Origin: Candidatus Krumholzibacteriia bacterium | GTDB lineage: Bacteria; Krumholzibacteriota; Krumholzibacteriia; Krumholzibacteriales; Krumholzibacteriaceae | Length of the DNA: 64,000 nucleotides | Direction of reading: 5' to 3' | NCBI GenBank assembly: GCA_963836185.1 | Contig: CAWIIQ010000001.1 | Coordinates: 1,344,001 to 1,408,000 of the forward strand | Shown: positions 1-64,000 of the stretch, piece by piece | Layout of the letters: every line of letters starts with the position of its first letter | Position numbering within the stretch: position 1 is the stretch's first letter | The notes under the pieces: generated by a model | The model's database searches: none | Told to the model about the DNA's origin: nothing | Seen by the model: only the letters and a program-made list of their open reading frames with translations | Translations under genes and position numbers: made by a program

Positions 1-535
1 GGAGCAGGTCATCATATCGGAAGGGACGGCTTCAGCGCTGTCATTGATCAGGGACGTGAACGGAGACGAGCGTCTTGATCTCATCCTTCCTTCGATAAAG
101 ATCAGCATAAGCGCTATCATTCGTTTTCTCGTCACAAGATCGATCCCGATCAACTTCAATATCTTCCTTCTTCAGGAGGACAGCAGGTTCTCCGAGCGTC
201 CCGATTTTACCAAGGAAGTAAAATTCAAGATCGATTTCTCGGGCGACTCTGATACACAGGCGATGGATCTCGACGGTGACTACAACGGGGACAAGCGCAA
301 GGATTTCGTCTTCGGGACAGGTGAGACCGAGCTGTCGATATATCTCGGTGAATCGGGCCACAAGGACAGGCTCTTTTCCAAGAAACCTGTAGCCAAGGTC
401 GAGGCCGAGGCGTACGGCGAGATGGAGGCCCTGGACCTGAACAATGACGGATACTCGGACATCACCATCTACTACCCCAACAGCAAGGACAAGAAAGGGA
501 TGGTCCAGATCCTCATGAACCTCGGCAGAATCTGA
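1..535 (+). CDS. FG-GAP/VCBS repeat protein, 5'-truncated by window edge
   Basis: Repeated DxNGD motifs (DVNGDERLDL, DYNGDKRKDF, DLNNDGYSDI); the reading frame runs in from the window start. Confidence 0.7.
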   Translation, partial: EQVIISEGTASALSLIRDVNGDERLDLILPSIKISISAIIRFLVTRSIPINFNIFLLQEDSRFSERPDFTKEVKFKIDFSGDSDTQAMDLDGDYNGDKRKDFVFGTGETELSIYLGESGHKDRLFSKKPVAKVEAEAYGEMEALDLNNDGYSDITIYYPNSKDKKGMVQILMNLGRI

Positions 536-552
536 CAAGGGAGGTTCGAGAA

Positions 553-1872
553 ATGATCGATGAGAATGAATCCCTGAGACCCTGCCCGGCGGAGGGGAGA
601 GAGAGGCTGGCATCGATCGACACTCTCAGGGGGGTGGCGGTCCTTGGTATCCTCGGGATGAACATATACGCATACTCGCTTCCATACATGGCATACGATA
701 ATCCCACCGTCATGGGAGGATTCACGGGGCCTGACCGTCTCGCCTGGTGGATCACATACATGTTCTTCAGTTTCAAGATTATGCCGGTCTTCTCGATGCT
801 TTTCGGCGCTGGACTCATGCTGATGTACGACAGGTACGCTTCGAAGGGGATCTCCTTCGGGAGGTTCTGGTACAGGCGCATCCTGCTGCTGATGATGTTC
901 GGGGCGGTGCATGGCTATCTTCTCTGGACAGGAGACATCCTCTTTCTATACTCGATATGCGGCCTGTTTCTCTATCTCTTCAGAAGGAAGACCGTCAGGA
1001 AACTCTTCATAGCCGCATCCATCTTCTACATCATCGGATTTCTTCCAAACATGGCGGGCGGGTACTACTTCGGTATGATACGGGACGACGTGCTTCCGGA
1101 GGTTGAAAGGAAGACCGCGGCAGGCGAGAAATTGACTGCTGTCGAACAGGCCCAGAAGCAGACGTGGGATGAGACGATAAAGCATTTCAATCCGTCAGAT
1201 GAAGATGTCGAAAAGGACGTCGAGGTCTTCAGGAACGGATATCCCGGGATGGTCACGTATCGCGCTCCTCTATATCTGGCTATGACTACTTATCTGCTCG
1301 TCTTCGGATCGTTCTGGCCGGCTATGGGACTGATGCTGTTCGGTATGGCCTTCGCGAAACTCGGTGTCTTCTCCGCGTCGCGATCGAAAAGGTTCTACCT
1401 TATACTTGCCGTCATCGGCTATGGCGCCGGCCTGCCCCTTGCCTACCTGTCAGCCAGTGGTGCTATCGCTGATGATTTCTCTTTTGTCGAGAGCATGTCT
1501 ACTCGCGGGCCGCTGAACATGCTTGGAGGACCACTCGTAGCCCTCGGCCACGTCGGTATCGTCATGTTTGCCTGCAGGGCATGTCTGCTGTCCGGAATGA
1601 GAAGGATGTTGTCGGAGGCAGGGAGGATGGCCTTGAGCAACTACATAGGACAGACTTTGATCTGCACGACGATATTCTACGGATACGGCCTGGGGCTGTA
1701 CGCCTCATACGGCAGAGCGACCCTGATGCTCCTCGTCCTGGCTGTCTGGATCGTCGAACTGATTGTGAGCCTGATCTGGTTGAGAAGGTTCAGATTCGGC
1801 CCCCTGGAATGGCTGTGGCGGACATTGACTTACGGGCGACCGCAGCCGATGCGGAAACATCCCTCTGAATGA
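553..1872 (+). CDS. DUF418/YeiB-family membrane protein
   Basis: N-terminal RLASIDTLRGVAVLGIL, FSMLFGAG, GRMALSNY and C-terminal RFGPLEWLWRTLTY motifs; many hydrophobic segments. Confidence 0.85.
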   Translation: MIDENESLRPCPAEGRERLASIDTLRGVAVLGILGMNIYAYSLPYMAYDNPTVMGGFTGPDRLAWWITYMFFSFKIMPVFSMLFGAGLMLMYDRYASKGISFGRFWYRRILLLMMFGAVHGYLLWTGDILFLYSICGLFLYLFRRKTVRKLFIAASIFYIIGFLPNMAGGYYFGMIRDDVLPEVERKTAAGEKLTAVEQAQKQTWDETIKHFNPSDEDVEKDVEVFRNGYPGMVTYRAPLYLAMTTYLLVFGSFWPAMGLMLFGMAFAKLGVFSASRSKRFYLILAVIGYGAGLPLAYLSASGAIADDFSFVESMSTRGPLNMLGGPLVALGHVGIVMFACRACLLSGMRRMLSEAGRMALSNYIGQTLICTTIFYGYGLGLYASYGRATLMLLVLAVWIVELIVSLIWLRRFRFGPLEWLWRTLTYGRPQPMRKHPSE

Positions 1873-1925
1873 ACTGGCATATCAGCTGAAGTTTGATATA
1901 TTTAACATATAACAGGGGGTTAGAA

Positions 1926-2786
1926 ATGAAGGTCAGGTACATACTTGTCGCCCCTCTTGCCGCCGTCCTTGTCTTGAGTCTCGCCTGCAGTGATGAGAAT
2001 GTCGACCCTCTAGGACAGGGTCCGCCGCGGGACGTTATCCTTCCCGATCTATCCGAGAACATAATCATCGCCTACGAGCAGACAGTCTTTATCGAGTCTG
2101 AAGGGATCTCCGTTACGTTCAGGGAATTCTCGGAAAGCCGCTGCCCGAAGGGTGCGGTATGTGTCTGGGAGGGGGAGGGTCTCGTCGAATTGATATTTGA
2201 GAACGCCCGGGGAGATATTGTGAGCGCTCTGCCCGTTATAAGACCAGGCAGGGATCCGGAGAGGTATACCTGGCTCAAGGCGTACGTCATGGATTACCGC
2301 GTCACGTTGCTCGAACTGGAGCCGTATCCGGAGGTGGACACTCAGTCCAGTCCGGAGGAATATACGGCCCTCCTGAAGATCGAGAGGATCCCCGACCCGA
2401 GCGGATGTGATCATGTGATGTTTACCCAGGGCGATCCGACAGCGATGTGCAGGGACGAGCTGGCAATACTGGGAGGTTCGATCGACGGGATCATACTCAA
2501 GGTCTATGTCAACTATGGAGGAGGCTGTGGAGATCACGATTTTATCCTCCTCGGCAGGCCGAATTTCATGGAATCTTACCCGGTGCAGATCGACCTCTAT
2601 GTGCATCACAGCAATATCGACGATTATTGTGACGCGATCGTCAGCGATACTCTCTGTTTCGATGTGCGCAGAGTCGCCGAGTTGTACGAGGGTGTCTACC
2701 AGTCCTGCGACGATATACTGATCAATGTTCTGGACTGCAACCTGAACGATCCGGATGAGAAGTTCCAGGTGATGCTGAGGCCCTAG
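1926..2786 (+). CDS. Putative lipoprotein of unknown function
   Basis: Signal peptide with lipobox LAC; SRCPxxxxCxWxG and YGGGC motifs; start set at ATG 1926 after GGGG SD-like. Confidence 0.65.
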   Translation: MKVRYILVAPLAAVLVLSLACSDENVDPLGQGPPRDVILPDLSENIIIAYEQTVFIESEGISVTFREFSESRCPKGAVCVWEGEGLVELIFENARGDIVSALPVIRPGRDPERYTWLKAYVMDYRVTLLELEPYPEVDTQSSPEEYTALLKIERIPDPSGCDHVMFTQGDPTAMCRDELAILGGSIDGIILKVYVNYGGGCGDHDFILLGRPNFMESYPVQIDLYVHHSNIDDYCDAIVSDTLCFDVRRVAELYEGVYQSCDDILINVLDCNLNDPDEKFQVMLRP

Positions 2787-2796
2787 GGAGAAACGC

Positions 2797-3657
2797 TCAG
2801 TCCTCGAATCCCTCGAAGCTGCGGCCGGCGTAGGCGTCGCACTTCGAGCACAGTTCGATCTTCTCGCGCTCGCCCCTTGCCAGATATTCCGCGAATTCAA
2901 GTCTTTGAGCGCCGTTCCAGATATCGAGGACGCTGTCATCGTTGACGTTGCCGATCACGGCTCTTCCTGCGATGTCCCAGCAGCATAGTACGGCGCGGCC
3001 GTCGGTGTAGAAGAACATCTCTTCACGCATCTTGATGCATGGTTTGCGGACCATCTCTACGCCTTCTGTCCAGGGCCAGTTGTACAGCGGAACGATGAGG
3101 GCTCTGTCGACACGTTCACTCCAGTATTCGATGTAGTCACGCTGCTCATGGCGGTTGGATGCCATGTCGATCATCCTGACCTCGGTCTCGATCGTCTTTT
3201 CCGACTCCCCTGCCATGCGGGCGAACCTCTCGATGTTCGTGACGACGCGGTCATAGTCAAGCCCCACGCGGTCCTTCTCATATGACTCTGCGGAGAAGGC
3301 GTCGATACTGAACCTTACTATGTCGATTCCAGCATCGATCAGTGCGGCGGCATTCTTCTCGGTGAGAGCGTTTCCATTCGTGTTGATCTCAGCATGAGCT
3401 GTAATGTCCTGTTTGATGTATGCAACGATTTCGGGAAGCCTCGTGTCAATAAGGGCCTCGTTCTGCAGGAACGGCCTGTAGGTGATGCCGAGGCCGCGGG
3501 TGTCGTCGATGATCTTCTTCCACGTCGCGTCAGGCATTCTTCGCGGCGTCCTGTCTATGTCTCTCTGGGGGCAGAAGGGGCACTGCGCGTCGCAGCCGAT
3601 CATCGATTCTATCTGTATGAATCTCGGTTTCTTCGGGAATCCTTGTTTATCGGTCAC
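2797..3657 (-). CDS. Radical SAM protein with SPASM/twitch domain
   Basis: CDAQCPFC (CxxxCxxC), NTNG, RFSID; C-terminal C...DGRAVLCC...IGNV...IWNG...CSKC. Confidence 0.85.
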   Translation of the reverse strand: MTDKQGFPKKPRFIQIESMIGCDAQCPFCPQRDIDRTPRRMPDATWKKIIDDTRGLGITYRPFLQNEALIDTRLPEIVAYIKQDITAHAEINTNGNALTEKNAAALIDAGIDIVRFSIDAFSAESYEKDRVGLDYDRVVTNIERFARMAGESEKTIETEVRMIDMASNRHEQRDYIEYWSERVDRALIVPLYNWPWTEGVEMVRKPCIKMREEMFFYTDGRAVLCCWDIAGRAVIGNVNDDSVLDIWNGAQRLEFAEYLARGEREKIELCSKCDAYAGRSFEGFED

Positions 3658-3658
3658 T

Positions 3659-4972
3659 TCATGCCTTTCCGCTGTCGATATGTTTCTCTATCAGTTCCAG
3701 GCAACGCGGTGCCGCGCCGCATCTTTTTCTTATGAATTCCGATGCCGTCCTGCCAAGTGACTCCAGAAGCGCCCGGTCTTTCAGCAGGGCTTCGGTTTCC
3801 CTCGCGAATTCCTCGTCCGAGTGGACGACTTTACCGGAGCCGAGCCGGACCAGCATACCAGCTTCCCATGAATTGTCAATCTTCGGCCCGAAAAATACGG
3901 GCAATTCCAGGACGGCGGGTTCCATCACATTGTGTACGCCTGTCGTCCAGCTTCCGCCTACATACGCGATGTCGCCGGCCCTGTAAAGTTCGGCGAGGTA
4001 TCCGATCCCGTCGGCGATTATCACAGGAGTATCGGCGTCCCATTTCTCGATGCCGGAGAGGCGAGCCGAGCGCAATCCGTTTTTCCCGAGCGCTGTCTCG
4101 ATAGCGCTGAGCCTCGATGCGGTCGGTTCGTGCGGCGCTACTATCATCGCCGTGTTCGGCTGTGTGCCGAGGACCCTGGCGAATCCGGGGATGACTATAT
4201 CCTCGTCCTTCGGCCAGGTGCTGCCGGCGATTATCATCGGGCGTGAGTCTTCGAGGACCACCCTGGAGATCTTCACTGTCGAGTTGTCGATGCGCTGGCA
4301 GACCTGATCAAACCTCGTATCGCCGGCAGTGATGATCTCGGTTATTTTCCCGAGGTGATTCGAGAAGCGCTCCGCATCCTCGTCTGATATTGCCGCTATA
4401 GCATCAAGTGTCGAATAGATCGATCCATAGAATCTTTTAGCCGGGCCGGAAAGCCTCTTTGAGGAGGGAGAGAGGGTGCCGGAGATGAGTATCTGGGGGA
4501 TCCCTCTCGATCCGGCCTCGAATATGAGGTTAGGCCATAGATCGAATTTCACGTATACGATCATATCGGGCTTCAGCGTGTCGAGGCAGAAGCGCATGTT
4601 TGAGACTGTATCGATAGGCAGGTAGTCGACGAATACAAGGGATGTGTTTTTTACCGACCTGTCATGCTTTCTGAAATAGTCTATCCCCGAAGGTGAGAAG
4701 AATGTAAGCACGATCTGAGTGGAACCACCGTGCTTTTCGGCGAGAAGATCCATGACTGGTCTGGCCTGAAGGAACTCTCCGACAGACGAGACATGGAACC
4801 AGATCGTTCTTTTGCCGGGATCGAGAGCATCAGCGCTCTTGCTCCATCTCTCCCTAAGGTCTTTTCGTCCCCCGATTCCATCGGCGATCTTGGCGTTGAA
4901 CTTCGCCGAGACCTTTGCCCCGACCGCGGCGACAGGAAGGAGGAGGTTATATAATCCTCGTGCGAGACTCAT
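3659..4972 (-). CDS. waaA: 3-deoxy-D-manno-octulosonic acid (Kdo) transferase
   Basis: IWFHVSSVGE, TFFSPSG, YLPIDT, GDTRFD, AGSTW, APHEP, AYVGGS, HNVMEPA. Confidence 0.9.
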   Translation of the reverse strand: MSLARGLYNLLLPVAAVGAKVSAKFNAKIADGIGGRKDLRERWSKSADALDPGKRTIWFHVSSVGEFLQARPVMDLLAEKHGGSTQIVLTFFSPSGIDYFRKHDRSVKNTSLVFVDYLPIDTVSNMRFCLDTLKPDMIVYVKFDLWPNLIFEAGSRGIPQILISGTLSPSSKRLSGPAKRFYGSIYSTLDAIAAISDEDAERFSNHLGKITEIITAGDTRFDQVCQRIDNSTVKISRVVLEDSRPMIIAGSTWPKDEDIVIPGFARVLGTQPNTAMIVAPHEPTASRLSAIETALGKNGLRSARLSGIEKWDADTPVIIADGIGYLAELYRAGDIAYVGGSWTTGVHNVMEPAVLELPVFFGPKIDNSWEAGMLVRLGSGKVVHSDEEFARETEALLKDRALLESLGRTASEFIRKRCGAAPRCLELIEKHIDSGKA

Positions 4973-5997
4973 CCTTCTCCTCCAGTCGATCCGAGGACCT
5001 GGTCGATGGCGGACACGACTTCGTCTGTATCGATCGTGTCGAGACAGTCCCGGTTTTCGATATGGCAGGGCCTGGCGCCATTACGTGAACATGGCCGGCA
5101 TTCAAGATCCTTTTCCAATACGATACTTGCGTCGAGAAGAGGATAATAGCCGAATTGTCTGACTGTGGGACCGAAAAGCGCGACGACAGGAGTGCCTACC
5201 GCCTCAGCCATATGCAGGGGAGCTGAGTCATTGGAAACCAGTACCGATGCCTTTTTCAGCGCTGATGCGGTCTCCATAAGTGAGAGTCTGCCGCAGGCGT
5301 TGACGGAACCATCGGAGGATGCTGCGATCCGGCAGATATCCTTCTCGGACGCCGCGCCGATGATCAGGACACCGCACCCGAGTCTGTCAGCCAGGCTGGA
5401 GAATCTTTCGGCGGGCCATCTCTTAGTCTCCCATCTTGCGCCTGGAGCAAGTGCGACGACCTGGTGTCCGGTCAATCCGTTCTCCCTGAAAAGCCTGTCA
5501 ACCGCGGCTTCCGCTTCGGGAGGAGGATCAAGCCTCGTGGAGACATCAGGGATCTCTTCTCCGAGCGCCCCGATCAGGCCCAGGTACCTGTCCTTCATCG
5601 ATACGGTATCTCTGTACAGATCCTTCCCCGCCCTTATAAGGGACAGTTTTCGGACCTGGTCTTTACCCAGCTGGACTTTCCTGCCTGCCCTGAGTGTCCG
5701 GTAGAGGAAGTTGCTGCGGATCACGTTATGCGCATCGATGATGATATCGAATCTTTCAGCGGCAAGCCGCTTCCTCAAGCCAAGAAGTTCACCGATCCCC
5801 GCGCTGATGGGAAGAGAGTGTATCCTGGCGATATTACCGTTACTTTCGAATATCTCATCGTACTGTTCTTTAGTCGCCAGATGGAGCTCGTAACCGGGGT
5901 ATGTGACGGCGATTGCCTCTACGAGAGCCGAGAGGAGGACGAGGTCTCCAAGTGAGCTGAACCTGATCAGGAGTATCCTGGGACGATTTTCATTCAT
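4969..5997 (-). CDS. GT9 LPS heptosyltransferase (WaaF-like)
   Basis: ILLIRFSSLGDLVL, PGARWETKRWP, NDSAPLHMAEAVGTPVVALFGPT, CRPC; exact start uncertain (5997-6027). Confidence 0.85.
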   Translation of the reverse strand: MNENRPRILLIRFSSLGDLVLLSALVEAIAVTYPGYELHLATKEQYDEIFESNGNIARIHSLPISAGIGELLGLRKRLAAERFDIIIDAHNVIRSNFLYRTLRAGRKVQLGKDQVRKLSLIRAGKDLYRDTVSMKDRYLGLIGALGEEIPDVSTRLDPPPEAEAAVDRLFRENGLTGHQVVALAPGARWETKRWPAERFSSLADRLGCGVLIIGAASEKDICRIAASSDGSVNACGRLSLMETASALKKASVLVSNDSAPLHMAEAVGTPVVALFGPTVRQFGYYPLLDASIVLEKDLECRPCSRNGARPCHIENRDCLDTIDTDEVVSAIDQVLGSTGGEG

Positions 5998-6315
5998 AAG
6001 CATCTGGCCTGTATGGAGTTTGCTCATGGGAATATACAGCAAGGGGCCAGGCAAGTCCAGACGCAATGCACTCCGAATTCCGGTAATCCGAAAAATTTGT
6101 TAAATGAGCAAAATGGATGTTGAAAAAGCAGCACAATTATTACATTATTCATATTGAAAACGTAATTGCTCGTTTTTTATTTATTATAAAGTTTGTAATT
6201 TGCACTTTAATTGATTGCGCATTGGTCACAGTGATGCTGGATGATGATTGATGGATGGGCGATCGATTGTCGCAGGAAGTAATCCACAAAATAGAGGGAA
6301 CGGGGGATTCACTAT

Positions 6316-6876
6316 ATGGAAACCAGGAACGAGATAGGTTCCCGCATCAAGCAGTTCCGGCTCGCAAAGGGCCTGACACTGAAGGACATAGAGCTCAAGG
6401 CCAAGGTCTCGGCCACCCATGTCTCTGAGATAGAGAGGGGAATGACCTCTCCGACTGTAGGCGCGCTGGCCAAGATCGCCAGGGCTATGGGAACCGATGT
6501 GGCCTATTTCGTCGAAAAGAAGAACCTCTCGAACATCTCGGTAGTCCGCAGGGACGAGCGCAGGACGATGCAGTTCAAGGATTGGGGGGCTACTTACCTT
6601 TCTCTGACACAGGATCTTCCGCATCCGAGGATCTCCTTCCTCGAGGTCATTCTCGAACCCGGTATCGCAAGGCCGGAAGAGACCAGCACGCACGATGGCG
6701 AGGAATTCGCTCTGGTGACCAAGGGAGTAATGGAAATCATCATCGGAGAAGAGAAATATATTCTCAAGGAAGGCGACAGCATCCATTACAAATCTAACAA
6801 ACCACATGCCATGAGGAACATCGGCGATGCCAGATGTCGCGCCATCTGGGTGACCCTGCCGCCGTTCAGCCTGTAA
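6316..6876 (+). CDS. XRE HTH + cupin transcriptional regulator
   Basis: IGSRIKQFR..SEIERGMTSPT HTH; cupin HDGEE..LKEGDSIHYKSNKPH. Confidence 0.9.
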   Translation: METRNEIGSRIKQFRLAKGLTLKDIELKAKVSATHVSEIERGMTSPTVGALAKIARAMGTDVAYFVEKKNLSNISVVRRDERRTMQFKDWGATYLSLTQDLPHPRISFLEVILEPGIARPEETSTHDGEEFALVTKGVMEIIIGEEKYILKEGDSIHYKSNKPHAMRNIGDARCRAIWVTLPPFSL

Positions 6877-6897
6877 CCGGAAACAGCTGGAGAAATA

Positions 6898-7467
6898 ATG
6901 GACATGATCACCAAGGAAGAAATCGGCAGACGGATCAAAAAGATCAGGGAGCAGCAGCACCTTACGCTCAAGAACGTAGAGGCGAAAGCCGGGATATCGG
7001 CGACTCATATATCAGAGATCGAGAGGGGCAAGACCTCTCCTACCATCGGCGCGCTGATCCGCATCGCCGATGCTCTGGGAAAAGATCCAGCTTACTTTAT
7101 CGAGGACCAGGAACTCAGCGACGTCTCCTTCATCGCCCTCGAGGACCGGGTCAAGAAGAAGCTCGAGAAGGCAGCAGGAGAGATCGAGGTGCTGACCAAC
7201 TCGATACCGAGCGGCAAGATCAACTCGCAGTTGATAACGCTCGCTCCGAGTCCCGCGGAAGAGATAACGATGCATGCCCATGACGCGGATGAGGCCGTAC
7301 TGGTGCTTTCGGGCGGGGTCAGGTTCAGGGTGGAGGACAAGGAGTACGAGTTGAGTGAGGGAGACAGCATCTACTATGTCGCCAGCCAGGAGCACGGCTA
7401 CGCCAACGCTTCGGACAGCGAGGAAGCGAAGATGATATGGTTTGCCTCCGAGCGAGGTGTCGACTAG
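6898..7467 (+). CDS. XRE HTH + cupin transcriptional regulator (paralog)
   Basis: IGRRIKKIR..SEIERGKTSPT; cupin HDADE..LSEGDSIYY..EHGY. Confidence 0.9.
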   Translation: MDMITKEEIGRRIKKIREQQHLTLKNVEAKAGISATHISEIERGKTSPTIGALIRIADALGKDPAYFIEDQELSDVSFIALEDRVKKKLEKAAGEIEVLTNSIPSGKINSQLITLAPSPAEEITMHAHDADEAVLVLSGGVRFRVEDKEYELSEGDSIYYVASQEHGYANASDSEEAKMIWFASERGVD

Positions 7468-7532
7468 GCGGTCAGGAATCAACCGAGGGAAGAGGTTTTC
7501 CAGCGCCTGAAAGCGTCTAACAGTAATTATCG

Positions 7533-7563
7533 CCGCCGGTTTCATGGAAATCGGCGGTTTTTT
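7533..7563 (+). terminator. Rho-independent terminator
   Basis: CCGCCGGTTTC-ATG-GAAATCGGCGG stem followed by T-run. Confidence 0.75.
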
Positions 7564-7578
7564 ATTGCTCGATTTATA

Positions 7579-7608
7579 TTGACACATCATTTTTAACGAA
7601 ATTATAGT
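7579..7608 (+). promoter_or_regulatory. sigma70-like promoter
   Basis: TTGACA-18 nt-TATAGT upstream of the DUF1844 gene. Confidence 0.55.
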
Positions 7609-7633
7609 CTGAACCTGTAAGGAGGGAGTTGAA

Positions 7634-8017
7634 TTGGATAACGACAACAATAACACCGACTATGCTCGCGATACCTTTCTGTTCCAACACCTTGTCGTGA
7701 TGTTTCAGACCCTCGCACTTCAACAGATGGGAAAGCTCACCAGCCCCATAACGGGTAAAGTGGAAAGAGATTTGCATCAGGCGAAGATTACCGTCGATAT
7801 GCTGGGCATGATCCAGAAAAGGACCGAGGGGAATCTCGAAGAAAACGAGAAGAAGATCCTCGATACGGTCATGATGGAACTCCAGATGAATTACATCGAC
7901 GAGACCGCCAGGGCGGAGAAAGAAGAAGAGGGACCGGCGGTAGAGGAGAATGAAAACGAGATCGAAGAGGATCCTGACAAGGGTGGAACGGAGGAAGAGC
8001 CTGCTGGCGACGCCTGA
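7634..8017 (+). CDS. DUF1844 family protein
   Basis: ALQQMGKLTSP..DLHQAKITVDMLGMIQKRTEGNL..LQMNY; AGGAGGGAG SD before TTG start. Confidence 0.8.
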   Translation: MDNDNNNTDYARDTFLFQHLVVMFQTLALQQMGKLTSPITGKVERDLHQAKITVDMLGMIQKRTEGNLEENEKKILDTVMMELQMNYIDETARAEKEEEGPAVEENENEIEEDPDKGGTEEEPAGDA

Positions 8018-8056
8018 CCTGCCCCGGGATCCGTCGATGAGCCGAGGAGGTAAAGG

Positions 8057-9943
8057 ATGAGAAGGTATGCGCGACTAGTCGTTGCATCCGTGCTTCTCAC
8101 CACGCTCTTGTCAGTGGGCGCTGCCGCTCACGTTTCGTGGGATGGCACGGCCGGTATGCTCAGGGTCTATGACGCTGGCACAGTTGGAAAAGGAAAACTG
8201 GTCTTTTCGATGGGCACATCGTACATGCGGTGGCCCGACGAGGTCCTGCTGCAGTGTCCCGGCAGCTTCTACGACCAGGCCGGCGGAACTGACCCCAGGA
8301 CGGTAACGTACAATTTCTTCACATCCAGGGCGGGACTGACTCTCGGACTCAGCGACCATGTTGAGATCGCGGCCAACCTCGATATCCGTAACTGGATAAT
8401 GCAGGTTCCTGAAGAGTTCCAGACGGATGAATTCGAGACCTATTATCGCGGCGGGCTCGGTGACACGTGGCTGCTGCTCAAGCTCGCTCCTCCTATTCCG
8501 ACCAAGTACTTCAAGTTCGGAATCCTCGGTACGGCGAGTTTTCCTACGGGAAACAAGGAGAGAAGGTTTACGACCGATTCGATCGATTTCCGGCTCGACG
8601 GTCTGTTTACCTTCGACCTTACACATACCGACGCCTTCGTTCCGACGAAACTTCACTTTAACGTGGGGTACGTGTTCAACAGGAACGAGGAGTTCGGTTA
8701 CGGGATAACCAATACGAGCAATCCGAATCTGAGCGGATTCTACCCTCCGGCATATCCGGCTACCCCGGAGGGAGAGAGCGACAGCTACAACGACCTGTTC
8801 AAGTTCGGAAGTGGTATCGAGTTCATGCTCGAACACACGAAGCTGTTCGTCGAGTTCAGATGGGACCAGTTCACCAGCTACGAAGGACTGTCTGACAGCT
8901 GTGGAATACAGAACGTCAACAAGAGCATGTATACACTTACGCCGGGAATCTCGGTGGAATCGAAGAACGGCGTAGGCCTGCTGCTCGGATTCGATATCAA
9001 TCTCAACTCGCAGGAAAATCAGTCGATCATGAATCCGCCTGACTGGATGGCGTATTTCGCGCTGACCTTCGGCGGCTACGTGATGCCTCAGGACGCGGAC
9101 AAGGACGGTATCGAGGATAAGGTTGACAAGTGTCCAGACGATCCGGAAGATTTCGACGGGTACGAGGACGAGGACGGGTGCCCCGAGCTTGATAATGACG
9201 GGGACGGCATCAATGACGACATGGACGAATGCCCCGATCTGGCCGAGGATTTCGACGGATACCAGGATGATGACGGGTGCCCCGATCTTGATAACGACGG
9301 TGACGGCATACCCGACGTGGACGACAGGTGCCCCATGGAGCCCGAGGACTTCGACGGATTCGAGGACAGCGACGGCTGCCCCGATATACTCCAGGATACG
9401 GACGAGGACGGTGTCCCCGATGACACCGACAAATGTCCTCTCAAGCCTGAAGATATCGACGGGTTCCAGGATGAGGATGGCTGTCCAGATCTCGACAACG
9501 ATCTCGACGGGATCCTCGATACAGAGGACCAGTGCCCGAACGAGCCCGAGACTTTCAACGGATACATGGATGAGGATGGATGTCCCGACGAGAGGCCGAT
9601 CGAGCAGAAGTTCATTCTTCGCGGGATAAACTTCGAGAGCGGCTCAGCGTCCCTGACGCCTGACAGCTACTCGGTGCTCGACCAGGTGGTCAAATCCCTG
9701 ATGGCGTATCCCGAGGTGAAAGTAGAGGTGCGCGGATACACCGACAGCGTGGGTGGATGGGAATCGAACCTCACTCTTTCCCAGCGCAGGGCCGATTCCG
9801 TCAAAAAGTACCTGACCAACTCGGGTATCGAGAGCGAGAGGCTCCTTTCGAAGGGTTACGGCGAAGCCGATCCCATAGCCTCGAACAAGACTGCCGGCGG
9901 CAGGGCGGAGAACAGGAGGATCGAGTTCCACCGCATGAACTAG
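8057..9943 (+). CDS. OmpA-family outer membrane protein with thrombospondin type-3-like Ca-binding repeats
   Basis: Signal peptide, beta-rich N-terminus, repeats D-x-D-G-x-x-D-x-x-D-x-C-P / EDFDGxxDxDGCP, C-terminal OmpA domain (GYTD, LSQRRA, NRRIEF). Confidence 0.9.
   Translation: MRRYARLVVASVLLTTLLSVGAAAHVSWDGTAGMLRVYDAGTVGKGKLVFSMGTSYMRWPDEVLLQCPGSFYDQAGGTDPRTVTYNFFTSRAGLTLGLSDHVEIAANLDIRNWIMQVPEEFQTDEFETYYRGGLGDTWLLLKLAPPIPTKYFKFGILGTASFPTGNKERRFTTDSIDFRLDGLFTFDLTHTDAFVPTKLHFNVGYVFNRNEEFGYGITNTSNPNLSGFYPPAYPATPEGESDSYNDLFKFGSGIEFMLEHTKLFVEFRWDQFTSYEGLSDSCGIQNVNKSMYTLTPGISVESKNGVGLLLGFDINLNSQENQSIMNPPDWMAYFALTFGGYVMPQDADKDGIEDKVDKCPDDPEDFDGYEDEDGCPELDNDGDGINDDMDECPDLAEDFDGYQDDDGCPDLDNDGDGIPDVDDRCPMEPEDFDGFEDSDGCPDILQDTDEDGVPDDTDKCPLKPEDIDGFQDEDGCPDLDNDLDGILDTEDQCPNEPETFNGYMDEDGCPDERPIEQKFILRGINFESGSASLTPDSYSVLDQVVKSLMAYPEVKVEVRGYTDSVGGWESNLTLSQRRADSVKKYLTNSGIESERLLSKGYGEADPIASNKTAGGRAENRRIEFHRMN
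9088..9590 (+). repeat. Intragenic TSP3-like coding tandem repeats
   Basis: About five ~33-aa units with recurring DNA such as gatttcgacgg / tgccccga. Confidence 0.8.
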
Positions 9944-9965
9944 CCGGATCTGACGCAGAAGTGAC

Positions 9966-10003
9966 AAAGGTCCGCGGGGCTCAGGCTCCGCGGACCTTTT
10001 TTT
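9966..10003. terminator. Terminator between convergent ompA and mazG
   Basis: AAAGGTCCGCGGGGC-TCAG-GCTCCGCGGACCTTT plus T-run. Confidence 0.8.
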
Positions 10004-10022
10004 CTCTGTTGCCGGAACAAGG

Positions 10023-10829
10023 TCATTGAGATTTCTTGCTCTCCTGCCAGAGCGCCTCCATCTCTTCGAGGGTCATCGCGCCGAGATTCCTGCCCATGGC
10101 AGCAGCCTTCGATTCCATGATGCCGAAGCGTTTAACGAACTTGTCCGTCGTCCTCTCGAGTGAGCTCTCGCAATCGACGTTGAGGGCTCTGGCCAGGTTG
10201 ACTACGGTGAACAGGATATCGCCGACCTCTTCGCGGACGTGCTTGCGGTCGCCGCTCTCCACGGCCTCGCGCAGCTCGTCGATCTCTTCATGCATCTTGT
10301 CGATGACGCCTTCGTGTCCGGTCCAGTCGAATCCCTCTCCTGCCGCTTTCTTTTGCATAGCGAAGGCTCTGCGAAGCGGAGGCAGCCCAGGCGACACCGA
10401 AGAGAGCAGGCTTTCGCCGCCTTTGTCGGATCTCTCCGCCTTCTTGATCCTTTCCCACTCGGCGAGACTTTCCTTTTCGCAGCCTGCGCTCGTTTCCCCG
10501 AACACGTGAGGATGGCGCCTCACAATTTTCTCGTGTACGGCCGCTGTGATCCCGGACAGCGTTGACTTTCTTTTCTCGAGCATAAGCTCGTGGATGAACA
10601 CGATAAGAAAGATGACGTCGCCGAGTTCCTCCTCGAGATGGTCAGCGTCGCCGGATCTCTCCGCCTGCAGCAGTTCATATGCCTCGTCTATCATATACGA
10701 GATCATCTCATCGAGGCTTCGCTCCCTGTCCCACGGGCAGCCGCCGGGGGACCTCAGGGTACGCAGGGTCTTCCTCAATGAGGCTATCTCGGCTGAAAAC
10801 CGGTCATCATCGATAATTTTGTCTTTCAT
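10023..10829 (-). CDS. mazG: Nucleoside triphosphate pyrophosphohydrolase MazG
   Basis: LRSPGGCPWDRE, EELGD, RRHPHVFG, GFDW, EEVGDILF. Confidence 0.95.
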   Translation of the reverse strand: MKDKIIDDDRFSAEIASLRKTLRTLRSPGGCPWDRERSLDEMISYMIDEAYELLQAERSGDADHLEEELGDVIFLIVFIHELMLEKRKSTLSGITAAVHEKIVRRHPHVFGETSAGCEKESLAEWERIKKAERSDKGGESLLSSVSPGLPPLRRAFAMQKKAAGEGFDWTGHEGVIDKMHEEIDELREAVESGDRKHVREEVGDILFTVVNLARALNVDCESSLERTTDKFVKRFGIMESKAAAMGRNLGAMTLEEMEALWQESKKSQ

Positions 10830-10920
10830 AGTATTAAAATGATATCCGATATTGAACGGCGGCGCAATTCCTGATAAAGTAAGAGATTACTTTAATGGCC
10901 CGTTTATGGAGGCGGACCCG

Positions 10921-13704
10921 ATGCAGAAACTCGTTATCCGGGGCGCGCGTGAACACAACCTCAGGGACATAGATCTCGAGCTTCCGCACAGGAAGATAAT
11001 CGCTGTTACCGGGGTTTCCGGGTCGGGTAAGTCATCCCTTGCATTCGACACGATATTCGCAGAGGGCCAGCGGAGGTATATCGAGTCGCTCTCCACATAT
11101 GCCAGGCAGTTCATCGAGAAGCTGAGCCGGCCGGACCTTGACATCATCGAGGGGATCAGCCCCACCATCGCGATAAAGCAGAAGAATACCGTAACGACGG
11201 CGAGATCTACGGTCGGCACCGCTACTGAGATCTACGACTACCTTCGCCTGATGTACGCGAGGGCGGGAAGGACCCACTGTCCCGACTGCGGTGTCGAAGT
11301 GAGGTCGTGGACGCCAACAGATGTCGCAAACGAGACCCTGAGTCTTTTCGAGGGAAAGCGGGTATACCTGCTCATACCGGGAGACGGTAACGGCAGCGAT
11401 GACTGGGAGACGAGAAAGAGCTATCTTCTGGCCCGCGGGTATACAAGGGTGGTTGCTGGAGAAGTGACGGCGAGGGTCGAGGAGTTCGATCCGAACGGTT
11501 CTGATACCTCGAGAATCGATATTCTCATAGACAGAGTAAAGGTCTCTGGATCGTCCCGTTCCAGGATAGCAGAGGGGGCTGAGACTGCTTACAGTGAGCA
11601 CGAGGGAATAGTAGACATACTGGAACCAGAGAGCGGTGAGAGGGTTCGTTTCAGCCTCGCTCCTTCCTGCGGCAGTTGCGGCCGGGTATTCGCTCAGCCG
11701 ACCCCTCATCTGTTTTCTTTCAACAGCCCGTACGGCGCATGTCCCGAATGCAAGGGATTCGGGGACCGCATGGAGTTTGCCGAGGAGATGATAATTCCGG
11801 ACGGCAGGAAAACGCTCAAGGAGAGGGCTGTCGATCCATGGGCGAGGGAGAGGTTCGAGTATTTTCACACGAAGATGATCAAGTTCTGCAGAAAGAAGAA
11901 GATACCTCTCGATATTCCCTGGAAGGATCTGCCGGAAGAGACGAGACATCTCCTGCTCGATGGCGAAGGAGATTACAGGGGAGTGATTCCCTTCCTCGAG
12001 AAGATGAAGGAGAAGAGTTACAAGAAGGGGCACAGGTTCTTTACCCGTAGGTATATGGGATACACGACCTGCCGTTCATGCAGGGGGTCGCGGCTCAGGG
12101 AGGAAGCGCGTTTCGTCTTTGTCGGGGGACTAGCGATAAGCGATCTCGCGGCTATGCCGCCGCGGGAGATAATGAAAGTCCTTGGAAACGCGGAGTTCAC
12201 GAAGAGGGAGAAGGCGATCGCCAGGGACATCCTCTCTGAGCTCGAATCGAGGCTGGGATTTCTTGTCGATGTCGGTCTCGGATACCTTACGCTCGACAGG
12301 CTGACCCGCACTCTTTCGGGAGGTGAAGCCCAGCGGATCAATCTCGCCAATTCACTCGGAGCTAATCTCGTCGATACCCTGTATGTGCTGGACGAACCTT
12401 CAGTGGGACTGCATGCCGCTGATAATAGCAGACTCATCGATGTGATGCGGCGGCTCAGGGACCTTGGGAACACCGTCATCGTTGTCGAACACGACCCCGA
12501 GATCATAAGGTCCGCGGATCACCTGCTCGACCTCGGCCCGGGGCCGGGTCGGGACGGGGGGCTGGTACTGTATAACGGACCTGTATCGGAGGCTGCCGCT
12601 GCTCCCTCGCTTACGCAGGAAGGTGAATCCGCGACACTAAAGTGGGTATTCGGCAATGACGGACGGGTCGAACTCAAGGACAGGGTACGCGAGCCTTCCG
12701 GTTCCATAGTCCTCGAGGGGGTATCGGAACACAACATGAAGGAGGCGAACGTCACTTTCCCGCTTGGAAATCTCGTGTGCGTAACGGGAGTCTCCGGGTC
12801 GGGGAAGAGCACATTGGTCGTAGATGTTCTCTACAGGCTTCTGGGCAGAAAACGGGCTCTCGGGGGGCATCCTGGGATCTCTGGATGGAAGCTCGACGGA
12901 AAACTCGACCGGGTTCTCCTTATAGACCAGTCGCCGATCGGCGCGACCCCCAGATCGAATCCGGTCACCTATATAAAGGGGTTCTCCTTTATCAGGGAGC
13001 TGTTTGCCATGCAGCGGAAATCCCTTGTCAGGGGGTACAAGGCGGGCAGGTTCAGCTTCAACAAGGCCGGGGGAAGATGCTCCAGGTGTGACGGGATGGG
13101 GTACAGGCGAGTCGAGATGCATTTCATGGCAGATGTCTTCGTGCCGTGCGATGAATGCGATGGAAAGAGATACAACCTCGACACCCTCGAGATACTGTAC
13201 AGGGGGAAATCGATATCGGACGTACTCGAGATGACCGTCGATGAGGCGATACTCTTTTTCGACGAGGTCCCGCTGCTGGGCGAGAAACTCTGGGTGCTTT
13301 CGAAGACAGGTCTGGGCTACCTGCGCCTGGGGCAGCCGTCGAATACCCTTTCCGGCGGAGAGGCGCAGAGGATCAAGATAGCTCGTGAACTTGCCGAATC
13401 AGGGGGACAGAACAATCTCTACATCATGGACGAGCCTACTACCGGTCTTCATGTGAGCGATGTCGACAGGCTGCTTTCCATACTCGACGACCTGGTAGAC
13501 GCGGGGCATTCGGTCATCACGATCGAGCACAATATGGATATGATAGCGAGATCCGACCACGTCATCGACCTCGGCCCGGGCGGCGGAGTCGACGGAGGGC
13601 GAGTTATAGCTTGTGGCGATCCTCATGCGATCGTAAAATCGAAAAAGTCCGTAACGGGCAGATATCTGGGTGATTACCTTTCGAAGTACGGGCGGGAGGC
13701 TTAG
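10921..13704 (+). CDS. uvrA: Excinuclease ABC subunit A
   Basis: IRGAREHNL, two Walker A motifs (GVSGSGKS), LSGGEAQRI twice, zinc fingers. Confidence 0.95.
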   Translation: MQKLVIRGAREHNLRDIDLELPHRKIIAVTGVSGSGKSSLAFDTIFAEGQRRYIESLSTYARQFIEKLSRPDLDIIEGISPTIAIKQKNTVTTARSTVGTATEIYDYLRLMYARAGRTHCPDCGVEVRSWTPTDVANETLSLFEGKRVYLLIPGDGNGSDDWETRKSYLLARGYTRVVAGEVTARVEEFDPNGSDTSRIDILIDRVKVSGSSRSRIAEGAETAYSEHEGIVDILEPESGERVRFSLAPSCGSCGRVFAQPTPHLFSFNSPYGACPECKGFGDRMEFAEEMIIPDGRKTLKERAVDPWARERFEYFHTKMIKFCRKKKIPLDIPWKDLPEETRHLLLDGEGDYRGVIPFLEKMKEKSYKKGHRFFTRRYMGYTTCRSCRGSRLREEARFVFVGGLAISDLAAMPPREIMKVLGNAEFTKREKAIARDILSELESRLGFLVDVGLGYLTLDRLTRTLSGGEAQRINLANSLGANLVDTLYVLDEPSVGLHAADNSRLIDVMRRLRDLGNTVIVVEHDPEIIRSADHLLDLGPGPGRDGGLVLYNGPVSEAAAAPSLTQEGESATLKWVFGNDGRVELKDRVREPSGSIVLEGVSEHNMKEANVTFPLGNLVCVTGVSGSGKSTLVVDVLYRLLGRKRALGGHPGISGWKLDGKLDRVLLIDQSPIGATPRSNPVTYIKGFSFIRELFAMQRKSLVRGYKAGRFSFNKAGGRCSRCDGMGYRRVEMHFMADVFVPCDECDGKRYNLDTLEILYRGKSISDVLEMTVDEAILFFDEVPLLGEKLWVLSKTGLGYLRLGQPSNTLSGGEAQRIKIARELAESGGQNNLYIMDEPTTGLHVSDVDRLLSILDDLVDAGHSVITIEHNMDMIARSDHVIDLGPGGGVDGGRVIACGDPHAIVKSKKSVTGRYLGDYLSKYGREA

Positions 13705-14689
13705 ATGAAGATCCTCGTAACAGGCGGAGCGGGATATATCGGCAGTGTGGTGACTGAGTTCCTGATCGATTCGGGTCACGAGGTCGTCATCATCGACAAC
13801 CTTTCGACCGGACACAGGGGGGCGCTTAATTCCGGAGCCGAATTTCATGAGGGCGATCTGCTCGACACAGGCTTCGTCGAAAAAGTGCTCACGGGGGGGG
13901 TGGAAGCCGTCTGTCATTTCGCCGCGTTTTCACAGGTAGGCGAATCTGTAGCTGATCCCCTGAAATATTATTCGAATAATGTCACAGGCGCCATATCTCT
14001 TCTCACCGCGATGAGGAATTCAGGTACGAGACATTTCCTCTTCTCGTCTACCGCCGCGGTCTACGGCGAACCGGAGGATGTGCCCATCACGGAGGATTCG
14101 GCGCTGATGCCCGTAAACGCCTATGGAAACACGAAGCTCGCTATCGAGAGGATGCTCGGCGACTGCGCGAAAGGGTGGGAACTGAGATCGCTCTCACTGA
14201 GGTATTTCAATGCCGCCGGCGCTTCGAAGGACCATGGAGAGGACCATCGCCCCGAGACCCATCTGATCCCCCTGCTGCTCGATGCCGCCATGGGAAGGCG
14301 GGGAGAACTTGTCGTATACGGTGATGATTATCCCACAAGAGACGGCACATGTATCAGGGATTATATACATGTCAAGGATCTGGCGACCGCTCATGTCCTG
14401 GGGCTCGAGAAACTTCTCGAAGGATATTTCAGGTGCGCTCAACCTCGGCAACGGGACGGGATTCTCAGTCCTCGAGGTTATGGAGGCCGCATCCAGGGTG
14501 ACAGGTCTCGAGGTGCCGCACCGTATCGGCGGCCGGAGGCAGGGAGATCCGGCAACACTGGTCGCCTCTTCCTCGAGGGCCGAGGAAGTTCTCGGATGGA
14601 AGAGGGAGTATCCCGAAGTCGACCGGATAATCGACGATGCTTATCAATGGAGAAAGTCTTTCCCTGAGGGGTATCCGGCCTCTTCATAA
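13705..14689 (+). CDS. galE: UDP-glucose 4-epimerase (frameshift near 14425)
   Basis: LVTGGAGYIGS, SSTAAVYG, YGNTK, LRYFN, IRDYIHV; C-terminus (NLGNGTGFSVLEV, RRQGDP) continues in another frame. Confidence 0.9.
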
Positions 14690-14889
14690 ACAGTTGAAAA
14701 GATTACGGCTTATGGCCGGAATTCTACCAGCCTCTCATGCCCGTGCATCGCAGGTCCGGGAGGCCGCGGACATATCTTCAGATCGCGACAGGGCCGGCGA
14801 CACCATAACTCATTAAATAACAACCGTATAGGAGCCCCACCTCGAGGCCGGTGAAACTCTTGCTGTCCTGGTCATGTATCGGCATCCCA

Positions 14890-14904
14890 TGGCATATCAA
14901 TTGC
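14890..14904 (+). promoter_or_regulatory. sigma54 (-24/-12) promoter
   Basis: TGGCATATCAATTGC matches TGGCA-N6-TTGC with GG-N10-GC spacing, about 40 nt upstream of the kinase start. Confidence 0.7.
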
Positions 14905-14945
14905 CCTCTCAAGAAGTGAGACAGTGCGCTTTTTGAGAGGGAGAT

Positions 14946-17446
14946 ATGAGGACAGAGCAGATTACAGACCTTTTCAAAGCGGTCAGGGACAGGGGTCCGT
15001 CTACCGTTCGTTCTCTTGTTCAGGCGATCGACGGTCCACTGGGCAGGATGCTCGGAACGGCCGCGTGCGCCCTCGAGGTGTATCGCCCCGGGGCTCTGTA
15101 TCTCTCGCGGAGGATCGCCGGAATAGACGATAACGGGCTTGCCGCCCTGTTCGGGATCCGGCCGGGAAAGGTAGAGGACTGGACGGTCATCGATCCTGAC
15201 GGAGAGCGCCGCATAGGCCCCGCCTCTGGAATATCAGTCGCCAGCCTGCCCTTCTATTTTGAGGGTTCGGAAGCTGGAAGGCTCTACCTTCTCACTGGGC
15301 CGGGAGAACATGCTCCACTTGGAGAGGACTCGGCGGAGCTTCTCTCAGAAGCGATATCCACGATGATCCATCCGTGCATGATCAGGAGAAGCAGCGAGGG
15401 GAACTCGACCGGCGAGTCGCTCAGGGCCGAACTGTTGGAAGCGACAGGAGACGACGGACTGATGCGCGGACTGCTCGGCGGGATGACGGAGCATTCAGGC
15501 GCCGAATTCTGCGCTTACCTCTCAGGCAGAGGTGGAGGCACGCTTCACCTTATGGCACAGGGGAAAGAATATTCCGTGATGTTCTCCGAGATCAGGGAAA
15601 AGTTGAAGACCTCGCTTCGCATGTTCACCAACGGCGATGCTGGTGAATGGATAGAAAGAGAAAAAGTATATTACGCGGCCAACGGAAGCGGCGCTTCTCT
15701 TCCCGCGGGAGGAACCGGGATAGAGAGTTACTTCCTCGTACCGGTCACATCGGGAGCGAGAGTTGAGGGAGTCCTGTTCTTCGGCAGCGTGCGGAGGGAC
15801 GCTTTTGTAAGGGAGACGATATCCCGTTTCCGCGTTCTGGCAGGGGACAGTTCTCCGGCCGGGACAAACGACTGCGATGACGATACTGCTGGAGGGATGC
15901 TTGAACAGCTTCTCCTCTCGATACCGTACGGCGCGGCGATCGTCGATTCGGAAGGTACGATCAGCAGGGCAAACGAAGCGCTGCATGCGCATCTTCGGCG
16001 GCGGTGCGTTCGATCGCATCGAGGAGATAGGCGAACGCTCGGCTTTCGACATCAGGACAGCCTGGGACGAGTTTTCCAGGTTCGGACGGAACATCAATGA
16101 CAGGCAGATAGATTCATCCGCCGGTGACGGCAGGAGCATCTCCCTTTCGATGATCCGGATGGAAAGCATCGCCGGTGAGGCCAGATCGGTCATCGTCGTC
16201 AGGGATACGACAGAATTCACCGGGATGGAGCAGAAAAGGGAAGAGGCGATGGCTGTGGTCGCCCATGAGATCAGAACTCCGATGACAGCGTTGAAGAACT
16301 CACTGAGCATCCTCAGCGATGCGGGAGCCGCCGGACATAATGTCATGGAAGATATCGACGGGCCGGGAAGGCGCTTCTTCGAGACAGCTCTGCGTACTGT
16401 CGACAGGCTCTCCGTACTTGTAGACGGGTTGCTCGACGCCTCGATGGTCAGGCGCAGCGGCAGCGATCCGAAGATCGAGAGGGTCGATGTGCAGGTCATT
16501 CCTGGAGGACTCATCACTCCTTTTCTCGAACTCGATGACAAAGAAGGAAATCACTTTTGGAATAGATGTAAACGTGAAGGCGAGGGATGCCTTCATAGAC
16601 CGGGGGATGATGGAGCAGGTGATACAGAATCTCCTGTCGAACTGCCTGAAGCATGTACCGGTGGGAGGGGAGGTCGGGATCAGCGTGAAGACGATGGACA
16701 AGGCGCCCGAATGGATCTCCGGCGTTCTTCCGCTCGAATATTCTGAGAAGCCGGGATACATGGTAATTACGATATCGGATTCCGGGCCGGGCATACCCGA
16801 CGAGGTCGCCCGCTCGATAAATGTCCCGTTTACCGCGGCACCCGCTTCGATAAAGCCTGCAAGTGGGATCGGTCTATATATCGCGGCGCGGCTGGTAAAA
16901 CTTCATGGAGGCAGGCTGATCATAGAGACCGGGGAGAACGGATCGACGATCGATATCTACCTGCCTTCCGACATACAGACGAGTGAGATGATGAGAGGGA
17001 TCATATCGATCCAGTCATCTGTCGAGTCGCTCGTATCGATAGGAGCCTCTCCGATCCTGTACGTGCTGACGAGAGACAATGGGCCGTGCTGGCTCGATGT
17101 CGCCGGAACGATGCGCAACAGGCCGGTGGTCAACCCGACACCCTCCGAAACGGGAAGATCGGGGATCTGTTTCTGGCCCATGGGCGAGAGGCTGGCATTT
17201 GTCATGACCGCAGAGAGAAAGTACAGGGAAAGTCCCATGTCACTCTTCGAGAACGGCATGGGCGGACTGAGGATATTGGAATGGAATCCCGGGGAAACCC
17301 CGGATGCCGGCTGGGCTGTCTGCCCGGACGACGGGAGGGACTACGCGTCCCTGCTGGAAGCTGCTCTGGAAAGAATGGAAGTTGGAGCGGGAGAACCGCT
17401 CCGGAAAGGAGAGAAGGAATGGACCGCTACAGGATCCTTATCGTAG
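14946..17446 (+). CDS. GAF/PAS sensor histidine kinase (frameshifts near 15990 and 16500)
   Basis: GAF-like segment, PAS-like, H-box VAHEIRTPM, N-box QNLLSNCLK, G1 ISDSGPGIP, G2 SGIGLYI, split across three frames. Confidence 0.75.
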
Positions 17447-17826
17447 AGGATGATGAGGATATCGTCGAAACGGTCAAGTATGCCCTCGAGCTGAGAGGTT
17501 TCGAGGTCGACGTGGCATATGACGGGCTTCATGCACTTCGCAAGGCGAGGAAGAACGAGTACGACCTGATGCTTCTCGACATCATGCTCCCGGGCAAGAA
17601 TGGATACGAAGTATCCAGGATGCTCAAGCAGGACATGGAAGAAGGAAAGCTATCCCCGTTCAAGATCCTTGTCCTGACGGCGAGGAAAGTCGACACTCCC
17701 GAGCGAGAAGATTTTCTCGCGACCTGGTCGAATGCCGATGAATACATGTACAAGCCGTTCGAGCTCGACGATCTTATCAACAGGATCAATATGCATCTGG
17801 CCGCGGAAACGGTCGAAGTTAACTGA
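17419..17826 (+). CDS. Single-domain response regulator (REC)
   Basis: ILIVEDD, LLDIMLPGKNG, LTA, YMYKPF; overlaps the kinase 3' end. Confidence 0.9.
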   Translation: MDRYRILIVEDDEDIVETVKYALELRGFEVDVAYDGLHALRKARKNEYDLMLLDIMLPGKNGYEVSRMLKQDMEEGKLSPFKILVLTARKVDTPEREDFLATWSNADEYMYKPFELDDLINRINMHLAAETVEVN

Positions 17827-17895
17827 GAGAACCCCGGAGGTGAGGCAGGCGGAGCGGCGGTATGCGCTGCCGGAACCGGAATGCCTGGAGACTCG

Positions 17896-18588
17896 ATGGC
17901 CAGCGAAACGGCAATAAGTATTGGCGGCGGGTGCGAATATATGGCGAGCCTTATAGACAGCTCGCCAGTGCCCATGATAGCGCTCGATACGAGCCTGCGG
18001 ATAATCATGTTCAACAGGGCGGCCCGTGATCTGACCGGGTTCGAAACTGAGGATGTGATGGGCTGCAGGATAAGTTCGCTCGTAGGATTCGCCGATACTC
18101 GCCGTATCATCAGGGATATGCGAGGCCGCAGCAAGTCATCAGTCGATCATATGGCGAGGTTCGGGAAGTGTGGTGGCGGGGAGGTGCCCGTGAGCCTGAA
18201 AGTGAGTCCGGTTACAGGCAAGGGAGGAGAGCTCGCCGGAGCTATAATACTTGCCACTGATATGACCGAACTGCGTGAACTCCAGTCAAAGATGCTGGAG
18301 GCGGAGAGGGTAACGGCGATAACCGAGACGGCGATAAGCGTAAATCACGAGATCAACAATCCGCTCTGCTCGATACTCGGCTACACCCAGTTGATACTGA
18401 TGGACCGGGAATCGCTCGATCCGGACGTCGTCAGAAAGCTTGAGAGCATCGAGAAACAGATAGTGCGGATACAGGAGATCGCCGACAGGCTTGGGCGCAT
18501 CAACAGGCCCGTTCTCAAGGAATATGTGGGGGGAAGCAGAATGCTCGACATGGAACATTCCTGCGTCGAGGAAGCGGACGACGAATAA
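17896..18588 (+). CDS. PAS + HisKA (DHp) protein lacking the HATPase domain
   Basis: PAS (FNRAARDLTGF..EDVMG), H-box NHEINNPL, stop codon soon after the DHp helices. Confidence 0.75.
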   Translation: MASETAISIGGGCEYMASLIDSSPVPMIALDTSLRIIMFNRAARDLTGFETEDVMGCRISSLVGFADTRRIIRDMRGRSKSSVDHMARFGKCGGGEVPVSLKVSPVTGKGGELAGAIILATDMTELRELQSKMLEAERVTAITETAISVNHEINNPLCSILGYTQLILMDRESLDPDVVRKLESIEKQIVRIQEIADRLGRINRPVLKEYVGGSRMLDMEHSCVEEADDE

Positions 18589-18630
18589 ATCGTTGACAAA
18601 AGCCCATAAATTAATAAGATTACCGTCCGT

Positions 18631-18706
18631 GGGAAGGTAGCTCAGTCGGTAGAGCAACGGATTGAAAATCCGTGTGTCGGGGGTTCAATTCCCTCCCTTC
18701 CCACCA
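18631..18706 (+). tRNA. tRNA-Phe (GAA)
   Basis: GGGAAGG/CCTTCCC acceptor stem, anticodon arm ACGGA-TTGAAAA-TCCGT, TTCAATT T-loop, encoded CCA; TTGACA promoter at 18593. Confidence 0.97.
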
Positions 18707-18716
18707 CCGATATACA

Positions 18717-18741
18717 GCCGGATCATCGATCCGGTTTTTTT
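18717..18741 (+). terminator. Terminator after tRNA-Phe
   Basis: GCCGGATC-ATC-GATCCGGT plus T-run. Confidence 0.7.
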
Positions 18742-18758
18742 GTGGAATACTTCGCCTG

Positions 18759-18803
18759 TATAAAGAAAGAGGCCGGACAGGGCGCCCGGCCTCTTTCTTT
18801 ATA
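18759..18803. terminator. Long inverted repeat, probably a bidirectional terminator
   Basis: TATAAAGAAAGAGGCCGG-N9-CCGGCCTCTTTCTTTATA, 18-bp perfect arms. Confidence 0.75.
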
Positions 18804-18838
18804 GCCGCTGGAGATATCAGCGGTCTCGGGAAGAATCG

Positions 18839-19402
18839 CTATCTGTTATACATTTCCTTGATAGCTCCCCAGCTAGTCTCCTCCGTCGCCGTACCGGCGC
18901 ATTCGGGGCTGCCGGGAGGGTAGTTCACGAAAATGCTCGTGTAGGTATAGGCAGCCTCGACCGGATACCCGGGAAGGCAGTTTGCAACACCGATCCTGCC
19001 CGTTTCAGCATGGTCCATGAGCCATATGGCCGTCTGACCGGGACCGGTCGCCATGATGCTGTAAACATCGAGCAGGACCCAGTCGGTGCGGCAGAGATAG
19101 AGGCTGTAGGAAATGCCGTCGAAAATGTCCCCCATGCTCAGACTGACGTACGGTCCGGGGGCTCTTCCTGTAAGGAAATAGGTCGGGGCAAAGTCTGAGA
19201 TACTGAATTCTGCACCCCTTAATCCGTTATCACTTGGCAGGCAGAAGACCCAGACGTTGAACTGGAACGGGATGTCGGTCGACTCGAGGCACCAGGAAGT
19301 CCGGGCTTCATCGGCGAAAAGACCGATGTAACCGTATTCGTATGCGGCTGCGGGTGTCGCCAGCATCGCTGCCAGGACGACGATCAGTAACAACGATCGC
19401 AT
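18839..19402 (-). CDS. Secreted protein with C-terminal TEETSWGAIKEMY tail
   Basis: Sec signal peptide (PAAA cleavage), GAAGGAGGG SD, C-terminal SWGAIK motif. Confidence 0.7.
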   Translation of the reverse strand: MRSLLLIVVLAAMLATPAAAYEYGYIGLFADEARTSWCLESTDIPFQFNVWVFCLPSDNGLRGAEFSISDFAPTYFLTGRAPGPYVSLSMGDIFDGISYSLYLCRTDWVLLDVYSIMATGPGQTAIWLMDHAETGRIGVANCLPGYPVEAAYTYTSIFVNYPPGSPECAGTATEETSWGAIKEMYNR

Positions 19403-19579
19403 AGTCCCCTCCTTCGAGGTTGTTGGTGAATATCCAAGCGGCGATATATTATCATATTATGGACACCTCTTCAACTTAATTCCAGAACGGTTCCAAATCC
19501 GGCCGGAGGATGAATTACTGTTGACAGTAAATAAATACTGGGCTTATCTTTGATAGTCACCAGGGACGGAAGGGCAAAT

Positions 19580-19777
19580 GTGGACGCAAAGACTATGGCC
19601 GCGATTGTCGCGGCTGTTCAAGCCTATATAGAACAGGAAGATACGGTGCCGGTCAGGGAGAAAGGGCACGTCCTGAGCCCGTGGAAGATGGGCGCGCGCA
19701 AGGAACAGCTTGGAAGACGCTCTCTCGCGGCCAGGGCAAATCCGCTCAAGACCCGGTTGAACCGGTTCTCCCTGTGA
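19580..19777 (+). CDS. Small carboxylase accessory subunit (OadG/MmdD C-terminal or AccE epsilon-like)
   Basis: AAIVAAVQAY...SPWKMGAR motif directly upstream of a biotin enzyme; TTGACA promoter at 19521. Confidence 0.55.
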   Translation: MDAKTMAAIVAAVQAYIEQEDTVPVREKGHVLSPWKMGARKEQLGRRSLAARANPLKTRLNRFSL

Positions 19778-19813
19778 TGATGGCTGCCTGAAAGAAAGGC
19801 TCACACAAACGAT

Positions 19814-21764
19814 ATGCCTGCCAGCGAAAAGATACTCAAGGGAATCGGACCAGTAAAGATCACGGATACGACTTTCCGCGATGGTCATCAGTCCACTCTC
19901 GCTACGAGGTTCCGTACCGGAGACATGCTTCCCATAGCCGAGAAGATGGATGCTGTCGGCTTCCATTCGATGGAAGTCTGGGGAGGAGCGACATTCGATG
20001 TCGCCACACGTTTCCTCAATGAGGACCCATGGGATCGACTTGTCGAGCTTAAAAAGAGGATAAAAAACACACCACTGCAGATGCTGCTGCGAGGCCAGAA
20101 TCTTGTCGGGTACAGAAACTACGCCGATGATGTCGTCGAGGCGTTTGTTTTCGAGGCGGCTGAAGCCGGAATAGACATATTCAGGGTGTTCGATGCGCTG
20201 AACGATGGACGTAATTTCGAAGCGTCGTTCGAAGCGATAAAGAAATCAGGCAAGGAGATTCAGGCAACACTCTCTTATTCCCTCACAGGGAACAGGCTCG
20301 GGGGCGAGGTGTTCGACCTGAAATACTATGTGGAGAAGGCGAAGATATTCAAGGATATGGGCGCCTCCTCGATCTGCATCAAGGATATGGCCGGGCTGAT
20401 GAATCCCTATGACGCTTACGATCTCGTAGGTTCCCTCAAGGCCGATGTCGGTATTCCGGTCCAGCTGCACTGCCACTATACCAGCGGCATGGCATCGATG
20501 ACATATCTCAAGGCTGTCGAAGCAGGTGTGGATGTGCTCGATTGCGCCCTGGCGCCGTTCGGCCTGAGGTCATCCGAGCCGGCGGTGGAACCGATCGTCG
20601 CCGCGCTCCAGGGAACAGGCAGGGACACCGGCCTCGATCTCGATCTGCTCTTCGAGCTGGGTGCGTATGTCGAGAAGGTCGCGCCAAAGTACAGGCGGTT
20701 CCTTAACCAGACGAGGATGGCTGTGATCGATACCGGTGTCCTGGAGCACCAGATCCCCGGTGGAATGCTCACAAACCTGGTCAGCCAGCTCAGGGAGGCG
20801 GAAGCGCTCGACAGGATAGACGAGGTATACAAGGAACTGCCCAGAACCCGCAAAGAACTGGGATTTCCTCCTCTGGTGACGCCGACAAGCCAGATCGTCG
20901 GTATACAGGCCGTACAGAACGTTCTCTTCGGGCGATACAAGATGATCAGCGGCCAGGTCAAGGATTACGCGTATGGTCTCTACGGGACTCCTCCGAGGCC
21001 GATGGATCCGAAGATACAGAAGCTCGCTCTCAAGGGATATCCCCGCGGCGAGAAACCGATAACGTGCCGTGCCGCTGACATGCTCGAACCTGAGATGGAG
21101 AAGGCGCGGGAAGGAGTGTAAAGGGCCTCGCGAAAAACGAGAGGGATGTCCTGATCTACGCGCTTTACCCGACTACGGGGACCAGGTTCCTGCGCTGGAA
21201 ATACGGGCTCGAGGAGCCGCCCGCGGAAGTGAAGCCTGTTACGCTCGAGGATGTGGCAAGGGAAGAGGAGCTTGTCGAGAAACTGCGCAGCGGTAATGTT
21301 TCCGTGTCAACGGGCAGGGGAGGAATACCGGATAAGGGCGCAGCGCTCAGGGCTTTCAATGTTTTCGTCGGAGATGAATATTACAATGTCGAGGTGGAGG
21401 AGGTCGGTGGAAAGACGCGGGCACGCGCCGCGGGAAACACAGCCCCGATAGTGATGAAGGACGGCGGCCGAAGGAAGAAGAAGGAAAAAAGGAATAAAGA
21501 TCAATGCCGAGAAGGCCAGCGCTTGCGCCGACACCGGGGATGGATCGGAGTTTACACTGACGGCTCCCATGCCAGGCATGGTCATAAGCTACGAAGTGAA
21601 GCGAAGGCGACAGTGTCGGAGAGGGAGATGTCCTCGTCGTTCTTGAGGCGATGAAGATGCAGAACAGCCTCACTGCAGGTGTCGCGGGAACTATCAAGTC
21701 GATAAAGGTCTCGCCCGGAATGTCGGTCGAAAAGAACCAGGTACTTCTGACGATCTCCAACTGA
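19814..21764 (+). CDS. Pyruvate carboxylase subunit B / oxaloacetate decarboxylase alpha-like (frameshifts near 21120 and 21480-21610)
   Basis: DTTFRDGHQS, EVWGGATFD, IKDMAG, HCH, PPLVTPTSQIVG; biotinyl domain APMPG..LEAMKMQN ending at TGA 21764. Confidence 0.85.
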
Positions 21765-21791
21765 ACGGAAAGTCGAAAAGGAGTCCAAGCC

Positions 21792-23887
21792 ATAGCAGCT
21801 TCAGGATCAACGCACCGTCTCAAATCTCATCCCATACTGCCGATAAGTGAACGAAAAGAGATCTCCTTTTCGTTCAACGGGGAAGAGATGAAAGCCCTGG
21901 AGGGCGAGGCTATCACCTCCGCTCTCTACGCTAACGGTATAAAGGTCTTCGGACATCATCCGCGTGACGGGGCGCCCCAGGGAATATTCTGTGTAAACGG
22001 CCAGTGCAGCCAGTGCATGGTCCTCGTTGACGGCGTCCCTGTGAAGGGATGCATGGTCGAGGTCCGTGAAGGGATGAAAGTGGCGAGCTGCGAGGGAGTT
22101 CCCGAGCTCCCGTATAGAGACGGCCTGCCTGAGTTCTCCAGAATTGATACGATCTCGACCGAGGTCCTCGTGATCGGGGGCGGCCCGGCGGGAATAAACG
22201 CCGCCATCGAGCTGGGGATGCTCGGTATCGAGACCTTGCTCGTTGACGACAAGAACGAGCTGGGGGGAAAGCTCACTCTTCAGACGCACCCCTTCTTTGG
22301 TTCGAGGGCAGACTGCTACGCGGGGATCCGCGGCATAGATATCGCGCACATAATGACGACAGAGCTCGCAAAGTTCGATTCAGTGAAGGTGATAACCGGC
22401 ACGACTGCGGTCGGGGCTTTCCTTGACGGCAAAGTCGGGATGTACGGTCCCGATGGATACTTCCTCGTCGAGCCAAAGGTCGTTCTCGTAGCGTGTGGCG
22501 CGCGCGAGAGGGGCCTCGCATTTCCCGGTTGCGACCTGCCCGGTGTATATGGCGCGGGAGCGTTCCAGACGCTGCTCAACCGCGACCTGATCATGCCGAC
22601 AGAGCGTCTCTTCATCGTCGGCGGCGGCAATGTGGGCCTGATTGCCGGGTACCACGCCATCCAGGCGGGGATAAAGGTACTCGGTCTCGTCGAGGCTCTG
22701 TCATAGATGCGGAGGATACAAAGTGCACGCCGACAAGCTGACGCGCCTGGGTGTTCCGATCTACACCTCACATACTGTCATATCCGCCGAGGGAGACGGA
22801 AAACTCGAGCGGATCACGACGGCCGCGCTGGACGAATCTTACAAACCGGTCGAGGGGATCAGCCAGTACCTGGGAAGTCGATACGCTTCTTGTCGCGGTC
22901 GGTCTCTCCCCGATAGATGAACTTTACTACAAGATGATGGAATTCGGTATTGAGTGCTATACCTGCGGCGATTCAGCTGAGATAGCCGAGGCTTCGGCGG
23001 CGATATTCAGTGGAAAGATCACGGGAAGAGAGATCGCCCGTGCGCTCGGACGTGACGTCGAGATCCCCGATGACTGGGCGGCGAAGCAGGATGTGCTCCG
23101 GAGCAAACCGGGCGCTGTTGTTGACTGGGAACCTGTCGCGGGGGATGGCAGGGCTTATCCTGTGATCAGGTGCGTCGAGGAGATCCCGTGCAATCCGTGC
23201 GTTGACTCCTGTTCGCATTGCTCGATAAAGATCCCTGGCGATCCGATTATGGGACTGCCTGAATTTTCCGGCGAATGCACAGGTTGCCTTAAATGCGTTG
23301 CGGCGTGCCCGGCCCTTGCGATCACCCTGGTCCGCCCGGATGCGGGAGAGGAAGAAGGCACTTCCATCGTTGTCGTGCCCTATGAACTCGAATTATCCGG
23401 TATCGAGAAAGGGAGCGAGGTCCATACTGTCGATTTCGACGGGAACCCGGTAGGTACGGGGAAAGTCGTAAGGGTGAACAAGGCGCCCGGAGACGCAAAG
23501 AGGATGCTTGTCTCGATAGAAATCCCGGCGCAGCAGGCGGTCGATGTAGCGGCCCTGCTCGAACTGGAAGCCGAGAAGGGCGATATGGGCGGCGGCATCG
23601 CCGATTCGATATCTGACGATACGATAGTCTGCAGGTGCGAGAGGATAACTGCCGGAGAGATACGCGGTGAGATCAGGGCGGGTGTGCTTGATATGAACAT
23701 CCTTAAAGCCACGGTGAGGACGGGAATGGGAGCATGCGGTGGAAAGACCTGCACAGAACTGATCCTCCGGCTCTACCGCGAAGAAGGGATCGACCTCGAG
23801 GACGTGACTCTTCCGACAGAGAGGCCGTTTGTAGCCGAAGTGCCGCTCTCGGCGTTCGCCGGTGTCAAGGGGGGTGACGGGAAGTGA
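21792..23887 (+). CDS. Fused 2Fe-2S / FAD oxidoreductase / 4Fe-4S / BFD-like protein, sarcosine oxidase or proline dehydrogenase alpha-like (frameshifts near 22705 and 22870)
   Basis: RLKSHPIL, GIFCVNGQCSQC, IGGGPAG, VGGGNVG, CNPCVDSC/CTGCLKCVAACP, VCRCE..GMGACGGKTC. Confidence 0.8.
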
Positions 23888-25054
23888 GTCTTGAGAAGTA
23901 CGATGCTATTGTGATCGGCGCTGGAAGCGTCGGCTGCCCGACAGCCTACTTTCTCACTCTGGAGGGACTCAAGGTCCTTGTCCTGGACAGCGAGCATTCC
24001 GCGGGCCAGGGACAGAACAAGGCAGCCATCGGAGGGGTAAGGGCTACCCATTCAGACCCTGCCAAAATAGCGATCTGCCTGGAGAGCCTCGAAGATCTTC
24101 TCCACCTGGAAGGAAAAGCACGGAACTGATATAGGATGGATAGAGGGCGGATACTGTTTCCCGGTCTACCGTGAGATCGACGAAGAAAAACTCAAGTCGC
24201 TTCTTCCCGTACAGAAGAGTTTCGGTCTGCATATAGACTGGGTCGGACCTGAGAAGATCATACAACTCGTTCCCGGCATCAATCCAGTCGGCCTTAGAGG
24301 CGGCACTTTCTCGCCGCACGACGGCCAGGTATCGCCGCTTAAGGCCGCAGCCGCTTTCTGGAAGGAGAGCAGGGACAGGGGGGCCGAATTCCGTTTCGGA
24401 GAACCGGTCACAGGCCTGTTGAGGAATGGAAGCAGGGTCGAAGGCGTTGAGACGAACAAGGGAAAGTACTATGCCGACGTAGTCGTTAACGCAGCCGGTG
24501 GTCAAGCCGCTGATATAGGAAGGATGTCGGGAATCGACATCCCCGTCGTTCCGGACAGTCATGAGGCCGGGATATCCGCGCCTATGGAGAGGTTCTTCGA
24601 CCCGCTCATCGTCGACATCAGGCCCGGACCTGAAGGAAGGACGGCCAACTTTTACTTCGGGCAGAACGACCGCGGCCAGGTGATCTACTGCTATACGCCT
24701 ATAACACCGATCGTCGGCACGGACAGAGCGGTCACATCGGAGTTCATGCCGGTAATTTCCCGCAGGCTGATCGATCTTATTCCCCGCCTGAAGAACATGC
24801 TCATAAGGCGTGTCTGGAGGGGGCTGTACCCGATGACTCCGGACGGGATCATCATCCTCGACAAGGTGCAGGATGCGGGAGGAGTCTACCTCGCAGTGGG
24901 AATGTGCGGGCAGGGATTCATGCTGGGGCCGGGGGTGGGACTGAACATGGCGAAGTTCATTGTCCGCGGCAAGCCTATCATCGATTCTGATATCTTCTCA
25001 TCGATCGGTTTCTACCGTGACTTCCACGCGAAGAGAGCCGAAGCGCTCAAGTGA
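23884..25054 (+). CDS. DAO-family FAD oxidoreductase, sarcosine oxidase/proline dehydrogenase beta-like (frameshift near 24090)
   Basis: YDAIVIGAGSVG, VVNAAG, WRGLYPMTPDG, GMCGQGFMLGP. Confidence 0.8.
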
Positions 25055-25081
25055 TCCAAGCCTTGCGATAATCTGAAAAAG

Positions 25082-25109
25082 AAGGCCGGGGATCACTCCC
25101 CGGCCTTTT
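25082..25109. terminator. Bidirectional terminator
   Basis: AAGGCCGGGGA-TCAC-TCCCCGGCCTT flanked by A and T runs between convergent genes. Confidence 0.75.
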
Positions 25110-25137
25110 AATTACTGACTCTTCCAGGCAGCTGGCA

Positions 25138-28100
25138 CTACCTCAGAAGAACCATCTTCTTCATGTTCTCATAGTTGTCGCCGGCGTTGATCTTGTAGAA
25201 GTAAACACCGGAAGCAACATTGGCCCCGAGATTGTTAGCGCCATCCCAGGTAAGTTCATGAGAACCAGCATCCATGACACCATTCTGCAGAGTCTTGACC
25301 AGCTGTCCAGCCACGTTGTAGATCTTCAGGCTTACGTGACCCTTGGAGGGCAGCGCAAACTGGATCCGCGTCGACGGGTTGAACGGGTTGGGGAAGTTCT
25401 GCGCGAGGCTGTAGGCCTTCGGGAGCTCGGTGTCGGTGTAATCGCCCGACGTCGCGTTCTCGAAGAACTCATAGGTTTTCCCGAGGAACGTGTTCCTTGC
25501 GGGAGCGCCTGCTACAGCGTCTCTGATCTGCATGAAGCTGTGTCCGACCCAGACAGTCCTGAGCGGGTAACCGGCACTGTTCACCTGTGAAGGTGTGTGG
25601 ATACCGGCGTAGTACGGCGCGGCTGCATAGTCAGGATACTGCAGTGCATAAGCGCCGGGGCCCGTTGTCTGAAGAACGTCGAAGTCGTTGATGATCGGGC
25701 AGCCGCCGAAGGCATAGTAGGTCATGCCTGCGTACGGTCCACCCGCAACACCGGTGATCAGAGGAGTTATCGTACCGCCGGCCGTACGGCCACCGGTAAG
25801 CTCGTAATAACTCGAGTTCTCAAGCGCGACACCACAGGTCGTGGAAACGAGCTCGAGAGCGATCGCCTGATCCGAATGGGAAAGGTCATAAGCGATCTGG
25901 TCGCCCATTACAAGGAGTCCGACCTTGTGGTCCGACTGATTCAGCCAATCTACGAGAAGCTGAGCGTCGTTCGACTTGTCGGAATTCTCCAGGGTTCCCT
26001 CAGAGATCGTATACGAGTTGAGATCTCCGGAATCAAAGATGACCTTCTCATAGGCCTGGCAGAAGATCGACTGAGGACCAGCTGCCGAAACGTATGCGCC
26101 TACACCGTTGCTGACACCGGAGGCCGGTGCGTTGGTGTCGTACCTGTCGGGCATAGCGTCAACCGAAGCTGAAACGGACGCGAATGCCGGATCATAGTAC
26201 GTCTGCACTGTTCCCACGAATGTGCCGCGACCATGGAAATCGTCGCAGTACAGGACGCCGGGAACTGTCCTCAGGGTAGGCAGGCAGGTAAACTCATACC
26301 TGTTTCCATCGACTTCCTCGGCCGAAGCCGGAAGAGTCGACGAATAGCCCAGGAGGTCATACGCTTTGAAGTAGTACTCGACCATGTAACCGCGCGTGAA
26401 GAGCGAGTCATTGAGGTCGATCGCGTAGGTCTCGGGTGTGATGGCACCGCTCGCGTTCTGAGCAGGCTCACACAGCAACACGGTCCAGTCACCGTCATCA
26501 CTGATGTAACGTCCATCCGAACCCTCGAGTATCATACCTGCGATGTCAGGCTTTCCGTCGGGGCCGAGGAAATGAACGTTGCAGTGGAAGTAGACTCTCT
26601 CTTCACCGGTCGCCAGGGTATCCAGGCCACCGGCAAGAGGGGCCGCGCACTTGACTGCAGCCGAGTCGCCCGGATCGATACGATCGGGCTCCGCGTCGGG
26701 GGCGATATCGACCGCCGCGTCGGCGCGACAGATCTCTTCCATAGGATCTACGCTGAACTCGAGTTCCTGGGGGAAGGTGTCCTGGAAAAGCTCCAGGCCA
26801 CGGAAACTCCAGGACGGACCTACAGTCGCGTAGCGGTAGAGACGTACATTGTCGAGCCACGGTGAAGGTGTATGGGCAGCACAGTCGTTGCCGCCTTCCC
26901 ACCAGACATCGCACATGTCAGTGACACCAACGGTCAGCTGTACAGGCTCAGAACCGACGAGGTCAGAGATGTCGAATCCGTTCTGGATGTAATCCTTGTC
27001 GGCGCCGTAGTAGACGTAGTTACGATCTCTCCACTGCCCCGGGCAGTTAGTAGCTTCATCTATGCTTCTAACCGACCAGGTGTAGTATACGAGGTTCTCC
27101 GACGGAAGGTCACGGTAGGTGACGAATCTCATGACGGCACCGCCGAGCGTGGCAAGGTCGCCAGCGTCGATGGGCATATCCTGATTTACGTCACAAGCCG
27201 ATGAATACCTTCTCATGTCGATGATAGGCGATATGACCGACTCGTCCTGACAGGGGGCGGAGATCCCGCCGGGGCCCGTGCAGAACGGAGTGTCGAACAT
27301 ACCGGGATAATCGGAACTGGGATAGGATGAACCGTTGAAGAAGATCAACTGAGCGCCGAAGTTGTCGGCACAGGGATCTTTGTCAACAAGGTTGTTCCTG
27401 AGGTCGGCGTAGGCGCCGAAAGCGTCTTCGACCGCACAGTTCCAGATACCAAGCTCGCCCTTGCTTCCAACGGCATAGCCTTCGAAATCCTCGTAATCGA
27501 GAAGTCCGGTGGCATCGGTGACCGAGATCTCATCGATGATGCAGGCACCATCGGTGTCCCAGAGACCGTCCTGGTCGGACCAGGCACCGTCAGCGGTAAA
27601 GTGGTAACGAAGCTTGGTGGCAGCCTGGGTAAGGAGAAGCTGATACGATGCGTCGAGTGTGTCAACGCCATCGAATACATCGATCTCGACCCAGTTCTCG
27701 TCACCAGCGTCGTACTCTACGTACGTGAAGTCAAAATCAGGCTCTGAATCGATGAGAGCCTTGAATGACCACGTAAGGATGCCAGTAAAGGGAATGACAT
27801 CCGTGTAGCACAACTGGTTCCAGCCGTTGCCGTAACCAGGTGCATTGATCCATGAGCAAAGGTAGAAATCGGTGCCCCCACGGGTACCGCACCACAGTGA
27901 CTTGGATCCTTCGATGGGAGCGAGACGCCCGAAGGCACCGCCGCCGAGCCCAGCGAAATCGTCAACGTGGAAAAACGTATCTACCTGAGCAGTTTTGTCC
28001 AGACTCGTCCAGCCCTGCCATGACATCGGCTCGAAGTCGTACCAGATTATACAGAAGGTATCAACTGCGGCCGAAGCCATCAGTGTCTGAGCACCCTGGT

Positions 28101-28245
28101 CGATGAGAGCAGGGTTTTCGTCATCCGTAACGGCTTTCATTACCTGAAGGCCGCTTCTGTCGATATCGCGCGCCGACACGGATCCGACGAACAGGGCAAG
28201 GAAACACAAGCCCAGTAAAATAACCACAGGGGTTTTCATAATCAT
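25138..28245 (-). CDS. Large secreted protein with FlgD-Ig/T9SS-like C-terminal domain
   Basis: Signal peptide; DSEPDFDF immune-inhibitor-A-like beta motif; C-terminal LAQNFPNPFNPST..IYNVAGQLVKTL..WDG..ASGVYFY..KKMVLLR; real start probably ATG 28239. Confidence 0.8.
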   Translation of the reverse strand: MIMKTPVVILLGLCFLALFVGSVSARDIDRSGLQVMKAVTDDENPALIDQGAQTLMASAAVDTFCIIWYDFEPMSWQGWTSLDKTAQVDTFFHVDDFAGLGGGAFGRLAPIEGSKSLWCGTRGGTDFYLCSWINAPGYGNGWNQLCYTDVIPFTGILTWSFKALIDSEPDFDFTYVEYDAGDENWVEIDVFDGVDTLDASYQLLLTQAATKLRYHFTADGAWSDQDGLWDTDGACIIDEISVTDATGLLDYEDFEGYAVGSKGELGIWNCAVEDAFGAYADLRNNLVDKDPCADNFGAQLIFFNGSSYPSSDYPGMFDTPFCTGPGGISAPCQDESVISPIIDMRRYSSACDVNQDMPIDAGDLATLGGAVMRFVTYRDLPSENLVYYTWSVRSIDEATNCPGQWRDRNYVYYGADKDYIQNGFDISDLVGSEPVQLTVGVTDMCDVWWEGGNDCAAHTPSPWLDNVRLYRYATVGPSWSFRGLELFQDTFPQELEFSVDPMEEICRADAAVDIAPDAEPDRIDPGDSAAVKCAAPLAGGLDTLATGEERVYFHCNVHFLGPDGKPDIAGMILEGSDGRYISDDGDWTVLLCEPAQNASGAITPETYAIDLNDSLFTRGYMVEYYFKAYDLLGYSSTLPASAEEVDGNRYEFTCLPTLRTVPGVLYCDDFHGRGTFVGTVQTYYDPAFASVSASVDAMPDRYDTNAPASGVSNGVGAYVSAAGPQSIFCQAYEKVIFDSGDLNSYTISEGTLENSDKSNDAQLLVDWLNQSDHKVGLLVMGDQIAYDLSHSDQAIALELVSTTCGVALENSSYYELTGGRTAGGTITPLITGVAGGPYAGMTYYAFGGCPIINDFDVLQTTGPGAYALQYPDYAAAPYYAGIHTPSQVNSAGYPLRTVWVGHSFMQIRDAVAGAPARNTFLGKTYEFFENATSGDYTDTELPKAYSLAQNFPNPFNPSTRIQFALPSKGHVSLKIYNVAGQLVKTLQNGVMDAGSHELTWDGANNLGANVASGVYFYKINAGDNYENMKKMVLLR

Positions 28246-28260
28246 TTTCTCCTAAATAGT

Positions 28261-28396
28261 GGTCGGCTATTCAGAGTTACAGGAAGACAATAACAGCGGA
28301 TTTTTACCCTCCCTACAGCGGTCGGCTGGACAGAGTTACACTCAGGCCCGGTTCAGAGCATAAGCTTCCTCCAGATTCTGGTCGGCGGGTTAACAC
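28261..28396 (-). repeat. Three ~60-nt periodic leader repeats
   Basis: GGTCGGC at 28261, 28320 and 28380; units 1 and 2 share GGTCGGCT-nnn-CAGAGTTACA. Confidence 0.65.
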
Positions 28397-28598
28397 GCGA
28401 TAGGGCACGTCAAATTCGGTGGGTACTTGTATACTAGCACAAAACGGCCATGATTCCAATCACTAAATCCATGGAAACGCGCGGAATGCCGCACGGAAAT
28501 CATCATTAATATTACTTGCCGGCAAGGTCTCTCAAAGAAGGCACAAAAAAGACTTGAAAAGGGTAGGTGGTATAATATATTCACTTTACTCATGGGGA

Positions 28599-28674
28599 GC
28601 TGGTGTAGCTCAGCTGGTAGAGCAACGCACTCGTAATGCGTAGGTCATCGGTTCAACTCCGATCACCAGCTCCA
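28599..28674 (+). tRNA. tRNA-Thr (CGT)
   Basis: GCTGGTG/CACCAGC acceptor stem, ACGCA-CTCGTAA-TGCGT anticodon arm, TTCAACT T-loop, CCA; extended -10 TGGTATAAT at 28568-28576. Confidence 0.97.
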
Positions 28675-28714
28675 TTTTCTTTTCCTCACTCACATCTTCC
28701 CTGGAGGTCTCAGT

Positions 28715-30667
28715 ATGAAAAGACTGATCCCCGTTCTTCTGGTTCTAGTTCTCCTGGTCCCGATGATCGTTTCCGCCGAGGAAAAGGTCGAGAGGCGGGA
28801 GGAAGGGAATCTAGTAATAGAGGGTATTCCTGATATCCCGCAGGGTCTGAAGGACCGGATGTTCCAGTACCAGAATACACGGGGTGCAGGTGTAAGGGGC
28901 TGGGCCGCGGATGGATCCGGTATATACATAGGAACGAGGTTCGGCGAGACATCGCAGATACATTTTGTCAAGAAGCCGGGCGGCGCGCGAAACCAGATAA
29001 CATTCTTCAATGAGCCTGTAGGCGGAGCGTCAGTCTGCTCAGATCTCTCAAAGAACGGTTTTCTTTTCGGCAAGGATGTCGGAGGGGGAGAGTTCTACCA
29101 GATATTCTGGTTCGACGTTCCAACGGCCAAGTATACGATGCTCACAGATGGCAAGTCGCGTAATGGAGGTTTCAGCTGGTCGAATAGCGGTGACAGGTTC
29201 GTCTACTACACGACAAAGCGCAATGGCCGGGACTGGGACCTTTACTCATCGACGATCGAGAAGCCCGAAGAGGCAAAGCCGGTCCTGGAAGAAGGCGGCG
29301 TCTGGTTCCCGATGGACTGGTCTCCCGACGACTCGAAGCTACTGGTGGGGCGTTACGTGTCGGCGAATGAGTCGTACGGCTATGTCCTCGATATGAGCTC
29401 CGGCGCCCTGGAGCAGATGAACCCTTCAGAGAAGCAGATCGCTTACGGAGGCTCGATCTGGTCGGCCGATGGAAAGGGTGTATTCTTTTCGTCAGATGAG
29501 GACACGGAGTTCCAGCACCTCAGGTATTACGATCTCGATAAGAAAAAGCAGAAGATCCTCACGGAGAAGATCCAGTGGGATGTCGAGGGGATGTCGATCA
29601 GTCACGATCGCGGTACCCTTGCCTTTACAACAAATGAGGACGGGATAACGAAGCTCTACCTGATGGACACAAAGAAGATGAAGTTCAAGCCTGTAGAGGG
29701 TTTCCCCGTCGGCAGTATCGGCGGGCTCGCATTCAGTCCCGACGACTCGAAGATCGCGTTGTCGGTGAGCAGTCCAAGCTCGACGGGTGACGTCTACGTC
29801 CTCGACCTGGCGGACATGTCTATCGAGCGATGGACGTACAGTGAGATCGGCGGGCTCGACAGCGATTCGTTCGCCAAACCGAAGCTCTTCCACTACGAGA
29901 CGTTCGACAAAGTCGACGGCAAGCAGCGTGAGATCCCCGCGTTTATATTCAAGCCGACGAAGGGTGAGGGACCTTATCCCGTTCTGATCAGCATCCACGG
30001 CGGCCCCGAGGGACAGTTCACTCCCTACTTCTCGGCTACCTATAATTATATGATCAACGATCTCGGCATTGCTGTTATCGCCCCCAACGTCCGCGGCTCT
30101 TCCGGCTACGGCAAGAGTTACCTCCAGCTCGATAACTGGGAGAAGAGGGAAGACTCCGTATTCGATATCGGCGCCCTTCTTGACTGGATCGAGAAGCAGC
30201 CCGATCTCGACAAGTCGCGCATCTGCGTCTACGGCGGATCGTATGGCGGCTACATGGTCTACGCCGCGATGACCCACTACAACGACAGGCTCAAGTGCGG
30301 GATCGACGTCGTCGGTATCAGCAACTTCGTCACCTTCCTCGAGAACACGAAGGAGTACCGCCGCGATCTCAGGAGAGTCGAGTACGGCGACGAACGTATC
30401 CCCGAGATGAGGGAACTTCTCGAGAAGATCTCTCCGACTACGAACGCGCACAAGATCACGAAGCCGATGTTCATCGTCCAGGGTTTCAACGACCCAAGGG
30501 TTCCCGCCAGCGAGGCGGAGCAGATGCTCGCCGCCATCCGTAGCAACGGGGGCGAAGCGTGGTACCTGCTCGCGATGGATGAGGGTCACGGGTTCAGGAA
30601 GAAGAGTAACCGGGACTACATGATGTATTCGATGATGATGTTCCTCGAGAAATACCTGCTCGACTAG
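28715..30667 (+). CDS. S9 family (prolyl oligopeptidase/acylaminoacyl) peptidase, secreted
   Basis: Signal peptide, beta-propeller repeats, IHGGPE, PNVRGSSGYG, GGSYGG nucleophile, NDPRV, DEGHGF. Confidence 0.92.
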   Translation: MKRLIPVLLVLVLLVPMIVSAEEKVERREEGNLVIEGIPDIPQGLKDRMFQYQNTRGAGVRGWAADGSGIYIGTRFGETSQIHFVKKPGGARNQITFFNEPVGGASVCSDLSKNGFLFGKDVGGGEFYQIFWFDVPTAKYTMLTDGKSRNGGFSWSNSGDRFVYYTTKRNGRDWDLYSSTIEKPEEAKPVLEEGGVWFPMDWSPDDSKLLVGRYVSANESYGYVLDMSSGALEQMNPSEKQIAYGGSIWSADGKGVFFSSDEDTEFQHLRYYDLDKKKQKILTEKIQWDVEGMSISHDRGTLAFTTNEDGITKLYLMDTKKMKFKPVEGFPVGSIGGLAFSPDDSKIALSVSSPSSTGDVYVLDLADMSIERWTYSEIGGLDSDSFAKPKLFHYETFDKVDGKQREIPAFIFKPTKGEGPYPVLISIHGGPEGQFTPYFSATYNYMINDLGIAVIAPNVRGSSGYGKSYLQLDNWEKREDSVFDIGALLDWIEKQPDLDKSRICVYGGSYGGYMVYAAMTHYNDRLKCGIDVVGISNFVTFLENTKEYRRDLRRVEYGDERIPEMRELLEKISPTTNAHKITKPMFIVQGFNDPRVPASEAEQMLAAIRSNGGEAWYLLAMDEGHGFRKKSNRDYMMYSMMMFLEKYLLD

Positions 30668-30701
30668 GCGTTATGGGTAATATAGACAGCTTCCCTGAAT
30701 G

Positions 30702-30731
30702 ACGGGGCCGGTCCGGTTGGGCCGGCCCCGT
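30702..30731 (+). terminator. GC-rich hairpin after the peptidase gene
   Basis: ACGGGGCCGGTCC-GGTT-GGGCCGGCCCCGT. Confidence 0.55.
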
Positions 30732-30771
30732 AAATTATTCCAAAAAAAAGTGGTTATAGCCGAAAAAGGGC

Positions 30772-30800
30772 TTGATACTATTTTTACTATCTCTTATATT
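30772..30800 (+). promoter_or_regulatory. sigma70-like promoter of the kor operon
   Basis: TTGATA-17 nt-TATATT. Confidence 0.55.
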
Positions 30801-30884
30801 CTAATCCGCTTGCGGGAACGTGGCCGCAGCAATAATGTAAATCATTGTGTAACAATGTGATAGCCGGAACCGGAGAGGTTACAG

Positions 30885-31094
30885 ATGGCCGGGGAACAGT
30901 CGGCTTCAAAGAAGCCGGCGGTCATCACGGTGAACACTAGATGGTGTAAGGGCTGCGAGATCTGTGTCGCGTTCTGCCCCAAGGATTGCCTTGAGATGGT
31001 AGGCGGCAAGTGTGTAGCGGCCCGGCCGGACGACTGCATCAGGTGCATGCTCTGTGAGCTGCGCTGCCCGGATTTCGCTATTACGGTGGAATGA
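30885..31094 (+). CDS. korD: 2-oxoacid:ferredoxin oxidoreductase delta subunit (2x4Fe-4S)
   Basis: CKGCEICVAFCP and CIRCMLCELRCPDFAI. Confidence 0.85.
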   Translation: MAGEQSASKKPAVITVNTRWCKGCEICVAFCPKDCLEMVGGKCVAARPDDCIRCMLCELRCPDFAITVE

Positions 31095-31185
31095 GGACTC
31101 CTCTTCGGAGGGCCTCCTTTTTTTTTGCACCGGCGAACCGAGCGGAGAGGCCTATGGCTCCGCATATGCCAGGGGGAGAGACGTC

Positions 31186-32331
31186 TTGAGCAATGACCAT
31201 CCCGGCAAGGTCAGGATGATGCAGGGTAACCAGGCCTGCGCCGAAGGGGCCGTAGCAGCAGGCTGCCGTTTCTTCGCCGGTTATCCGATCACGCCCTCGT
31301 CGGAGATAGCAGAGAACCTGTCCGTGATGCTTCCTCGACTCGGGGGAAAGTTCATCCAGATGGAGGACGAGATCGGCGCAATGGGCGCGACGATTGGAGC
31401 CGCGCTGACCGGCATGAAATCGATGACGGCTACCTCCGGACCAGGATTCAGCCTCAAGCAGGAAAACATAGGCTACGCCAGCATGGCCGAGGTGCCGTGC
31501 GTCATCGTCAACGTGATGCGCGGCGGGCCGAGCACAGGCATGCCGACTCTCCCTGCGCAGATGGATGTCCAGCAGGCCAGGTGGGGCTCCCACGGTGACC
31601 GCGAGGTCATCGCCCTGACGGCCAAATCGGCACAGGAGACATACGAACAGACGATCCGTGCATTCAACCTCGCGGAAAAATATATGACACCGGTCATCCT
31701 TCTTATCGATGAGATCACCGGTCACACGACCGAGAAGGTCGTCATCCCCGACGCCTCCGAGATAGAGATAGTCGACAGGGTGAAACCGGATGGTGACCAG
31801 AAGAACTACCTCCCGTACAAGATCACCGATGACTGCATACCCGTCCTGGCTCCGTTCGGAACAGGGTACAGGTACCACGTGACGGGCCTCTGCCATAACG
31901 AGACGGGATTCCCGACAAACAATTCAGAAGAGATCTCGTGCCTTATAGAGAGGCTGTCGAGAAAGATAACGAACAACGTGGATGATATAATCATAAACAA
32001 CGAACAGATGCTCGATGACGCCGAGATCGGCATTTTCGCCTATGGCTCTGTCGCCAGGACGGCGCAGGCGGCAGTGCGCTTGTGCCGGGAAGAAGGGATA
32101 AAGGCAGGGCTCCTCGAGCCGACCGTCCTGTGGCCCTTCCCCGAGAAGGCAGTGATGAAGATGGCGCAGCAGGTCAAGTCGATCGTCGTCGCCGAGCTCA
32201 ACATGGGGCAGATGGCGAGAGAGGTCATGCTCGCCTGCCGGTGCAGCGTTCCTGTACACAAGCTCGGAAGGGTGGACGGACAGCCAATTCCGCCTCAGCA
32301 GCTTGTAGAGAAGATCAGGGAGGTGGTCTAG
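31186..32331 (+). CDS. korA: 2-oxoglutarate:ferredoxin oxidoreductase alpha
   Basis: GNQACAEG, AGYPITPS, QMEDEI, TATSGPGFSL, RGGPSTG; TTG start after GGGGGAG. Confidence 0.88.
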   Translation: MSNDHPGKVRMMQGNQACAEGAVAAGCRFFAGYPITPSSEIAENLSVMLPRLGGKFIQMEDEIGAMGATIGAALTGMKSMTATSGPGFSLKQENIGYASMAEVPCVIVNVMRGGPSTGMPTLPAQMDVQQARWGSHGDREVIALTAKSAQETYEQTIRAFNLAEKYMTPVILLIDEITGHTTEKVVIPDASEIEIVDRVKPDGDQKNYLPYKITDDCIPVLAPFGTGYRYHVTGLCHNETGFPTNNSEEISCLIERLSRKITNNVDDIIINNEQMLDDAEIGIFAYGSVARTAQAAVRLCREEGIKAGLLEPTVLWPFPEKAVMKMAQQVKSIVVAELNMGQMAREVMLACRCSVPVHKLGRVDGQPIPPQQLVEKIREVV

Positions 32332-33147
32332 ATGTTCGATTACCTCCAATATATAAGAGAGTGGAACTTCCCCCATATCTGGTGCGCCGGATGCGGGCAC
32401 GGAATAGTCCTCAAGTCGCTTCTGCGCACGATCGAAAAGCAGGGTATTTCCCAGGACGATACCGTCATGGTATCCGGTATCGGCTGCTCGAGCCGTACAC
32501 CGGGATATGTCGATATCAATACACTTCACACGACGCACGGGCGGGCGCTCGCCTTTGCGACCGGTGTGAAGATGGCCAATCCGGACCTCAAGGTGATCGT
32601 CATCACCGGCGACGGCGATGCTACAGCCATCGGCGGGAACCACTTCATCCACGCGGCGAGGCGCAATATCGACCTTACCGTTCTTCTCTATAACAACTAC
32701 ATCTACGGGATGACAGGCGGGCAGTGCTCTCCGACGACTCCCAAGGGAGCGAAGGCGTCGACGGCGCAGTACGGAAACCTCGAGCCGACATTCAATATCA
32801 GCGGCCTGGCCAAAGCAGCGGGCGCTGCGTTCGTCGCCAGGGGCGACGTTTACAATGTCAGGAGGCTCGATGGCCTTATCGAGAAGGCGATGGACAAGAA
32901 GGGCTTTTCTCTTGTCGAGGTCGTCTCTCCCTGTCCGACCGCTTTCGGGCGCAGGAACAAGATGGCCAGCCCCGTCAAACTGATGGAGCAGCTCCGCGAC
33001 AGTGTTGTCACTGTCGAGAAGTGGGAGAAGATGACCGACGAGGAGCGAGTGGGCCATTTCAGGACGGGCATCCTGCAGGATATCGAGAAGCCGGAGTACA
33101 CCGAGGTATACGCAGAGTTCATTGCGAAGCTGAAGGCGGATAAATAA
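32332..33147 (+). CDS. korB: 2-oxoglutarate:ferredoxin oxidoreductase beta
   Basis: WCAGCG, SGIGC, HTTHGR, GDGD..NN TPP motif, YGMTGGQ. Confidence 0.9.
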   Translation: MFDYLQYIREWNFPHIWCAGCGHGIVLKSLLRTIEKQGISQDDTVMVSGIGCSSRTPGYVDINTLHTTHGRALAFATGVKMANPDLKVIVITGDGDATAIGGNHFIHAARRNIDLTVLLYNNYIYGMTGGQCSPTTPKGAKASTAQYGNLEPTFNISGLAKAAGAAFVARGDVYNVRRLDGLIEKAMDKKGFSLVEVVSPCPTAFGRRNKMASPVKLMEQLRDSVVTVEKWEKMTDEERVGHFRTGILQDIEKPEYTEVYAEFIAKLKADK

Positions 33148-33695
33148 TGGATAGATACGATGTGAGGCTCGGTGGTTCGGGTGGTCAGGGACTTATCCTC
33201 GCCGGCAAGATACTCGCCGAGGCCGCCGCCATATATGACGGACATAACGCAGTCCAGACGCAGAGCTACGGCCCCGAGGCGAGGGGAGGATCAAGCAAGG
33301 CGGAGGTAGTCATCAAGGACGGGGAGATAGATTATCCCAAGGCGATGGACCTCGACCTGCTTCTATCCCTGACTCAGGAGTCGTGTACCAAGTTCAGCAA
33401 GGACCTCAAGGACGACGGCATCCTGATCATCGACAGTGAGATGGTCACGGAGCCGCCGGAGGGAAGCTTCAGGATATTTGCCGCGCCTATCACCAGCATA
33501 GCGGCGAAAAAGGTCGGCAAGGTCGTAGTGACGAATATCGTAGCTCTCGGTATCCTCACCAGGCTCTCCGGTATAGTCACCGAGGAATCGATGAGAAAAG
33601 CGATACTTGCCCGCGTTCCGAAAGGAACGGAAGAGGTCAACATGAAGGCCTTCGATGAGGGCTGGAAGGCCGCCGAAGAACTGCTCGCTGAATAA
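33147..33695 (+). CDS. korC: 2-oxoglutarate:ferredoxin oxidoreductase gamma
   Basis: GSGGQG, QSYGPEARGGSS, NIVALG. Confidence 0.88.
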   Translation: MDRYDVRLGGSGGQGLILAGKILAEAAAIYDGHNAVQTQSYGPEARGGSSKAEVVIKDGEIDYPKAMDLDLLLSLTQESCTKFSKDLKDDGILIIDSEMVTEPPEGSFRIFAAPITSIAAKKVGKVVVTNIVALGILTRLSGIVTEESMRKAILARVPKGTEEVNMKAFDEGWKAAEELLAE

Positions 33696-33799
33696 GGACC
33701 CAGGCCGGCCGTTACACCGGCCGGTTTAATATAAAGGACAGGGTAAGGCGCACGCCGTGCGTCATCAAAACACGGGGAAACCCGGGGAGGTTCGGTTCG

Positions 33800-35143
33800 A
33801 TGTCAGAGAAGATGACGAAGGAAGAACTGCTCGCCAAGTCCAAGCAGCCGGGAATCGACGCGATGAAGCTTCATCCGTTCTACAAGGGGAAGATCGCTTC
33901 CATGCCGAAATGCTGTATCAGGAACATCGATGATTTCGCGATATGGTACACGCCCGGCGTGGCCAAGCCGTGCCTCGATATCGCTGAGAATCCCGAGATG
34001 GTCTTCGAGCATACCAACAAGGCGAACTCGATCGCCGTCGTCTCTGACGGAACCCGCGTCCTCGGACTCGGCGACATCGGCCCCGAGGCGGCAATGCCTG
34101 TCATGGAGGGCAAGGCCCTGATCTTCAAGTACCTCGGTGGCGTCGATGCCACTCCCATCTGCCTTGACACTAAGGACCCCGACAAATTCATCGAGACAGT
34201 CAAGCTGCTGCAGCCCTCGTTCGGCGGCTTCAACCTCGAGGACATTTCACAGCCGAAATGCTTCCGTGTTCTCGATACGCTGCGGAAAGAGTGCCACGTA
34301 CCGGTATGGCACGATGACCAGCAGGGCACGGCGGCTGTTACCGTTGCCGGTCTTATCAACGCGGTCAAGATCGTCGACAAGAAGCTCAGCGAGGTAAAGG
34401 TCGCGATGCTCGGTGCGGGCGCCGCGAATATCTGCATCGCCAAGATGATCATCCTCGCCGGTGTCGAGCCGAAGAACATCGTCATGATGGACAGCAAGGG
34501 CATCCTCCACGAGAGCCGCGAGGCCGATCTGAAGGAGGCCTATGAGGAGAAGTGGGAGATGGCCCAGATCACGAACGGCGAGGGTCTCTCTGGCGGGCCG
34601 GAAGTCGCCATCAAGGGCGCCGACGTTCTCATCGCCCTCTCGAAGATCGGGCCGGACACGGTAAAGAAGGAATGGATCGCCTCGATGGCCGACGACTCGA
34701 TCGTGTTCGTCTGCGCCAACCCGATTCCCGAGATCTATCCCTGGGAGGCGAAAGAGGCCGGCGCGAGGATCGTCGCGACTGGCCGGAGCGATTTCCCCAA
34801 CCAGGTCAACAACTCTCTCGGATTCCCCGGTATCTTCCGCGGCACCCTCGACGTGATGGCCAAGACGATCACCGACGAGATGTGCGTTGCCGCAGCGGTC
34901 GAGCTGGCGAAGACAGCCGAGGACAACGGGATGCACGAGAACTACCTCGTTCCGACGATGGACGAGTGGGAAGTCTTCCCGCGCGAGGCCGCTGCGGTAG
35001 GCCGCAAGGCTATCGAGCAGGGTGTGGCGAGGCTTGATTTCACCTACGATGAGCTGTACAAGATGGCGGAGATGAAGATCAAGGCTGCCCGCGAAGCCTT
35101 CGATTCGCTTCAGAACAATGGATTCATCAAGATGCCCGAGTAG
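33800..35143 (+). CDS. NAD(P)-dependent malic enzyme
   Basis: YTPGVA, DGTRVLGLGDIG, VMEGKAL, NLEDI, HDDQQGT, ATGRSDFPNQVNN. Confidence 0.92.
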   Translation: MSEKMTKEELLAKSKQPGIDAMKLHPFYKGKIASMPKCCIRNIDDFAIWYTPGVAKPCLDIAENPEMVFEHTNKANSIAVVSDGTRVLGLGDIGPEAAMPVMEGKALIFKYLGGVDATPICLDTKDPDKFIETVKLLQPSFGGFNLEDISQPKCFRVLDTLRKECHVPVWHDDQQGTAAVTVAGLINAVKIVDKKLSEVKVAMLGAGAANICIAKMIILAGVEPKNIVMMDSKGILHESREADLKEAYEEKWEMAQITNGEGLSGGPEVAIKGADVLIALSKIGPDTVKKEWIASMADDSIVFVCANPIPEIYPWEAKEAGARIVATGRSDFPNQVNNSLGFPGIFRGTLDVMAKTITDEMCVAAAVELAKTAEDNGMHENYLVPTMDEWEVFPREAAAVGRKAIEQGVARLDFTYDELYKMAEMKIKAAREAFDSLQNNGFIKMPE

Positions 35144-35248
35144 TGAAACGGGTAAATGGAAAAGCCTTGAACGAACCAGGCGAATAAACGAAATGGAGGC
35201 TGTCCGGCTGTTTAGCCTGGCGGCCTCCATCACAAGAAGGAGGAGAGG

Positions 35249-36361
35249 ATGTACAAGATCGCGTGGCTGCCCGGCGACGGCGTCGGAAACGAGGTCATGG
35301 AAGCAGCAAAGCTGGTGCTCGACGCACTGAAGCTCGACGCCGAGTATATCCCCGGCGATATCGGCTGGGAGTTCTGGAAGAGCGAGGGGAATCCCCTTCC
35401 TGACAGGACGATCGATCTCTGTAACAACACCGATTGCGCCCTATTCGGCGCGATCACTTCGAAGCCGCGCGACGAAGCGCTCGAGGAGCTCGCTCCCGAA
35501 CTGCGCGACAAGGGCTTCGCATACTCGAGCCCGATCGTGGCCCTGAGACAGAAGTTCGATCTGGGCGTAAACCTCAGGCCGTGTAAGGCCTTCCCCGGTA
35601 ACCCGCTGAACTTCAAGGAAGGCATCGACCTTGCCGTGTTCAGGGAGAACACTGAGGGCCTTTACGTAGGCGTCGAGTTCAATCCGGTCGAGGATGACAT
35701 GAAGGCGTTCCTCGACAGCAAGCACAAGAAATTCCACCGCTTCGTCGATACTCCGGGCGAGGATATGGCGATAAGCATGAGAATCTTTACGCGCAAAGGC
35801 TGCGAGAGGATCGTTCGCGCCGCGTTCGAATACGCGAAGAAGACGAACAGGCCTACGGTCACGATCGTCGAGAAGCCCAACGTGATCAGGGAGACGAGCG
35901 GGATGATGATCCGCGTCGCCCGCGAAGTCGCCAAAGACTTCCCCGGCATCGAGCTGTGGGAGACCAACATCGACGCGATGTGCATGTGGCTCGTAAAGAA
36001 TCCCGGCGACTACAGCGTTCTGGTAGCTTCGAACATGTTCGGTGATATCATCTCCGACCTCGCCGCGCAGCTCGTCGGCGGACTCGGTTTCGCCTCTTCG
36101 GCGAACATCGGCGAAAAGTACGCCGTATTCGAGCCGACTCACGGAAGCGCGCCTAAGTACTACGGACAGTACAAGGTCAACCCGATGGCGATGCTGCTTA
36201 CCACGCGTCTGATGCTCGAGTGGCTCGGCGAGATGGACATGGCGGCAAAGCTCGAGAAGGGTGTTTCGAAGACGATCTCGGATGGGAAGATACGCACATA
36301 CGATATGGGCGGCTCGAACACCACCCTAGAGATCGCAGAGGAAGTCGTAAGGAACATGTAA
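35249..36361 (+). CDS. Isocitrate/isopropylmalate/homoisocitrate dehydrogenase family
   Basis: LPGDGVG, RENTEGLY, NMFGDIISD, FEPTHGSAP, TYDMGG. Confidence 0.9.
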   Translation: MYKIAWLPGDGVGNEVMEAAKLVLDALKLDAEYIPGDIGWEFWKSEGNPLPDRTIDLCNNTDCALFGAITSKPRDEALEELAPELRDKGFAYSSPIVALRQKFDLGVNLRPCKAFPGNPLNFKEGIDLAVFRENTEGLYVGVEFNPVEDDMKAFLDSKHKKFHRFVDTPGEDMAISMRIFTRKGCERIVRAAFEYAKKTNRPTVTIVEKPNVIRETSGMMIRVAREVAKDFPGIELWETNIDAMCMWLVKNPGDYSVLVASNMFGDIISDLAAQLVGGLGFASSANIGEKYAVFEPTHGSAPKYYGQYKVNPMAMLLTTRLMLEWLGEMDMAAKLEKGVSKTISDGKIRTYDMGGSNTTLEIAEEVVRNM

Positions 36362-36422
36362 CGGTTCAAACATGAGGGCTGGCCCGGCGGGCCGGCCCTC
36401 TTTCCGTTCAACGGGGGATCAG

Positions 36423-38330
36423 ATGGCAGGCAAGACTATTATCGAGAAGATCCTTTCCGCTCATGCGGGTAAGGAAGTTTCGGCCGGCGACGTAGTCTGG
36501 ATCGGGATCGACGTGCGCACGGCGAGGGACTTCGGCGGCGCAAGCGTCGTGAAGAACCTCAAGGAGAATTACGAGTCTCCCTGGATCGACGATCCGGCGA
36601 AGACCTGTTTCACCTTCGACTGTAACGTGCCGGCGAATACGACAGGGTACGCCGAGAACCAGCAGATATGCAGGGATTTCGCGAAGGAGACAGGCATCAG
36701 GGTTTACGACGTGAGAGCCGGTATCGGTTCGCATGTCGCGATGGAGCGCGGGTTGGCCAGGCCCGGCGAGATATTCGTCGGGACCGACAGCCACCTCAAC
36801 ATCATGGGAGCCGTCGGATGTTTCGGGCAGGGGATGGGCGACCGCGACATAGCTTACGTCTGGGGGTCCGGACGCAACTGGTTCGAAGTGCCCTCGTCTA
36901 TGAGAGTAGTCCTGGAAGGCTCGGTCGAGTATCCCGTCACGGCGAAAGATATTGCACTTGCCGTTATCAGCGAACTCGGTTCCGCCGGGGCACTCGGCAA
37001 GGTCATAGAGTTCTCAGGATCGGGTGCCGATTCTCTGAGTCTGTCAGGGCGTATAACGATTGCCAGCATGGCTACCGAGATGGGTGCTATTGCCGCCTTC
37101 CTTCCAGTCAGTGACGGGGTGGCGTCGTATATCGAAAAACGGTCAGGGGGAGGAAAGGTCGAGACAGTCACCGCCGATGTTGACGCCTCGTACGATTCCT
37201 CGATCACTATCGACCTCAACGGCCTCGAGCCTCTCGCTGCCTGTCCTTCCAGCCCATCGAACGTAAAAAAGATAAGCGAGGTTGCCGGTACGAAGATCGA
37301 CACCGCGATCATCGCCTCATGCACGAACGGCCGTTTCGAGGACATGGTACATGCCGCATCGATACTGAAGGGTAAGAGGATCAAGGACGGCACGAGCCTC
37401 AAGGTCGTCCCGGCGACAGAAGAGGTCTACGAAAGGATGCTCGAGGAAGGGATACTGAAGATATTCATTGCCGCCGGCGCACTGGTGACCAACCCGGGAT
37501 GCGGCGGTTGCGCTTCGGGACAGCTCGGAATGGTCGGCAAGGGCGAGATCCAGCTGAGCACCTCGAACAGAAACTTCGCCGGCAAGCAAGGGAAGGGCGA
37601 GACATACCTTGTCAGTCCAGCAGTCGCCGCGGCGTCGATCATCGCCGGTGAGATCACCTCTCCGGTCGGAATGGATATCGAACTGATCGATTTCGTTCCC
37701 GACGAGGAGTTCGACGGAGAACCAGCCCTGGAGGCTATCTCCTGGCTTGGCGAGGGAAAGGCATCTGGCAGGCCTGTACCGAAGTCCCACGCGGGCGAGA
37801 CCGTCGACTGTCCGAAGGTCCTGAAAGGCAGGGCGAGGATCATCACCGAACCTGACGGACGCCTGATGGACGACATCGACACCGACATGATCTTCCATAA
37901 CAAGTACCTCGCGATCACCGAGATCGCGAAGATGGGCAAGCATACATTCGAGACGCTCGACGGGTACGAGGAATTCGCGGCGAGCGTTGAGCCGGGCGAT
38001 ATCATCATCGCAGGCGGCAACTTCGGCTGCGGTTCATCGCGCCAGGCTGCCGTTGACTGTTTTATCCCTCTCGGTGTAAAACTCGTTATCACCGCTTCGA
38101 CCGGGGCGATATACAAGCGCAACATCATCAATTCGGGATTCCCCTTCCTCGAGGTTTCCGCTCTTCACGAGGCGGGAATAGAGGAGGGTATGGAGATCGA
38201 GATCGATTTCGAGAAGGGAACGATCACCCTGCCCGGCGGTAAGGTCATCGAAGCTGACAAACCTACCTCTGTTCAGCTCGATATCTGTCGTGCCGGCGGG
38301 CTTTTCGCCTATACGGGAGAGGAGGATTGA
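36423..38330 (+). CDS. Fused LeuC-LeuD type aconitase-family hydro-lyase
   Basis: DSH, SCTNGR, PGCGGC, STSNRNF, SPAVAAAS, then swivel domain DIDTD..NFGCGSSRQ..IYKRN. Confidence 0.85.
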   Translation: MAGKTIIEKILSAHAGKEVSAGDVVWIGIDVRTARDFGGASVVKNLKENYESPWIDDPAKTCFTFDCNVPANTTGYAENQQICRDFAKETGIRVYDVRAGIGSHVAMERGLARPGEIFVGTDSHLNIMGAVGCFGQGMGDRDIAYVWGSGRNWFEVPSSMRVVLEGSVEYPVTAKDIALAVISELGSAGALGKVIEFSGSGADSLSLSGRITIASMATEMGAIAAFLPVSDGVASYIEKRSGGGKVETVTADVDASYDSSITIDLNGLEPLAACPSSPSNVKKISEVAGTKIDTAIIASCTNGRFEDMVHAASILKGKRIKDGTSLKVVPATEEVYERMLEEGILKIFIAAGALVTNPGCGGCASGQLGMVGKGEIQLSTSNRNFAGKQGKGETYLVSPAVAAASIIAGEITSPVGMDIELIDFVPDEEFDGEPALEAISWLGEGKASGRPVPKSHAGETVDCPKVLKGRARIITEPDGRLMDDIDTDMIFHNKYLAITEIAKMGKHTFETLDGYEEFAASVEPGDIIIAGGNFGCGSSRQAAVDCFIPLGVKLVITASTGAIYKRNIINSGFPFLEVSALHEAGIEEGMEIEIDFEKGTITLPGGKVIEADKPTSVQLDICRAGGLFAYTGEED

Positions 38331-38331
38331 T

Positions 38332-39585
38332 ATGGGCGCTAACATGATCGAGAAGATCCTGGCGAGAGCTTCGGGGAACGTCGATGTCCATGTCGGGGAT
38401 ATCGTCTTCGCGAAACCTCACATGATACTCTCTCATGACAATTCGGCGGCGATCCTGAAGATCTTCGAGGGCCTCGGCGGGAAGAAGGTCTGGGACCCGG
38501 GCCGTGTCTTTATCGCCCTGGACCACGCCGTTCCACCCCCCGATCACAAGAAGGCGAACAATCACAAGATGATCCGTGAGTTCGTCGAGAAGAACGGCAT
38601 CACAAACTTTTTTGACTGCGGCTGTGGTATCTGCCACCAAGTCCTTCCCGAGGAGGGACTCGTAGAACCCGGAACGGTCATCTTCGGATCAGATTCGCAC
38701 ACAACGACGCACGGCGCGCTCGGGGCGGCCGGTATCCCGATCGGCAGGACCGAGACGGCAAGCGTCTGGGCACTCGGTGAGACATGGCTAAAGGTGCCGC
38801 CGACGATAAAATTCGTGCTGAATGGTGAGCTGCGCGAGGGAGTCGTGGCGAAAGACATAGTGCTCTATCTCATAGGGCAGATAACAGCTGACGGTGCGAC
38901 ATACAAAGCGGTCGAGTTCCACGGCCCCGTCGTCGAAAAGATGAGTATGGGCGGGAGGCTTACTCTCTGCAACATGGCGGCCGAGATGGGCGCCAAGGCG
39001 GGAATGGTACCTTTCGACGATGTCACGGCCGAGTTTCTCAAGGGAAGGCTGAGCGGTGATTTCGAGACGGGTAATCCCGACGATGACGCCGAATACGAAT
39101 CGATCCTCGCGATAGACTGCTCGATGATAGGCCCGCAGGTGGCGAGGCCCCACAAGGTCGACAATGTCGTCGCGGCGGCCGACCTCGAAGAGACGAAGAT
39201 CGATGTCGCGCTCCTCGGGACATGCACCAACGGAAGGCTCGAGGACCTGCACCAGGCTGCGGAGATCCTGAAAGGCAGGAAGATCGCTCCCGGGGTGAGG
39301 CTTCTGGTCTATCCCGCCTCGCGAGGTATCCTCGACGAGGCTAACCGTGACGGGACATCATCGATCCTGCTTGAAGCGGGAGCCCAGGTAGCGGTGCCGG
39401 CATGTGGCCCCTGTCTTGGAGCATACGGCGGAGTCCTTGCCCCCGGCGAGAACTGCGTCTCCACGGCTAACAGGAACTTCAAGGGACGGATGGGATGCAA
39501 GGAAGACACGGGAATCTACCTCGCCAGCCCGGCGACAGTAGCACTTTCCGCAATAGAAGGCAGGATAGTATCCCCGTACGTCTGA
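38332..39585 (+). CDS. 3-isopropylmalate dehydratase/homoaconitase large subunit
   Basis: SHDN, DHAVP, GICHQV, DSHT, TCTNGR, ACGPC, TANRNFKGRMG, ASPAT. Confidence 0.88.
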   Translation: MGANMIEKILARASGNVDVHVGDIVFAKPHMILSHDNSAAILKIFEGLGGKKVWDPGRVFIALDHAVPPPDHKKANNHKMIREFVEKNGITNFFDCGCGICHQVLPEEGLVEPGTVIFGSDSHTTTHGALGAAGIPIGRTETASVWALGETWLKVPPTIKFVLNGELREGVVAKDIVLYLIGQITADGATYKAVEFHGPVVEKMSMGGRLTLCNMAAEMGAKAGMVPFDDVTAEFLKGRLSGDFETGNPDDDAEYESILAIDCSMIGPQVARPHKVDNVVAAADLEETKIDVALLGTCTNGRLEDLHQAAEILKGRKIAPGVRLLVYPASRGILDEANRDGTSSILLEAGAQVAVPACGPCLGAYGGVLAPGENCVSTANRNFKGRMGCKEDTGIYLASPATVALSAIEGRIVSPYV

Positions 39586-39604
39586 CGGGAGGGAGGATAC
39601 CGAG

Positions 39605-40114
39605 ATGGAGATAAAAGGAAGAGTCTGGATCCTCGATGATGACGACATAAACACCGACGTCATCTATCCCGGCAAGTACACCTACGAGCTCTTCTCCAAC
39701 GAGGAGATGGCAAGTCACGCCATGGAGGATTTCGACCCCGAATTCGCCTCTAAAGTAGGTGAAGGTGACGTCATAATTGCCGGTAAAAACTTCGGTTGCG
39801 GCTCGTCACGCGAGCAGGCAGTGACCTGCCTGAAGTACTCCGGAGTAGGGGCGATAGTGGCAGCGTCGTACGCGAGGATCTACTACCGCAACGCGATCAA
39901 CCAGGCCCTCTACGCGATCGAATGCCCTGAGGCCTCGGACTACGCGAGAGCTCACAAGGACGAGCTTTCGGGGAGCGAGATCACACTCGATCCCGCTGAA
40001 GGCACGATGACGCTCGGCGGACAGGAGTTCAGCTTCTCGCCGATGTCTGGGAAGGCAAGGGAGATCTTCGACGCGGGCGGACTGGCCGAGTATACGAAGA
40101 AGAAGCTCGGTTAG
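39605..40114 (+). CDS. 3-isopropylmalate dehydratase/homoaconitase small subunit
   Basis: DINTDVIYPGKY, GKNFGCGSSREQA, ARIYYRNAIN, GGL. Confidence 0.88.
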   Translation: MEIKGRVWILDDDDINTDVIYPGKYTYELFSNEEMASHAMEDFDPEFASKVGEGDVIIAGKNFGCGSSREQAVTCLKYSGVGAIVAASYARIYYRNAINQALYAIECPEASDYARAHKDELSGSEITLDPAEGTMTLGGQEFSFSPMSGKAREIFDAGGLAEYTKKKLG

Positions 40115-40139
40115 GACCTGGAAAGCTGAGAATCAACGG

Positions 40140-40172
40140 GGCCGGCGGGGGATTTACTCCTGCCGGCCTTTT
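40140..40172. terminator. Terminator hairpin at a convergent junction
   Basis: GGCCGGCGGGG-GATTTA-CTCCTGCCGGCC plus T-run. Confidence 0.6.
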
Positions 40173-42130
40173 ACGTCGGAGGCGCACCTGAAGCCGACTG
40201 CGATATCGACCCAGGAGTACTTGACCGCGTTTCTCGTATAGACGTTGCAGCACATCCTGCCCGAGTGCCATCCGCCTCCTCTTATCACGGCGATATACCC
40301 CTTCTCCGGGCCTGTCGGATTCTTGTACGGGCTTGTTTTGTAGAAGTCGGGGTGGAAGTAATCGTTCACCCACTCGACTACATTCCCTGACATATCATAC
40401 AGACCGTATCCGTTAGGCGGATAGCATCCGACCGGAACGGTGCCGATGAAGTTCGGGCCGACGCGGTAGTTCCCGTCGGTCGGCAGAAGCTCATCACCAG
40501 TGGGGAACTTGACGCCAATCAGGCCGCCTCTCGCGGCCAGCTCCCACTCTGCCTCTGTCGGGATGCGTTTACCTGCCCACTTGGCGTAAAGGCGCGCCTG
40601 GGAGAGGCTCACTCCTACGACAGGATAGTCGGGCCAGTCGGGGCCGCAGTGGTACTCGTCCATCCCCCAGAACTCGGGCCAGTTCTTTCCAGTCTCCTCA
40701 CAGAACCGCTGGTACTGCGCATTGGTGACCTCGTACCTGTCGATATAGAATGAATCGACGAAGACCTTGTGAGCCGGATCGTACAGTCCGTTTTCCTCAC
40801 CGCCCATGATGAATTCCGATGCGGGGACAAGCACCATATCCATCAGGGCCAGGGTTCCAGGGGGGATCGCCAGCGCTGTATCGAGCGGCGCGTCATACCC
40901 CGTAGTATGGTCTTTCCAGGTCTCCCGTATATGGATATCGAGAGGGAGCCAGGGCGAATCGGCAAGCCTGGCAACGGTGCGGTGAAAAGCTGTCGAGCAG
41001 TTGACCCTGACGCCCGAGTTCGGAAGCCTGAATGTCACTATGGATGAGCTGAGGTTTGGCGCCCCGCGCGGGAGCTCCCCGGCAAGTGTCACGCTGTCTT
41101 CCTCGCCGAGCCTCGCCGCTATCTCGACAGCGGCGCAGCATGTCTCGCGGTCCACGAGTACTACGATGTCCCTTACCGGCTGAGCGGATTTCCATTCGAG
41201 CGCACCTTCTACGAACGAATCGACGAGCGTCCCGCTTCTGCTTGTAGAACCGCGCAGGTCCAGGATCATCCTCGAAATACCTGCGTTCTCGAGTTCGGCA
41301 AGGCTCTCGGCGATGATCTCTTCTGTGTCCGGCGCGCCGTCATCGGGCCCGAAATATCTCAGTACAGCTGCAGGATTGTCGCCCTCGGCAATATCGATCA
41401 CAACAGCCTGGGTAGTTCCGACCGGGCGCAGCATCGCCTTGCCCTGAAGTGAGGTCGTGGTCCAGCCAGTATTATTGAAGGAGCTTGGAGGGATGGTCGC
41501 GAGGCTGACCTCGATCTCGATGCCGTCGTCACCGGTGAAGCACCGCGTCGACAGTGAATCTGTCGACTGCGAATCCAAGTACGTCAAGCACTTCTCCGTA
41601 CGATATCCATTCCGGGACCGAGACGAGCCATTCGGCATAGTTGTCGCGCGATATGAGGGGGCGGACGGCGGACACTGCTTTGGAGACAGGCTTTCCGCCG
41701 ATCGAGGTGAGTGTCTTCCCTGCTGCATTCTCGTATCCCGGCGCGGCGGAGACGACCCTCAGTTCACTGCCGAAATATCTCAGCTCGACAGGCAGGCGCG
41801 TGAAATGAGTATCGAGCCATTCACGTTCGATCGCTGTCGATCCGTCGCCGATCATCGCGAGAACGCGGCTCAGTTCGACCAGTATCCTTCTCGTTCTCCC
41901 AGTGGCCCGAGGCTGTCGACGAGTGCTGCCCTGGCATCACTCAGTTTATCTTCGGTGGTATTGCGGTAGAGGCCGGGATGTTCCCGGTCAAGGCGGGTGA
42001 ACAGGTCGTTGATGTCGGACTGCCAGAGTCCCGGCACCATGTGCTGTTTTCCCTCGCGGTCACCGCTGCTGCATCCGGCGGCTGCGAGAAAGAGAAAGAG
42101 GACGAACAGGGTCGTGCAAAACGATCTCAT
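40154..42130 (-). CDS. Lipoprotein with S41-peptidase-like region and C-terminal FGE-sulfatase (SUMF1/EgtB/PvdO) domain (frameshifts near 41870 and 41580)
   Basis: Lipobox AAGC; ILDLR motif; FIMG, YEVTNAQY, PVVGVS, RIPTEAEWE, NGYGLYDMSGNVVEW, RGGGW, GFRC. Confidence 0.7.
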
Positions 42131-42149
42131 GATACCCCTCCAGGACGGT

Positions 42150-42383
42150 TCATTTCATCTCGCGCACAAGGCGGGGGATCTCTCCTTCTTCAGGAAACCT
42201 GTTGCAGACTTCGCGATCCTTTTCATAGATCACGGTATCGTCCGCGGTCACTTCGAAGATGCCGCCTTTTCCCCCGATGAGCTCGACGGTCGAACCGGGG
42301 AACTCGCTGAGCAGTTCAGCCTCCACACGGGAGGCTTCGGCGTTGTAGTCTCAAGGTACGCAGTATTCGATTCGGAATTTCAT
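42150..42383 (-). CDS. Rdx/SelW-family selenoprotein (CxxU), 77 aa, missed by the ORF track
   Basis: Manual translation MKFRIEYCVP-U(TGA at 42351-53)-DYNAEASRVEAELLSEFPGSTVELIGGKGGIFEVTADDTVIYEKDREVCNRFPEEGEIPRLVREMK; Rdx motifs IEYC, GGxFEV, RFP; GAGGAG SD; SECIS-like hairpin. Confidence 0.9.
42318..42336 (-). promoter_or_regulatory. Bacterial SECIS-like hairpin
   Basis: mRNA AGCCUCC-CGUGU-GGAGGCU, a 7-bp stem starting 14 nt after the UGA, with GU in the loop. Confidence 0.7.
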
Positions 42384-42418
42384 CTGGTCTCCTCTTCCGG
42401 TATACACCTGAAGTGCTT

Positions 42419-42754
42419 TTAGTATCCAGCCTTCTCCGGCGGACGCCTCTCGGGAACGTACTCGTGGGGGATCATTTCCTCGTTCCATTCCTTAGAGACA
42501 TAGAGGCTGCAGTAGCAGCTCCCGAACTCGGCGACATCCGGCTCGCGGTAATCGCATGGACAGCATATGTCGTGGTCCTGCTCGCGATCGCCGCTGGCAA
42601 GGCGGCAAGGGCAGCAGAAGAAACCGTAGCGTTCCTTGTTCGTCAGCAGCCCTTCGAGCAGGCCCATCGTGAGATCAATGTCTTCGTTGAAGAAGTAGCC
42701 CTTCTTCTCCTGAAGTGGCTTGAGCCGTTCGTACAGTTTTTGAGCTTCCGTCAT
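42419..42754 (-). CDS. Ferredoxin:thioredoxin reductase catalytic subunit-like
   Basis: GLLTNKERYG, CPCR, CPC, CYCSLYV FTR cysteine pattern. Confidence 0.9.
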   Translation of the reverse strand: MTEAQKLYERLKPLQEKKGYFFNEDIDLTMGLLEGLLTNKERYGFFCCPCRLASGDREQDHDICCPCDYREPDVAEFGSCYCSLYVSKEWNEEMIPHEYVPERRPPEKAGY

Positions 42755-43008
42755 TCCAGACCCAGCGCTTCCCGGATCTCTCTCTCCTGGAATCCGACTA
42801 TGACCGTCTCGCCGATCTGTATGGTGGGGTAGGAGACCCTCGAGTTGAGCTTTCTGACTTCCTCAACGATAGCGCGCCGCTCATCGCCTGTGAGGAGGTC
42901 GACATCTGTGGCCTCGAACTCGATCCCCTGACTGGTGAAGAACTCCTTTGTCCGCCTGCAGTGGCTGCAGGTACTGAGTGTATACATCCTGACGGTTATG
43001 TCGGTCAA
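42751..43008 (-). CDS. Glutaredoxin/NrdH-like redoxin
   Basis: MYTLSTCSHCRRTK, SYPT, IVGF; 4-bp overlap with the FTR gene. Confidence 0.9.
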   Translation of the reverse strand: MTDITVRMYTLSTCSHCRRTKEFFTSQGIEFEATDVDLLTGDERRAIVEEVRKLNSRVSYPTIQIGETVIVGFQEREIREALGLE

Positions 43009-43308
43009 ACCGGTCCTCCTCGGGTTAGAAATGCGTTAATGTGCGGCCGGCTGAAATCCCTCCATGCGCCATATGGCGCATGTGCAGGGCGAAAACCGAA
43101 CCGGGCAGAAGGATTCTTACACAGAGCAGGGGCTGATGTAAAGGAAATGCAAGTTTTTACTCGACTTTCACACGTAAATCGTTATTGTACTGTGTGCACA
43201 TCGGTTTCCCCTGCGCCCGCCGGCGCATCACGGGGCCGATTCTTGCCAATTACAACTATAACTTTTTCGTATAAGAACCCCTTACGGGACAAAGACGGGA
43301 GTAGTTCG

Positions 43309-46300
43309 ATGAGCAGAAAGATGGTGACGATCGACGGAAACGAAGCAACGACCTATTCGGCTCACAAGCTGAACGAGGTCTGCGCGATCTATCCGATCAC
43401 TCCGTCGTCAGCCATGGGCGAATTCGCTGACCAGTGGTCCGCCGACGGCAGGACGAACATCTGGGGTACGATCCCCAACGTGACGGAGATGCAGAGTGAG
43501 GGAGGGGCAGCGGCGGCCGTACACGGCGCGCTTCAGCGCGGCGCTCTGACGACGACTTTTACCGCGTCCCAGGGACTGCTCCTGATGATCCCGAGCATGT
43601 ACAAGATCGCCGGCGAGCTTACGCCGACTGTCTTCCATGTCTCGGCCAGGTCGCTCGCGACCCACGCCCTGTCGATCTTCGGTGATCACAGCGACGTGAT
43701 GGCTGTACGCCAGACCGGTTTCGCCCTCCTTTCATCGAACTCGGTACAGGAAGCGATGGATATGGCTGCAATAGCCCAGATGGCCACCCTCGAGTCCCGC
43801 GTTCCCTTCCTTCATTTCTTCGACGGATTCAGGACCTCGCACGAGGTCGACAAGGTCGAACTGATCGAGGACGACCAGTACAGAGAACTGATCGACGAGG
43901 ACCTCGTAAGGGCACATCGCGACAGGGCGATGAGTCCCGACAAGCCGGTCCTTCGCGGCACCGCTCAGAATCCCGACGCCTACTTCCAGGCGCGCGAGAC
44001 GATCAACCCGTTCTACAACGCCTGCGCCGGCATCGTCATGGATGCGATGAAGAAGTTCGAGAAGGTCGTCGGCCGCAAGTACGAAATATTCCAGTATTAC
44101 GGCGCACCAGATGCCGAGAAGGTCATCATCGTAATGGGCTCCGGCGCCGAGACGGTGCAGGAGACCGTCGACTACGTCAACTCGAACGGACAGAAGGTCG
44201 GCATGGTTAAGGTGAGGCTCTTCAGACCTTTCGATGTAGACAGTTTCATAAACGCGATCCCTGCCAGCGCGAAGATGCTCGGCGTCCTCGACAGGACGAA
44301 GGAGCCCGGCGCGATCGGCGAGCCGCTCTACCAGGACGTCCTGACCGCGCTGGCCGAGAAGCACGAGCTTACAATGTCGCGCTTCAAGGATGGAATCGCC
44401 GTCACAGGCGGAAGGTACGGGCTCTCCTCGAAAGAGTTTACGCCCGCCATGGTCATGGCCGTTCTGGACAACATGTCCGCCAAGGACCAGAAGAACCACT
44501 TCACCGTCGGTATCGATGACGATGTCACGCACATGAGCCTCGATTATGACAAGGATTTCCTCGTCAAGCATCCGAATCAGACGAGGGCGGTCTTCTTCGG
44601 GCTCGGTTCCGATGGAACGGTCGGCGCTAACAAGAACTCTATCAAGATCATTGGTGAGGGAACCGACATGTACGCGCAGGGCTACTTCGTATACGATTCG
44701 AAGAAGGCCGGCTCGGTCACAGAGTCGCACCTGCGCTTCGGCAAGGACGAGATCCACTCGCCCTACCTGATCGCAAAGGCCGACTTTGTAGCATGTCACC
44801 TGTTCCCCTTCATGGAGAGGATCGATATCCTCAAGTACGCGACAGAGGGAGGGACCTTCCTTCTCAACAGCCCCTTCCCCGCAGATGAGACCTGGGACCT
44901 GCTGACATACGAGGTCCAGAAGGCGATCATCGACAAGAAGCTCGAGTTCTACGTGATCGACGCCAACGAGATCGCCACCGAGCTGGGGCTAGGGGGCAGG
45001 ATCAACACGATCATGCAGACCGGCTTCTTCATCCTCGGCGGAGTACTCCCCAAGGAAGAGGCGATCGAAGCGATCAAGAAGTCGATCAAGAAGACATACG
45101 GACGCCGCGGCGAGAAGGTCGTCAAGATGAACGAAGCGGCCGTCGACGCTACCGAGGCGAACCTGCACAAGATCGAGGTTCCTGCCGAGCCGACGAGCAA
45201 GCTGCACATGATCCCGCCGGTACCCGAGGATTCACCCGAGTACGTGCGTGAGGTCATCGGAAAGCAGATCGCCCGTGACGGAAACGATATTCCGGTCAGC
45301 GCGTTCGCTCCCGACGGTTCGTTCCCTACAGGGACGACGAAGTACGAGAAGCGCAACATCGCCCTCGAGATCCCCGTCTGGGATCCCGACGTCTGTATCC
45401 AGTGCGGCAAGTGCGTTCTTATATGCCCCCACGCAGTAATCAGGGCGAAAGTCTATGACGCCGACAAACTCGAAGGCGCACCCGAGACCTTCAAGTCGGC
45501 CGACGCGGTTGCGAAGGATTTCAAGGGCAAGAAGTTTACAATACAGGTGGCTCCCGAGGACTGCACAGGCTGTACCCTCTGCTTCCAGACCTGTCCTGCC
45601 AAGAACAAGGAAGAGGAAGGGAAGAAGGCGCTCAACATGGCGCTGCAGCCCCCTCTGAGGGCGACGGAGAAGCCGAACTGGGAGTTCTTCAAGGGCCTCC
45701 CGTACATCGACCGCGGAGAGATCAATGCGACCGCTACGAGGACCGTACAGTTCCTCGAGCCTCTCTTCGAGTTCTCCGGCGCCTGCGCAGGATGCGGCGA
45801 GACGCCGTACGTGAAGCTGCTTACCCAGCTCTACGGCGACCGCACCATGATCGGGAACGCCACGGGCTGCTCCTCGATCTACGGAGGCAACCTGCCGGCG
45901 ACACCGTACACGATGGACAAGAACGGACGCGGCGTTACCTGGAGCAACTCGCTCTTCGAGGACGCTGCCGAGTTCGCGTTCGGTATGAGGCTCGGTCTGG
46001 ACAAGCAGATCGAGTATGCAAGCGAGATGGTACAGAGAGTCTCCGGCCAGATCGGTGACGAACTGACGAAGGGGATCCTCGAAGCGGACATGAGCGACGA
46101 GAACGGTATCCGCGAGCAGAGGGCAAGAGTCGTCGCCCTTCGCGAGAAACTTGCCGCTATCGATACGCCTGACGCGAAGAACCTCGCCGGCCTCGCAGAT
46201 GTCCTCGTCAGGAAGAGCGTATGGGCGCTTGGAGGCGACGGATGGGCATACGATATCGGGTACGGCGGCCTCGATCACTCGCTGGCGCTGGGGCGTAACC

Positions 46301-46899
46301 TCAACGTGCTGGTGATGGACACCGAGATCTACTCGAACACGGGCGGCCAGATGTCGAAGGCGACGCCGATGGGTGCGATCGCGAAGTTCGCTGCCGCCGG
46401 CAAGCAGATGCCGAAGAAGGACCTCGCAATGATGATGATGTCGTACGGATACATCTACGTCGCGAGGATCGCGTTCGGCGCCAACGAAGGCCAGGCGATC
46501 AAGGCATTCATCGAGGCGGAGGCCTACGATGGACCGTCGATCATCATCGCCTACTCGCACTGCATCGGGCAGGGCCTCGACATGAGGCGCGGGCTCGACC
46601 AGCAGGCGCTGGCCGTCAAGACGGGTTACTGGCCGCTGGTCAGGTACAACCCCGACCTGCGCAGCGAGGGCAAGAATCCTCTGCAGCTCGACTCGAAGGC
46701 CCCGAGCATCCCGCTCGAGGATTACATCTACAACGAGAACCGCTACCGCGCCGTCAAGGCGAGGGACCCGGAGATGGCTGCCGACCTTCTGAAGAGGGCG
46801 CAGGCAGACGTCGAACCGCCGCTGGAAACTCTACGAGTACTGGGCCGCGATGCCCGGGCCCGATGCAGAATCCAAGTAGCATCCGGAGCGGATAGATGA
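43309..46899 (+). CDS. nifJ: Pyruvate:ferredoxin (flavodoxin) oxidoreductase
   Basis: IYPITPSS, EMQSEGGA, GLGSDGTVG, CIQCGKC, FSGACAGCGE, GGDGWAYDIG; a probable frameshift near 46815 would put the true end (RRWKLYEYWAA...) at TAG 46879. Confidence 0.95.
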   Translation: MSRKMVTIDGNEATTYSAHKLNEVCAIYPITPSSAMGEFADQWSADGRTNIWGTIPNVTEMQSEGGAAAAVHGALQRGALTTTFTASQGLLLMIPSMYKIAGELTPTVFHVSARSLATHALSIFGDHSDVMAVRQTGFALLSSNSVQEAMDMAAIAQMATLESRVPFLHFFDGFRTSHEVDKVELIEDDQYRELIDEDLVRAHRDRAMSPDKPVLRGTAQNPDAYFQARETINPFYNACAGIVMDAMKKFEKVVGRKYEIFQYYGAPDAEKVIIVMGSGAETVQETVDYVNSNGQKVGMVKVRLFRPFDVDSFINAIPASAKMLGVLDRTKEPGAIGEPLYQDVLTALAEKHELTMSRFKDGIAVTGGRYGLSSKEFTPAMVMAVLDNMSAKDQKNHFTVGIDDDVTHMSLDYDKDFLVKHPNQTRAVFFGLGSDGTVGANKNSIKIIGEGTDMYAQGYFVYDSKKAGSVTESHLRFGKDEIHSPYLIAKADFVACHLFPFMERIDILKYATEGGTFLLNSPFPADETWDLLTYEVQKAIIDKKLEFYVIDANEIATELGLGGRINTIMQTGFFILGGVLPKEEAIEAIKKSIKKTYGRRGEKVVKMNEAAVDATEANLHKIEVPAEPTSKLHMIPPVPEDSPEYVREVIGKQIARDGNDIPVSAFAPDGSFPTGTTKYEKRNIALEIPVWDPDVCIQCGKCVLICPHAVIRAKVYDADKLEGAPETFKSADAVAKDFKGKKFTIQVAPEDCTGCTLCFQTCPAKNKEEEGKKALNMALQPPLRATEKPNWEFFKGLPYIDRGEINATATRTVQFLEPLFEFSGACAGCGETPYVKLLTQLYGDRTMIGNATGCSSIYGGNLPATPYTMDKNGRGVTWSNSLFEDAAEFAFGMRLGLDKQIEYASEMVQRVSGQIGDELTKGILEADMSDENGIREQRARVVALREKLAAIDTPDAKNLAGLADVLVRKSVWALGGDGWAYDIGYGGLDHSLALGRNLNVLVMDTEIYSNTGGQMSKATPMGAIAKFAAAGKQMPKKDLAMMMMSYGYIYVARIAFGANEGQAIKAFIEAEAYDGPSIIIAYSHCIGQGLDMRRGLDQQALAVKTGYWPLVRYNPDLRSEGKNPLQLDSKAPSIPLEDYIYNENRYRAVKARDPEMAADLLKRAQADVEPPLETLRVLGRDARARCRIQVASGADR

Positions 46900-46905
46900 T
46901 AGAGG

Positions 46906-46933
46906 AAGGGCCGCGGTTAACCGCGGCCCTTTT
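46906..46933. terminator. Terminator after nifJ
   Basis: AAGGGCCGCGG-TTAA-CCGCGGCCCTT plus T-run. Confidence 0.8.
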
Positions 46934-46963
46934 CATTTATAACAATGTTACTGTTTCTGCCTG

Positions 46964-48060
46964 TCAGCGCAGCAGGACCATCTTCTTCTTCATCGAGAAC
47001 TCACCGGCGTCCAGCCTGTAGAAATATATCCCGCTTGCGACATAGGCGCCCGATGAGTTGGTGCCGTTCCATATCTCCGAGTAACTCCCGGCCGGCAGTG
47101 ATGGAGTTCACCAGCTCACTGACCAGGCGTCCGGATGCATCGTAGATGCTCAGTCTCACATGGCTGCTTTCTTTCAGCCCGAACTGTATCGTCGTAGACG
47201 GGTTACGGGTTGGCCAGTTCTGTGAGAGGTAGTCGCTGTGTGAAGGTCGTCGGCGGATCGTCGCCTGTGACCTGGCCGGGAAGGAGAAAGCGCGATACCC
47301 GCTCTCGTTTCCGTGGATATCTATCGCGGAGACCTTGTATACGTAACCGTCTTCCCATGTCCAGCCGCCGTCGAAGTACATCGTGTCATAAGCGGATGTA
47401 AGGTAACTCGTGGCATCCGGCACGAATGTCGGATAGATGCCGCGGTAGATCACATAGTGAGAGAGATCCTCTTCGGTGTTCGAGTTCCAGACAAGGTCCA
47501 TTCCTTCAGGTGAATACTCCTGCTCGCCGGTGAGGCCGACAGGTGCGGTGGGAGCGAGGTTGTCGAGTGAGTAACCACTGTCAGGTTGCGAGGTCCAGAC
47601 TACGAGAGGATCGCCGGTGTGCGCGGCGACCTGGTAGTAGCTGTAAGTAAATGCTGTCTCTAGAGAGGTGAAATCTGTATCGAGGACTTTTGAATACCCT
47701 TCGTAGTACTGAGCAGTCTGCGTTTCGAGCAGTTCCCAGTAATATATCGAAGCTCCGACAGTTTCGTAGCGGATAACCATCCCGGCAGGGCATTCCCGGT
47801 TCACCATCATCATTGGGGCTGATTGATTCTAGATCCATAGGCTCTATTCCAGATTCCAACATCAACATCGCCGAGGCCGGACTGAGTGATTTCCATATCG
47901 AGTAATACGTGATTTCCTGGTACGGCAATGAGTCAAGATAACTCGCGTTCCATGTGAGCTCAACCTTGCCGCCCTGGTCCATCGGAACATCGGTCACCTC
48001 TTGATGAAGGCTCCGAGGACCGAATACCGTCCGTCGAGCGCTGCCGTACGTGGCGGGCAT
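46964..48060 (-). pseudogene. Broken FlgD-Ig/T9SS-like CTD protein (FN3-like region)
   Basis: Fragments DVPMDQGGKVELTW, GYSLDNLAP, YKVSAIDIHGNES, IYDASGRLV, KKMVLLR in several frames; no intact 5' end. Confidence 0.65.
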
Positions 48061-48654
48061 CGTCCAAGGCGCGACTGCCCGCGCTCTGCTTCCGAGAGCG
48101 ATGAGTCAGTCTGGGAAGGGGGGATACTTGCTGATGTATGCTGTCTGGGTTCTAAATATTGTTCGTCTGAATCAGTCTGAGCCGTGAGATCGCTGGTCTG
48201 CAAGTGGCGCTCTACAGTGGAGTATAGAAGCGTCTGCTGCGTCCGAGTATATATAATTTTATCTTTCGGTATTCTGATGCATGCATGCGCCTTATTTGCG
48301 GCAGCGTCCAGTTCTGCTACGTTCATGACGGCACGGGAGGGAACAATGTCAAGAGCGCGCGCCGAGAGAAGTGAGATATCTTACAACTGGCTCGAGACTC
48401 CGTACTACCAGAACCTCGAGTTGATGGCCCGGTGCTGACGTGGGCGTCAGGGACTGGCGAGGGAAGACAGCGATGTTGTGGGTAACGTGCTCATTACGCA
48501 GCGCTATCCGAGGAACGTCGCATGGCGGGGACAGCCGCGAAGGAGCGAGCTATGGAAGGTACAGGTTTACAAACAATACCTTCATCCACCGCTGGGTGAT
48601 CGAGTCTCGCATATTTCGGGCACTCGGTGAAGATAGTTGGAATGTCGTCCGCGG

Positions 48655-50262
48655 TTATTTTGGAACGGGTTTGAAGATCGTGTCGAGTATCGTCCCGTCT
48701 CTCCACTCGACGACCTCGACCGGCTCGTCGGTCAGTTCTGGAAGAGGGGGAGTCGAGCCGAACTCGGCCGCCGCTTTTATTGCAAGGTCGCGGAGCTCCT
48801 CTATCGTTACAACCTTGAGGCCGCTCGCCGCGGCATTATTTTTCAGGGCGCCCATGTACTTCGCTTCCGACTTCGGATTGAATGCGACGTACTCCTCGGT
48901 CACCGCGACATCGATACACTCGCCCGGTACCGATACGGTGTAGACGCTGTCGACTATCCTCGGGAATCCCTTGCCGCTCTCCTTCTTGCCCGTTGCCAGC
49001 GGGAGGAACATGATCGTCAGCTCGGAGCCCGCCGCGACGCCCTGCGCGCCGCCGATGCCGCCGATGATCCGGCCGCCCGCGCAGATCGAGTTGACGTTGA
49101 AGTCAGTATCCATCTCGAGTGTGGAGAGGACCGAGACATCGAGCATGTTCACAGCGTTTTCTCTATTGGCCATGTCGTCGTATTCACCGGTCGATATCTC
49201 GTGGTGGTTGTGGTCGAGGAGCATCGATTTGATGACCCGCTCCGACGGTTCGAAGCACTGCCCGTGAAGGAGGTTCTCGATCAGGCCCTCCTGGAGCATC
49301 TCGACGTGCAGCGATGTGCAGCCGCCGATCGAGAAACCGGACTGGATCTTCTTCTCGATGAGGATCTTCTTGATCTCGTCGAGGACGATCAGCCCCGCGC
49401 CCGAGCCTACCTGGAAATTAAACCCGTCGAAGATCACCTCGGCGGCATTCATCACATTCAGTACCTGTCCAGCGATCTGCGAGTTGAACGCGTTCGCCCT
49501 TATCCTCTCTATGTCCAGGGTGCCCGAGCCGACACCGGAGGCATCGCCCGGATTGTCGACCTTGACTACGTAGTCGACGTCGACCATCGAGAGGGAGCGG
49601 GGGAAGAGGTACTTATCGCTGATCTCGCCGGCGAGCAGGCAGACGTTCTCCGCCCAGAGGGTATCGGCGAGGAAGAGGCCGAGCGGGCCGACCCACGAGT
49701 CGGGATCGCCCATAAGTCCGTTGGCGTTTCCCCACTGGTCGGCGATCGGTACGGGGCCGAAGGCGACCTTGATCTTCGCCTCGCCTGTATGGAAGCGCCT
49801 TACCCTGTTGCCGTGCCCGTACCCGGTGACGATCCAGGGAAGGAAGTCGCCCGCCATCATATGAGCGCCCATCTTGCGGTAGCACGATCCGTTTATCCCC
49901 GTGATCGTCCCGTCGGCGATAGCTTCGGGGAGCCATGGGACGCAGTTGTCGAAGAAGGCGTTGCCGAGGAGCTTGATATCCTTCAGGCCCTTCTCCCTGA
50001 GCTTTGCCACGATGATCTCGAGACAGTGGTCGCCGAGGCGGTAGTAATGCGGGTACGATATCCAGTCACCGTCCTGGAGTATATCGATGACCTCATCGAG
50101 AGTCGTGACCTTGCTCTTTCCGCTTCTCATCTTCGCGCGGCCGGGGCGTCCGGCGTAGGGGTCGCTGTAAGCGGGATCGAAGGCCTGGCTGAAGGGCTTC
50201 TTTTCTACGCCGTTGACCACGGCAGGGACCCTGCGTCCGAGAGAGTTCTTGACGAAATCCAT
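48655..50262 (-). CDS. citF: Citrate lyase alpha chain / citrate CoA-transferase-like
   Basis: LQDGDWISYPHYYRLGD, GHGNR, DQWGN, VDYVV, FQVGSGA, DTDFNVN, GGIGG, PGECIDVAVTE, VVEWRDGTILD. Confidence 0.8.
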   Translation of the reverse strand: MDFVKNSLGRRVPAVVNGVEKKPFSQAFDPAYSDPYAGRPGRAKMRSGKSKVTTLDEVIDILQDGDWISYPHYYRLGDHCLEIIVAKLREKGLKDIKLLGNAFFDNCVPWLPEAIADGTITGINGSCYRKMGAHMMAGDFLPWIVTGYGHGNRVRRFHTGEAKIKVAFGPVPIADQWGNANGLMGDPDSWVGPLGLFLADTLWAENVCLLAGEISDKYLFPRSLSMVDVDYVVKVDNPGDASGVGSGTLDIERIRANAFNSQIAGQVLNVMNAAEVIFDGFNFQVGSGAGLIVLDEIKKILIEKKIQSGFSIGGCTSLHVEMLQEGLIENLLHGQCFEPSERVIKSMLLDHNHHEISTGEYDDMANRENAVNMLDVSVLSTLEMDTDFNVNSICAGGRIIGGIGGAQGVAAGSELTIMFLPLATGKKESGKGFPRIVDSVYTVSVPGECIDVAVTEEYVAFNPKSEAKYMGALKNNAAASGLKVVTIEELRDLAIKAAAEFGSTPPLPELTDEPVEVVEWRDGTILDTIFKPVPK

Positions 50263-50449
50263 TAATCCGCCTCCGAAGGGGCTGAAGGGCTGTTTACGGA
50301 AAATTTCTACATCAATAGGTAAGACTTTGGAGGCTTTATGTCAAGCCGTCTTGAGGCCGCCGGGGAGTGAAAATGAAAAAAGTCCCCAAAACAGCCAGAA
50401 ATGCCCTGAAACCGCTTGCACGAGCATTGATTTATCACTTTATTTGATG

Positions 50450-50478
50450 TTGACAAGGGAAGCAGGTGCGTCTATGAT
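50450..50478 (+). promoter_or_regulatory. sigma70 promoter of acs
   Basis: TTGACA-17 nt-TATGAT. Confidence 0.7.
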
Positions 50479-50560
50479 GCCCTTTCCAGTTTGTGATTAT
50501 CCGATATTCTGGAAAAGTTAAACCCGTTTTCTTAAACGCTGAACCTACAGGAGGTTACAG

Positions 50561-52525
<1,965 letters not shown>

Positions 52526-52552
52526 GCCTGAGGTCGTCTGTTTCGACATCAG

Positions 52553-52586
52553 AGGGCGGGGGATTAGTTTCTCCCGCCCTTTTTTT
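52553..52586 (+). terminator. Rho-independent terminator
   Basis: AGGGCGGGGGA...TCTCCCGCCCT plus T-run. Confidence 0.8.
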
Positions 52587-52678
52587 CACAGATGTGCTGT
52601 AGTTGACACATCTGGCGATATCGGATAACGTCAGCCGTACAGGTATATTGAAGCGGCTGGATACCCGAGGGGGAAGAT

Positions 52679-54031
52679 TTGCGGATACCCGATTCATTGA
52701 TGGTAAGCGTATCAGGAGTCAGGGGACTGCTCGGTGATGATATGAATCCCGAGGTCGCCGCCCGATTCGCCGCGGCCTATGCCGGTTGGCTCGGAGGGAA
52801 GCGCGTCGTGATCGGAAGGGATTCGCGAGCATCCGGCCCGGCGCTCGCAGGTGCCGCTTCAGCGGCCCTTCGCTTCCTCGGAATCGATGTCGTCGATGTC
52901 GGAATAGCTGCGACTCCGACTGTAGAGCTGATGGTCCGGCACCTCGGATGCGACGGAGGGATCATCATCACCGCAAGCCACAACGGCGAGGCGTGGAACG
53001 CTCTGAAGCTTCTCGACGGTCAGGGTGAATTCATCGATTCGGCAGCGGTGCTTCGCATAAGGGAACTCGTCGAGAGCGACAGCGGGCTTTACACACCCTC
53101 GGAGCGGTACGGTTCTTTCGAGGTATATGACGGGGCCGACCGCGATCATGTGGACAGGATACTTTCTCTCGATATCATCGAGCCGGACACTATCAGAAAA
53201 GCCGGCCTCAGGGCCGTTATCGATTGCGTGAACGGGGCCGGGAGCAGGATAGTCCCGCTCCTTCTCGATGAACTTGGTGTTGAGGTGACGGCTCTTTTCA
53301 CGGATGTCGATGCTCCATTTCCGCACGATCCAGAGCCTCGTCCGGCGAATCTCACAGAGCTCGCCAGGGCTGTAGCCGAGTCGGATGCCGACATCGGGTT
53401 TGCCTGCGATCCGGATGCCGACAGGCTCGTCCTCGTCGACGGTTCGGGAACGGTGCTCAGCGAGGAACTGACACTTTCTCTCGCCGCCGACTTCGTGCTC
53501 GGGACCGAGAAGGGACCTGTCGTCGTCAATCTCTCTACGACGAGGCGCATCGACGATGTCGCGGCGAAGCACGGGGTGCAGGCTTTCCGCTCGAAGGTCG
53601 GCGAGGCGAACGTGATAGAGGTGATGAAAGAGAAAGGCGCCGTGATAGGCGGAGAAGGTAACGGAGGGGTCATCTACCCGAGGGTCCATCGCGGAAGGGA
53701 TGCGATGACGGGGATCGCGCTGGTGCTTCAGCACGTCGCATCATCGGGGAACAACGTCGGCGAGCTCGCTGCAGATCTTCCCGGCTACAGCGTAGTCAAG
53801 GAGAAGATCTCATTCGCGGGATCGTTCGAGGGACTTTCCTCGAGGCTCAGAGATATATTCAAAGGGAATTATAACGACCTCGATGGTATAAGAATTGATA
53901 TGGACAATGGCTGGGTACATGTCAGAAGGTCCAACACAGAGCCCGTAGTGCGTATAATCGCAGAGGCTGAAACGCCGGAACTTGCCGAAGAGCTTGTCTC
54001 GAGGGCATCTGAGGCGGCAGCTTCGCTATGA
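52679..54031 (+). CDS. glmM: Phosphoglucosamine mutase / phosphohexomutase
   Basis: SVSGVRG, ITASHN, DPDADR, GGEGNGG, RRSNTEP; directly upstream of glmS. Confidence 0.8.
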   Translation: MRIPDSLMVSVSGVRGLLGDDMNPEVAARFAAAYAGWLGGKRVVIGRDSRASGPALAGAASAALRFLGIDVVDVGIAATPTVELMVRHLGCDGGIIITASHNGEAWNALKLLDGQGEFIDSAAVLRIRELVESDSGLYTPSERYGSFEVYDGADRDHVDRILSLDIIEPDTIRKAGLRAVIDCVNGAGSRIVPLLLDELGVEVTALFTDVDAPFPHDPEPRPANLTELARAVAESDADIGFACDPDADRLVLVDGSGTVLSEELTLSLAADFVLGTEKGPVVVNLSTTRRIDDVAAKHGVQAFRSKVGEANVIEVMKEKGAVIGGEGNGGVIYPRVHRGRDAMTGIALVLQHVASSGNNVGELAADLPGYSVVKEKISFAGSFEGLSSRLRDIFKGNYNDLDGIRIDMDNGWVHVRRSNTEPVVRIIAEAETPELAEELVSRASEAAASL

Positions 54032-54152
54032 GCGGATAAATGAAGTTAATAAGGAGCCGGTCGAAAACCGGTGTGAAAATACCCACGGTGGATAACAGGA
54101 CGCCGTATTTTTACCCTGCGGGCATCGACCCGCTGGATCAGGGGAGCTTGAA

Positions 54153-55985
54153 ATGTGCGGAATAGTCGGATATATCGGCAGAAGCAATAATGTGGGGGAT
54201 ATCCTGCTAGAGGGATTAAAGAGACTCGAATACAGGGGGTACGATTCGGCCGGGATCGCCATCGTCCGCGATGGAGCCCTGTTTACCGACAAGATGCCCG
54301 GTAAGATAAAGGAACTCGAGGAGGTACTGAAGGACAAGGATCTCTCGGGGAACCTTGGTATAGCACATACCAGGTGGGCGACTCATGGCGAACCTAACAG
54401 GATCAACGCACATCCTCATTACTCGGCCGACGGTAAGATCGCTCTCGTCCATAACGGGATCATCGAAAACTATCAGACACTGAAGAAGTCACTGCAGGCA
54501 GAGGGACGGGAGTTTGTCTCGGAAACCGATACAGAGGTGCTCGCTCACCTGATCGAGCGCTTCTACGATGGCGATGACCTCGAGTTCGCAGTCCAGAGAG
54601 CGCTTGAGGTAGTAGAGGGGACATACGGGATACTTGTCATATCAGCCTCCGAGCCGAATAAGATAGTTGCGGCAAGGAACGGTTCTCCCGTCGTGTTCGG
54701 GGTAGGTGACGACGAATACATAATCGCCAGTGATGTCGCAGCGCTTCTGAAGCATACACGCCAGGTGATCTATCTCGAGGACCAGCAGATGGTCGTTGCA
54801 ACGCCGAAACATTTTACGACGATGACGGTCCAGAACGAGTATGTCGAGCATCAGATCCAGGAGGTAGACTGGGACCTCGAGCAGATAGAGAAGGGCGGGT
54901 TCGATCACTTCATGCTGAAGGAGATCTTCGAGCAGCCTGAGACTATCCGCAACGCGATGAGGGGAAGACTGATCGCCGAGACGGGACACGCCAAGCTCGG
55001 CGGCCTCAACATGTCGGAGGAAGAACTGCGCGAAGTGAAGCGCATGGTCATCCTCGGCTGCGGGACGAGCTGGCACGCCGGCCTTCTCGGTGAGTACATG
55101 ATTGAGGAGAAGGTACGCATCCCCGTTGAGGTCGAGTACGCGAGTGAGTTCCGTTACCGCAATCCCGTTCTCGAGGATGGGACACTGGTTTTCGCGATAA
55201 GCCAGTCGGGTGAGACGGTCGATACGCTCGCCGCGCTTCGTGAGGCGAAGAACCGCGGTTCTCACTGCATGGGTATAGTCAATGTCGTCGGCAGCACGAT
55301 CGCCCGTGAATCGAACGCCGGAGTTTACATCCACGCCGGTCCGGAGATCGGTGTCGCGTCGACGAAGGCTTTTACGTCGCAGATCTCGGTCCTGGCGCTG
55401 CTCGCCCTGATGTTCGGGCGGCAGAGGAACCTCTCCCAGTCCGAAGGGCTGGATATGATAGCGGCCATGCATGCTCTGCCGGACCAGGTGTCGCAGATCC
55501 TCGAGGCGAACGACAAGATAAAGGACATATCGGAGAAGTATCACATGCACGATAATTTCCTGTACCTCGGACGCGGGCCGAACTACCCCGTCGCGCTCGA
55601 GGGGGCCCTTAAACTCAAGGAGATATCGTACGTGCACGCTGAAGGCTACCCCGCCGCCGAAATGAAGCACGGCCCGATCGCGCTTATAGACGAGAACATG
55701 CCAGTAGTGATCATCTGTCCGCGTGATGCCGCCTATCAAAAGATCGTCGGCAACATCAACGAGGTAAAAGCAAGGCACGGCAAGGTGATCGCGATCACGA
55801 CCGAGGGGAACGACGAGATCATCAAGATGGCCGACCATGTGATATTCATCCCGAAGACTCTCGATTTCCTCTATCCGATCCTCACTGTCATCCCGCTTCA
55901 GTTGATGGCATACCATATCGCGGTGCTGCGGGGCTGTCACGTCGATCAGCCGCGCAATCTCGCGAAGAGTGTTACAGTGGAATAG
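54153..55985 (+). CDS. glmS: Glutamine--fructose-6-phosphate aminotransferase
   Basis: MCGIVG, LEYRGYDSAG, HTRWATHG, SQSGET, VASTKAF, PRNLAKSVTVE. Confidence 0.97.
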   Translation: MCGIVGYIGRSNNVGDILLEGLKRLEYRGYDSAGIAIVRDGALFTDKMPGKIKELEEVLKDKDLSGNLGIAHTRWATHGEPNRINAHPHYSADGKIALVHNGIIENYQTLKKSLQAEGREFVSETDTEVLAHLIERFYDGDDLEFAVQRALEVVEGTYGILVISASEPNKIVAARNGSPVVFGVGDDEYIIASDVAALLKHTRQVIYLEDQQMVVATPKHFTTMTVQNEYVEHQIQEVDWDLEQIEKGGFDHFMLKEIFEQPETIRNAMRGRLIAETGHAKLGGLNMSEEELREVKRMVILGCGTSWHAGLLGEYMIEEKVRIPVEVEYASEFRYRNPVLEDGTLVFAISQSGETVDTLAALREAKNRGSHCMGIVNVVGSTIARESNAGVYIHAGPEIGVASTKAFTSQISVLALLALMFGRQRNLSQSEGLDMIAAMHALPDQVSQILEANDKIKDISEKYHMHDNFLYLGRGPNYPVALEGALKLKEISYVHAEGYPAAEMKHGPIALIDENMPVVIICPRDAAYQKIVGNINEVKARHGKVIAITTEGNDEIIKMADHVIFIPKTLDFLYPILTVIPLQLMAYHIAVLRGCHVDQPRNLAKSVTVE

Positions 55986-56000
55986 AAGGGAGCTGATCCG

Positions 56001-56378
56001 ATGAAGCGGATCATCAGTACTGACAAAGCTCCTGCCGCCGTAGGCCCGTACAGCCAGGCGGTCAGGGCGGGCGACATACTCTTTATCTCGGGGCAGATCC
56101 CGATCGATCCAGCAACCGGCAAAATGGTCGAAGGACTCGAAGCGCAGGTCACGCAGGTCCTGGAGAACATCAAGGCGATAGTCGAGGAGGCCGGCGGGAG
56201 CATGGGCTCGATTGTAAAAGCGACAGTCCTTCTCAAGTCGATGGACGATTTCAAGGTTATGAACGGGATCTACGCTGGATATTTCGAGTCGGATCCTCCG
56301 GCCAGAGCGGCCTTCGAGGTCGGCGCTCTGCCGCTGGGAGCCATGGTCGAGATCGAGGCGATCGCCCTGCTCGATTGA
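56001..56378 (+). CDS. ridA: RidA/YjgF reactive intermediate deaminase
   Basis: APAAVGPYSQA, ISGQIP, PPAR, LPLGAMVEIE. Confidence 0.9.
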   Translation: MKRIISTDKAPAAVGPYSQAVRAGDILFISGQIPIDPATGKMVEGLEAQVTQVLENIKAIVEEAGGSMGSIVKATVLLKSMDDFKVMNGIYAGYFESDPPARAAFEVGALPLGAMVEIEAIALLD

Positions 56379-56421
56379 GCTTCTTTACATTGCTCCGGTT
56401 TTTAACTATCGTTTGACGGGC

Positions 56422-56519
56422 GGGAATGGATGGGTTCTGGTGGGCCCCGAGGACTTCAAATCCTTATGCCGGGTGCTAAAACCATCCGGGGTGGGTTCGA
56501 TTCCCACACGTTCCCGCCA
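56422..56519 (+). tRNA. selC: tRNA-Sec (UCA)
   Basis: 8-nt acceptor GGGAATGG/ACGTTCCC, 6-bp D-stem with TGGT loop, anticodon loop CTTCAAA, long variable arm CCGGGTG/CATCCGG, T-arm GTGGG-TTCGATT-CCCAC, GCCA end. Confidence 0.95.
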
Positions 56520-56546
56520 TATTTCTGGTGCAACGGGGAGAACCGG

Positions 56547-57164
56547 TTGAGTCTTCGAAAACTTATAGTCCCGCTCGCTGTCCTGGCCGTGCTGGCCTCC
56601 GGGCAGGTGTGTGTTGCCGGGGAACCCATTCAGACAGACACTACATCCGTAGTAAACCCGGCAGAGCAGGACTGGTCGTCCGACCATATCAAGGAACTCC
56701 TCGCGCAGGAGACGGGCGAGCCGGATATAGAGGGCTCGACATGGAAGAGGAAGAAGAATCCGAGAACTGCGATGTTGTGCGCTCTAGCCTTCCCGGGACT
56801 GGGTCAGATATATAACGAGAGGCCGTTCAAGGCAGTCATCGCCCTCGGGTTGGAGACGTACTATATAATGAATATCGTTCACAACTACAGGATGGCGGAC
56901 GACTACCTCAAGGAGAGAGACAGTTACGACCAGTATGTTCCCTGCGGTGACACGCAGTGCCTCAATTATGACTGGAAAAACGCCAACGCCTGGTACGAGG
57001 AATACAAGGAGAAGACGATCGACTGGGTGTGGTGGACATCAGCTGTGATCCTCCTTGTAATGCTAGACGCATATGTCGACGCTCATCTGCATGATATGCG
57101 CTTCCGGGTCGAGACCGCCCGCACCGGAGGAGGGACAGGACTCGCCGTAGTAGTTGATTTCTAG
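56547..57164 (+). CDS. DUF5683-like protein
   Basis: KNPRTAMLCALAFPGLGQIYN..LDAYVDAHL; TTG start after GGGGAG; the ORF-track start overlaps selC. Confidence 0.7.
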   Translation: MSLRKLIVPLAVLAVLASGQVCVAGEPIQTDTTSVVNPAEQDWSSDHIKELLAQETGEPDIEGSTWKRKKNPRTAMLCALAFPGLGQIYNERPFKAVIALGLETYYIMNIVHNYRMADDYLKERDSYDQYVPCGDTQCLNYDWKNANAWYEEYKEKTIDWVWWTSAVILLVMLDAYVDAHLHDMRFRVETARTGGGTGLAVVVDF

Positions 57165-57245
57165 ATATGGATGATGCATTATGTCCCGTGGCCCGCGATG
57201 GGCCCGGATCGTATATAACCAGGGAATGACCTACCGGAGGACCGG

Positions 57246-57875
57246 ATGTCAGAGAAGAACAATGGCAAAGCAAAGAAGAAGGAAGCTCAGCCTAAATCGA
57301 AGTTTCGTGAGTATGTCGAGATAGTCGTCACCGCGGTCGTTCTGGCGCTCATAGTCCGGGCGCTTATTGTACAGAGCTACCATATTCCGTCCGAGTCGAT
57401 GGAAGATACGCTCCTGAAAGGTGATTTCCTGTTTGCCTCAAAGTTCATATACGGAGCCAAAGTCCCGATGACTGACTACAGGCTTCCCGCTTTCACCGAT
57501 CCGAAACAGGGCGACATCATCATTTTCAAGTATCCCAGGGATGGAAAGACCGACTACATCAAGCGGTGCGTCGCTGTCGAGGGACAGACCGTTGAGGTCC
57601 GGGGCAAGGTCCTGAAGATCGATGGCGTGGTAATGGACGAAAGCTATATCAAGCACATCCGGGGCGGCAGGGTGCTGAGTAACTACGGGCCAAGGACCGT
57701 TCCTAAGGGGCATCTCTTTGTTATGGGGGATAACAGGGATAACAGCTCCGACTCGCGGGAATGGGGCATGCTTGACAGAAAATATGTCATGGGAAAGGCA
57801 CTCTTCATATATTTCTCGGTCCAGAAGAAATGGCCATGGGTGCGGGTCACGAGGATCGGCGATATAATCAGGTGA
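57246..57875 (+). CDS. lepB: Signal peptidase I
   Basis: IPSESMEDTL, YIKRC, MGDNRDNSSDSR. Confidence 0.95.
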   Translation: MSEKNNGKAKKKEAQPKSKFREYVEIVVTAVVLALIVRALIVQSYHIPSESMEDTLLKGDFLFASKFIYGAKVPMTDYRLPAFTDPKQGDIIIFKYPRDGKTDYIKRCVAVEGQTVEVRGKVLKIDGVVMDESYIKHIRGGRVLSNYGPRTVPKGHLFVMGDNRDNSSDSREWGMLDRKYVMGKALFIYFSVQKKWPWVRVTRIGDIIR

Positions 57876-58040
57876 TCAACGGCCTCCACGGGCAATCCTG
57901 ACAATAATCAAGAGTTATTACTGACCGGGGCATCATATTTGCAACTTTCACTGTCGAAGGTTGCGGAACGCCCGGACAATCCATTTCAGGGACGTACCTG
58001 GAGGGTAGCGAAATGCATGAATATCAAGTGTTTAGCATCC

Positions 58041-58069
58041 TTGACAATAAGGTGGCCAGGCCCTAGATT
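58041..58069 (+). promoter_or_regulatory. sigma70 promoter of the hrcA operon
   Basis: TTGACA-17 nt-TAGATT; IHF-like TATCAAGTGTTTA at 58022-58034. Confidence 0.65.
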
Positions 58070-58080
58070 AGTGCAAATGG

Positions 58081-58107
58081 TTAGCAGTCCTGCATGGAGA
58101 GTGCCAG
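58081..58107 (+). promoter_or_regulatory. CIRCE element (HrcA operator)
   Basis: TTAGCAGTC-N9-GAGTGCCAG versus consensus TTAGCACTC-N9-GAGTGCTAA, immediately before the hrcA ATG. Confidence 0.85.
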
Positions 58108-58109
58108 AA

Positions 58110-59132
58110 ATGACGGCCGCAAATGACGTAAGTACAGTAGAATCAGGGATATTGCGCAGCGTTGTGGATCTCTACATCGAGACGGGGAAGCCGGTCAGCT
58201 CGAAGATGCTGAAGAAAAGATACCGACTTCAGTCCAGCTCGGCAAATATCCGTGCGATATTGCACCGCCTGGAGTCCCGCGGTCTTCTTTACAAGCCTCA
58301 TGTTTCAGCGGGCCGCGTGCCGAGCGACTCGGGGTACCGCCTCTATGTCGATGAGATCGGAAGGATCGGCCGGCCGGAGAGGCGCGTGATCGATCAGCTC
58401 AAGTCGAGGATGGGGCGCGAACGCGGAGATATCCGGGAGGTGATGACGACCACGTCGAGGCTGATCAGCGAACTGACCAGCTGCGTTGGCCTGATGGTCG
58501 GGGTCTTCGGTCCCGGAGGCAGGGTCGGAAGGCTCGAGATGATACAGCGCGAAGGGAGCCGGGCGCTCGTCATACTGCGTACCGAGGATGGCAGGGAGAG
58601 GATGGCCGAGGTCGAGATGGACCGCAGGTACATGCCGCGGATCGTCGACCGGGGCATCCAGATAATAAACGAGAGAATAACAGGCTGCCCACTCGATGAG
58701 GCAGCAGCCCGCCTCGCCGGATGCGCGAGGGAACTCACAGGCGCTGACAGGGAGATAGCCGGAGTCGTGGCCGGAGAATCGGATTACCTCTTTGGGGGTA
58801 CGTACGACCTGGAGTATTATCTGAGAAGGACACAAAGCACGGAAGAAATACCGGAGATGCAGGATCCGCGCATACTGCGCTCGCTCGTCACTCTCATGGG
58901 AGAGAAGAGCCTGATGCTGCGGGTGATGAAGAACCGCTTCGGACGCGGTGTGATAGTGACGATCGGGGAAGAGAATGAGATCGAGGAATTGAAAGACTTC
59001 TCGGTCGTGACGAGAGCCATTCCAGCCGGAAGATGCGAGGGGCTGCTCGGAGTGCTGGGGCCGACGAGGATGAGTTACAGATCAGTCATGGCTCTGCTCG
59101 ACGGGATGGCCCGGGAACTGATAGAGCTTTGA
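58110..59132 (+). CDS. hrcA: Heat-inducible transcription repressor
   Basis: YIETGKPVSS, SSANIR, PHVSAGRVPSDSGYRLYVD, IGEEN, GVLGPTRMSY. Confidence 0.92.
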   Translation: MTAANDVSTVESGILRSVVDLYIETGKPVSSKMLKKRYRLQSSSANIRAILHRLESRGLLYKPHVSAGRVPSDSGYRLYVDEIGRIGRPERRVIDQLKSRMGRERGDIREVMTTTSRLISELTSCVGLMVGVFGPGGRVGRLEMIQREGSRALVILRTEDGRERMAEVEMDRRYMPRIVDRGIQIINERITGCPLDEAAARLAGCARELTGADREIAGVVAGESDYLFGGTYDLEYYLRRTQSTEEIPEMQDPRILRSLVTLMGEKSLMLRVMKNRFGRGVIVTIGEENEIEELKDFSVVTRAIPAGRCEGLLGVLGPTRMSYRSVMALLDGMARELIEL

Positions 59133-59196
59133 CCGATAAGAAGAGAAAGATTAAATCGCAAGAGGGGATAGAATTGAACAACGGAAGGAATATCCC

Positions 59197-60012
59197 TTGA
59201 CCAGCGAAGGCGAAAAGACCGGAAATCCTGAATCCACCCGAGAGGTGGATCTGGAATCCACCCGAGAGGCGGATCTGAAATCCACCCACAAGGTTGAGAT
59301 AAAGGACGCTGTGGACCCCGATGATATCGAGATCCTGCACGACGACGTCTATGATGTGGCGGAGGAGGAGGCAGGAGCGGCGGAGTCTGCGGGCAAGGTT
59401 GTTCCGGAATGGCTGAAGAAGCTGGATGCCGGACAGGGGGCAGATCCGGAGAAGAAACAGGAAAGTAATGCTGCTGGCAAGAAAACGCACAAAAAGACGA
59501 CAAAGGCCGATATGCTCGAACATCTCTCCCGGAAGAACGAGATGCTTCAGAAGCTCCGTGAGAGGCTTGTTGAGACGGAAAAAGTTGTTGAAATAAAAGA
59601 AGATAGGTTGATGCGACTGGCGGCGGAGTTCGAAAACTACAAGAAGAGGACCAGTCGGGAATGGGATTTGCTTAAAAATCAGGCGAATGCCGGACTTCTG
59701 ACGGAAGTCCTCAGCGTTCTTGACGACCTTGACAGGGCGTTTGAGCATTCAGGGGATTCGATAGAACATTTCAGGGATGGTATCGCGCTTATACATTCAT
59801 CCCTTATCGATATGCTCAAGCGTAACGGGCTCAGGGAGATCGAGTCGGCAGGCAAGCCGTTCGATCCCCAGTTTCATGAGGCGGTAGCCGAAGTGAACAG
59901 CGAAAATATCGAGCCGGGGTTCGTCGCTGAAGTGATTACTAAAGGATACCTGTTGAATGACCAGGTGATCAGGCCGGCCAAAGTCGTTGTCTCGAAGGGC
60001 AGCGGTGAATAG
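59197..60012 (+). CDS. grpE: Nucleotide exchange factor GrpE with a long N-terminal extension
   Basis: RLAAEFENYKKR, FDPQFHEA, GYLLNDQVIRPAKVVV. Confidence 0.93.
   Translation: MTSEGEKTGNPESTREVDLESTREADLKSTHKVEIKDAVDPDDIEILHDDVYDVAEEEAGAAESAGKVVPEWLKKLDAGQGADPEKKQESNAAGKKTHKKTTKADMLEHLSRKNEMLQKLRERLVETEKVVEIKEDRLMRLAAEFENYKKRTSREWDLLKNQANAGLLTEVLSVLDDLDRAFEHSGDSIEHFRDGIALIHSSLIDMLKRNGLREIESAGKPFDPQFHEAVAEVNSENIEPGFVAEVITKGYLLNDQVIRPAKVVVSKGSGE
59230..59301 (+). repeat. 3 x 24-nt tandem repeat in the grpE 5' coding region
   Basis: GAATCCACCCGAGAGGTGGATCTG / GAATCCACCCGAGAGGCGGATCTG / AAATCCACCCACAAGGTTGAGATA. Confidence 0.8.
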
Positions 60013-60044
60013 GAACCTGACACCACCGGAAAGAGGACAAAAAC

Positions 60045-61877
60045 ATGGGTAAGGTAATTGGCATCGATCTCGGAACGACAAACTCGTGCGTCGCTGTAAT
60101 CGAGGGAAACGAGCCGGTGATCATTCCTAACACAGAGGGTGGAAGGACCACGCCATCGGTCATCGCTCTGGCGAAGAACAACGAGAGACTCGTCGGACAG
60201 CTGGCGAAACGGCAGCAGGTGACCAATCCCGACAATACGATATACAGCATCAAGCGTTTCATCGGCCGAAGGTTCTCAGAGGCAGAGGAAGAGATAAATC
60301 AGGTGTCCTACTCGATAAAAAGCGGCAAAAGCGACGAGATACTCGTCGAGCTGAAGGACCGCAGTTATCGTACTCAGGAGATATCGGCGATGATGCTCAG
60401 GGCGATCAAGACATTCGCCGAGGAATATCTCGGTGAAGAGATCACGGAAGCTGTCATCACTGTTCCGGCCTATTTCAACGACGGCCAGCGTCAGGCGACG
60501 AAGGACGCGGGCAAGATCGCGGGGCTCGAAGTGAAGAGGATCGTAAATGAGCCTACGGCGGCCGCTCTGGCCTACGGGCTCGACAAGGAAAAGAAGGGCA
60601 AGATCGCCATATACGATCTCGGCGGGGGCACATTCGACATCTCGATCCTCGAGCTGAGCGAGGGCGTGTACCAGGTCAAGTCGACCAATGGCGATACGAT
60701 GCTCGGCGGCGACGACCTGGACAGGGTCATCGTCGACTTCATCGTGGCCAACTTCAAGGAGACCGACGGAGTGGACCTGGCCGAAGACAAGATGGCGATG
60801 CAGAGGATCAGGGAAGCGGCGGAGAAGGCGAAGTGCGAGCTCAGCTCCGTCCACGAGACGAATATCAACCTTCCCTTTGTCTGTGCCGATGAGGCGGGCC
60901 CGAAACATCTCGATATGGTCCTTACGCGGGCAGAGATGGAGAAGCTGATACATCCCCTCGTGCAGAGGACCCTCGAACCCTGCAAGCAGGCCCTCGAGGA
61001 TGCTCAGCTGAAGGTGGATGATATCGATGAAGTCATCCTGGTCGGAGGCTCGACGAGGATCCCCGCCGTGAAAAAGTTCGTGAAGGACTTCTTCCGCAAG
61101 GATCCCCACAAGGGCGTAAATCCCGACGAGGTAGTCTCGATGGGCGCCGCCATACAGGGCGGAGTCCTCTCAGGCGACGTAGATGAGATACTGCTGCTCG
61201 ATGTCACTCCGCTCAGTCTCGGGATCGAGACTCTCGGCGGGATGATGACGACTCTGATATACCGTAATACGACGATACCGTGCAAACAGGGCCAGGTATT
61301 CTCCACCGCTACAGACAACCAGCCCGCCGTGAGCATTCACGTTCTCCAGGGAGAGCGCGAGATGGCCGCAGACAACAGGACTCTGGCGAGGTTCGACCTG
61401 GTCGGTCTTCCTCCCGCTCCGCGCGGGGTCGTCCAGATCGAGGTCACATTTGACATCGACGCTGACGGCATCATGCATGTTTCGGCCAAGGACCTCGGCA
61501 CGGGTAAGGAGCAGAAGATCCAGATCAAGGTTGCGAGCGGCCTCTCTGAGGATGACGTCGAGATGATGGTAAAGGATGCCGAGGAGCACGCTATGGAGGA
61601 CGAGCAGAAGAGAAGGGTCGCCAGGGTCCGCAACGAGGCGGAGATCCTTATCTACTCGACCGAGAAGACTCTGGAGGAGCATCTCGACATGATCCCCGAG
61701 GACGACAGGGTCGTCATCGAGGGATCGCTTCACGATCTCAAGGAGCTTGTCAGGAGCGAGGACAGCGAACCCGAGGATATCCGCAGATCGGCGGAGAATC
61801 TCTCAACAGCTGTATACAAGATCGCGGAGCTGATGTATCATCACGCGAGCACCGACGACGAGACGATCGGTAGCTGA
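60045..61877 (+). CDS. dnaK: Chaperone DnaK
   Basis: [34 protein letters not shown]. Confidence 0.97.
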
Positions 61878-61933
61878 AAAAATCTGATATCTCAATAACC
61901 GGCGTATAGATATTTCAAGCGACCGGATGGGGC

Positions 61934-63082
61934 ATGACAAAAAGGGACTACTACGAGGTGCTCGGCGTTGAGCGGGGCGTCTCGGTCGATGATATAAAGA
62001 AGGCTTACCGCAAGCTCGCTCTCAAGTATCATCCCGACAAGAATCCAGGCGACCACGAGGCCGAGGAGAAGTTCAAGGAAGCCACAGAGGCCTACGAGGT
62101 TCTCCGCGACCAGGAGAAGAGGGCGCAGTACGACCAGTTCGGCCATGCCGGGATGACCGGCGCGGGCGGCGGAGGCGGCTTCGACTTCAGCGGCGGCTTC
62201 GATCTGAGCGATGCCCTCCGGGCGTTCATGCGCGATTTCGGGATGGGAGGCGGTGGAGGCGGATTTGATTTCTTCGGCGGCTCAGCGGGAGGCGGAAGAC
62301 GGGGCGGCGCGAGGATGAGAGGCAGGGACCTTCAGATACATCTCAAGCTCACACTCAAGGAAGTATCCCGCGAGACGGTCAAGAAGATCAAGGTCACAAG
62401 GATGGTCCAGTGCCAGGAGTGCGGCGGCTCGGGCACGGCGAAGGGCTCCGACCGCAAGACCTGTCCGACCTGCCAGGGGCAGGGGGAAGTCCGCCAGGCC
62501 TCCAGATCGCTCTTCGGCACCTTCGTCAACGTCTCTGCCTGCTCGACCTGCGGCGGAGAAGGCACGATTGTTACCGATCCATGCGGCAAGTGCAGCGGAG
62601 ACGGAAGGGTCAAGGGGACGAGCAGCGTAGAGGTCAAGATCCCAGCCGGCGTTTCGACGGGCAATTATATAACGCTGGCCGGCCAGGGGGACTCGGCCCC
62701 GAGGGGCGGGATCCCCGGCGACCTGATAATTGTAATCGAGGAGATAGAGAACGAGATATTCGAGAGGCATGGATTTGATATCCTGCTCGATCTTCCTGTC
62801 ACATTCAGCCAGCTGACCCTCGGGGACAAGGTGGAGATCCCCACTATCGAAGGCAAAGCGGCGCTGAAGATCCCGGCAGGCACCCATTCTCACAAGATAT
62901 TCCGGCTCAACGGCAAGGGGATACCGAGGCTGCACGGCCATGGCAGGGGAGACCAGCTCGTCAGGCTGATAGCGTGGACGCCGCAGAAGGTGTCGGCCGA
63001 TGAGAAGAAAGTCTTCGAGGATCTCGACGTCAAGCTGAAAGACAGCCTTCCCCCCGCGGGCAGGAAGGTCTACACTTCCTGA
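61934..63082 (+). CDS. dnaJ: Chaperone DnaJ
   Basis: J-domain HPD, G/F region, four CxxCxGxG motifs. Confidence 0.97.
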
Positions 63083-63083
63083 T

Positions 63084-63845
63084 ATGTCATCAGAGAGATT
63101 TTTCATTATAGATGGATCCCCCAGGGAGGGAGAGACGGTCTCACTCGGCGAGGGAGAGTCGCGTCACCTCTTCAAGGTGGTCAGGGCGAAGCCGGGCGAC
63201 GAAGTGACCCTCCTCGACGGGAAAGGCGGAAGCTACAGGGCCGTGATCATGACGGGCGGTTCGATCGGAGGCCTGAAAAAGGGCGCCGGCGTCACGGCGG
63301 AGATCATATCGGTGACGAAGACCGGGCCGGCTTTTGCCGTCGATATCGCCATGCCTTTGATCAAATCCCACAGGATGGATTTCGCGATCGAGAAATGCGC
63401 TGAACTCGGTGTGAGGAGCATCATCCCCTTCCGGTGCGAGAGGATCATCTGGAAGGGCGGCGAAAAGGAATCAGGGAAGAAACGGGAGCGCCTTGAAAGA
63501 AAAGTCGCATCGGCCTGCAAGCAGTCGGGCAATCCATGGTTTACGAAGATAGAGCCGGTAGCTCCTTTCCCGGGTCTGGTGGAAAGGCTGAAGGATTACG
63601 GCAGTATCTACCTGGCCGATGCCGGGGGCAGGCCTTTTTCCTCTACCTTCGGGATGCTCAGGGAATCCAGTGAGATGATCGCGGTGGTCGGTCCCGAGGG
63701 CGGATTCACCGGGATCGAGATGGAAGCCATCGAATCAGCCGGTGCTGTAAGGGTCTCCCTGGGCCTTAACAGGCTCCGGAGCGAGACGAGTGCCTTCCTT
63801 ATGGCCTCTGGGATGATACTCTGCAAAAGGGACCTGCAGGAGTAG
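63084..63845 (+). CDS. rsmE: 16S rRNA m3U1498 methyltransferase
   Basis: HLFKVVR, EKCAELGV, ACKQS, VGPEGGF, LRSET. Confidence 0.92.
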   Translation: MSSERFFIIDGSPREGETVSLGEGESRHLFKVVRAKPGDEVTLLDGKGGSYRAVIMTGGSIGGLKKGAGVTAEIISVTKTGPAFAVDIAMPLIKSHRMDFAIEKCAELGVRSIIPFRCERIIWKGGEKESGKKRERLERKVASACKQSGNPWFTKIEPVAPFPGLVERLKDYGSIYLADAGGRPFSSTFGMLRESSEMIAVVGPEGGFTGIEMEAIESAGAVRVSLGLNRLRSETSAFLMASGMILCKRDLQE

Positions 63846-63933
63846 GGCCGCCCGCCTTTTGTTGACGCACACCGTCCAGCGTGTATATACTCACCGATTA
63901 GTCATATCCGGGATCTGACCTCGAAAGGATACC

Positions 63934-64000
63934 ATGGCTGGAAATATAATCACCGAAAAACTGCAGGAAGACCTCAAGACGGCTATGAAGGAGAAGGACA
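63934..64000 (+). CDS. GatB/YqeY-domain protein, 3'-truncated
   Basis: MAGNIITEKLQEDLKTAMKEKD resembles the YqeY N-terminus; AAGGA SD; TTGACG-18-TATACT promoter at 63862. Confidence 0.7.
   Translation, partial: MAGNIITEKLQEDLKTAMKEKD

Follow-up and report, generated by a model that had tools for sequence, protein, structure and literature searches.

The window, the 64,000-nt stretch of DNA analysed here, contains on its minus strand a reading frame that carries the motifs of the Rdx (SelW-like) family and is broken by a TGA after its tenth codon, which raises the question of whether the two parts are a single gene and, if so, how that UGA is read. The first-pass annotation had proposed a selenoprotein gene missing from the list of open reading frames, and the frame it described was confirmed: an ATG at 42383 opens the peptide MKFRIEYCVP, the TGA follows (42353-42351), and 66 more codons, containing GGIFEV and RFP, lead to a final TGA at 42152-42150 (Table 1). 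The GAGGAG that it took for a Shine-Dalgarno sequence is likewise in place. Indeed, the gene is absent from the table-11 list of open reading frames of at least 60 aa, and the only protein database entry for it is a 58-aa stub that starts at an internal GTG and lacks both the active site and the first strand of the fold. The 17 matches in the protein database, among them the window's own entry, are without exception 58-aa stubs beginning at the same internal codon, the pattern that gene callers would produce by halting at a UGA common to all of them. The comparisons presented below indicate that the locus is a real 77-codon SelW-like (Rdx) gene whose in-frame UGA is very likely read as selenocysteine.

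Table 1. Positions in the window of the Rdx gene, its putative recoding signals, the adjacent genes and the tRNA-Sec gene.
Feature	Position	Strand	Evidence
Rdx/SelW-like gene, 77 aa, C8-V-P-U11, GGIFEV and RFP motifs	42150..42383	-	sequence, profiles, model
In-frame UGA, putative selenocysteine codon, residue 11	42351..42353	-	sequence, conservation, alignment
SECIS-like hairpin, AGCCUCC-CGUGU-GGAGGCU	42318..42336	-	folding, covariation, RNAalifold
Shine-Dalgarno-like GAGGAG, 5 nt 5' of ATG	42389..42394	-	sequence
FTR catalytic-subunit-like gene (PF02943, 72.6 bits), no UGA inside	42419..42754	-	profile
Glutaredoxin-like gene (PF00462, CSHC motif)	42751..43008	-	profile
tRNA-Sec (selC), anticodon UCA, ends G-CCA	56422..56519	+	Rfam RF01852

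Scored with cysteine standing for selenocysteine (U) at residue 11, the read-through protein reaches 64.5 bits against the Pfam Rdx profile PF10262 (cut-off 22.6), the search that the first-pass annotation had suggested, and 47.2 bits against the NCBIfam profile TIGR02174 (CXXU_selWTH, cut-off 34.2). Against the equivalog NF041051 (SelTWH_Campy) it scores 80.9 bits, below the cut-off of 88, and it is therefore not filed in that group; two of the three relatives tested pass this cut-off. Matches in the PDB comprise six distinct sequences, and in the three alignments printed (2fa8, 3dex and 2ojl) U11 faces the second cysteine of a CTQC motif, the pairing with CxxC homologues that a selenocysteine codon had been expected to show. 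An AlphaFold2 model, computed from 13 aligned sequences with cysteine folded in place of selenocysteine, has a pLDDT of 93.7, with a strand at residues 2-8, a helix at residues 14-27 and the CxxU motif predicted to sit where the first strand ends. A Foldseek comparison of this model with 2fa8 gives an E value of 1e-6 and TM scores of 0.83-0.86. Collectively, these data point to a predicted thioredoxin-like Rdx fold.

Both parts of the frame also carry residues that are conserved in the family. The C-terminal consensus tGxFEI(V) given for Rdx proteins (PMC10650576, cited, as are the other publications below, from the portion of its text available) is matched by GGIFEV, in which G41 and F43 are invariant in 13 of 13 sequences, and ahead of the UGA I5, Y7 and C8 are equally invariant; this 13-row protein alignment omits one contig-truncated protein (G002). 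The window protein has a small insertion with an extra cysteine (EVC-NRFP) ahead of the RFP motif, as do a few relatives, and the Rdx proteins of L020 and L023 (genomes G015 and G018) carry a CC insertion ahead of RFP.

The comparison set consisted of 41 genomes, the window's own (G000) and 40 relatives, in 14 of which an Rdx match was found both by protein search and by family search. In all 14 genes, down to 38% identity, TGA is the fourth codon of the CxxU motif. A phylum-wide search returned Rdx matches in 131 of 201 genomes (approximately two thirds), with one TGA inside 132 of the 133 matches, the position of the TGA within those matches not being individually read; the sole match devoid of a TGA begins at model position 18, past the UGA site. 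In two public runs, three contigs from related organisms span 42351-53; they list no difference there or in the hairpin, and 8 nearby places differ. Among named records the closest comes from a Ca. Krumholzibacteriota genome (74% identity, gene order shared), which makes that phylum the likely host lineage of the window. The conservation of the UGA, together with the stem covariation described next, is the strong comparative evidence for the putative selenocysteine reading.

The hairpin proposed by the first-pass annotation, 7 bp with a CGUGU loop and beginning 14 nt past the UGA, was found (Table 1). With the 14-nt gap before the stem, the start of its loop is 21 nt from the UGA, within the 16-37 nt range given for the apical loop of bacterial SECIS elements (PMC10778597). 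Folding of a 31-nt segment chosen around the hairpin gives a z-score of -3.07, and segments of 64 and 84 nt taken from the UGA onward give -0.96 and -0.54. By folding energy alone the hairpin is thus modest and, over 64-84 nt, unexceptional. The 14 genes align without gaps from the UGA onward (L014, whose stretch is identical to one row, was excluded) and all keep a 5-bp core. The two innermost pairs of the core never vary, and two of its other pairs show compensatory changes, C-G to U-A in 4 of 14 sequences and U-A to G-C in 5 of 14; the two outer pairs of the hairpin are unpaired in 5-6 of the 14. The covariation score is 0.308, compared with 0.146 for shuffled alignments (0 of 500 reach it), a control that overstates the result because the 14 sequences are related, and with at most 0.133 for slid partners, a control that is favoured because the structure was derived from one of the 14 members. 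RNAalifold, unprompted, returned the same 5-bp core.

Constraint extends to individual positions of the loop and stem. The G and U of the loop are invariant in 14 of 14 sequences, and the G, which matters for SelB, is fixed even though the codon containing it specifies Arg, Gly or Ser. At codons +7 and +9 the degenerate third base is identical in all 14 sequences, whereas at codons -1 and +4 it varies. Of the 111,414 TGA triplets in the genome, 6,457 (5.8%) are followed by a hairpin that satisfies a loose rule. A strict rule requiring a 5-nt N-G-N-N-U loop, which was defined after the alignment had been viewed, is satisfied after 248 of the 111,414 (0.22%) and, among the 1,083 TGA codons that terminate long coding-like ORFs, after 2. 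An Rfam search of the window at gathering threshold gave matches to three tRNAs and to no SECIS family.

One of those tRNAs is the tRNA-Sec that the first-pass annotation had placed 14 kb from the gene (71.2 bits against RF01852, cut-off 47). It acts in trans and is not linked to the Rdx gene. The expectation that the genome would also hold selA, selB and selD was borne out for two genes that are intact and above their cut-offs, selA at 502.6 bits and selD, itself containing one TGA, at 356.6 bits; selB is frameshifted in this assembly. The presence of selA in 41 of 41 genomes searched means that its co-occurrence with Rdx does not discriminate, and it indicates that the selenocysteine pathway is near-universal in this uncultured lineage.

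The state of selB raises the prospect that the Rdx gene is a genuine selenoprotein gene of the lineage that is silent in this organism, selB having truly decayed so that the UGA stops translation after 10 residues. The gene lies in pieces at G000:C1:47913-49836, present over its full length, with no G000 match over the TIGR00475 cut-off; relative to the congener G004 it has 12 single-base insertions and 2 deletions, 14 indels in all and more than in any of seven neighbours (0-5 each). Counted as net frameshifts the figure is between 10 and 15, according to which reference is used. However, selB contains no in-frame stop, its changes are still concentrated at third codon positions, and it has 14 lineage-unique amino-acid changes, compared with 15-30 in four congeners whose selB is intact. 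Similar single-base indels occur in adjacent genes that, from their motifs, we take to be prmC (5), prfA (1) and murA (3), one EF-Tu copy in G000 is also frameshift-split, as is the gene after Rdx, and selA, selD and tRNA-Sec are all intact. Elsewhere in the genus selB is over the cut-off with no internal stop in 5 of 5 other genomes, and it passes the cut-off in 37 of 40 relatives, including 13 of 13 other Rdx carriers. Given the lack of nonsense codons, the lack of excess amino-acid change and the similar indels in adjacent housekeeping genes, the selB indels are probably assembly or sequencing errors in a low-quality patch of the assembly, and a silent Rdx gene is improbable. A gene survey of this genome would mistakenly count selB as missing.

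Two other readings concern the UGA itself. Many homologues have cysteine at this position, and recoding of UGA to cysteine by tRNA-Sec-like tRNAs is reported in some bacteria, so here too the codon might be read as cysteine or another residue, either by a variant tRNA-Cys that recognises UGA or through general reassignment of the codon. TGA is, however, a normal stop in this genome, where it ends 1,083 long coding-like ORFs and the Rdx gene itself; the UCA-anticodon tRNA found among the tRNA genes scanned within the window scores as a canonical tRNA-Sec with a G discriminator, which marks Ser/Sec identity, before its CCA; and selA and selD are present. We consider such recoding highly improbable. 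Alternatively, in an assembly with many errors, the TGA could be a sequencing error or a nonsense mutation of a cysteine codon, or the 58-aa GTG stub chosen by gene callers could be the real gene. This reading, which retains practically no probability, is refuted by conservation: the TGA is identical in 13 other genomes and unchanged in the three related contigs, and the ten residues ahead of it are conserved and preceded by GAGGAG, whereas the stub has neither active site nor first strand. The proposal of the first-pass annotation, that the UGA is read as selenocysteine, is thus supported by the position of the UGA at the second cysteine, its conservation in 14 of 14 genes, the covarying hairpin and the presence of selA, selD and tRNA-Sec.

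Frame breaks are seen at several other places in this assembly. Dense single-base insertions occupy G000:C1:45787-49836, which covers selB (14), the putative prmC (5) and the putative prfA and murA. Directly after Rdx, positions 40154-42130 (minus strand) hold three ORFs (86, 108 and 524 aa) that correspond to one open frame in the congener G001; the gene starts like a lipoprotein gene and carries an FGE-sulfatase domain at its C-terminal end, and its split by frameshifts is probably due to assembly errors. Judged by eye, a pyruvate:ferredoxin oxidoreductase-like ORF at 42961-46899 (plus strand) appears to shift frame near its end, and ORFs at 47001-48060 (minus strand) resemble pieces of one gene. 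These breaks are probably further assembly indels.

The genome holds other genes with in-frame TGA codons. In a peroxiredoxin (L058, G000:C1:692973-693368), a TFVU motif has its TGA at 693102, with a 7-bp hairpin and GGUC loop, and a ResA/TlpA-like protein (L072, G000:C2:102388-103660), whose N-terminal region is long, has a UxxC motif (SPT-UGA-PPC) with its TGA at 103354; the hairpin after this TGA has a 6-bp stem and the loop AGUU. The hairpins of both resemble that of Rdx in having a G-containing loop and a similar distance from the TGA. Both genes are probable selenoproteins as judged from these features; the ResA/TlpA-like protein scores under the cut-offs of all NCBIfam models it matched. 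The in-frame TGA of selD (L010, G000:C1:1062086-1063012) lies in SCSG-UGA-ASK and has a weak hairpin (-6.7 kcal/mol). A genome scan for UGA, hairpin and coding-like extension yielded 55 candidates, Rdx and the peroxiredoxin among them. It missed selD and the ResA-like gene, and with 53 further candidates the list of selenoproteins given here is incomplete. No TGA was found inside the matched part of four molybdopterin oxidoreductase and three MvhD/FlpD matches; the selenocysteine site of a formate dehydrogenase may lie outside the matched domain.

If the Rdx UGA is read as selenocysteine, SelB would bind the hairpin and bring Sec-tRNA to the UGA, as in the established bacterial pathway, and in the absence of selenium translation would stop after 10 residues. 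The product would be a thioredoxin-like thiol/selenol oxidoreductase with a Cys-Val-Pro-Sec site. By analogy with the family, Cys8 and Sec11 would alternate between the reduced state and a selenenylsulfide, exchanging electrons with a thiol or disulfide of a target protein. Rdx proteins are described as having a thioredoxin-like fold and a Cys-x-x-Sec motif and are presumed to be thiol oxidoreductases, their exact function being unknown (PMC10650576).

The genes around Rdx bear on what might reduce such a protein. Upstream lie a glutaredoxin-like gene and a gene resembling the catalytic subunit of ferredoxin:thioredoxin reductase (FTR); the former overlaps the start of the latter by 4 nt, and the FTR-like gene ends 35 nt ahead of the Rdx start. 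The divergent neighbour is, as we take it from its sequence, a pyruvate:ferredoxin oxidoreductase (PFOR)-like gene. A promoter scan placed a single sigma-70-like site ahead of the glutaredoxin gene, which is at chance level (2 found, 1.1 expected). The tightly spaced Grx-FTR-Rdx order occurs in G000, G001 and G002, that is at 3 of the 14 Rdx loci, and the other 11 have unrelated neighbours. In four congeners Grx-FTR and the gene that comes next are retained with no Rdx between them, and no Rdx match was found elsewhere in those four genomes. An FTR-like match is present in 5 of the 14 Rdx genomes and Rdx in 5 of 17 FTR genomes. A generally conserved Rdx-FTR linkage was tested on these data and rejected, as it holds for one genus only. 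In gene content the link is dispensable both ways, and it is a matter of adjacency only.

In a tree of seven genomes (590 nt of Grx and FTR, no outgroup), the Rdx-less G003 groups among the three Rdx carriers with moderate support (80/88 and 83/87), which hints at loss of Rdx. Just after the FTR-like gene of that genome (L068, G003:C3), at the place that Rdx occupies in G000, there are approximately five tandem 18-nt copies of the last codons and stop of the FTR-like gene. At L020 and L023 (G015 and G018), Rdx lies just upstream of two further genes, presumably heterodisulfide reductase C and B subunits as judged from their motifs.

A related ferredoxin:disulfide reductase reduces a thioredoxin-like protein in Methanosarcina (PMC6262447), which makes the FTR-like and glutaredoxin-like proteins a possible reductant of Rdx. 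In this genus Rdx might accordingly stand at the end of a ferredoxin-driven chain whose genes lie around it, in which the PFOR-like enzyme would supply reduced ferredoxin and the FTR-like protein and glutaredoxin, as products of the Rdx operon, would reduce the Cys-Sec bond; we regard this chain, which is proposed by analogy and from gene order, as unlikely. If true, the chain would name the physiological reductant of a bacterial SelW-like protein, and the neighbouring reductase genes are in that sense a cheap but weak lead to its partner.

The distribution of Rdx is uneven within the class. It is patchy in the family of this genome (f1, 8 of 41 relatives) and common in other families (f4, 79 of 87). 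This pattern, seen although every one of the 41 genomes in the smaller set has selA, suggests that this one selenoprotein was lost repeatedly.

SelW-like proteins and SelD are described as the most widespread selenoproteins of marine microbes (PMC2398784), and SelW-like proteins were listed in 10 sequenced bacteria, with few cysteine homologues in organisms that use selenocysteine (PMC1794560). In Epsilonproteobacteria, SelW genes were wholly missed in annotation and have a common 5/6-bp apical hairpin shortly past the TGA (PMC4607533); the window gene was likewise unannotated and has its hairpin soon after the TGA. The family is thus common and published, as is its omission from annotations, and the present gene is an annotation gap caught in a well-known bacterial family, not new biology. 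What changes is the annotation, as the entries for this gene and 16 close relatives are stubs missing the active site. Neither this correction nor the near-universal pathway would surprise a specialist.

Comparison with known systems places the gene within that family. The pairing of an FTR-like enzyme with a glutaredoxin-like partner in Methanosarcina is similar to the pair upstream of Rdx; the available text of that study (PMC6262447) describes no Rdx partner, and here the tie to Rdx is one of adjacency, at the minority of loci counted above. Relative to the solved Cys-containing Rdx proteins, identity is approximately 30%, and 2fa8, 3dex and 2ojl have CxxC where the window protein has CxxU. 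Nonetheless, the bacterial structures 2fa8, 3dex, 2ojl, 2oka and 2obk share its predicted fold (TM 0.75-0.86) and the position of its motif, and the TM score to mouse SelW (2npb) is 0.66. With bacterial SelW-like selenoproteins, the window protein shares scores over both curated cut-offs (PF10262 and TIGR02174), CxxU after the first strand, the C-terminal GxFEV and an in-frame UGA with hairpin; it differs in its host lineage and in the EVC-NRFP insertion with its extra cysteine, and it lies below the SelTWH_Campy cut-off. The window gene is, on these comparisons, a genuine additional member of the SelW-like family.
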